Made by a program: the position numbers and the translations under genes. The notes beneath the pieces are model-generated. The model saw only the letters and a list, made by a program, of their open reading frames with translations. It searched no databases and was not told the origin of the DNA. A stretch of DNA of 64,000 nt from Macrostomum lignano (taxonomy: Eukaryota), in the NCBI GenBank assembly GCA_002269645.1, contig NIVC01002053.1, positions 1-64,000 of the forward strand. The letters run 5' to 3'. How positions within the stretch are numbered: position 1 is the stretch's first letter; each line of letters starts with the position of its first letter. Shown here in pieces: positions 1 to 64,000 of this stretch.

Positions 1-396
1 ATAATGTTATGAACCGGCCCTTAAATGCGTACTTACAATTTGCGAACTTGATTTAAGCAATGCAAGTTTACAAGTCAAGCAGCAGTAAGACGATAAGATA
101 AGACGAGTATCAAAAATTTCGCAAACAATTAAGATAAGAAACAATATGCATCGGTGGCTCTAGCGTTGAGGTGTTGAAAACTGAGTAAACACCAAGTCAG
201 TGCGCCCATTTACCCGAGCAAGGAGACTCATGTACATCTGTTGATTCAGGCGGTGTCAAATGCTGGCCATTCCCTACCTTCTATTAAGCTAACCGAGAAA
301 GCATTCCGCCTCTTTCTCAGCCTTGTTAACAGCGGCCCCGCACAAGCAGACACGCGGAACACCCGATTAACCCACAGACTTGCGAATCGCAGTGTA

Positions 397-1384
397 ATGC
401 CAGCCGAAACCGAGGAGATTCCCGAGATCGACATGTCGCAGCAGTCGGAGGCCGTGGTTGCTGAGCAGCTTGGTGTCGGCGCTCACCACCGTCGGCTTCT
501 GCTATGCGGTCGGCCACGGCGTCCCGCAGGAGACGGTGGCGTCCGCCTTCGCCGAGTCGGCCGGCTTCTTCGAGCGTCCGCTGTCCGAGAAGCTGCGGCA
601 CCGTCGCGACTGGCGCAAGTCGACCTGCGGCTACATCCCGCCTCACTGGGCCAGCACCGGTGACCCGGACGAGCCTCCCGTCGAGCGGTTCAGCCTTGAC
701 GCTCCGCCGGACGAGAAGGAGGCACTGGACGTGTGCCACACCTGTGACGACACCGTCTGGCCCTCGGAGTCGTTCCGGAAGGCTTCGCTGGACCTCATCA
801 GCGCGGCTCAGGTAAGTTGAGTCTGATACAGTCACCATTATTCACCGTTATTCACTACTCAGCTACAGCTATTTTTCCGACGCTCCCCGCAGGACCTGAC
901 GCTGCGCCTTGTGCGTCTGATCGGCCGGGGCCTCGGCCTCAGCCCTCCCGACCAGCTGGCTGACGCCTTCGCGGGATTCGCTACGCCCGGAAACACCAGC
1001 GAGCTGCGCATGCTGCACTACCCGCCGCTGCCAACGGTGACTGACGGCACAGTCTGTGGAGACAGGTGCGGAGAGCACACTGACTATGGAATCATCACGC
1101 TGGTGTTCTGCGACTCGCAGCCCGGACTGCAGGTGAGAAGTTGCTGTTTCTACTATCGGTAATAAACAACTCACGTCCTGAGCGCCTGATATTCGAGCAG
1201 TTTGATGTCTGATGTTCGATGTCTCCTGACACATGCTTAGTAATTGAAAAATCTCTTTATTATCTCTTTTTTGTCCCCTAAATCTCTTTATTAGGACTAA
1301 GTATTGGAGGGGGGCAATGCGGACAAAATCTTAGGGAACAGATGTACCCCTGTATGTTTGATAATAATAATAATAATAATAGTA

Positions 1385-1415
<31 letters not shown>

Positions 1416-2202
1416 TATTAATAATAATAATACTAACTGATAACACCTGCCCTAATGGGCAGATGTGCAACCGACAGCTCAGCCGCAGCTATTGTCCAAG
1501 GACTGGGGGGTCGCCACACGCACCCTCAATTACCCCAGCTAATGCTGGCACCCATTTTACAGCTGGGTGAACTGAAGCAATGCAGACGGAAGTATCTTGC
1601 TTAAGGACACAAATTGTTTCAGTGGGATCGGGAATCGAACCCCCGACCTTCAAGTCGTGAGTCCGACGCTCTGACCACTAGAAAACCTACAAGAAAAATA
1701 AGCTTTTGATATGCAGTTACCATCGAAACGTTTTGGTCGCGTAAATCTCTTTAGACATTATTCGTTCGCATCTCTTATACAGCTTTGTTAGCCGCCTAAT
1801 TCGTACTGTTTTTTCAAAGAGAATTCGCATGATCGTGAACCTAGCAAAAACACCACCATCCTCACCTGTCAGGTGCTGTCCCGGTCTGCCCGCTACCTTG
1901 ACGCGAACCCGCGTCCCGGTCGCGTCCTGGTGAACATCGGCGACCTCATGCAGCGCTGGACTGGCGGTCGGCTACACTCCGCCAGGCACCGAGTGCTGGC
2001 ACCGACTGACCCGAAGCTGCGCTCCCAGCCTCGCTACAGCTTGGTGTACTTCACGCAGTGCGACGACGAGTACATTGTCCGACCGTTGCTAGGAGACCCG
2101 GACAGCTTCCCGCCGGTGAAGACCGGTGAGCACATGCGCAGGCGCTTCGAAGAGACCTTCCAGCTGGGCCAGGGCATCGACCCGCAGCTGCCGCCGCTCT
2201 GA
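397..2202 (+). pseudogene. 2OG-Fe(II) oxygenase, IPNS/DIOX_N-like, copy 1; frameshifted as written (exons 397-811, 893-1132, 1873-2202)
   Basis: GT-AG introns in phase 0. HTD (HxD), HRV and RYS motifs present. Exon 1 is 415 nt versus 414 nt in copy 2 because of an extra T at 470/471 (GAGCAGCTTGGTG vs GAGCAGCTGGTG). Could be a real pseudogene or a sequencing indel. Confidence 0.8.
1361..1690 (-). mobile_element. tRNA-derived SINE, family A (CORE-like centre, (TTA)n tail), in intron 2 of oxygenase copy 1
   Basis: Reverse complement shows an A-box-like TAGTGGTCAGAGCG, B-box GGTTCGATTCC, a CORE-like TGTGTCCTTAAGCAAG...CAGCTGTAAAATGGG and a long (TTA)n tail. A second copy lies at 30276-30577. Confidence 0.8.
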
Positions 2203-2907
2203 CCAGGGCCGAAACCAACGATGGAAATGCTGCCGTTACTTGAACTGTTGATTTCCACTCAATACCAATTAGAATGCTGTTTGGTACCCAGAAATTCAAT
2301 ATTCCCACATGTACTAATAGTGTTTGAATATTTCTGTCCTTTTGTCGCGTTAATTTAGTAGATGCAATGATACAATTCATCTTTATGCATAAATTAGCGT
2401 AACATTATTCTCAATGATTACCGTGTGTTACCATTAGATATTTTCAGATTTGCCTCATTTTTTCTAAAAAGTAAATTTTTTTGAATTTGTGAATTTTCGT
2501 TGGGTAAACGGCTTATTGTTACCCATGAATATACTCGGCATCATTATAATTTTTTAAATAAAAATTTCTTAAAGCCTTAGCCCCTGATAATATTTTGCAG
2601 TGCATGGGGCGGACAAGCCTGAATTCTACAGAACAGCATCTGTACTTGGCGCATGACCTTCTTTTGTCTGAGCGCACAGCATATTTCTGTCACAATCGAA
2701 TTATTTAGCATCAATGGAAAAAATGACTCATTCAGTATAAATTTACCTCGTATATGCTTTAAAATAGTTTGAATTTTAGCTTGTGCAGGCTTTATATGCT
2801 CTCAGCTAAACAACTTGAATTACTTTTAGCGTTCAGACTCGTGTATTTCGAAATATAATCCCAGCTTGGTCATTAATATCAATGAATAAATAGTGTAAAG
2901 CCGACTG

Positions 2908-3390
2908 ACTGGGGGGGTCATATCTCCGAATCATATCTCCGAAACTTCATATCTCCGAAACTTCATATCTCCGAAACTTCATATCTCCGAAACTTCATAT
3001 CTCCGAAACTTCATATCTCCGAAACTTCATATCTCCGAAACTTCATATCCGAAAATTCATTACTCCGAAACTTCATATCCGAAACTTCATATCTCCGAAA
3101 CTTCATATCTCCGAAACTTCATATCTCCGAAACTTCATATCTCCGAAACTTCATATCCGAAATCTCATTACTCCGAAACTTCATATCCGAAAATTCATTA
3201 CTCCGAAACTTCATATCTCCGAAACTTCATATCTCCGAAACTTCATATCTCCGAAACTTCAAATCCGAAAATTCATTACTCGGAAACTTCATATCTCTGA
3301 AACTTCATATCTTAGTTAGGATTAAGGCTAGGGTTAGGGTTAGGTTTAAGCTTGCCGGGAATATGAAGTTTCGAAGATATAAAAGGTTCC
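2908..3390. repeat. 16-bp tandem array (CATATCTCCGAAACTT) followed by a TTAGGG-like tract and one inverted unit; probable non-autonomous DNA element
   Basis: About 24 direct units from 2917 to 3310, TTAGGG-like text at ~3315-3345, and inverted unit ATATGAAGTTTCGAAGATAT at 3361-3380. Confidence 0.7.
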
Positions 3391-3869
3391 TAAAAATCAA
3401 TGAAGGCAAGACGGAACAACCAGAGCTTGAATTAGCTCATTTGCCGTTCTATTTTTGTCAGTAAAAGAGACGAAGAAGTGTCGCATAGAGAGGAGGGAGT
3501 GGAATGTCACTCGCGCATGCTTGGAGCACCGCCGGGACCGATAAGAACAAGAAGAAACTGGCTGGAGTAGAGAAGATCGAGGGAAGGACGCCGAAGCAGC
3601 GCTGTTGTACATCTGAAATGCGTCCATTATTCACTAGCTATATGGACAGGTGTGCAATGCAACTCCGTCACCGCAGTCTATTCCGTCACTGTCTGCATAG
3701 CCATTGACTAATCCGGGCCATTGACAGCAGACTCTCCGCTCCCTCCCTGCACCGCCAAGCAGCAAGGCCTCCCCTCCGCGTACAAAAGCAGAGCCCAGTG
3801 CAAAGCGGCCCCGCACAAGCAGACACGCGGAACACCCGATTAACCCACAGACTTGCGAATCGCAGTGTA

Positions 3870-5329
3870 ATGCCAGCCGAAACCGAGGAGATTCCCGAGA
3901 TCGACATGTCGCAGCAGTCGGAGGCCGTGGTTGCTGAGCAGCTGGTGTCGGCGCTCACCACAGTCGGCTTCTGCTATGCGGTCGGCCACGGCGTCCCGCA
4001 GGAGACGGTGGCGTCCGCCTTCGCCGAGTCGGCCGGCTTCTTCGAGCGTCCGCTGTCCGAGAAGCTGCGGCACCGTCGCGACTGGCGCAAGTCGACCTGC
4101 GGCTACATCCCGCCTCACTGGGCCAGCACCAGCGACCCGGACGAGCCTCCCGTCGAGCGGTTCAGCCTTGACGCTCCGCCAGACGAGAAGGAGGTGCTGG
4201 ACGTGTGCCACACCTGTGACGACACCGTCTGGCCCTCGAAGTCGTTCCGGAAGGCTTCGCTGGACCTCATCAGCGCGGCTCAGGTAAGTTGAGTCTGACG
4301 CATCGGAATTGCAGCTTAAGCAGTGCACAGACCCTCAGACGTTTCTCACCTACTCTGCATCATTAAGTAGCTCAGAGCTGCTACCGACAATAACAAAAAT
4401 TTGCTGCTCAAAAGTCTGAACTTAAAACAGAGGAGCAGCGTCACAAGGCGCGCCTAAAACCGAGTGCGGGACGCCAGCGTCAGTCAGCCGACAATCGACA
4501 AAATGCTGAGTGCGGGTCTGTCTTCAATGCCGCTAGAGTGCCGGATTATGTGGACTCTATCGTCAAAAAAGAACTGTACCTACGTCTACTTTGTCACTTA
4601 CTTAGCTAGTCTGAGGGCCAGTCATACTCATTTCTTTTCAGCATCCAGCCGCTCATCACCTCAGTAACTCTTATTGACGCTCCCCGCAGGACCTGACGCT
4701 GCGCCTGATGCGTCTGATTGGCGGGGGCCTCGGCCTCAGCCCTCCTGACCAGCTGGCCGACGCCTTCGTGGGATTTCCCACGCCGGCGAACACAAGCCAG
4801 CTGCGCATGCTGCACTACCCGCCGCTGTCCACCGATACCAATGGGTCCGCCAGCGGCGACCGATGCGGAGAGCACACCGACTACGGTTGCATCACGCTGG
4901 TGTTCTGCGACTCGCAGCCCGGACTGCAGGTGAGCTTCCATGCTGCTTTACTTGTTCGACGCTTATTGTGTCTGAAACATTTGCCATTGTCCTCGTCAGG
5001 TGCTGTCCAGGACTGGTCGCTACCTTGACGCAAACCCGCGTCCTGGTCGCGTCCTGGTGAACATCGGCGACCTCATGCAGCGCTGGACTGGCGGTCGGCT
5101 GCACTCCGCCAGACACCGAGTGCTGGCACCGACTGACCCGAAGCTGCGCTCCCAGCCTCGCTACAGCCTGGTGTACTTCACGCACTGTGACGACGATTTC
5201 ACTGTCCGACCGTTGCTAGGAGACCCGGACAGCTTCCCGCCGGTGAAGACCGGTGAGCACATGCGCAGGCGCTTCGAAGAGACCTTCCAGCTGGGCCAGG
5301 GCATCGACCCGCAGCTGCCGCCGCTCTGA
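3870..5329 (+). CDS. 2OG-Fe(II) oxygenase, IPNS/DIOX_N-like, copy 2; intact, 327 aa (exons 3870-4283, 4690-4929, 5000-5329)
   Basis: Three in-phase exons. IPEIDM N-terminus, GFCYAVGHGV, LRMLHYPP, CGEHTDYG, VNIGDLMQRWT, HRV and RYS motifs typical of the family. Confidence 0.9.
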
Positions 5330-7095
5330 CCGAAGCGAACCACCTGATGAAGACAGGAGTTTCTGGTTGGTAGGCGGCATCCCTACCTGCTCTATATTTA
5401 ACCGTGGGTTCCGATCCAACCAAGACAATCAAATGCTGTGGGGCGTAAGGCTTGCAGATGGAGAACAATTGGTGAATTTATTTATTCTGAGTGCATTCAA
5501 AAATCTTGTCTAAAAATGCATATGAGCGTAGTTTAGATTTATCACTATTCTTAAGCGTTGCCTCCTAAAACAACCAAGAAGTGGCTCCCAAATTGGAGAC
5601 CCTCTTTGATTCATTGCAATTTTTGTCAACAATATTTACTCTTGCCAAATAAAATTGCACTTGATAATAATCAGACTCTGTTTACAATGCGTTCATTGTT
5701 CCAAATGCTATCAACATATTGCAGAACAAGCAATGTAAATAGCGGTCGTGCTAAAGCCAATCATAAATGATAAGAAATCTGGACAGGAAATGACAGAGGC
5801 CAATCTCTGAGCTGAAACAATGCAGTGATAATGGGGGTCTCGGCCTGCGTCTGCTCTGTTTCTGGCCAGCGGTTTTTGTCGCGTCGCAGATTAGCATTTC
5901 AGCGCTGATCTGATAATCATTAAAGCGAATGCATGCTGCTGAGTGCGAGGAGGACGCCGTGGCACAGCGGTATCGCATCGTTCTCTTATCCAGGAGGACC
6001 TGGACTCGATTCCTGGTGTAACTGAGTTAATTTTAAGGCAGTGATGGCTCTGGAGTCCTTAGCAGACTTTTAAACCTCAAGACACCGCTTGTACATCCTA
6101 GTTTACATCTGTACGAGTACACACCCAAGCTCAGATGAGGCAGCTCCATGGGAATTTCAAGCAAATGTTCAGTAATGTCAAAATTAACAATAAAAAAATC
6201 ATTTTCTTCTCTTCTCTTCATTTTTTCTTAAAATGTCGTTTTACGAACGGTACACATAAAAAACATAGAACGGCAGCTAAAATTTATTTATAAATGAGCT
6301 GACGCAGAAAAACTTGGATTTAAACGGGTAAAAAAGCAAACCACGAAGGAAGAACAGAGATAGCTGCTGCTACGAGATTCGGTTAACAACAATTAAAAGT
6401 ACATTGATTTATCACAGATAAGTTCAAGTAATTGGGAAGCGGGCTTAGTAGCTCAGGCTGCTAGTAGGCCTTTATTATTCTTGTATAAAATACATGTATG
6501 TAGTAATTATTGAGATAATAAAAATAGACGATACGCAGCTAAGGAGAGCAGTACGAACTATCTAAATTCACTAGCTAATATTTTATAGCAGGTATCATTG
6601 CCAAAACAAATAAATTACGCAAAAATTTTAAACATTTAGCAAACAGCGAACAGTGAGAATATGGACATGGGCGAGCCGTGCAAATTTCGTTGCAAGATTG
6701 AAAGTTTGCAGGTTTTTACTTCTTTATTGAAGATAAAACACCTTCTGGACTTCCGAATTGCCAATAAAGCAAGCATGCATTTTGTCCGTGAGATGCAGTC
6801 ACAAGTTTATCAAGCTGAAGTTTGAGCATTGGCGCTCTGCTATGAAACTTTTCTCTAGCTTTTTCCTCTATAAACTTGTGAGTGCGCCTCGGACATGTCC
6901 GGGAGTCAAGAAGGTGAGATATCGCAGTGCTAAAACCAGAAAAATTCCTTGTCTCGCCAATGCAGTTTGTGCAGAGAAAGCCGGTCTTTGGCAAAAAATT
7001 CAGGGTTTTTGAGTGCAGCATCAATCGATCTGGTGCAGTTGACATAAAGTGAGAACTGGGAGTTCACGGGCTGCCATAGAAAATTAGCGGTACCA

Positions 7096-7910
7096 ATTCA
7101 GGGAATCAGCTTTTCCTATAGTACTTTGTGTACTTGTAGGATCTGGGGAATCAGCGGTACCCATAGTAGTCCATGTACTTGTAGGAGCTGGGGAATCAGC
7201 GGTACCCATAGTAGTCCATGTACTTGTAGGAGCTGGGGAATCAGCGGTACCCATAGTAGTCCATGTACTTGTAGGAGCTGGGGAATCAGCGGTACCCATA
7301 GTAGTCCATGTACTTGTAGGAGCTGGGAAATCAGCGGTACCCATAGTAGTCCATGTACTTGTAGGAGCTGGGGAATCAGCGGTACCCATAGTAGTCCATG
7401 TATTTGTAGGAGCTGGGAAATCAGCGGTACCCATAGTAGTCCATGTACTTGTAGGAGCTGGGAAATCAGCGGTACCCATAGTAGTCCATGTACTTGTAGG
7501 AGCTGGGGAATCAGCGGTACCCATAGTAGTCCATGTATTTGTAGGAGCTGGGAAATCAGCGGTACCCATAGTAGTCCATGTACTTGTAGGAGCTGGGGAA
7601 TCAGCGGTACCCATAGTAGTCCATGTACTTGTAGGAGCTGGGGAATCAGCGGTACCCATAGTAGTCCATGTACTTGTAGGAGCTGGGGAATCAGCGGTAC
7701 CCATAGTAGTCCATGTACTTGTAGGAGCTGGGGAATCAGCGGTACCCATAGTAGTCCATGTACTTGTAGGAGCTGGGGAATCAGCGGTACCCATAGTAGT
7801 CCATGTATTTGTAGGAGCTGGGAAATCAGCGGTACCCATAGTAGTCCATGTACTTGTAGGAGCTGGGGAATCAGCGGTACCCATAGTAGTCCATGTACTT
7901 GTAGGAGCTG
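7096..7910. repeat. 45-bp tandem array (17 near-perfect units at 7141-7905 plus 1 degenerate unit) overlapping the CCDC181 stop codon
   Basis: Unit AGCTGGGGAATCAGCGGTACCCATAGTAGTCCATGTACTTGTAGG repeats with a 45-nt period. Confidence 0.95.
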
Positions 7911-10052
7911 GCTACAAGTAGAGCATTGGCCAGAGCCTGCGACTTCCTTGACCGGCGCATGGCCAGCTGGGTCACGCGGGCCCGCTGTCGCTCGCACATC
8001 TCCTCGTATAGTTTCTGCTCTTCCTTGCGACGGAGCCACCTGGCAGAGAATTAACGGGTTTTGAATGAGTACAGTCCATGGCTCTAAATGATTCAAATTT
8101 TTGTTCACAGCCAGCCGCTTGCGAGTAAGAAAGTGCAAACCAGGAAATTACCAGACAGCAAAAAGAAAATGCAGTTTTGTGCTTAGTTTTCTACACCAAA
8201 ATCACCCCACATTGACAACTCGTCACTGAAACCGATGCCAGCATTCTCTGCGTATTACGTATACTTGCGCTTAATTGAATTAAGAAACCAACTCTCTACT
8301 GTTAGTAGTCGCATTGAGTATTTCTTATCGATTTTGTCCTAAATAAAATTGAACGACGCATCCCTGAAGCTGGAGGCCGGGTAGGGTCTCCTTCAGAGAT
8401 CAATTATGCATTGGATTGAGGCACATATTTGAACTCATTGGTAGGCAAGCTAAAAAACTCTGTCAACAAGAATTAACGCGGCTCAGTGTTTCTAAGCTTC
8501 ACTAAGTGAATTTTAGCTGCAACCTGTCCAACATGGGCTGGCGGATCAAAGCTGGGTCAGTTACTCTCTGCTCTTGCACCTGTCACATTGGATTAAGGAT
8601 TAGCAAATGCTTGTTCTGGAAAGAATTTCGAAGTGCAATAAAATAAATTCACTTACAGCTTGAAAGCCCTCCGGCACTGCCTTGAAGTGCGCGTCTCAGA
8701 GTGCTCAATCATCTCCTCGCGCTCCATCTCTTGGTATTTCTTCTCCTTCTTCTGCTGCTTCCGCTTGCTCTGCAGCCAGTTTTCGAAGCTCGGCTTGCCA
8801 TTCCGCTGGCGCTCTTGCTGCTCCTGCTCTTCCTGCTGCCGCTGCCGCCGCTCCGCCTCTTGGCGCTCCTTCTCGTCTTTCTGCTGCTCACTTTTGGCGC
8901 GCAGCCAAGCATCAAAGCCGGCGCCATTGTCTTGGCGCTGCGCGCGCTCACGCGCTTCGGCCTCCTCGCGGCGCTCCCGGTCACGCCGCTCCCGCCGCTG
9001 CTGCTGCCGCTTGGCCCGCAGCCAGGCCTGGAATGCCAGCTCGTTGTCCCGCTCCCGCTCATCCTGGCAACCGTTGCTACGGGCGCTGCCCGGCCGGCCG
9101 TTGCCGTTGACGGACGAGCGGCCGTTTGAGTCGCGCCGTTGCTGCCGCGGCGCCGAGCCCGGCCGGCCGCGTGGACCGCCGCCACCGCCGCTCGGCTCCC
9201 CGTTGCTTTCGCTGTCGCGGCCGCTCAGCTCCAGATCTTCGTCGCTGTCGCTGTCGATTTGACCGGCTTCCACCTCCCGCCTATCGACGTACTTGTACTG
9301 GCCACCGTCGCTGACCAGCAGTACCTTCCCTGAGCCCGGCTGGTCGCCGCCGCCGTCCGTCTCCACTGGTTGCTGGCGATCCGGCGTCGATTTCTCAGCG
9401 TCGTCGCTGTCGGTCTCCGGCCGCTGCTCGGGTGGCGTCTGAGGCGGCGAATCGTCTGAATCGGCCTCGTCCTCGGCCGGTAGCTGCGTCGGTGGTGACG
9501 GCGACGGGGCGACCTGGACGAGCTCGGCGCTGAATCGAACCCGTGACGGCCTGGCCGCGGACTCCTCTGGCGACGGTTCGCGCTCCAGTTCGGCATTGAG
9601 CTGGTTGAGCCGGGCCAGGGTATCCTCGTAGTCGGGGCCGGGCTCTGCGGAGGGCACCGGTGGTCGATTTCGAAACGTATTTTTCAGGCCAATTAAATTC
9701 TCCAAAAACTGACTGCCCTCTACATCCAGCATGGAGTTCTTCAGCCTTATCTTCTGGAACTTTGAAGTTGCCTTGAAGCAAATTCAAGTAAATCGTATTT
9801 CAGCTCACCTTGCAAAGCCTTTAGAAATTCATCGTCGGCTTCCTCTGGAATTTTTATTTATTTAGGCATCAATAATCGCATCAAATCAAAGGAAATTTTG
9901 AAAGTAGGACACATAGAGGCAAAAAGAGAGCTTGACACACCAGTCCAATCATCAGCGCTGATTGTCTGCAGCCTGTCTAACTCCCCCATTGCTGCTAGCT
10001 GATCATCTCTCAGGCCGTACTCATCATGTTGTGGCTCATCCTGCTCAGTCAT
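7871..10052 (-). CDS. CCDC181: Coiled-coil domain-containing protein 181-like; main exon ~9646-8657, last exon 8039-7871; 5' exons (candidate ATG 10052) unresolved
   Basis: Recognised segments: LARLNQLNAEL...VRFSAELV, KVLLVSDGGQYKYV, ERDNELAFQAWLRAK, and repeated F-x-x-W-L-x-x-K motifs. Phase-2 GTAAGT donor at 8656 joins the acceptor at 8040, giving AFKLWLRRK...YYGYR*. Confidence 0.8.
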
Positions 10053-12652
10053 TAGAAATTTTAGCCTGTAATTAGACATTTTCATAGAGGTTTTTATTGA
10101 TTGACAAAGTGCTCCTGAAGTTTTGTTACAAATAGTTGAAGAAATTGAGCTGAATTTTAATGGCTATAAAATATTTTGATTATATATTAACCTAACTTAT
10201 CTACGGCTAGTTGGAACAGAGATATAATTCAAGCTACCCTTTATCTTATTTAAAAATGAATATTCATAATCTCAGTAGCAATGTGTCTACTAAGGACACA
10301 TAATATTTGCGTTGGCTATGTCCTAGTTGTTTAAATTTTTATTGGAAGAAAAACTTTTTGCTTAAAATATACAACTCAGATTGAATAAACAAACTATTGC
10401 TTGGCATAGTAAATTACCTAGTATCTTTGACCTCTGTGGACCTTCCAATAGATATTGTACAGATGCGATATTTTACAAAATCATCTCTACAAGCAAAGCA
10501 CTTAAACCAGCATAGTAAAACAGCATTTTTAAACGAAATTCTCAGGTGGTTATGTTGTATTACCCAACTTCCATTATGCTCTCATTTTTCTAACTTAAGT
10601 AAGCAATTCATTACTATTTACACCAAATCCATCGGCTCATATTTACTAATACATAAAGTGAATTCTTATTTTTAAATATAGTCATTGAATTCAATTATAG
10701 TCATTGAATAAAGAATCATAAACCTTTCTCCATATAAAAGTTCAAATCATACAAAAAGAGAAATATATGAATTTATGAACCACTGAAATTAAAACTCAGC
10801 GATGGTTTGTTTTCCCCCGGCCTTTGAGAATAAAAAGAGATTTTTTAATTTAAGGTTTCATTTTCATCCTTTAAAAAATGTCAGGTTAATGTTACGACGA
10901 ATATATTTAGTTTGCAAATTTAAACAAACGTCCCCATGACAACATACTTCACTAAGAGTTACCTATTTGTTAAAAGAAGAAATATTGGATTTGTAGCACT
11001 CCAGGTGAATTTTTTAGTAATGGAGCAATTTTAACAGCGTGATTTATTGTTTTTATGGAGTATCATGTCAATCAAATGACAATCGATTGCACGCACGAAT
11101 AATTAATAAGTCTCGCTTTCGTGCGTTTAGACGTCTTGACAGCCTTTAATTAGTTAAATTGATGGCTGTGTGGTATGGTCTACACACTAAAATAAATTAA
11201 AGAGAAGGAGAATTTCTTTATAGTAAGAAACAAAAAGGATATAGAGGAGATTTTTGTGCTCCAAGACAGAACTTCCAATGCAGAACTTTGAGGAGTAAAA
11301 CTTACACCCACTCAACAGATCGCTAGCCATCAATCTTCCTTACTGCACCGTTCGACTTCAATTGCGAATAGTGAGCTAACTAATGAGCAGCTCCCAGAGA
11401 GCGGAAGACGAACCTGGGCAACTTCTGCTGTCAATTAAGATCTTGGAATCGATAGCGATATACGATTGAGTGGAGCGCTAGCCTATTAATCAAACAAAAT
11501 GTCGTGAAGCAGGTCACTTTTATAGTGCGCCACCTGAGTCAGTTTTTTTAATATTAATAAACGTATGTTAATCAAACGTATGCTTGATTTTGTTGGTCTT
11601 ATTTCTTTCTCAAAAAGTTAAATATTTTTACTGAAAAGGCTTTTAGATTGAATTAATTGGGAGATTTTGTACTACGAGTAATATCTGCATATGTGTACTT
11701 TACGGTCTACGGTTTTGCCAACCTTTCAAATAGTAATTATGAGAGTATGAAATTGAATCTCAATTGGACTTTCTGCTGCAATCTTCCAATCTAAATAAGC
11801 GGCTATAGCTTCGATCAGAAAAATTCAATTGCTTTTGCGGGTTTTGGAAGATATAAGAATTGGCTTCCCCCATCCGGCAAATCTCTTCCAGTAGAAATTT
11901 GCATTAAGCGGCTTCGATTCGTAGGCTTAGAGCATGGTAATATAATCTACTAGATCGAGGTGCTCAGAGCCTATACAAAGATCAGGGCTGAAGAACAAAC
12001 CCCGGCCCCTTGCATCGTCTAAAACGAGGCAAAGTGGATCGTTTTTTGCACCCCTGGGGCTGAGGGGCTGAGAGATACAGAGACAAGTGACGCAGAGGAC
12101 TGCAGCGGGAAGTGCATGGCTGCTAGGCTGCAGTAGGCTCGATCTCAAGTCTCATCTAAGAAAGGTTGGAGTCGAATCTCGACCCACCAGCTTATCCTGC
12201 TTGGGAAGCCATCTCAGTTTTTTGCCCACGGCTTTATTTCCCGTCCGCACTGTCCTCTGCCCCTCCCCTCCTCTGTTCCCCGCCTCATCTCGGTGGAGGC
12301 TGGCAAAGTCGATAAATTCGGCGCCAATGTATAGTATAGAAGGCGTGAAATTGCTTTGCTAGGGGATTTTTGCTCGCCCACCCCTCTCCATTCTGGTCCA
12401 GAGTCTTAGCGAGCATGGGTGAAACCTGAAACCTTATCCGCTTTGGGCAGGGGAAGTGCAGCCTGATGGCTGGTGTATCTGCTGCTGCTAAAAAACTATG
12501 AAAACACGGGGGGTTGCTGGTTGGAAAGCAGAGATGTTCAGAATATGCAAAAGGCTGAATTTCAGCAGTGGCCGAAAGCAGAAATATGTAAAAAATGACT
12601 CCTCCTGTCACAAACTTGACCCACAAATCCGTGCATACTTGTTCCTGGTTGT

Positions 12653-13205
12653 GAGATCATGTCTGTGAGATCATGTCTGTGAGATCATTTGTGTGCGATC
12701 ATGTCTGTGAGATCATTTGTGTGCGATCATGTCTGTGAGATCATTTGTGTGCGATCATGTCTGTGAGATCATGTGTGTGCGATCATGTCTGTGAGATCAT
12801 TTGTGTGCGATCATGTCTGTGAGATCATGTGTGTGCGATCATGTCTGTGAGATCATGTGTGTGCGATCATGTCTGTGAGATCATTTGTGTGCGATCATGT
12901 CTGTGAGATCATGTGTGTGCGATCATGTCTGTGAGATCATTTGTGTGCGATCATGTCTGTGAGATCATGTGTGTGCGATCATGTCTGTGAGATCATGTGT
13001 GTGCGATCATGTCTGTGAGATCATGTGTGTGCGATCATGTCTGTGAGATCATGTGTGTGCGATCATGTCTGTGAGATCATGTGTGTGCGATCATGTCTGT
13101 GAGATCATGTGTGTGCGATCATGTCTGTGAGATCATTTGTGTGCGATCATGTCTGTGAGATCATGTGTGTGCAATCATGTCTGTGAGATCATGTCTGTGA
13201 GATCT
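12653..13205. repeat. 28-bp minisatellite made of two related 14-mers (GATCATGTCTGTGA/GATCATGTGTGTGC)
   Basis: Direct inspection. Confidence 0.95.
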
Positions 13206-14049
13206 GTCTGTGAGATCTGCCTGAGAGATCTATCCGATATTTGTCAGAGATCTGTATCGCTGAGATCTCACAGAGATCTGTCTCTACAATCCGCATCAGA
13301 GATCTGTGCCTGTAAATGAGACCATACTCTAAGATCTACGAGTAACACCGTGCTCTGTCGCTCAGCCACCGTCTGTGACTAAATTTCCTATATAAGAATT
13401 ATAGTTTAATATTGCTTGTCTCTGGGTATTAATCATTTCCGGGATGTACTTCAGACCCGATGAGCTTCACAAACCAGATTAGATTAGCATCTACCAGCGC
13501 AAAGCTCTCCAGAGTCCAAGTCCAAACCTCAGCGATAGGAAAGCATAAGCGGCAGGAATAGAGGATATTTATGACTCGCGCCAAGAATTCCCAACTGAGG
13601 GTGGGGGAGCAGCCGAGCTAATGGAATATCTCCTTAATTATTTTTTGAGAAAGCAAAAATAAATTATTAGAGAGAGATAGAGAGAGGGGCGCACAATCGC
13701 TGTTAAGATAATTGATTCCGGACTCGACTGCCACTCCAAATTGTCATCGGAGACGGCAGTCGAATGAGGTTTTTTCTCTACTTGGCTCGCGAGAAAAATA
13801 AATTAATGCAATGGGGATCTTCATTATTTGGCATCGGTATTGAGTGCGTGTCGCATTTCGGCACTAGCTGACAAAGTTTTCAGACAGTTGGCCGCAAATG
13901 TTATCACCAGCATCTCTCCTGCTCTCGTCTGTTGGCCTAAACAATTAGATCAACCGCAGAATTGATAATTTGCCTGATAAATTTCAGAGTCAGTTGGTAA
14001 TTCTGCAATTTCCATATTGTGCACTTTTGTATAATATATTTAAATACTT

Positions 14050-15150
14050 CTGGGATGGGTGATTCTGGGATGGGTGATTGTGGGATGGGCGATTCTGGGA
14101 TGGGTGATTCTGGGATGGGTGATTGGGGATGGGTGATTGGGGATGGGTGATTGGGGATGGGTGATTGTGGGATGGGTGATTGTGGGATGGGTGATTCTGG
14201 GATGGGCGATTCTGGGATGGGTGATTCTGGGATGGGTGATTGGGGATGGGTGATTGGGGATGGGTGATTGGGGATGGGTGATTGTGGGATGGGTGATTCT
14301 GGGATGGGTGATTCTGGGATGGTTGATTCTGGGATGGGTGATTGTGGGATGGGTGATTGTGGGATGGGTGATTGTGGGATGGGTGATTCTGGGATGGGTG
14401 ATTCTGGGATGGGTGATTGGGGATGGGTGATTGGGGATGGGTGATTGTGGGATGGGTGATTGTGGGATGGGTGATTGTGGGATGGGCGATTCTGGGATGG
14501 GTGATTGTGGGATGGGTGATTGTGGGATGGGTGATTGTGGGATGGGTGATTGTGGGATGGGTGATTGTGGGATGGGTGATTGTGGGATGGGTGATTCTGG
14601 GATGGGTGATTGTGGGATGGGTGATTCTGGGATGGGTGATTGTGGGATGGGTGATTCTGGGATGGGTGATTCTGGGATGGGTGATTGTGGGATGGGCGAT
14701 TCTGGGATGGGTGATTGTGGGATGGGCGATTCTGGGATGGGTGATTCTGGGATGGGTGATTCTGGGATGGGTGATTCTGGGATGGGTGATTGTGGGATGG
14801 GTTATTGGGGATGGGTGATTCTGGGATGGGTGATTGTGGGATGGGCGATTCTGGGATGGGTGATTCTGGGATGGGTGATTGTGGGATGGGCGATTCTGGG
14901 ATGGGTGATTCTGGGATGGGTGATTCTGGGATGGGTGATTCTGGGATGGGTGATTGTGGGATGGGTGATTGTGGGATGGGTTATTGGGGATGGGTGATTC
15001 TGGGATGGGTGATTGTGGGATGGGTGATTTTGGGATGGGTGATTGTGGGATGGGTGATTGTGGGATTGGTGATTGGGGATGGGTGATTGGGGATGGGTGA
15101 TTGGGGATGGGTGATTGTGGGATGGGTGATTGGGGGATGGGTGATTGGGG
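14050..15150. repeat. 15-bp G-rich minisatellite (GGGATGGGTGATT[C/G]T)
   Basis: Direct inspection. Confidence 0.95.
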
Positions 15151-15772
15151 GATGGACGATCGAATGACTGATATTTTTTGAAGCTTTGATGTGCGCCTTT
15201 GGTTTCCTTTATTGTTAATCTAGATGCCGCTAAAAAGATCTAATTTTAATAGAATATATTAATTGCTAGGAAATTATCATGATCATCACGTGACGAACCG
15301 CACCTCCTATGATCAGGATCAGGATCGCAGGTGAATTGGGCATCTATGGCAGACGCTATTCTCACTCATGTTTCAGATCTAACCAAAGCAGAACTTCCAT
15401 CAGCATAACCAACTCAAACACCCAAGCTGTGAGATCAGCTCACAGCTCATTTGCTCATCAGTTCTTTCGTTGCCAGCACTTCTCAATCGAGGAGCAGCCA
15501 ATCAGACGACTTGAGCTCTGCGATTCTGGGATTTGGGATTGGCTGGCAGTCCCGATGAAGACCTGAGCTCACAGCACAGCGAAAATCTCTTATTCAAATT
15601 GAAAGAGTACGGCTGTTCAGTCGCTAGTCCCGATTTTGACCAGCCAACGCTTTCCAGTCGCCCGAAACTCTTCTTCAGTGAGTGCATCGAAGCTTTTCAT
15701 TTCAGCTGCACAGGTGCGAGTGCTGAATACTTGTTGGAGTGTATGCCTGTTTGTACAGGACTGTTGGCTGCT

Positions 15773-16508
<736 letters not shown>

Positions 16509-16715
16509 GCCGCTCCTGCAGTGACAGGAACATAAACATTCATCTCCATTCTGTGCGGCAAAACAGCAAGCAGCAAACAGCTCAAGCTCATGAGGCTAAA
16601 ATTGGTCACGCATTTCTGCACACAAAAGGCTTTCTCTATTGATCAATACCGCTCCAGGAAATGATTAATACTGTATCTTGCTCTGTTTACCATCGCTGAT
16701 TCAACAGGCAAAGAG

Positions 16716-18120
16716 ATGCTCCGCAGACTGGAGACCACCGGCCTCATGCTTGCTGTCTGCTGCCTGTCGCTGCTCCTGGCTTCGAGCGGGCGCGTCGCCC
16801 TGGGCGAGGTGAGAAACACAATGACTTTCTGCGATCTGGAACTGCTGTAATGAGCTCTATTCGCATTCGCAGTCTGAATACATTCGCGCATCAATTGTGC
16901 ATTCGCTCTCCTTTGCAGGGGCGTAGCCAGGGGGCAAGGGCTGAGGGCGCGGTCCCTCCCCAATATGGCTGGCAAAGGTATATGGCGCCCCCTAGCAACA
17001 GCTTTGGCTTTGGGGGGGGGGGCTTTGGGAAGGGGCAGAGCAACTCAGCGGTAAAACGCGTCTGACTCTCGCGTCACAGACCTCTGGTTCGATTCCGTGT
17101 GCGGCTACTTTCATTTGAGGCTTGTGTGGCCCAGGGAGTTGTCGCACGATTCAAACCCACACGGCCAACTTCAAAAGCACAGAGACTGTACATGCCTGAG
17201 GATTAGAAAGTCAGGGCCGCTGTACACCCTGTGTGAGCGTGTATGAGTGCGTGCCTGCGTACAGTATTGGCGCGCTTGTATGATTGTGGGACGATGTCGC
17301 CGAAGACGTTGCGCCAGGGTAGCTGTGCCTACAGAGGTGCAGAATCTCCTTGAATGCGTCCCTCCTCTTTCGTGCTTGAACGGGACAATGAGAGCGGAGC
17401 AAATTGATTGTATGGGAATGTCATCAGCGTTCCGTATCTGCTTTCTCTCTTAGTAGTGTTCATTAGGAATATTACCGTCCTTAGCTATCATTGGGCTGCA
17501 ACAGGTCTAAGAATATTCTTTTTCGACTCATTCAGACCGCCGAATTCGACAACGACGGCGATGCACTGACCGAGTACCAGTTGATGCCAGATCGCGACGA
17601 ATTGCTGTCGGACGAGTTCAAAGACTACGACGACTGGTCGAAGAGGAACTTGGGGTCTGCTCTGCGCTTGCGCGGAAAGAGACACATGGGATCACCTTTC
17701 CGCTGGAGGGGTAAGAAGAACATGGGATCTGCCATGCGATTCCGCGGCAAGAAGAACATGGGATCTGCCATGCGATTCCGCGGCAAGAAGAACATGGGAT
17801 CTGCCATGCGATTCCGCGGCAAGAAGAACATGGGATCTGCCATGCGATTCCGCGGCAAGAAGAACATGGGATCTGCCATGCGATTCCGCGGCAAGAAGAA
17901 CATGGGATCTGCCATGCGATTCCGCGGCAAGAAGAACATGGGATCTGCCATGCGATTCCGCGGCAAGAAGAACATGGGATCTGTCATGCGATTCCGCGGC
18001 AAGAAGAACATGGGATCTGCCATGCGATTCCGCGGCAAGAAGAACATGGGATCTGCCATGCGATTCCGCGGCAAGAAGAACATGGGATCCGCCATGCGGT
18101 TTTATGACAAATATTATTAG
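16716..18120 (+). CDS. Neuropeptide prohormone, ~225 aa (exons 16716-16808 and 17536-18120), with 12 predicted amidated peptides
   Basis: Exon 1 is signal-peptide-like (MLRRLETTGLMLAVCCLSLLLASSGRVALGE) with a phase-0 GTGAGA donor. Exon 2 starts at TTCAG|ACC in phase 0 and has an acidic spacer, then KR-NLGSALRLRG-KR-HMGSPFRWRG-KK-(NMGS[A/V]MRFRG-KK)x10-NMGSAMRFYDKYY*. Confidence 0.9.
17032..17290 (+). mobile_element. tRNA-derived SINE-like repeat, family B, in the prohormone intron
   Basis: A-box-like CAACTCAGCGGTAAAACGCG and B-box GGTTCGATTCC (17086-17096). The body matches the reverse complement of 51951-52158. Confidence 0.65.
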
Positions 18121-18316
18121 ACAAATTTGATGTAACGATCGTACATTTGAAAAACTATTTGAGAACCAGGAAAATATAATTTAGCTGCCGCGAATACTCC
18201 GCTGCCGTCGATCGCTGCAGATCAGAGATATGAATTGTTTAAAAAATTCAAGCTTAAGATGCCCTGAAACTCGATGTCGTATTGTCGTACTTGACGTATT
18301 TGTAGAAACAGATATT

Positions 18317-19083
18317 GCTTTTGTCAGCCTAACTGAGAATGAAGCCATCCAAACTGAGAATCCTCCATAGGAAGGACCTTGGCTGCGTCTTGCCTTAGTC
18401 TATGGGCCATGGACTGCAAAAGCCAAGCAAAATGATGAAAAGCCAGACACACTGAGAATCGATCGGTTTCCTTCTTTCCCAGCTCCCTCCAGCCCCTCCG
18501 AGCTCAACCCTCTTCGATCACTGCTTCTCCAACTCCAGCGCCAAGTTGCGAATAAATAAAGTACACGACGTATAAAATTGGATCGCTTATTTACTTCTAC
18601 CATTCTAAGTCTGGAATCCGTAGTCTATGGTCCAACTTGAATTCCTACTTGAAATCGGAAGCATTAAATTGAAAATAGTTTGAGTGAATGCTAACGAAGG
18701 AATTTTATGTAAATAAGCAATGATATTTCGTATATGATAAACGCTTTTCAATTCATAGTCTATGGTTAGAACATCCTCGGCAGCATTCAATTGTTCAAAT
18801 GTCCGATGCTGCATATAACGGTCCCGAGGCGAAAAAACGGGCCGAGGACCATTGAGTGCTGCCGAGGACGTTCTAACCATAGACTATGAATTGAACAGCG
18901 TTTATCATTTACATAAACCAATCGATTCTCAGTGTGGGTGGCTTTTATCACTTTGCTTGGCTTTTGCGTCTATGGCCCATAGACTAAGGCAAGGACGCAG
19001 CCAAAGCCCTTCGCAGGCAGCGTACGCTCGTATGGAGGATCCCCAGTTTGAATGGTTTGATTCTCAGTTAGGTTGTCAAAAGC
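18317..19083. mobile_element. Foldback / long inverted-repeat element with an interrupted left arm
   Basis: 18734-18791 pairs with 18851-18908 (58 bp, 3 mismatches, 59-nt loop). 18317-18472 pairs with ~18915-19083. Confidence 0.75.
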
Positions 19084-19737
19084 TATGCTGAAAATTTGTG
19101 CTAAAATTCAGTTCCAAGTTCTAATCCAAGTTCTAGTCTACTTGTAAATGTGAAGAAACGCACCTACACGACAAGTTTCGGAATACGAGTATAGAAAATG
19201 ACGCTCGGTATGACGCTTTGAGCAAAGAGTTCAGTGAGATTCCCCCCTGTCATTGAAGCTTGACGAGTAGAATGCCTTTCGTATAGGTTCTATCCTGTCT
19301 TAAAATATTTTAGATTCACACCATAGTGACTCTGAGCTATAGGAATCTCCGTGCAAGGGTCTATTTTGGCCTATTATTCTTCGCTCTGTCTTTCTTGTGT
19401 ACAAACTATTTTTTGACACGAGTTTCTTCTTCATGGGTCTGTGCCTGTGCAGTACTGTGAGCACCGGTGGCTGGACGGTTTCGTAGTGCGAAAAAATAAC
19501 TCGAGGGCTTCTGGCAAATCTTTGACTGAGCTGCCTGGCTTTTTCAAAATGGATAGCCAATTCAGTGTATTTGCAGCAATCAAAAAATACCATTTCAAAC
19601 TCACGTAAAACATGGGATGGAATGATGAGAGAATCCAGAATGCGTTGTACATTTGATTGACATTGATTGACAGGGTAGAAAAGCACCTGAGTATGTAGCT
19701 GGACATGCAGCAGGAATACATGTAATTACAAACAGAT

Positions 19738-20235
19738 TCAATGCTCAAGTGCTAGCAGTACGCACATCTGTGGGTGCACTATCACTCGCTCATACAGGTG
19801 CAAGCCGTTACATGAGCCAATGTACACAAAAGCCACCTGGCTGAACTCCTCAAGCCGGACGCCCTTGCTGCAGCGGTACCTGTCCCCATCCAGAGACTTC
19901 GGTTCTGCGGACAGGCAGACCCGGTCCGTGAAGCAGGGAGCGCCGCCAAGGCACGGCTTGCCCTCGAAGGTGAAGTTCTTCGTCTGAGCGAACGGGCACG
20001 GAGAGTCGCCGTCGCCCACAGGCGGTTCGATCACGCTTGCTGGGCCGCCTCGCAGCTCGGCCGGTGGGGCCAGAGAGAAAATCTGCTGGCCCGATGCCAG
20101 CTTGTCCTGCGACAGGCCGGGCACCGAGGCGCTGCACGACCTGAAGAGGTCGCCGGCTCCGAGGGGCGCTGCGAGAATGGGAGCGGGGAAAATCCAGAGG
20201 GCCAGCAGAGGGGAGATTAAGCAGAAAAACTGCAT
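19738..20235 (-). CDS. Secreted cysteine-rich protein of unknown family, 165-aa ORF (3' end may be spliced)
   Basis: Hydrophobic signal-peptide-like N-terminus MQFFCLISPLLALWIFPAPILA, 8 Cys in the mature part, GC-rich coding-like codons. Confidence 0.7.
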   Translation of the reverse strand: MQFFCLISPLLALWIFPAPILAAPLGAGDLFRSCSASVPGLSQDKLASGQQIFSLAPPAELRGGPASVIEPPVGDGDSPCPFAQTKNFTFEGKPCLGGAPCFTDRVCLSAEPKSLDGDRYRCSKGVRLEEFSQVAFVYIGSCNGLHLYERVIVHPQMCVLLALEH

Positions 20236-21537
20236 CTCGAACTGAATTTTATTAGCTGTTTAATTTGTTTTGAGATTTTTCTGAACTTGCTGAGATATAT
20301 ACTCCAGCAACAGTCAGACAAGTTCCACCTTCCCAAATGAGAATAATGCGAACTTCTGATTGTTGCTGAGATATCGGAGTCAATATATACTGCATGTGCG
20401 TAGGAAGCAGTGAAGCTGGCTCCACGGAAAACCCATCGGCAAAAATTAGTCTCAAGCAAAAAAAGATGTAGCTAGGCATTTCAAAAATAGTAGTGCTGAA
20501 AAGTGAGCTTTTCTTCAATTTTTGGCTCCTAATAAGCAAAAGACAGCTCAATACTACATCACACCTGCAATATAATGTGTACTACTACCACATGACAGTT
20601 GCTAAAAATAGCAACATCTCAACAACGCCAAATTCTATTCTTGAATGTGAGCTAAAGCTACGGACAATTAGCTGTAACCATATAGCTAAGCTACGCAAAG
20701 CTCAAGTTAAAGTTAAGAATCAATAAATAAAACTTCATAGATTTACACTTGCAACTGGCAACTTTGTTTGTCAAACCATCAATTAGCGCATCAATTTTTT
20801 TCCGAATAAATGAGGTTCCCTCAAATTGCGAAAATGAAAGGAAATTATTCAGCTCTCTCACTTAACCTCCATCACAAAAGTCAAAGTTTTTGAAAGTATA
20901 TATAGCTTGACTATTCTTATTATTCTTAACATTAAAAAACTTCAGCAAAATTTAGCTGCAAAATACACAAAGAAAATATTATCATGCAGGTTTATTGAAA
21001 AAGCTAGCATCTGACAAAAGATCCTGTACTGACCATGACAGATCATTATAGACCGTGTCCGTATTATAGATCCAAAGTGTTTGTCAACAAGAAATGCATT
21101 ACGAAGTCCGAACAAAAGTTTCGTTTGCTTGCAGCTGTCAGTATAAATACTTCTGTATCTCAATGTCCTTTGGAGCAACGATTACGCGAGCTCTATATAG
21201 GAGTGAGCTTTACAAGTGTGCATCCAGCCAGTTACATGTGCAGCTATAGGAATCGATTATCAGCTTGTCGGCAATCGTTCGAGAAGAGTTTGAATTGGAT
21301 GCTTTTTAATTAGTTCAGCCACTAGCAATCAGCGCCCTCTCGTTGGGGAGCCAAAAAATGCAGTACAAGTTGGTTTAATAAACAACATGTAGCGTCTCTT
21401 TGCATTTTACCCCAGCAGTCCCCTGTAAGCCTTGACATGTCAGCAATTCCCCCCACAAGCCTTAACAAATCATCTCCCCCCTTGACATCTCAGCGATGCC
21501 TCCATAAGCCTTGAAATCTTAAAAATATGTCAACTTT

Positions 21538-21590
21538 CTAACCCTAACCCTAGCCTAACCCGCCTAACCCTAACCCTAACTCTAACCCTA
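21538..21590. repeat. Short interstitial telomere-like (CCCTAA)n tract
   Basis: CTAACCCTAACCCTAGCCTAACCCGCCTAACCCTAACCCTAACTCTAACCCTA. Confidence 0.8.
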
Positions 21591-21605
21591 AAGCATTGAC
21601 ATTTG

Positions 21606-21791
21606 CAGGCGCGGATCCAGGAATTTCTTGAGGGGGGGGCAACTTTTTTCATACTGCCCCGAGTAGGAACCCACGCCAAGGCCCAAGCCCTTTCTTTACT
21701 TAGAAGGGGGCCAAAGGCCAAGAGCAGAATTTTTTTCGAGGCAGCTGAGGGGGGCCATGGCCCCCTTGGCCCCCCCCAGGATCCGCCACTG
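21606..21791. mobile_element. hAT-type MITE, 186 bp
   Basis: Imperfect TIRs CAGGCGCGGATCC / GGATCCGCCACTG. Perfect 8-bp TSD GACATTTG at 21598-21605 and 21792-21799. Confidence 0.85.
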
Positions 21792-22337
21792 GACATTTGT
21801 AAGCATTTCTTTTGGACTTGGTGAGTTGGGAAACCCGTGACATACTTCGCCAAAAATATGTGTGTACATGCACGAGCGCATATATATGATACCTACCAAG
21901 TAGTCTCACTTAAGTCGTCTTTGGTAATTATGAATCTACGTACGTACATCGAAAAATATCAAACCTATCCACCAGTTTTTTCTTTTCCATAGCTGAATAA
22001 ATAAATTTCAGGATATACCCCCCTTGAAACAGTGTCTTTGATGTCAATAACATTCTAATATTTTACGAAGTATACCACTTTTCAACTCCTAAATGGAGGT
22101 TTAGAAGTTCAATTCTCATTTTTCACAAACTGAAACTAATTTCTTGAAAGTAGCTAAACATCCTGCCGAATGTCCTGCCGAATGAATTATAAATACAATT
22201 ATAATACAGTAAGTTGTTATACTTCTATTTTTCTTGGATTAATACTGGTTCTAAAATCGCGCCGCAAAGCATATAAAACGTATGTCTAGTCATACGTAGG
22301 TACGTATACAGTGACACAAGTGGCTGTTGTGTCACTG

Positions 22338-22538
22338 CAAGCGCCGCGGAACAGGGGGGGGGGGGGCAGCTGCCCCCCTGACATTGAGTTGGGGGGCATT
22401 GCCCCCCTCAAATACCGTTCAACAGCATAATTTTGCTCAAATTTTTGGTCACTGTCCAAGACAGGGTCTGGGCTTGAGTTTCGGAAACTTGGTCCTGCCC
22501 CCCCCCCCCCCTGGCAAAAACTCATTCCGCGGCGCCTG
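22338..22538. mobile_element. hAT-type MITE, 201 bp
   Basis: TIRs CAAGCGCCGCGGAA / TTCCGCGGCGCCTG (13/14 match). Perfect 8-bp TSD TGTCACTG at 22330-22337 and 22539-22546. Confidence 0.85.
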
Positions 22539-22599
22539 TGTCACTGTATCTGACTGAAAGACTGAAAAAATTAGGCGCAGAGTTAGCTACATGGCGCAT

Positions 22600-25500
22600 G
22601 ACCAAGATGGCCACACACCAAGATGGCCACAGCTCTAAGTGTCTAAATAGATAATAATAATCCCATAATAATAACATGGCAGGTCTATATATTTCACTTA
22701 TTTCCTATTGGTAGGCCCTAATAATTAGAGAAATAGATGCTAAAAAGATGCTATATTGGAATTGTATTATATTAGGCCCCTATATGGTTTCCAGGCACCA
22801 AAAAGTGTGGATACCCCCTATATTATAGTCATTCCTTTGGCTTTAGCTTGACCTATATATGCATATATTTATTCATTACACTAAGCAAGTAGCCTAACAC
22901 AAAAACAAATACCTTGCCTTGTTGTATATTCATCTTAATTTGTGTATAGCATTACTAGTAGCAATGGTTTCTTAATAAACAGATACTATATAGTGATAGA
23001 TTTGATAAATGTAATGATAAGGAATAAATTGGCATAAACACTGAAAAAGATTAAAGTTTTTGTATTATAGGTAATTAGTTTCAAATCTATTAGGTCTATT
23101 TCATCAGTATTTATGAATATGATTGATTAAACATAACTGCCATAACAAATAATATAAAAATAGCTATTATGTTGCTAATTAAGGATAAAAAGAGAGCAGA
23201 GCCAAAGAGATTCAATGTTGTGGCCATCTTGGTGTGTGTCCATCTTGGTCTTATATTGTTTAGGTCATTTGGTGACAGGTATTTTATTTAAAAATACTTA
23301 AATAGTTGTTTCAATGATATTAATAGACACACTTTGCCTTTGGTAAAAAATGAAAAATTTAGTGAGAGGTCATTTAGTGACATGATACACCTCATAACAT
23401 CAATTTGTAGTTATTTTGGTAAGAGACAAATAGGGGCCTACAATATAAAAAATGGTAGCTCTATAATAAAAAACAAAAATTAAGTAAAAGGGTAATTCCA
23501 CGAGATGACGGTCGTTGGGTTGGAGCAAATAATAATCAGTAATCATACAAAAGACAAACTAAATTGAGACTTTGTGAGTTCTATATTTATGGGCATGACC
23601 TCTAGATTAAGATGAGATACATTTTAAAGTCATTTGTCTTACTGTGTTGATTTAGCAGAGAGAAACTTTTGATGATGGTCATTTTTGGTGAAAGTTTATG
23701 TATCCAACTTTATAACTTAAGTTTAAGATTCCTGCAAATCAGGCAAGTTTTTGTCTCAATTGATCATTAATTGTAGTAAACAATAGCTAGATGAATGGTT
23801 ACAAACAATTATTACATTTTAGTAGATAACTTTAACTGTGTTTCACATTTTTTCTTAAATGATGGTCATTGACTGACGGTCGTTTGTTTCAAAAAAACGA
23901 CCTTCAGTTTTAAAAAGTGTATTAGGATTCTCTATTTTTAGATACAATCTTGGTTAAAAGATTGTTTATAATCCATAGTTGTTCATATAAAAACTATAAC
24001 TTGCTTGTCTAACCATAAAATTTATTATACCTGTTTCACATTTCAGATCAAATGTACTTATGCACCTTCAACAAAAACATCATGATTGCACAACTCAACA
24101 TATGATCATAAAGATGGACAGTCCTAATCTATTCAAGAATTCAAAGAATAGAATATAACAATTAATAAAACCAAAGGCAAATACAGATTATTTGTTAGGC
24201 AATAAGCAGTAGCACCAATGGATAGTAAAAACTTGAGTCTAGTTAGACTACTTATGCTGAAGATTGGGGCATGTGTTAAGGTGCATTGCAAACTAAAGTG
24301 GAGAGTTCTAGGTGCATGGTTAGTAATTGGAACAACCTTTTTAATAGTGCAGGTTGAAAATGATTTTAAGGTATCAAACAAGTAATTGACAGTATACATT
24401 TTTAATAAAAGACTTGAATTCCACTATATTTTTCTTTACAATCAAAACTGTAAAAACTTTGAAAGAGAAATTGAATAAGTAATTCACATTAAAAAAGACA
24501 TGATTTTAGAATATCAGTAAATTCAGTTTTTTGTATAAAATTTAGGAATAAATGATAGTAATTCAGGTTTTATGAAGATCAACAAATTTCAGAATACCAG
24601 AAAATGATGGTCATTAGGTAACTTTGCAGGGTTTTTTTAGCATGTTACACTTATCATAAACTAACAAAAATGACTATAAACTTAAATATAGGCTCAGAAA
24701 ATATTTTAGCAAAAAATTATCAACTTATAAACCTCTTGAAAATTAGTACAACAACTTTTTGTAAAAAAAATGATGGTCGTTTTTAACACTTAAAAAAGTG
24801 TTAAAAACACTTTTTTTCAAGTCAAACTTTTTGAAATAAAAAATTATGATAGATAGAACTATATTAGATCATTAAATTTTTTAATTTCAGTCTTTAGATA
24901 TAAGAAAGAAAGATTTTTATTATTTATGCACTTGATGCATTATGTTTATTAACTTTTTTTCTTATTGAAAACTAGATTAAACTTTTTATAATGTCCCGCG
25001 GGACATTTAAAATCTTGCAAGGGTACCATGATCAAAACAAAATATATATACCTAGAGGTAGATAAATGTGTATGAAACTACATAAAAATGAAACTATACA
25101 TAATTATATGCAAAATGAAATATTCACATTTGCAAATAATTTTTAAAAAAATTTCTATACCTTTGATGACCCTATCATGGAATAACCCAAAACAATGCTT
25201 TACTATTTCAGCAAGGCTGAAATTTTATCAATTAAGATTAGCAAGATAGTTTTCTGCTTGCAACTATGATTATGATAGGCCTAGCTATTACCATATTCAT
25301 AAAATGAAGGTCTACAGGCTATATGTATAACTTTCTTGGCCATATTGTTTACTCTTTACCAATGTTAAACTGGTTACTAGGCCTAATATTGAAATGTATA
25401 GGCCTATATCTAATGTCACATTCTGGATTATGTAGTATATGCCCAAAAATCTAGGCTTGCATTGGCCTTGTATATCTAACATTAGATGTGCACAGTTGGT

Positions 25501-27400
25501 ATGCATGACTCCTAAGATAATAGTGTGCATATACACTTGGCTTTATTTTATCTTTGTTAATTTAAAAAAGAGATTCATAGTAAACTTCTTTGTCTGTGGC
25601 AATTTACTTGAATTAGGTGATTTATAATATAGAAAAAAAAATTATTCTTACAAAAATGTGCTTTAGTTAGATGGATTTATTTAAATAATTTTTGTTACTT
25701 CTTATTAGGTGCCCCAAAGGAAAGGCTCTAGATTGCTAGTTTGCACTAAATATAAAAATTTTGCTATTATAATTATTTATTAAGTGTTGTTTTACTATTA
25801 TTTATATAAAATGTTCTATTTTTTAAAAGCAATCAAAAAAGCAAGATAATAGGGCAAAGTCTAAAAATGTAAGAAAAAATAATAAACCAAATCTGCTTCC
25901 AAATAAGATGCTTACTGTATTTATTAAGCAACAAAAAACAATGAAATTAGGCTTAAATATATATCATTGTGGCATATATGCACAAGAAAAAGAATTTTCT
26001 AAATTGCATTAGTAGAAGCTAGGTAAAATGCAATTTTCTGATCCTTATGGGAATTTGTATGTTTAAATAGTAAACTATGTTGAATATAGTATTTTTTTGC
26101 AACTGAACTCTACAAAATACATATTCTCAATGGTATTGAAAGTGATAAATAGATAGACCCTTAAAAAGAATGTTAAATATGTTGTTGCATTATAGAATGT
26201 AATATAAGATACTTAAAGTTAATAAATATATTACAGCCTTTCTATCATTTTTATTAGTCATTTTAGTCATAATTTAATTTACCATTTTTACAAATCATCA
26301 AAAATAAGGCTATATGTGAATAATTTGTGCTCTTATAGATGTTTCTAACTTTTTAAAACTCAACTAAAATTACTTTATAACTTTATTGCTTTCAAATTGC
26401 CAAAAAACAAATTTTTAAAAAACTTGCCCTTAATTTTTAGATTTTGTTTGCTACAGATGAAATGCTCATTTAGCTATTTTGGAAATAAACTAGTAACAGT
26501 TAAATTGGTAATCAACAAATTGACTAGATACATATAGGTAATATAATAGAAATAAATACCTTTGTATCTATCAATCTATGTGTTGCTTTAAGGTTTAAAA
26601 TATTAATATAAATAATATAGTCGATGCTTATAAGGTTTATTTGGTGGGTTATCCTACTTATGAAAAATACATTTATTTGGTACCAATATACTTATCTTTG
26701 CTTACAATTAGAATGTTAGTTTTAGCTAGAATAGTAAAATATTCATATCACAGTATATAAATGATACAAAAGGAATTTTATTTTAAGTACAAAATATATA
26801 ATAGAATATTGCTTTGATAATAGCATAGCATCATACAATCATTTCTAGCATTGTGCCTATTTCTATATATTTTAATTTTAACCTGATTATCTAATATCAA
26901 ATTCCAATTTCACCTTGGGTCATAGGGTAATAGCTTTGAGCTGTTATAAAATTATAGGATAAGAATGTGGCTCCTTAAAGTCTCTACCCTATAACAGCTA
27001 TGCATAGCCTTGGATGTGTTACAAAATTGGTCTTAATCAAACCTTGCTATCTTGCAATAGGTCAGGCCTCAGGCTTATTTGTAGATATAACAATATAAGC
27101 TAAAATGTGTTTTAAATGCCAATTTTTAGTTTGTCTCTAGAGCCCTAGGTTTCTTGTGTTATAGTTGGCTCATGAAATGACATTGACCTCTCCTTTAGTC
27201 TACATTTTCTGTTATATTGTGTGCCATGACATGTCAATTTTAATGTTGGTATCCTCAATGTGGATCCCAGATGCCAAATTGGCACCCAGGTTTTCCAAGC
27301 TGGAAGTTCATGATTATTGGAGTTATAATTATTGAGACTTTAGGACTTTTTCTATCGATTGTCAAATTTGAGTAAGTTGTAAGCATACAGACTTTTACAA
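22600..27400. mobile_element. AT-rich, CpG-depleted block, probably nested decayed DNA transposons
   Basis: Inverted repeats at 22600-22634 and 23216-23250, a dispersed TGAYGGTCRTT motif, a Helitron-like end at 24972-25007, and no credible ORF. Confidence 0.55.
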
Positions 27401-27568
27401 CTTCTATGCCTCAGAGAGGTTCAACAATGTAAAGGGTAGGGTAGACATGTAGGTGGTATTTTATTTGATTTTCAACTTTCTCCAATTTGAACCCAAAGAT
27501 GCCAAATAGCAGTGTGATTCTGCTTAAAATTTCAAACAAAACGATTCCAGCAACACCAAACAGCCCGG

Positions 27569-30500
27569 ATGTCTGCAGAATCAGCACCCGTGGAGCAGCC
27601 GGCCCCGTCAGAGGCGCCAGCCGAGGGGTCCAGTCGCAAACGAGCAAACGATGACCTGCTGACCCGAACTGGCGGGGCCTACATACCGCCAGCTAAACTG
27701 CGCGCAATGCAGGCCTCAATGTCCGACAAGTCTAGCGAGCAATACCAGCGGGTGGCCTGGGAGGCGCTTAAGAAAACTCTTAATAGCCTAATTAACATGA
27801 CTAATGTGACCAATCTGCCTAATATTGTTCGCCAATTACTATCGGAGAATCTGGTCAGAGGCCGGGGCTTGTTCATCCGGTCTCTGATGACCAATCAGGC
27901 CACCTCACCTGTGTTCACGCCCGTCTTTGCCGGCCTAGTGGCCGTTGTCAATACTAGATTTCCGCAGATTGGCGAACTAGCCTTGAAACGCCTCATACAG
28001 GAGTTGAAAAAGGCTTTTCGGCGAAACAATAAAGAGACTTGTTTGAATTCTTGCACTTTTCTGGCTCACCTCATCAACCAGCGAGTTGCTCACGAGGTTC
28101 TGGCTCTGGAAATTCTCGCCTTGCTGCTCAACAGGCCGACGGACGGCTCCGTTGAGATTGCAGTCGGCTTCCTTAAGGAGGTCGGCGCCAGACTGTTGGA
28201 GACTGCTCCAAGAGGACTGCGCATGATCTTCGATCAGCTGCGGGGCATCTTGCACGAGGCCGCGTTGGATAAGCGAGTCCAGTACATGATTGAGACTCTG
28301 TTTCAGGTGAGGCTCGCTGTGCATCAGTGCTACCTTGTCTTTTAGTACCTGTGATGGGTGATATTTAGTACCGGTTCTAGTACCTGTCCCGGTGTCTTTA
28401 TATTATAGGGGCGGGGTTCCGGTGTTACCTGTCTTTCACTACTGATACTATGGTATTTTTCTTTCATTCGATGCGACCATGCAACTCATCTTTTAGTACG
28501 CTCGTACCGGTGCTATTTATCTTCTAGTATCGGCTCTCTTTGTCTCAGCAATGGTGCCTTGAAACTTTTAGTTAAGTCGTGTCTTTTTGCACCGGTGTTG
28601 TCTGTCTTACCGGTTCTGAGTGTCTTCAGTCCCGATGCCACCTGTTTTTGATATAGGTAGCTGATTACACAGAATATCACACAGAATGCTCATTCGCACT
28701 CTCTGTATGACAGTCGCAGGGCAAAAAAGATACGCATTGAGCCTACTCTTGGGGTGAAGAAAGCAAGTCGTACAAACCATATAGACAATCTAAAAGTAGC
28801 CATCTAAACAAAATGTGCAATTATAGTATGAGACAAGTGTATGCAAAAATGAACAAGTTTGCATCGTATATATCATTTAAGTTATTATTATAATTCTGCC
28901 CTATTGTTATTACTATTGTAATGATATGTCAGTAGTGATTTCAGCATCAACTGTTTTTTAATTTCTAATCTCGCAGGTCCGCCAGGACGAGTTCAAGCAG
29001 TACCCATCAATCCAGGAGGCCCTAGACCTAGTGGAAGAGGAGGACCAGGTGACTCACCTGCTCAGTCTGGAGGATGAGCACGACACTGAGCAGGCGCTGA
29101 ATGTATTCCGCTACGATCCGGACTATCTCACCCACGAGGACGAATACAAGGCTATCCAACGGGAGCTGCTCGGCGACGGAGACGACAGTAGCAGCGACAG
29201 TGGCAGCGACAGCAGCGACGGCAGCGAAAGCGAAGACGACAACGAAGCCGGCGAAGGCGCAGATACGGAGGCGGCGGCGGCTAAGCCGGCCATCGACCAG
29301 ACCCAGGCCCAGCTAGTGCAGCTGCGCAAGACCATCTACCTGACTGTGCAGAGCAGCCTAGACTACGAGGAGGCGGCCCACAAGCTCCGGCGCATCCAGC
29401 TGCGGCCTGGCGAGGATGCCGAACTGGCCAGCATGATTCTGGACTGCTGCGCCCAGCTGCGCACCTACGAGAAATTCTACGGATTGATGGCGCAGAGATT
29501 CTGCCAATTAGACAGAGCCTACGTGCAGCACTATGAGAGGATCTTCACTGAGCAGTATAATACTATTCACAGGCTGGAGACGATGAAGCTGCGCAATGTG
29601 GCCAGATTCTTTGCTCACCTGTTGCACACTGACTCAATCTCGTGGGGCGTGATGCAGTGCGTGCAGCTCACTGAGCAGGGCACAACGTCTTCTAGTAGGA
29701 TATTTCTGAAGATCCTGTTCCAAGACCTGGCCGAGCACATGGGCTTGGAGAGGCTCTCCCAGCGCTTCGCCGACTGCACTCTGCAGGCATTCTTCGAGGG
29801 CCTGTTCCCGCGGGATCATCCGCGCAATACCCGCTTCTCGATTAACTACTTCAAGAGCATCGGCCTCAACGGAGTCACCCTGCCGCTGCGCCAGTGGTAC
29901 GAGACTGCGCCAAAGCCCAAGGCTGAGGAGTCTGATTCCTCGGAGTCTTCCTCTTCTAGTAGCAGTTCGTCTTCGTCATCGTCCTCTGATTCTGACTCAG
30001 ACTCGGATGATGAGGCGTCAGCTAGACGGAAGCGGAGTAGCGGACGGGCCAGCCGATCAATCAAGCAGGAGCCGAAAGAGGCTGCGGCACCTACTGATGA
30101 AGGCAGGCAGCGGCATGGGTAAGCTGTTAACTATATATCCCCACACTCATACAGAATGTGCAGCGGCCCGGACTTGTCCCCAATTCTGGTGTAAATCTTA
30201 TGGAAATATCCTTTACTTAGATTCAACTTTCGTTTTAGTTTTATCATTAGTACACTATTTAAAGTGCACTATTATAGGGGTTTTAGCCTAGTGGTTAGAG
30301 CGTCGGACTCATTACAAAGGTCGGGGTTCGATTCCCGATCCCAATCGAAACTATTTGTGTCCTTGAGCAAGACACTTAAATCTGCATTGCTTCAGTTCAC
30401 CCAGCTGTAAAATGGGTGCCAGCATTAGCTGGGGTAATTGAGGGGGTGTGTGGCGACCCCCCAGTCCTTGGACTGAACAGCCGTAGGCAGCCTTCAGATG

Positions 30501-31012
30501 CGCCGCGCAATAGCTGCGGTTGAGCTGTCGGTTGCACATCTGGCCATAAAGGAAGGTGTAATCAATTATTATTATTAGATACTCGTACTATTAAAGCTTG
30601 ATGTGCTATTCTCGCTACTCGCCAGTAGGTTATACAAGCAGCAATAACCCACCTGTACTTTTTTCTAATCCCACACAGCCGACAGTCGGACGCGGCTGTT
30701 GATAAGCAGTCGGAGAGGCGGCGAGGCAGCGGTCGCGATCGAGACCGCGACTATGAACGTGACGACGGCGATGAATCTCGTCGGCCAAGTCGCGACAGTC
30801 GAGATAGTCGGCGAGCCTCGGACAGGCGCGACAACAACGATCAGCATCGTCGGGATGTCGGAGACCACAGCCACGATCGATCCCGTCGCAACTCAGTCGA
30901 GCGTCGGCGACCTGTCGACGATAATAGGAACGGCGATAATCGCCGAGGGACGCAGATCCGTAGCGAAGTTCGCCTTGTCGGCGATCGAAGCGAACGAGGA
31001 AGTCGCCGATAG
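27569..31012 (+). CDS. CWC22: Pre-mRNA-splicing factor CWC22 (MIF4G + MA3 domains); exons 27569-28306, 28977-30118, 30679-31012
   Basis: [57 protein letters not shown] and NTRFSINYF motifs. Splice phases 0 and 2 are consistent, and the last exon is R/D/S-rich. Confidence 0.97.
30276..30577 (+). mobile_element. tRNA-derived SINE, family A (CORE-like), in CWC22 intron 2
   Basis: TAGCCTAGTGGTTAGAGCG A box, GGTTCGATTCC B box, CCTTGAGCAAGACACTTAA...CTGTAAAATGGG, short (ATT)n tail. Confidence 0.85.
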
Positions 31013-31240
31013 GCTGATTTCATTTTTTAATAAAAAGAACTGCCTACTATGTTTAGCACCGCTTCATAACTGGTAATGTGCTTGTAAATTAAATTCATAT
31101 TCATGTTGTTATAAATTTGCCCGGCTAAATACACGTGGCTTCAATTGTGCCGCCTTTGCACCAACTTCGTTGCGTTTCCAATTATTGAATGTTTTCTATG
31201 TATATTCGTGATTTTTTACGAGCGTATTATAAAGCGGGAC

Positions 31241-31465
31241 TGTTAGCTTGTTCCTATGCTGTAGGGTCAGCTGTTAGCTTGTTGCTATTCAGTAGGGTCA
31301 GCTGTTAGCTTGTTGCTATTCAGTAGGGTCAGCTGATAGCTTGTTGCTATTCAGTAGGGTCAGCTGTTAGCTTGTTGCTATTCAGTAGGGTCAGCTGTTA
31401 GCTTGTTGCTATTCAGTAGGGTCAGCTGTTAGCTTGTTGCTATTCAGTAGGTCAGCTGTTAGCTT
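31241..31465. repeat. 31-bp minisatellite immediately upstream of the PSMG2 coding exon
   Basis: Unit GTAGGGTCAGCTGTTAGCTTGTTGCTATTCA, about 7 copies. Confidence 0.9.
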
Positions 31466-31483
31466 GTCGCCGCCCGCCCGCAG

Positions 31484-32200
31484 TTGGTGCTGTCAGACAA
31501 GTCCATCGGGCCGGGCAAATGGTCCGACTACACCTGCGTGCTGCCCAGCGTGTCAGTCGGCAACGTTGGCCAGCTGGCTGCCGACCTGATCATCAGCTCC
31601 GGCCGGCTGTACTCGGTGGGCTACTGGCACAGCGCCTCGCTGACCCCGGTGTGCGGCCCCGGCCCGTTCGGCGGGCCGCCCTGCACAGCCGCCGAACTGT
31701 GGGAGAGTGAGCAGCGCCGCATCGTTGTACTGCAGCTGCGCTCTCCCGTGCTGGCCTGTCGAAGGCGGCGCTTCCTTGACGAGGCCTGCAGCCTCATCGC
31801 CGAGTGCGGCTTCGCCCGCGTGCTGCTGCTGGCCAGCGCATGGGACTCGTCTAGGCGGGAGCCCAGCTGCCCGTCGCTTGGCTTGGCCGGCTCGCCCGGT
31901 TGGCCGAATCCCGCACCAGAAGGTCTCGAGTTCGAGCCGCTAGAGCCGGAGCGTCGCCTCTCCGGCGTCGGCCTGGCCGGGCCGCTGTTCCGCCGGCTGG
32001 CCGCCGACTCGCGCCCGACTGGCACGGCTTTGGCCTGCCTGTTCTGCTCCGAGGGCGACAATTCCGGACACGCCGGACAGTTGGCCGAAGCTGCGGCCGC
32101 CATTCTCGGACAGCCGGGCCTGGCGCCGGTACCTGGACGGCCTCTGCCGTCGTCCTGGCGTCTGCTGTACGGCAGCCGGCCAGTCGAAGGCTTGTATTGA
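31484..32200 (+). CDS. PSMG2: Proteasome assembly chaperone 2 (PAC2); start codon not identified
   Basis: LPSVSVGNVGQLAADLIIS, VLQLRSP, FCSEGDN and PSSWRLLYG match the PAC2 family. The ORF starts with TTG right after an acceptor-like CCCGCCCGCAG. Confidence 0.9.
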   Translation: MVLSDKSIGPGKWSDYTCVLPSVSVGNVGQLAADLIISSGRLYSVGYWHSASLTPVCGPGPFGGPPCTAAELWESEQRRIVVLQLRSPVLACRRRRFLDEACSLIAECGFARVLLLASAWDSSRREPSCPSLGLAGSPGWPNPAPEGLEFEPLEPERRLSGVGLAGPLFRRLAADSRPTGTALACLFCSEGDNSGHAGQLAEAAAAILGQPGLAPVPGRPLPSSWRLLYGSRPVEGLY

Positions 32201-32302
32201 CAACTTTAAACTGGAGAGTCTGCCAGCTTATTAGCTGTAATTCTGGGGTATAGGCTCTCGATTTTAATGTGTTGGAGTTCTTCATATTTTTACGTTTACA
32301 AG

Positions 32303-32702
32303 CCAAGCTGGTAGATAGCCTAGCTGGTAGATAGCCAAGCTGGTAGGTAGCCTAGCTGGTAGGTAGCCTAGCTGGTAGATAGCCAAGCTGGTAGGTAGCC
32401 TAGCTGGTAGATAGCCAAGCTGGTAGGTAGCCTAGCTGGTAGGTAGCCAAGCTGGTAGGTAGGCAAGCTGGTAGGTAGCCAAGCTGGTAGGTAGCCAAGC
32501 TGGTAGGTAGCCAAGCTGGTAGATAGCTAAGCTGGTAGGTAGGTAGCCAAGCTGGTAGGTAGCCAAGCTGGTAGGTAGCCAAGCTGGTAGGTAGGTAGCC
32601 AAGCTGGTAGGTAGCCAAGCTGGTAGGTAGCCAAGCTGGTAGGTAGCCAAGCTGGTAGGTAGCCAAGCTGGTAGGAAAGTAGCCAAGCTGGTAGGTAGCC
32701 AA
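32303..32702. repeat. 16-bp minisatellite (AGCCAAGCTGGTAGGT)
   Basis: Direct inspection. Confidence 0.95.
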
Positions 32703-33308
32703 ACACCCTAACAGCATACTGGCACTAGACGCTCAGCATTTTTTCGAATTTTCGCGCCTGTAAAACATCTACCGCTCTAATTAGCTAGAGTGTCAGTTGA
32801 TTTTGTGCGCATGTGTGAAAAAGTTTTAAAAAGTTTGTTTATATTTGTGTTTTTTCCGAGTTTTCTAAATCTCGAATAAAAGACAAGCCTGCAACTGTTG
32901 CAGTTTTTCTTCTAATCGCTTATGCCGGTTAGTTTTGTGATTAAATTAATTTAATTAAATTTGATCGAAAACAAATTTTTTGCCGTTTATTTTTGTATTA
33001 ACCGACTGTACATTATTATATACATTATACAGGGACAAGTTACACGCATGTACATGCAGCGTAAATTTTGGGCGACATTTTTACTGACCGGTGGCGGCTT
33101 TCGAATTGCAACTGCCCCCTGTTGCTATGGCGCTCCGCTCCCGTTTCCCGCTGTTGCCAACAGGGCCGGCGTCTGAGTCACGGAGGCCAGCAGTTGTTGG
33201 TGCTGTAGGGTCTTCTGCCTTCGCTCCATCTCTGCAATTTTAATGCGCCCATCGAGCTTTGGCCAAGTTAAATAGATAAATAACACTGAGTGCTTGTTCG
33301 AAGGTTTG

Positions 33309-34020
33309 CCAGCTAGTGGTTGCTGCTAGTCCTGAGGGTTGCCAGCTAGGGGTTGCCGCTAGTCCTGAGGGTTGCCAGCTAGGGGTTGCTGCTAGTCCTG
33401 AGAGTTGCCAGCTAGGGGTTGCTGCTAGGGGTTGCTGCTAGTCCTGAGAGTTGCCAGCTAGGGGTTGCCGCTAGTCCTGAGGGTTGCCAGCTAGGGGTTG
33501 CTGCTAGTCCTGAGAGTTGCCAGCTAGGGGTTGCTGCTAGTCCTGAGGGTTGCCAGCTAGTGGTTGCTGCTAGTCCTGAGGGTTGCCAGCGGAGGGGTTG
33601 CTGCTAGTCCTGAGGGTTGCCAGCTAGGGGTGGCCGCTAGTCCTGAGGGTTTCCAGCTGGGGGTTGCTGCTAGTCCTGAGGGGATGCTGCTAGTCCTGAG
33701 GGTTGCCAGCTCCAGCTAGGGGTTGCCACTAGTCCTGAAGGTTGCCAGCTAGGGGTTGCCGCTACTCCTGAGGGTTGCCAGCTAGGGTTTGCTGCTAGTC
33801 CTGAGAGTTGCCAGCTAGGGTTGCTGCTAGTCCTAAGGGTTGCCAGCTAGGGGTTGCTGCTAGTCCTGAGAGTTGCCAGCTAGGGGTTGTCGCTATTCCT
33901 GAGGGTTGCCAGCTAGGGGTTGCTGCTACTCCTGAGGGTTGCCAGCTAGGGGTTGCTGCTAACCCAGAGGGTTGCCAGCTAGGGATTTTCGCTATTCCTG
34001 AGGGTTGCCAGCTTGGTGCT
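33309..34020. repeat. 33-bp minisatellite (CTAGTCCTGAGGGTTGCCAGCTAGGGGTTGCTG)
   Basis: Direct inspection. Confidence 0.95.
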
Positions 34021-34430
34021 GCTGGCCTGGTGATTCCAACTGTAGCCTTGAGATAGGATATATGGAAGTACATGTGTGTTCTTATTCACGGAGAGAACTT
34101 TTGCATTAACTTTCTGGAGCCATGAATGAGCACACGCGCTTGTATGTGCGGCCTGATCTCATGGTAACTCTAATGCAAACTATTGTACGAGCTAGATTAG
34201 CTCTTGTTTGGTAATTCGGGCGAACTGCGGTAGAGGAGATTTATTGCACCTGTCATGCTCAAAAGCATGCACTCGGCACTCTATCAAGCTAAAAAACTCA
34301 ACTTGGCCCAAAAGGTTGGTCTGTTTACCAGAACTCATTAGGAAAAGTGCATGGCTATTGGGGCTCTGCAAAGGCTGCTCGAATTGTCTCTATGGATTTT
34401 GGGATATCGTGTGATTTTCGAAAAAATCAA

Positions 34431-42804
<8,374 letters not shown>

Positions 42805-42975
42805 CTGCGGAATATTTTAGAGCCGCAAATGTTGCTGGATGTTAGAACCAGTTCATTAGAACCATCCGTAATTTAACACGCAATTATAAACTTTGGTATA
42901 CATTTAATATCGATTGTAATCGCTATTTCTGCTGGCGCCACTGATGCTGGCGTCAACTCAAATAGAATTTCGTCT

Positions 42976-43382
42976 ACTTAAATGAATCTCGCGCCTTACT
43001 CAAAAGAATCTGGCGCCTACTCAAATGAATCTCGCGCCTTACTCAACTGAATCTGGCGCCTACTCAAATGAATCTCGCGCCTTACTCAAATGAATCTGGT
43101 GCCTACTCAAATGAATCTGGTGCCTACTCAAATGAATCTGGCGCCTACTCAAATGAATCTGGCGCCTTACTCAAATGAATCTAGCGCCTACTCAAATGAA
43201 TCTGGCGCCTACTTGAATGAAATGGCGCCTTACTCAAATGAATCTGGCGCCTACTCAAATGAATCTCGCGCCTTACTTAAATGAATCTGGCGCCTACTCA
43301 AATGAATCTGGCGCCTTACTCAAATGAATCTAGCGCCTACTCAAATGAATCTGGCGCCTACTTGAATGAAATGGCGCCTTAC
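42976..43382. repeat. 21-22-bp minisatellite (TACTCAAATGAATCTGGCGCC)
   Basis: Direct inspection. Confidence 0.92.
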
Positions 43383-44040
43383 TTACATGGCACAGCCGTT
43401 CGTCAGTATGAAATATTCTGGCTATGCCCACCCCTAATTTATGCGATATGCATGCATGCATCTCTCACACATTGCTACTGGCAGTACTGCCACGCGATAG
43501 CCTGCTGAATCAGTGCAACTGGCTTAATCACAGCTGATATCTAGTCAGAAACGTGATTTTATTTTATTTTATTATTTTAATACTTGTTAGAAAATATGAA
43601 AATCGGATAATAAGAAGTACATCATTATCATAAAAGTACTTCTGACTTAGGAAAGTATTTATTTAAACTTTAAATGTATGGCTACAGCTACTGGAAGCCG
43701 TCATGTTCTTTAATTAACTGTTGGACACTTTTTGCTGGGCCTTCCGTGTTCTCAGGAGAGGAGGGGGTTAAGGGGTGACAATTCGCCATTCGGCGCTTTT
43801 GTTTCTCAAGGCGACAGTCCTGTCTAATTACGGTTGAAAACTGCGTGCGCCAAATGTGACTGTTTGAAGAGGCTTACAGCAAGCTGGTTCGGAAAGTTCA
43901 CAGGCGGAATAGAAAACGTGTTTTTTAGGAATGCTGATTGAAGGCAATGTGACCCTGTAAAATCTTACTGTACCGTAGAAATACAGTCAGTTTGAAAGTT
44001 TAAAGCTTTTTATAACTAATCGAGGGATGTCGGAGGGTGC

Positions 44041-44760
44041 CAGTGAATGTTAGTGAATGTTAGTGAATGTCAGTGAATGTCAGTGACTGTCAGTGAATGT
44101 CAGCGAATGTCAGTGAATGTTAGTGAATGTCAGTGAATGTCAGCGAATGTCAGTGAATGTTAGTGAATGTTAGTGAATGTCAGTGAATGTCAGTGACTGT
44201 CAGTGAATGTCAGCGAATGTCAGTGAATGTTAGTGAATGTCAGTGAATGTCAGTGAATGTCAGCAAATGTCAGTGAATGTCTGTGAATGTTAGTGAATGT
44301 CAGTGAATGTCAGCAAATGTCAGTGAATGTCTGTGAATGTTAGTGAATGTTAGTGAATGTTAGTGAATGCCAGCGAATGTCAGTAGATGTAAGTGAATGT
44401 CAGTGAATGTCAGTAAATGTCAATAAATGTCAGTGATGTCAATGGATGCCAGTAGATGTTAGTTGATGTCAGCGGATGTCAGCAGATGCCAGTTGATGTT
44501 AGTTAATGTCAGCGGATGATTTCAGCGGATGTCAGTAGATGTTAGTTGATGTCAGCGCGATTATGTCAGCGGATGTCAGCAAATGTCAGCGGATGTCAGC
44601 GGATGTCAGCAGATGCCAGTAGATGTTAGTTAATTTCAGCGGATGTCAGCGGATGTCAGTGAATTTCAGCAAATGTACGAGTAAGTGGATGTCAACGGAT
44701 GTTTGTGGATGTGAGCGGATGTCAGTAGATGTCAGCGAATATCAGGGTGTTAGTTGATGT
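44041..44760. repeat. 10-bp satellite (CAGTGAATGT), degenerating rightwards
   Basis: Direct inspection. Confidence 0.9.
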
Positions 44761-45196
44761 TAGTGGATATCGCTGATGTCAGATCAACCTTCGACTTGCT
44801 CCATTGGCAAAATAATAAGCTTAGCTGAGACATTGCCAGCTTAGTTCTCAGAAACTGAAGGCCTCCTAGCTAGCCGATGCATCTTGCAACGAAATTTGCA
44901 CCATTAGCGAGTGCAGCGGTCTTCTGCTTCAGCTGTTCATGCCCAGTACTTACTGAAGCGGCAGCGCCCTAATTGATTGATGCTAAGTGCCCGAGAACTC
45001 TGTACTTTTCTCCATTAATTAGCTAACCTAATCAACCGATTCGGGCCAGATTGAGTCGAGACCGGGCTCGCCTCGATGGACTCGGGGACGCAAACCCATG
45101 TTAATTGATTGCGGCAGAGCGTTTGGAATGCTCGCAAGGCACTCCTCGGACATTGAATAGCGCCGCCTCTTTTATGGAGTCCGATTGACGAAACTA

Positions 45197-47468
<2,272 letters not shown>

Positions 47469-47744
47469 CGTGTCTGCAATTCCTAAAGTATTGGGGACCT
47501 GAATTTGAGTCTGGGAGCACAAATTCAATTAGTTCTGGAGCGGATTTTCTGGAGCGCTTCCTCACTCGGCAGGCACCCGGGGAGCAATCCTGCTGAGACC
47601 AATTAGACTGATGAGTCACTTGACAGGTTAATCCTTGAGCTAGTTGAATCGATCGAAATGGATGGATGGTCCTGTGGAATTATTGTCAACTGCTGATTCA
47701 ATATGATTCTCTGAGGGCTGCTTTGGACACAAAAATGCGTCGTT

Positions 47745-49150
47745 CATAATCTCTGAGTAAACTGCTCATACTCTCTCAGTAACCTGCTCATACTCTCTGA
47801 CTAACCTGCTCATACTCTCTGACTAACCTGCTCATAATCTCTGAGTAAACTGCTCATACTCTCTGACTAACCTGCTCATACTCTCTGACTAACCTGCTCA
47901 TAATCTCTGAGTAAACTGCTCATACTCTCTGAGTAAACTGCTCATACTCTCTGACTAACCTGCTCATACTCTCTGACTAACCTGCTCATAATCTCTGAGT
48001 AAACTGCTCATACTCTCTCAGTAACCTGCTCATACTCTCTGACTAACCTGCTCATAATCTCTGAGTAAACTGCTCATACTCTCTGAGTAAACTGCTCATA
48101 CTCTCTGAGTAAACTGCTCATACTCTCTGAGTAAACTGCTCATACTCTCTGAGTAAACTGCTCATACTCTCTGACTAACCTGCTCATAATCTCTGAGTAA
48201 ACTGCTCATACTCTCTGAGTAAACTGCTCATACTCTCTGAGTAACCTGCTCATAATCTCTGAGTAACCTGCTCATACTCTCTGAGTAACCTGCTCATACT
48301 CTCTGACTAACCTGCTCATACTCTCTGACTAACCTGCTCATAATCTCTGAGTAACCTGCTCATACTCTCTGAGTAAACTGCTCATACTCTCTGAGTAAAC
48401 TGCTCATAATCTCTGAGTAAACTGCTCATACTCTCTGAGTAAACTGCTCATACTCTCTGACTAACCTGCTCATAATCTCTGAGTAAACTGCTCATACTCT
48501 CTGAGTAAACTGCTCATACTCTCTGACTAACCTGCTCATACTCTCTGACTAACCTGCTCATAATCTCTGAGTAAACTGCTCATACTCTCTCAGTAACCTG
48601 CTCATACTCTCTGACTAACCTGCTCATAATCTCTGAGTAAACTGCTCATACTCTCTGAGTAAACTGCTCATACTCTCTGAGTAAACTGCTCATACTCTCT
48701 GAGTAAACTGCTCATACTCTCTGAGTAAACTGCTCATAATCTCTGAGTAAACTGCTCATACTCTCTGAGTAAACTGCTCATACTCTCTGAGTAAACTGCT
48801 CATAATCTCTGAGTAAACTGCTCATACTCTCTGACTAACCTGCTCATACTCTCTGACTAACCTGCTCATACTCTCTGAGTAAACTGCTCATAATCTCTGA
48901 GTAAACTGCTCATACTCTCTGACTAACCTGCTCATAATCTCTGAGTAACCTGCTCATAATCTCTGAGTAACCTGCTCATACTCTCTGAGTAAACTGCTCA
49001 TACCCTCTGAGTAAACCGCTCATAATCTCTGAGTAACCTGCTCATAATCTCTGAGTAACCTGCTCATAATCTCTGAGTAACCTGCTCATAATCTCTGAGT
49101 AACCTGCTCATAATCTCTGAGTAACCTGCTCATAATCTCTGAGTAAACTT
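47745..49150. repeat. 22-bp minisatellite (CTCTGAGTAAACTGCTCATACT)
   Basis: Direct inspection. Confidence 0.95.
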
Positions 49151-49911
49151 TTCATTCTCGTTGAGTAAACCGCTCAGATCCCCAGTGTCTTCTTCTAAGT
49201 ATTAGCCCAGTATTTTTCTACCGGAAACTCACCGGAAGTTTCCCTTTCCGCTTCCATTGCTGCTACTGCTGGCGGTGTTCTCAAGCCTGGACAAGTTGAG
49301 CTCCATGAGCTTGGCTGAGCCGTGCTGTCCCCGAGAATTCCGAGTTCGTCACTGCCTGCTGTTCGTCAAGCAATTTAATCACTCTACTGACTGCCAGTTG
49401 CATTAGGGTCAACACCGCAATCTTCTTTTAGAGGAATAGAGAAGGGAAATCCACGGTGGCACTTAAATATCCGTTCTTATTTCTCTTTCCTTGTGTTTTC
49501 TACTCGATACAGAGGTAGGCCCGGGGCTTTTTTACTGCTAAATTTCTTCAGTGTTTCTCCGCAGCGCAAAGACGAGACGAGGCCTTCTCTCTCTTTTCCC
49601 ATCTAAAACTTTTCCTCCGGCTGAAAGCGGACCAGTGCCCTAAGTAATTATAAGTGCTGGGCCGCGCCACTCCTGATTACACGCTCCATTGGCGCGCGTC
49701 CAATACTCGCCCGCCCATCAGCTGGAGTGCTTGCTGCAGGACTCCGAGCTTCTGTCTCCCCTCTCTCTCAACCCAGTCTCTCCGCTTCTATCCTTAGCCA
49801 TATACTAGTCTATCAGCTGCTACACAGGTTTCACTTTTTATTGAACTGGCCGGCTCTACAGCAGGGCTTTTAAGTCAAATAGCCAGCCTTTTCTAGTGTG
49901 ATGAATCATCA

Positions 49912-51345
49912 CAGGATTCACTGGCGCCTCACTGGATTCACTGGCGCCTCATAGGATTCACTGGCGCCTCACTGGATTCACTGGCGCCTCACAGGATTCA
50001 CTGACGCCTCACTGGATTCACTGGCGCCTCACTGGATTCACTGGCGCCTCACTGGATATACTGGCGCCTCACTGGATTCACTGGCGCCTCACTGGATTTC
50101 CTGGCGCCTCACTGGATTCACTGGCGCCTCACTGGATTCACTGGCGCCTCACTGGATTCACTGGCGCCTCACTGGATATACTGGCGCCTCACTGGATTCA
50201 CTGGCGCCTCACTGGATTTCCTGGCGCCTCACTGGATTCACTGGCGCCTCACTGGATTCACTGGCGCCTCACTGGATTCACTGGCGCCTCACTGGATATA
50301 CTGGCGCCTCACTGGATTCACTGGCGCCTCACTGGATATACTGGCGCCTCACAGGATTCACTGACGCCTCACTAGATTCACTGGCGCCTCACTGGATTCA
50401 CTGGCGCCTCACTGGATTCACTGGCGCCTCACTGGATTTCCTGGCGCCTCACAGGATTCACTGACGCCTCACTAGATTCACTGGCGCCTCACTGGATTTC
50501 CTGGCGCCTCACTAGATTTACTGGCACATCACAGGATTTACTGGCACATCACAGGATTCACTGGCGCCTCACTGGATTTCCTGGCGCCTCACTAGATTTA
50601 CTGGCACATCACAGGATTTACTGGCACATCACAGGATTCACTGGCGCCTCACTGGATTCACTGGCGCCTCACTGGATCTACTGGCGCCTCACTGGATCTA
50701 CTGGCGCCTCACTGGATTCACTGGCGCCTCACTGAATCTACTGGCGCCTCACTGGATCCATTAGCACCTCACTGGATCTACTGGCGCCTCACTGAATCTA
50801 CTGGCGCCTCACTGGATCCATTAGCACCTCACTGGATCTACTGGCGCCTCACTGAATCTACTGGCGCCTTACTGGATCCATTAGCACCTCACTGGATCTA
50901 CTGGCGCCTCACTGAATCTACTGGCGCCTTACTGGATCCATTAGCACCTCACTGGATCTACTGACGCCTCACTGAATCTACTGGCGCCTCACTGGATCCA
51001 TTAGCACCTCACTGGATCTACTGGCGCCTCACTGAATCTACTGGCGCCTTACTGGATCCATTAGCACCTCACTGGATCTACTGACGCCTCACTGAATCTA
51101 CTGGCGCCTCACTGGATCCATTAGCACCTCACTGGATCTACTGACGCCTCACTGAATCTACTGGCGCCTCACTGAATCTACTGGCGCCTCACTGGATCCA
51201 TTAGCACCTCACTGGATCTACTGGCGCCTCACTGAATCTACTGGCGCCTCACTGGATCCATTAGCACCTCACTGGATCTACTGGCGCCTCACTGAATCTA
51301 CTGGCGCCTTACTGGATCCATTAGCACCTCACTGGATATACTGGA
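49912..51345. repeat. 20-bp minisatellite (CTGGCGCCTCACTGGATTCA), with a 60-bp higher-order unit in its 3' part
   Basis: Direct inspection. Confidence 0.95.
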
Positions 51346-51950
51346 TATATGTTTCACTGAAAATAAAGGATAGTTACTACTGACTCTTCCTTCGAGTTGT
51401 GCAGTTATTCTGCAGGCAATATTCGCAAAAAGACTGCGGGTGGCGACCTTCGGCGACCGGTTGTCCCACAATCAGCAGAGAGACGAATATTCCTTTCGCT
51501 CACGGGGGAATCGCTGAACTGCTGTGGCTCATGGGAGGAGGTTGCTGAGATGCCAAGGGTCAATTGGGAGTTGTTGATAGGCCAAGCAAGCATCAAAGGG
51601 AGAGTTAGGGTTAAGCCAAAGCGCAAAGTGTGTACTACTATCTTAGGCTATAGAAAGCAGGCTTCGATGGTGGATGCTTTTTTTGCCTTAAGCATCATTT
51701 TCCTTAAGAAACCAACAATAGTGACTGTAAAATGTCCGAATACATAACATGCAGTTTATTCAAAATTTATTTCTTTGCTGCCTCCCCAACGGGGGGCGCA
51801 GATTGCTAGTCCACTATACTAAAAATAGTTTGTCGGTATCTATCTATGTGAGCGTAAACGATTTCAGAGAATAATGGCTCAGCCGATTTTTATGAGATTT
51901 GCACCATTTAGATAAAAAATTATACCTATTTTTCTGATTCTTGAGCACAC

Positions 51951-52158
51951 ACAAGCACACCAATGCTGTACGCAGGCACGCACTCATACACAGCTCACAC
52001 AGGGTGAACAGCGGCCCTGACTATCTAATCGTCAGGCATGTACACTCTGTGTCTTAAGGTTCGGCTCTCATGGGACTGTGAATTGCACGGCAACCCCCTC
52101 GGCCGATTTTCGTGGACACAAGCCCCCCCCTGGGATCGTGCAGGCGCGAGAGTCAGAC
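51951..52158 (-). mobile_element. SINE-like repeat, family B, second copy
   Basis: Reverse complement shares TCTGACTCTCGCG, GTACATGCCTGA.GATTAGA.AGTCAGGGCCGCTG and CACCCTGTGTGAGC..TGTATGAGTGCGTGCCTGCGTACAG with 17060-17265. Confidence 0.7.
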
Positions 52159-52463
52159 CAATGGCACTGTTTTGAGGGCACTATTGAAGACCCTTGAAAC
52201 TACTTTTTATGGTTTTATTTTATAAAAATCTGCTTATTATGCCACTGATAGTAGACATCTATGCAGCTGAATAAACTCCTTAGTGAACGTTTGTATTTAT
52301 GATTAAATAAACTTCTCTATAGCTAGATCTGCTATCAAAACTAAATGCCAAATTCTGAATATCTTAAGCTTGCAGTGGGCAGAAAAGTCAATAACTAATA
52401 ATTCCTATACATGGCCTTCTGAAATTCAGATTTCCGTTTCGACTGAAAGACTGAAAGCTTAAA

Positions 52464-56398
<3,935 letters not shown>

Positions 56399-56599
56399 TG
56401 ATTGACAGCTCCGGTTGAATTCTAAGCTACTTTGATAAGCTTACTGGGCTCAGGCAGTTTGCATAGACAAGATATATATAGATTGGCTCTCCTAAACACC
56501 TTCAGCTCTGTTTAGTTGTCTATGGCAGAGAGTAGAGAAAGTCTCTATTTTTTGCAATGCAAGTGAGAATTTATGCGAAGTACTCACTGTTGCTGCTCG

Positions 56600-56800
56600 A
56601 CACTCAGTGACAACCGCTGCCCTCTCATATCCTTCAGTGACCTCAGCTGTCCTTTCAGATCCTTCAGTGACCTCTGCTGCCATCTCAGATCCCTCAGTGA
56701 CCTCCGCTGTCCTTTCAGATCCTTCAGTGACCTCTGCTACCCTCTCAGATCCTTCAGTGACCTCCGCTGTCCTTTCAGATCCTTCAGTGACCTCCGCCGC
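56600..56800. repeat. 30-bp minisatellite (GATCCTTCAGTGACCTCYGCTGTCCTYTCA), small array
   Basis: Same unit as 59764-60615. Confidence 0.9.
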
Positions 56801-57339
56801 TCTGTTTGGTTCTTCAGCGAGCTGCCAAGCAGAAGACCATTGCATTCAAAAACAGCTTTTCATCAAGTGAGTATGGTATATTGCAGTAGTAAATACAGCA
56901 TATCAGACTATTTATTTAGCAAATCACACATGAACCAGTAACAGTGCAAATTATTTCGATAATAGCTATGGAATACAACAGTACAGGTGACTCAACTGAC
57001 TAAACACATGGCAAGATACTGTGGTAATTTGAGCTCTAGAAGCATGCGAGAGTCAGGAGCAGTCGCAGGTACCTGCACCTCGAGGTCAGAGTTTAGTGCA
57101 TCATCAATTGGAGCAGAAACATTTATGAAACTGAAGACGTTTGGTGGCGAATAATGTGAAGAAAACGCGATGATGTACAATCAAACGGAGGTGGTTGACG
57201 CTGGTACAGCGATCGGTGGCGCTTCTCAATTTAAATTATGACAAAATAGCTGAAAAACCAAATACACTACTCAAGACTCAAAGCAGTAGTATAACTTGTT
57301 TAGATTTGCATTGGTATCAGATGTCAACAAGACCTTTAC

Positions 57340-57680
57340 TAACTCTGGCGAATCTCTCTGGTAGGGGGTGACAAATCTCTCTGAGGGTGGGGGACGAATC
57401 TTTATGGAAGGGGGGCAAATCTCTATGGAAGGAAGGAAAATCTCTATGGAAGGGGGGCAAATCTCTATGGAAGGGGGGCAAATCTCTATGGAAGGGGAGC
57501 AAATCTCTATGGAAGGGGGCAAATCTCTATGGAAGGGGGCAAATCTCTATGGAAGGGGGCAAATCTCTATGGAAGGGAGGCAAATCTCTATGGAAGGGAG
57601 GCAAATCTCTATGGAAGGGGGGCAAATCTCTATGGAAGGGGGGCAAATCTCTTTGGAAGGGAGGCAAATCTCCATGGAAG
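57340..57680. repeat. 20-21-bp minisatellite (AAATCTCTATGGAAGGGGGC)
   Basis: Direct inspection. Confidence 0.92.
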
Positions 57681-57754
57681 GTCTTCGGTAGGAGATTTTT
57701 GCATCTTTGACTTTGCCGGAACTCTGGTTTTGACGCGCTCAAGTCAGCGAAGCA

Positions 57755-60700
57755 TCAAATCTGTGCCTCCAGCAGTTTGTACCAGCCCTGCACCGAGCGG
57801 CCGCCTCCAGCGTCACCCGCGCAGTCGTCCACGCAGATGACGGCCTCGCCAAGCCGCCGCCTACCCGGGCCTTTGATCTCGCCGCCGCCCAGCTCGGAGC
57901 TCGCCGAAACCTTCCCAGACAGCAGAGTGGCCTGAAGGAGCAGCAGGCCGCTCGTGGCCGACCTCGCCGCCGCCAACTGTTGACTGTCGAACTCCATCGT
58001 CTCGGCGAAATCTACACCGCTCAGACCGAGCCGCTGGGCCCGGGTTCGACGCCTGGCCCGCGCAGTGCCCAGAAGCGACAGCTCGCAGCAGCAGTGCAGC
58101 CCGGCGGCTGCTGCTACCAAGTTGCGGCACTGGCGCGGCGTCACTCGCAGGCGGCCGCCGTCGTTAGACTCGGCGCTCAAGCGGAGGTCCAGGAAGAGCT
58201 CGCCGGAGACCAGCTGGTCGTCTGGCAGGTCGCCTGGTTGAGGTGGCGGCGGTGGCGGATCGTGAGGAAATTCCCTGACGTGTACATGATTAATTGTGGG
58301 TAAGCCTTCTAAATATACTAAATCTCTAAGGTTTGTATGCTTGCTTGCTTGAATGTCCATAACGCTCTAGAGATTGCAATTCTTCACTTAGTACTAAATT
58401 GGGAAGGTCTTACTCCTCATGAACTTCCAAGTTGTTAATCTTTGCTTCTTTCTAATTTATTTTGGAGAAATGGCATCCTAGGGAGCTTTGAGGGTCAATT
58501 GGGATTAGTGGGAGAAATGGCATCCTAGGGATCTTTGAGGGTCAATTGGGATTAGTGGGAGAAATGGCATCCTAGGGATCTCTGCAGGCCCATTGGGATT
58601 AGTGGGAGAAATGGCATCCTAGGGATCTTTGAGGGTCAATTGGGATTAGTGGGAGAAATGGCATCCTAGGGATCTTTGAGGGTCAATTGGGATTAGTGGG
58701 AGAAATGGCATCCTAGGGATCTTTGAGGGTCAATTGGGATTAGTGGGAGAAATGGCATCCTAGGGATTTCTGCAGGCCCATTGGGATTAGTGGGAGAAAT
58801 GGCATCCTAGGGATCTCTGCAGGCCCATTGGGATTAGTGTGAGAAATGGCAACCTAGTGATCTCTGCAGATCCGGTGCAAAGTGCTCACCGCCTCTCTCG
58901 GTGCGCGTCGCCTCGCCGATGAGCAGCAGCTGGCCGGGTCCGAGCCACCGCCTGACTGACTCTCGCTGCTCCTCGGACAGGAAGTCCGTGTTCACCGTGG
59001 AGCAGCTGCTGTCGGACTGGCTTGCCGCTGTGCCGCATCCGCCCAGACTCCACTGCTGTTGCTCTGCAAAAGTTCACAGAGTGACTGTCCGATCGCCGCT
59101 CTCACGAGCTCACAACGTCACTATTTTGGCTCTCAGCATTTGATGGACGGGAAATTTGAACTGTCAAGAAGGCTCATTCAAGATGATAGAATTTCGATGC
59201 TGAAAATCTGACGGGCTCCTCACCAAGTGCACTGGGTCCTCGCCCGCCGCCAACGCCGCAGTTCTGTCTGAGTTTTGGTGGGGCCTCTGCAATTTATCCG
59301 GCGGGAAGGCGGCAACTGTCTGCGGCTTAGGGATAAAAGCCACTACTACGGAAGGATAAGGATATTCGTGAGGAATAGAAGGATATCTAGATACCAGGGC
59401 TGATAGGTTACAGCTGTCATATTGCTTGTCCCAAAGTCGCAAACAGCAAATTTAAGTGACGCATTTGCGGCAGCCGCTCCGCAACAAATAATAACCACAG
59501 CAAAACAACGGCAGAGGAGGCAAGCAACGCAAAGCATCAGTCAGTAACTTAGCTGACCGAACCTTCAATTCAAAGCATTTGAGGGACAGTTCTGCAATGC
59601 ACCGCATGCAGAATATTGGTCAGAAAGAAAATAAAAAGAAAATTTTTTGAGGCAATATTGCACACTTCAATAGTAAAATTTTTCCTGTTTGTCTTGACTG
59701 CTGCGTCAAATTTTCCTGTTAAGTTAAGTACAGCACTCTCTTCAATCTTTAGTCACTTGCTCCGTGATCCTTCAGTGACCTCTGCTACCCTCCCAGATCC
59801 TCCAGTGACCTCCGTTGCCCTCCCAGATCCTTCAGTGACCTCCGCTGTCCTTTCAGATCCTTCAGTGGCCTCCGCTGCCCTCCCAGATTCTTCAGTGACC
59901 TCCGCTGTCCTCCCAGATCCTTCAGTGACCTTTGCTGCCCTTCCAGATCCCTTAGTGACCTCCGCTGTCCTCTCAGATCCTTCAGTGACCTCCGCTGTCC
60001 TTTCAGATCCTTCAATGGCCTCCGCTGCCCTCCCAGATTCTTCAGTGACCTCCGCAGCCCTCCCAGATTCTTCATTGACCTTCGCTGCCCTCCCAACTCC
60101 CTCAGTGACCTCTGCTGTCCTCTCAGATCCTTCAGTGACCTCTGCTGTCCTCTCAGATCCATCAGTGACCTCTGCTGTCCTCTTAGATCCTTCAGTGACC
60201 TCTGCTGTCCTCTCAGATCCTTCAGTGACCTCAGCTGTCCTCTCAGATCCTTCAGTGACCTCTGCTGTCCTCTCAGATCCATCAGTGACCTCTGCTGTCC
60301 TCTCAGATCCATCAGTGACCTCTGCTGTCCTCCCAGATCCTTCAGTGACCTCCGCTGTCCATCTCAGATTCTTCAGTGACCTCCGCTGTCCTCCCAGATC
60401 CATCAGTGACCTCTGCTGACCTGCCAGATCCTTCAGTGACCTCTGCTGTCCTCTCAAATCCATCAGTGACCTCCGCTACCCTCACAGGTTCTTCAGTGAC
60501 CTCCGCTGTCTTCCCAGATCCTTCAGTGACCTCTGCTGTCCTTTCAGATCCATCAGTGACCTCTGCTGTCCTCCCAGATTCTTCAGTGACCTCCGCTGTC
60601 CTCTCAGATCCTTAAGTGTCCTCCGCTTACGTCTCCCAAGGTCAGGTAAGGTCAGCAAAGAGATGCCAAGAATCCCAGAAGCAGATGCGGCAGTCTCATG

Positions 60701-63700
60701 CGGGTCTAAGCCGTTTGTAAAATATAATATATGAAGAAGTTAAATCGAAAGAGAGAATTAATAATCTCACCAGATTTAAGCTAAGCTGCTCGACCCGAGG
60801 CCGGTTTGCAGTTTAAGAACAGTCGAATTTTTCCTATTAATTTTTTCCTTTAACGGCGCTGTTTTAGTAACTACGAGTATAAAATGTTCCAATGTATCTC
60901 AGACATGCTGGTACTACTGCATTGCTGCCTATGTACAACATGGTTTATGATCTTTGGAGAAGAACAGTAAACTGACATGCGTAAAACATACATACACCGG
61001 CTACGGCTGGTATTGCGCTTGGTAAATCAACAATATAAGCAGTATAAAATAAATGGGAAAGGTTAGGAGAGAGGAATATCACACACTCACTCACTCACTC
61101 ACTCACTCACTCACTCACTCACTCACTCACTCACTCACTCACTCACTCACTCACTCACTCACTCACTCACTCACTCACTCAGACACACTTGCACACACAC
61201 ACAAACGCGCGCTGCGGAGCGCAGAGAATTGGAATTTGAAATATCGCAAAAAATCGGTGGGCTTGGGGCTCGATTAATTAACATTCACTCTATATACCGT
61301 AGGTGTCGGATCTTACCAACTTCTTTGCCTCTATTCCACACCGTGAGCACAGTTGTGAGCTCAGCTCTGGCTTAGCTATTCTATAGTGCTCACGGCCGGC
61401 CCTTTTGGTCATTTCGACCTATTTGCTGTTGACGGGATTGTTGGTTGATGCTCAGATTAAGCAATAAATGGCATTCGATGCAAGTTAACCCGCGATAAGG
61501 TCGAATAAGAGTACACTAGTAAAAGTGCAAATCTTCTAGGATTAGCTCACCTTTTCCGGCGGCACCTCCGTTTGCGTTCGGGGTGTCCTTTGAGTGCCGG
61601 TGATGCTGACTTTTCTGTCGGTGTTTGAATTGGGGGATCAAGTCAATCGGGACCATAGAATTACATTATAAGGACAGTAGAGTGACATTAGGGACAGTAG
61701 AGTGACATTAGGGACAGTAGAGTGACATCAGGGACAGTAGAGTGACATTAGTGACAGTAGAGTAACATTAGGGACAGTAGAGTGACATTAGGGACAGTAG
61801 AGTGACATTAGTGACAGTAGAGTGACATTAGGGACAGTAGAGGGACATTAGGGACAGTAGAGTGACATTAGGGACAGTAGAGTGACATTAGTGACAGTTG
61901 AGTAACATTAGGGACAGTAGAGTGACATTAGGGACAGTAGAGTAACATTAGTGACAGTAGAGTGACATTAGTGACAGTAGAGTGACATTAGGGACAGTAG
62001 AGGGACATCAGGGACAGTAAGTGACATTAGTGACAGTAGAGTAACATTAGGGACAGTAGAGTGACATTAGTGACAGTAGAGTGACATTAGTGACAGTAGA
62101 GTGACACTAGGGACAATAGAGTAACATTTGGGACAGTAGAGTGACATTAGGGTCAGTAGAGTGACACTAGGGACAATAGAGTGACATTAGTGACATTAGA
62201 GTGACATCAGGGACAGTAGAGTGACATCAGGGACAGTAGAGTGACATTAGGGACAATAGAGTGACATTAGTGACAGTAGAGTGACATTAGTGAAAGTAGA
62301 GTGACATTAGGGACACTAGAGGGACATTAGGGACAGTAGAGTGACATTAGAGACAGTAGAATGACATTAGGGACAGTAGAGAGACATTAGGGACAGTAGA
62401 GAGACATTAGGGACAGTAGAGTGACACTAGGGACAATAGAGTGACATTAGTGACAGTAGAGTAACATTAGTGAAAGTAGAGTGACATTAGTGAAAGTAGA
62501 GTGACATTAGTGAAAGTAGAGTGACATTAGGGACACTAAAGGGACATTAGGGACAATAGAGTGACATTAGTGACAGTAGAGTGACATTAGTGACAGTAGA
62601 GTGACATTAGAGACAGGAGAGTGACATCAGTGACAGTAGAGTAACATTAGGGACAGTAGAGTGACATTAGGGACACTAGAGTGACTATGGGGACAGTAGA
62701 GTGACATTAGGGACACTAGAGTGACATTAGGGACAGTAGAGTGACATTAGGGACAGTAGAGTGACATTAGTGACAGTAGAGTGACATGAAAACCCTAGCC
62801 AGCCCTACTGCATGCTGCTGGTTAGAGCCCCTCTCGCCGCCTGCGCCAGCACTTGACTGTCGTTGCCGCCGACGCGATGAGCCGCCGCGAGACTGCGCCG
62901 ACGAACTGGACGGCGGCATTGGCGGCTGCGGCATCTCCTTCTCGTGCGCGTAGAGCGTGTACCAGCGCGGCTGATTGTCCATCAGCTTGCGGTCTGAGGG
63001 AAGACAGGGGTAGCTAGGGACATCTAGAGACACGTAGAGACAGCCAGAGACATCTAGAGACATCTAGAGACAGTCAAATGCATCTAGAAATAATCAGTGA
63101 CGTCAGTGACATCTAGAGACAGTCAGAGATATCTAGAGACAATCAGGGACATCTAGAGACTCTTAGAGACAATCAGAGACATCTAGAGACAATCAGGGAC
63201 ATCTAGAGACAATCAGGGACATCTAGAGACTCCTAGAGACAAGCAGAGATATCTAGAGACAGTCAGAGACATCTAGAGACAATCAGAGACATCTAGAGAC
63301 AGTCAAAGACATCTAGAGACATCTAGAGTCATCTAGAGACATCTAGAGTCATCTAGAGACAGTCAAAGACAGCTAGAGACAGTCAGAAACATCTAGAGAC
63401 AGCCAAGGACATTTCGAGATATTTCGGGAAATCTAGAAACAACCCGAGACGTCTATAGACATTAAAAAACTACAGGCAACTACGTATGTCTGTAGAAAAG
63501 TCAGATTCATCTAGAGATGTTTAAAAAGACAACCAGATGCATCTAGAGGCTTTCAGAGATAGCCAGACAATCCACGAAAGCAACGGACATAATCAGAATA
63601 TCTTAATTTGGAAAGCCCGAACCCCAAACCAGCCTCACCCAGCCGAATGACGCAGCGCCCCATAAAGTCGTTAGTCTTGAGCCGGTCATAATCCCACACC

Positions 63701-63820
63701 GAGATGTCCAGCCAGTGCTTTTTCAGTTCCCGTTTGGGCACGTCCATGAACACCACAGTCTGCTGCCAGTCGGGCTCCAGCGTGTTAGGCAGGTACTTGA
63801 TCTGGCGCTGCAGGTCCGCA
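57755..63820 (-). CDS. Piccolo/RIM-family presynaptic active-zone protein, 3' part (C2A half, linker, C2B); exons 63820-63639, 62993-62809, 61614-61551, 59286-59224, 59063-58890, 58233-57755; 5' part lies beyond the window
   Basis: TLEPDWQQTVVF..ISVWDYDRLKTNDFMG..LMDNQPRWYTL (Piccolo-like C2A), WLGPGQL (RIM-type pre-C2B motif), GELFLDL..RQCRNL..LGEAVICVD..GWYKLL* (C2B). All six exons chain in consistent phase (1,0,1,1,1); the two mini-exons are less certain. Confidence 0.85.
58462..58868. repeat. 47-bp minisatellite
   Basis: Unit GGGAGAAATGGCATCCTAGGGATCTTTGAGGGTCAATTGGGATTAGT. Confidence 0.92.
59764..60615. repeat. 30-bp minisatellite, large array
   Basis: Direct inspection. Confidence 0.95.
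61082..61181. repeat. (CACT)n microsatellite
   Basis: Direct inspection. Confidence 0.95.
61672..62786. repeat. 20-bp minisatellite (GTGACATTAGGGACAGTAGA)
   Basis: Direct inspection. Confidence 0.95.
63017..63420. repeat. Degenerate ~20-bp minisatellite (ACATCTAGAGACAGTCAGAG)
   Basis: Direct inspection. Confidence 0.88.
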
Positions 63821-64000
63821 CTGGAACAGAAGGATTATTGTGCTGATTGCAGCTGTATATAATGTATATGAGACCCGATCCCAGCTCAACTCAATCTGAC
63901 TCTTGTTCGCTGTGGCTGCCTTGAGGGGTAGCACGGAAAGCCTATTCAACTGCAAACTAACCGCTTCCATCTCTGCTTAACCTGCAGTGTTGGCTGGCGA

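What the first reader, a model, noticed from the sequence alone, without database searches (positions are those of the whole stretch)
16716..18120. Candidate novel neuropeptide system: GSxxRxR-amide prohormone
Seen: a signal-peptide exon missed by the ORF track splices in phase to an exon with an acidic pro-region and 12 peptides flanked by KR/KK and ending in Gly: NLGSALRLR-G, HMGSPFRWR-G, 9x NMGSAMRFR-G and 1x NMGSVMRFR-G, plus a non-amidated tail NMGSAMRFYDKYY. Known: prohormone convertase, carboxypeptidase E and PAM would yield C-terminal Arg-amide peptides. They do not fit the invertebrate tachykinin FxGxR-amide motif, and the extra Arg stops them being RF-amides. Inference: the GSxxRF and LRLR cores recall molluscan LFRFamide (GSLFRFa) and sNPF (SPSLRLRFa), so this may be a derived sNPF/LFRFa-type ligand or a new family with its own GPCR. 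I do not recognise it as a named family.
Basis: partly seen in the sequence, partly recalled or inferred. Interest (0 to 1): 0.8.

Follow-up and report, generated by a model that had tools for sequence, protein, structure and literature searches.

The report
Flatworm HIGA-type neuropeptide precursor gene
This is a real two-exon gene of the flatworm Macrostomum lignano encoding a secreted precursor of 13 short peptides, but it belongs to the already named spiralian "HIGA" neuropeptide family rather than a new family, so it mainly extends that family to flatworms.

Summary
A 31-aa signal-peptide exon (16716-16808) splices in phase 0 to a peptide exon (17536-18120). The 225-aa product has an acidic pro-region, 12 Gly-terminated peptides flanked by KR/KK, and a non-Gly tail. 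The window is Macrostomum lignano genome.

The peptides are not an unnamed family and are not sNPF/LFRFamide-like. Their conserved part is the N-terminus, [N/H/Y][M/L]GSA[M/L]R directly after the dibasic site. That is the signature of the HIGA proneuropeptides described in Platynereis (2013) and nemerteans (2021).

On a matrix trained only on annelid and nemertean HIGA units, the flatworm units score 14.6-21.6 bits. The training set's own range is 14.4-28.1, and the best of 718 null peptides scores -0.5. BLASTP against Lineus HIGA gives 5e-12.

In M. lignano paralogues the residue before KK/KR is G, S, A or F, so amidation is optional in the family. Paralogues share the intron position and show pN/pS of about 0.08.

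Public gene models already contain the gene under misleading automatic names. I found no report of HIGA in flatworms. Verdict: new member of a known kind, of moderate-to-low interest. A side lead is that HIGA may be related to arthropod NPLP1.

The parts
15575..15713 (+). Putative 5' non-coding exon. The 3' end at CACAG|GTGCGA is firm in the models; the 5' end is approximate.
   Evidence: The public gene models P0001 and P0126 read ...FHFSCTG|KEMLRR... across this junction. This comes from gene models only and was not verified with transcripts. P0126 is a chimeric model.
15714..16707 (+). Putative 5'-UTR intron containing the (ACAG)n microsatellite at 15776-16509
   Evidence: GT at 15714 and AG at 16706-16707. 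TRF reports period 4 with 184 copies.
16716..16808 (+). Coding part of the signal-peptide exon (31 aa). The exon probably starts at 16708. The likely signal cleavage is ...VALG|E or ...ASSG|R.
   Evidence: ATG at 16716 and donor GAG|GTGAGA. The hydrophobic core MLAVCCLSLLL has a KD mean of 2.83. The paralogues have the same exon plan.
16809..17535 (+). Phase-0 intron of 727 nt (89 nt in the paralogues)
   Evidence: GT...AG boundaries with a polypyrimidine tract. The intron position directly after the signal peptide is conserved in L001 and L002.
17536..17640 (+). Acidic pro-region TAEFDNDGDALTEYQLMPDRDELLSDEFKDYDDWS
   Evidence: 35 aa with 13 D/E and 2 K/R.
17641..17718 (+). Two diverged HIGA-type units: KR-NLGSALRLRG and KR-HMGSPFRWRG-KK
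   Evidence: They score 20.0 and 14.6 bits on the HIGA-only PSSM.
17719..18078 (+). Ten 36-nt tandem units encoding NMGSAMRFRG-KK (9 copies) and NMGSVMRFRG-KK (1 copy)
   Evidence: TRF reports 99% identity. The units score 20.4 and 16.2 bits on the HIGA PSSM. Together with the other three units at 17647, 17683 and 18079, these are the only places in the six-frame window scoring at least 8 bits.
18079..18120 (+). C-terminal non-Gly unit NMGSAMRFYDKYY plus the stop codon
   Evidence: It scores 14.8 bits on the HIGA PSSM. The paralogues end in a comparable Tyr-rich tail, YLGSAMRFRSTARYNGPYRY.

Best explanation
The locus is a Macrostomum lignano gene for a HIGA-family proneuropeptide. HIGA is a multi-copy peptide family previously described in annelids and nemerteans.

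Shown here:
- The two-exon coding structure.
- Family membership by the N-terminal peptide motif.
- Purifying selection on the paralogues.

Inferred mechanism:
1. The precursor enters the secretory pathway through its signal peptide.
2. Prohormone convertases cut after each KR/KK, and a carboxypeptidase E-type enzyme removes the basic residues.
3. In this gene, where all 12 units end in Gly, peptidylglycine alpha-amidating enzymes yield NMGSAMRFR-NH2 (9 copies), NMGSVMRFR-NH2, NLGSALRLR-NH2 and HMGSPFRWR-NH2.
4. A free-acid tail peptide, NMGSAMRFYDKYY, is also released.

Across flatworm paralogues, nemerteans and Platynereis, the conserved feature is the N-terminal [H/N/Y][L/I/M]G[S/A]A[M/L][R/K/N] core next to the cleavage site. 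The receptor-recognition determinant is therefore most likely N-terminal. C-terminal amidation would then be a dispensable modifier affecting stability or potency.

The receptor is unknown. The ten near-identical units reflect a recent tandem expansion that raises the dose of one peptide.
For: Organism and gene:
- All close hits are M. lignano.
- The same splice junction appears in P0001 and P0126.
- The paralogues P0002, P0003 and P0127 share the exon plan and show pN/pS of about 0.08.

Family membership:
- The curated HIGA list contains KK-NLGSAMRWKGG-KR, KK-HLGSALRMRQG-KR, KR-HLGSAMRLG-KK and KR-HLGSAMKFG-KR.
- Platynereis HIGA contains KR-HIGAAMRLRPSKFED-KR, and HIGA peptides there were confirmed by MS.
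- On a PSSM trained only on nemertean and Platynereis units, the window units score 14.6-21.6 bits. The training set's self range is 14.4-28.1.
- 718 null peptides have mean -17.3 and maximum -0.5. Only 107 of 260,000 residue shuffles reach the real score.
- BLASTP of the window protein against Lineus longissimus HIGA gives 5e-12.
- The exhaustive profile search of 1.84 billion proteins recovered a further HIGA-type precursor, P0055.
- P0055 also aligns with the non-repeat peptide of the paralogues. HLGAAVRFGGERRWRYSWPNWYQRQG-KR-YLGSAMRFR aligns with HLGSALNMRFGGWRYRQGES-KR-HLGAALKFR, at 2e-9 to 2e-8.

Amidation: Conzelmann 2013 lists HIGA among pNPs with amidated peptides. Gly-K[KR] ends are frequent in nemertean HIGA.
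Against: - No transcript, in situ or peptidomic evidence was available, so neuronal expression and the final products are inferred.
- The family signal rests on a short motif of about 7-9 residues, although it is repeated and sits in the same position relative to cleavage sites. Convergence cannot be formally excluded.
- The flatworm precursors lack two features of other HIGA precursors. They have no acidic spacers between units and no long N-terminal peptides of the nemertean kind (HLGSLARHNWLPKPAIRYYPF...).
- In the paralogues most units end in S, A or F rather than G. Amidation is therefore not a conserved requirement, and the Gly in this gene's ten recent copies counts as one event.
- A unit-profile search of the 5.8-billion-protein collection returned nothing, not even the M. 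lignano proteins. It is uninformative.
- The flatworm npp catalogues of McVeigh 2009 and Koziol 2016 could not be read.
Confidence: 0.8

Rival explanations
1. One reading: a derived sNPF / LFRFamide-type ligand, or a wholly new family, in which the C-terminal ...R[FL]R-amide is the pharmacophore acting on an sNPF/PrRP-type GPCR.
For: There is a superficial likeness. GSxxRF resembles GSLFRFamide, and SALRLR resembles sNPF ...SLRLRFamide (both recalled from memory). Each paralogue has one unit ending ...AMRLRF. All 12 units of the window gene end in Gly.
Against: - No unit has the defining C-terminal RF/RW-amide. The ...RLRF unit is followed directly by KR with no Gly.
- The C-terminal residue varies between G, S, A and F among paralogues, while the N-terminus is invariant. 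That is the opposite of RFamide-type families.
- The N-terminal motif places the units within the HIGA range.
- 'New family' is contradicted.
Confidence: 0.07
2. The gene is a flatworm orthologue of arthropod NPLP1 (neuropeptide-like precursor 1). On this reading HIGA and NPLP1 are one protostome-wide family, and this gene should be filed under NPLP1.
For: - The M. lignano profile retrieved two NPLP1-like precursors from 1.84 billion proteins. P0059 (Oratosquilla) scored E 4.8e-7, and P0083 scored 1.6e-5 with units NIGSARRFTG-KR and NLGSARNFLYDG-KR.
- P0059 matches Tribolium NPLP1 at 1e-6.
- Nemertean HIGA N-terminal peptides score 14.7-21.5 bits on an insect-only NPLP1 PSSM.
- Those peptides align in the same order with P0059, as ...SLARxNWLP... 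followed by KR-[FY]LGSL[LA]R.G.
Against: - M. lignano units reach only 1.3-9.2 bits on the NPLP1 PSSM, whose self range is 13.1-24.1.
- The hallmark NPLP1 peptides (SLATLAKNxxLP, HIGALARLGWLP) are absent from the flatworm precursors.
- The pairwise E-values involve repetitive, compositionally similar precursors.
- No paper in the held library makes this link.
Confidence: 0.35
3. The gene is not a neuropeptide gene. It would be a secreted repetitive product of non-neural gland cells (for example adhesive, prostate/seminal or antimicrobial cationic peptides), or a non-functional ORF created by a coding-like minisatellite.
For: - There are no expression data.
- The predicted peptides are strongly cationic, with net charge about +3.
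- The window is extremely rich in micro- and minisatellites that create long spurious ORFs.
- The ten units are 99% identical, so they carry no independent evidence of constraint.
Against: - Strict dibasic framing of every unit.
- A conserved signal-peptide exon and intron in three paralogous loci.
- pN/pS of about 0.08 in non-repeat parts.
- Homology to a family whose peptides were detected by MS in Platynereis and which was curated as a proneuropeptide.
- Nine-residue peptides are short for membrane-active antimicrobial peptides (general knowledge).
Confidence: 0.08

Closest known systems
HIGA proneuropeptide family (Platynereis dumerilii HIGA, GenBank KF515947, Conzelmann et al. 2013; nemertean HIGA entries in Thiel et al. 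2021, Suppl. Material 1)
   Same: - A secreted multi-copy precursor.
- Each peptide starts directly after KR/KK with [H/N/Y/F][L/I/M]G[S/A][A/L][M/L][R/K/N].
- The C-terminal parts vary, and some end in Gly-K[KR] (amidated).
- Near-identical units exist, for example nemertean KK-NLGSAMRWKGG-KR and KK-HLGSALRMRQG-KR, and Platynereis KR-HIGAAMRLRPS...
- Flatworm units fall within the family's own PSSM range.
   Different: - Position 1 is mostly Asn or Tyr rather than His.
- Units abut with no acidic spacers, on a fixed 12-residue period.
- The peptides are only 9 residues long and end in Arg-amide (...R[FLW]R-NH2).
- The precursor is small (225 aa against more than 400-1200 aa) and lacks the long N-terminal peptides seen in nemerteans.
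- It comes from a phylum, Platyhelminthes, for which I found no HIGA report.
Arthropod NPLP1 (neuropeptide-like precursor 1; e.g. Drosophila NP_611993, Tribolium GLEAN_06787)
   Same: - A multi-copy precursor whose peptides are conserved at the N-terminus next to the dibasic site (N[IVL][GA][ST][LV]AR...).
- The C-termini are variable and only sometimes amidated.
- Some arthropod units (NIGSARRFTG, NLGSARNFLYDG, HIGSLLRG) are close to the flatworm and HIGA units.
   Different: - The core is ...[ST]LAR rather than ...SAM[RK].
- The flatworm units score below the NPLP1 self range.
- Hallmark NPLP1 peptides are missing.
- One NPLP1 peptide (VQQ) is associated with a membrane guanylate cyclase receptor. 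Nothing is known for HIGA.
sNPF / molluscan LFRFamide and FMRFamide-like peptides
   Same: Short basic peptides from multi-copy precursors that contain R[FL] near the C-terminus.
   Different: The defining C-terminal RF(W)-amide is absent because an extra Arg follows it, or there is no Gly. Conservation lies at the N-terminus, not the C-terminus.
Lingula anatina 'PedalPeptide-3' (XP_013414106.1; KR-YGSVFRLPxG-KR)
   Same: The same 12-residue period and a GSxxR[FLM] string. It was retrieved by the profile search.
   Different: The register relative to the cleavage site differs. It scores -19 to -24 bits on the HIGA PSSM. Thiel 2021 curated it as pedal peptide 3. The similarity is spurious.

Membership tests
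HIGA proneuropeptides | Several peptides per precursor, each beginning immediately after a dibasic site with [H/N/Y/F][L/I/M]G[S/A][A/L][M/L][R/K/N] | tested here: met
   All 13 units score 14.6-21.6 bits on a PSSM trained without flatworm sequences. The self range is 14.4-28.1 and the null maximum is -0.5. BLASTP against Lineus HIGA gives 5e-12.
HIGA proneuropeptides | Secretory precursor with an N-terminal signal peptide | tested here: met
   There is a hydrophobic core at residues 11-21 (KD 2.83), a basic n-region, and small residues at -3/-1 (VALG|E). This is a heuristic only because SignalP was not available.
HIGA proneuropeptides | Variable C-terminal halves, with a subset of units Gly-extended for amidation | tested here: met
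   The window gene has 12 of 13 units ending in Gly. The paralogues mix G, S, A and F, as the nemertean and Platynereis precursors do.
HIGA proneuropeptides | Acidic spacer peptides between units, and long N-terminal peptides (nemertean HLGSLARHNWLP... type) | tested here: not met
   Units abut directly as ...G-KK-N..., and only one acidic pro-region precedes the array. This looks like a typical feature rather than a defining one. Some adjacent nemertean units also abut, as in HLGSAMKFG-KR-HLGSALNY.
HIGA proneuropeptides | Expression in neurons and detection of the processed peptides | not testable with these tools
   No expression or MS data for M. lignano were accessible.
sNPF / LFRFamide | C-terminal ...RLRF/W-amide or ...LFRF-amide, conserved among copies | tested here: not met
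   The units end in ...R[FLW]R-Gly. The only ...RLRF unit, in the paralogues, lacks Gly. The terminal residue varies between G, S, A and F.
sNPF / LFRFamide | Activation of an sNPF/PrRP-type GPCR | not testable with these tools
   This requires a receptor assay.
Arthropod NPLP1 | Units with an N[IVL][GA][ST][LV]AR core | tested here: inconclusive
   Flatworm units score 1.3-9.2 bits on an insect NPLP1 PSSM. The self range is 13.1-24.1, the null mean is -14.3, and 0.14% of null peptides reach 5 bits.
Arthropod NPLP1 | Presence of the hallmark peptides SLATLAKNxxLP and HIGALARLGWLP | tested here: not met
   They are absent from the window protein and the paralogues. They are present in the insect references.
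Tachykinin, FMRFamide/FLP, NPFF, allatostatin-A, myomodulin (the database auto-names and obvious look-alikes) | C-terminal FxGxR-amide, RF-amide, PQRF-amide, Y/FxFGL-amide or MLRL-amide respectively | tested here: not met
   None of these C-termini occurs in any unit. No Pfam family reaches threshold. The UniProt names 'Allatostatin-A' and 'Pro-FMRFamide-related neuropeptide FF' are automatic labels.

The most novel reading that the evidence does not exclude
Spiralian HIGA, including this flatworm gene, and arthropod NPLP1 are one ancient protostome peptide family recognised through an N-terminal pharmacophore. On this reading, the spacer-free 9-residue M. lignano peptides would represent its minimal active core. 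That would make the still-orphan receptor directly testable in a transgenic flatworm model. Candidate receptor classes are an orphan GPCR, a membrane guanylate cyclase as reported for NPLP1-VQQ, or a peptide-gated channel.
Probability: 0.3. Interest if true: 0.55.

Novelty: new member of a known kind. Interest (0 to 1): 0.3.

Why it matters
HIGA was first thought to be specific to Platynereis and was then found in nemerteans. Thiel et al. 2021 did not find it in brachiopods or phoronids.

A clear member in Macrostomorpha, an early-branching flatworm lineage, extends the family to Platyhelminthes. That would be consistent with an origin predating the divergence of these phyla, with losses in some lineages.

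The flatworm paralogues also offer a natural experiment. The N-terminal core is invariant while the amidation signal comes and goes, which suggests where the pharmacophore lies in an orphan family.

In practice, the finding corrects misleading automatic names in public M. lignano annotation. It also supplies exact masses and probe regions for validation in a genetically tractable flatworm. It does not reveal a new kind of signalling system.

Tried and rejected
- **Literature string searches.** RFRamide, MRFRamide, RLRamide, RFR-NH2, GSAMR and similar terms found no relevant paper.
- **Flatworm neuropeptide catalogues.** McVeigh 2009, McVeigh 2012 and Koziol 2016 are not held. I therefore cannot exclude that the gene has an 'npp-' name there. 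The supplements of a Taenia npp paper and of the polyclad larval atlas hold no HIGA-like strings, but those files are small or incomplete.
- **Pfam.** There was no significant family for the window protein or the paralogues.
- **Exhaustive profile search.** About 115 of 122 hits were unrelated proteins with 12-residue periodicity (LGSSLSLRSFAR-type repeats and similar), and I rejected them on inspection. Lingula PedalPeptide-3 was rejected by PSSM.
- **Artificial four-unit profile against 5.8 billion proteins.** This returned nothing, not even the M. lignano proteins. I treat it as a technical failure, probably from repeat or bias correction, and not as evidence.
- **Search with P0055.** It found only two further unnamed HIGA-like proteins, so the taxonomic distribution in public protein sets remains poorly sampled.
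- **tRNA and Rfam scans of the window, including the intron.** Both were negative.
- **Antisense ORF 17625-18095 (156 aa).** I rejected it as a mirror artefact of the repeat array.
Full report
**Observation**

- An ATG at 16716 opens a 31-codon exon, MLRRLETTGLMLAVCCLSLLLASSGRVALGE, ending at a GAG|GTGAGA donor.
- After a 727-nt intron, the acceptor ttcattcag|ACC opens exon 2 (17536-18120) in the same phase.
- The 225-aa product has a hydrophobic signal-like N-terminus and a 35-aa pro-region with 13 acidic residues.
- The peptide units are KR-NLGSALRLRG, KR-HMGSPFRWRG, nine copies of KK-NMGSAMRFRG and one KK-NMGSVMRFRG.
- The tail is NMGSAMRFYDKYY.
- The last ten units form a 36-nt tandem array that is 99% identical.

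**Organism and gene reality**

The only close relatives among 5.8 billion clustered proteins are from the free-living flatworm Macrostomum lignano.
- P0001 and P0126 (UniProt A0A1I8IIH1 and A0A1I8IBN3) are earlier gene models of this same precursor.
- Both models use the same ...VALGE|TAEFD... junction.
- They are extended upstream through a further junction...FHFSCTG|KEMLRR. That junction implies a 5' non-coding exon ending at 15713 and an intron containing the (ACAG)n microsatellite.
- P0126 is chimeric and frameshifted. Both models carry automatic names ('Allatostatin-A', 'Pro-FMRFamide-related neuropeptide FF') that no sequence feature supports.

Paralogues P0002, P0003 and P0127 lie on other contigs of assembly GCA_002269645.1.
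- They have the same plan: a signal-peptide exon ending ...VIAE|gtgagt, an 89-nt phase-0 intron, then a peptide exon.
- Outside the repeats, two paralogous loci differ at 11 synonymous and only 3 non-synonymous positions (pN/pS about 0.08).
- These are therefore constrained coding genes and not ORFs thrown up by a minisatellite, a real risk in this repeat-rich window.

**What the paralogues say about the peptides**

The paralogue units read YLGSAMRLRS-KK, NMGSAMRLRA-KK, NMGSAMRLRS-KK, NMGSAMRFRG-KK, NMGSAMRLRF-KR, HLGAAVRFGG... and similar.
- The N-terminal x[ML]GSA[ML]R is invariant.
- The residue before the dibasic site is G, S, A or F.
- The conserved determinant is therefore N-terminal, and the amidation signal is optional.

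**Identification of the family**

An exhaustive HMMER profile search of 1.84 billion representatives returned mostly unrelated 12-periodic repeat proteins. It also returned a few true multi-copy peptide precursors.

Following these into the literature led to two curated sources:
- The proneuropeptide list of Thiel et al. 2021 (PMC8557429) has a family headed 'HIGA', with 13 nemertean entries. Examples are KK-NLGSAMRWKGG-KR, KK-HLGSALRMRQG-KR, KR-HLGSAMRLG-KK, KR-HLGSAMKFG-KR and KR-FLGSAMRYRQRQ....
- The family was named in Platynereis (Conzelmann et al. 2013, PMC3890597, GenBank KF515947). There the units include KR-HIGAAMRLRPSKFED-KR and KR-HLGAAMRLVQPK..., four peptides were confirmed by mass spectrometry, and amidated members are noted.

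I tested the resemblance at the unit level, using a 9-residue position-specific matrix trained only on 35 nemertean and Platynereis units:

| Set scored | Result (bits) |
|---|---|
| Training set, self range | 14.4-28.1 |
| NMGSAMRFR | 20.4 |
| NLGSALRLR | 20.0 |
| NMGSVMRFR | 16.2 |
| NMGSAMRFY | 14.8 |
| HMGSPFRWR | 14.6 |
| Paralogue units (one exception, HVGTPWRWS at -1.0) | 15-21.6 |
| 718 post-dibasic 9-mers from the unrelated hits | mean -17.3, maximum -0.5 |
| Lingula 'PedalPeptide-3' units | about -20 |

- In the six-frame translation of the whole window, only the 13 units exceed 8 bits.
- Residue shuffles reach the real score in 107 of 260,000 trials.
- BLASTP of the window protein against Lineus longissimus HIGA gives 5e-12, with every aligned block anchored on KR/KK plus xLGSAM.
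- P0055 is a HIGA-type precursor from an ENA eukaryotic contig, and its locus continues into a second ORF full of KR-HLGSAMKFGHW... units.
- P0055 also aligns with the non-repeat C-terminal peptides of the flatworm paralogues. HLGAAVRFGGERRWRYSWPNWYQRQG-KR-YLGSAMRFR aligns with HLGSALNMRFGGWRYRQGES-KR-HLGAALKFR.

I conclude with about 0.8 confidence that the locus is a HIGA-family gene.

**How it most likely works**

All of the following is inferred from standard prohormone processing and from the anatomy:
1. The signal peptide is removed.
2. Convertases cleave after KR/KK.
3. A carboxypeptidase trims the basic residues.
4. The Gly-extended units of this gene are amidated to NMGSAMRFR-NH2 (9 copies), NMGSVMRFR-NH2, NLGSALRLR-NH2 and HMGSPFRWR-NH2, and a free-acid tail peptide is released.

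Internal cleavage at ...RFR|G is unlikely because there is no basic residue at P4, P6 or P8 (general knowledge of monobasic sites).

The pattern of conservation points to an N-terminal pharmacophore. The receptor is unknown; I found no receptor assignment for HIGA in the papers read.

**Differences from described HIGA precursors**

- Position 1 is Asn or Tyr rather than His.
- There are no acidic spacers, and the period is a strict 12 residues.
- The peptides are very short and end in Arg-amide.
- The precursor is small and lacks the long N-terminal peptides of nemerteans.
- I found no report of HIGA in flatworms. The term occurs only in the two papers above, and it is absent from the polyclad atlas and a 2026 flatworm review.
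- The main flatworm catalogues, McVeigh 2009 and Koziol 2016, could not be read.

**A side lead: HIGA and NPLP1**

- The M. lignano profile also retrieved NPLP1-like arthropod precursors (P0059 from Oratosquilla, and P0083). Their units include HIGSLLRG, NIGSARRFTG and NLGSARNFLYDG.
- P0059 matches Tribolium NPLP1 at 1e-6.
- Nemertean HIGA N-terminal peptides (HLGSLARHNWLP..., YLGSLLRSG...) score within the insect NPLP1 range on an NPLP1-only matrix.
- Those peptides align in order with P0059.
- The flatworm units themselves are only intermediate on that matrix, at 1.3-9.2 bits against a self range of 13.1-24.1.
- HIGA and NPLP1 may therefore be one protostome family. This is a lead and not a result.

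**Context**

The neighbouring genes are ordinary:
- a DIOX_N dioxygenase
- a CCDC34-like gene
- a CWC22-like gene with MIF4G and MA3 domains
- a PAC2 proteasome chaperone

No RNA genes were found.

**Verdict**

The locus is a real candidate neuropeptide gene with correctly predicted processing, but it is not a new family and not sNPF-like.
- Novelty: new member of a known kind (HIGA), apparently the first recognised in Platyhelminthes.
- Interest: 0.3.

Noticed in passing
Supplement of PMC8557429 (HIGA entries); P0059; P0083 (L003 149-1330): Spiralian HIGA and arthropod NPLP1 look related. Nemertean HLGSLARHNWLP... and YLGSLLRSG... peptides score 14.7-21.5 bits on an insect-only NPLP1 matrix. 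They align in the same order with an Oratosquilla NPLP1-like precursor that itself carries many HIGSLLRG units. Neither HIGA paper mentions NPLP1.
   Followed up: partly
P0126 (UniProt A0A1I8IBN3), P0001 (A0A1I8IIH1), P0128 (A0A1I8IP29): The public M. lignano gene models that contain these precursors are chimeric or frameshifted. The N-terminus of P0126 is the + strand antisense of the CCDC34-like gene at window 8653-9732. The models carry misleading automatic names (Allatostatin-A, Pro-FMRFamide-related neuropeptide FF, RabBD domain-containing).
   Followed up: partly
L004 3001-6698 (ENA ERZ25767047, contig ctg38672): A very large HIGA-type precursor of more than 1200 aa is split into two called genes. 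It has dozens of alternating KR-HLGSAMKFGHWNNEND and KR-HMGAALAAG-KR units. The source organism was not identified.
   Followed up: no
window 15776-16509; also 7084-8138, 14431-15155, 37867-39549, 39809-40767, 41180-41734, 42000-42513, 45813-47619, 52464-54590, 59616-60463: The window has an unusually dense set of micro- and minisatellites, including (ACAG)n, a 15-nt unit and GA-rich tracts. They generate long spurious ORFs on both strands. One (ACAG)184 array sits inside the putative 5'-UTR intron of the peptide gene.
   Followed up: no
window 17030-17100 (inside the coding intron): This stretch looks tRNA-like to the eye (ggttcgattcc...) and may be a tRNA-derived SINE fragment. ARAGORN and Rfam find nothing.
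   Followed up: partly
window 3798-4292 (+), 8653-9732 (-), 27569-30122 (+), 31484-32200 (+): The neighbouring ORFs match DIOX_N (non-haem dioxygenase), CCDC34-like, CWC22-like (MIF4G + MA3) and PAC2 (proteasome assembly chaperone). ORFs at 326-838 and 3840-4328 (-) are near-duplicates, suggesting a local duplication of about 3.5 kb.
   Followed up: partly
window 19738-20235 (-): A 165-aa ORF just downstream of the peptide gene has a signal-peptide-like N-terminus (MQFFCLISPLLALWIFPAPILA...) and several Cys residues. It has no Pfam match.
   Followed up: no
window 17625-18095 (-): A 156-aa antisense ORF (MADPMFFLPRNR repeats) mirrors the peptide array. It is most likely an artefact of the repeat.
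   Followed up: no
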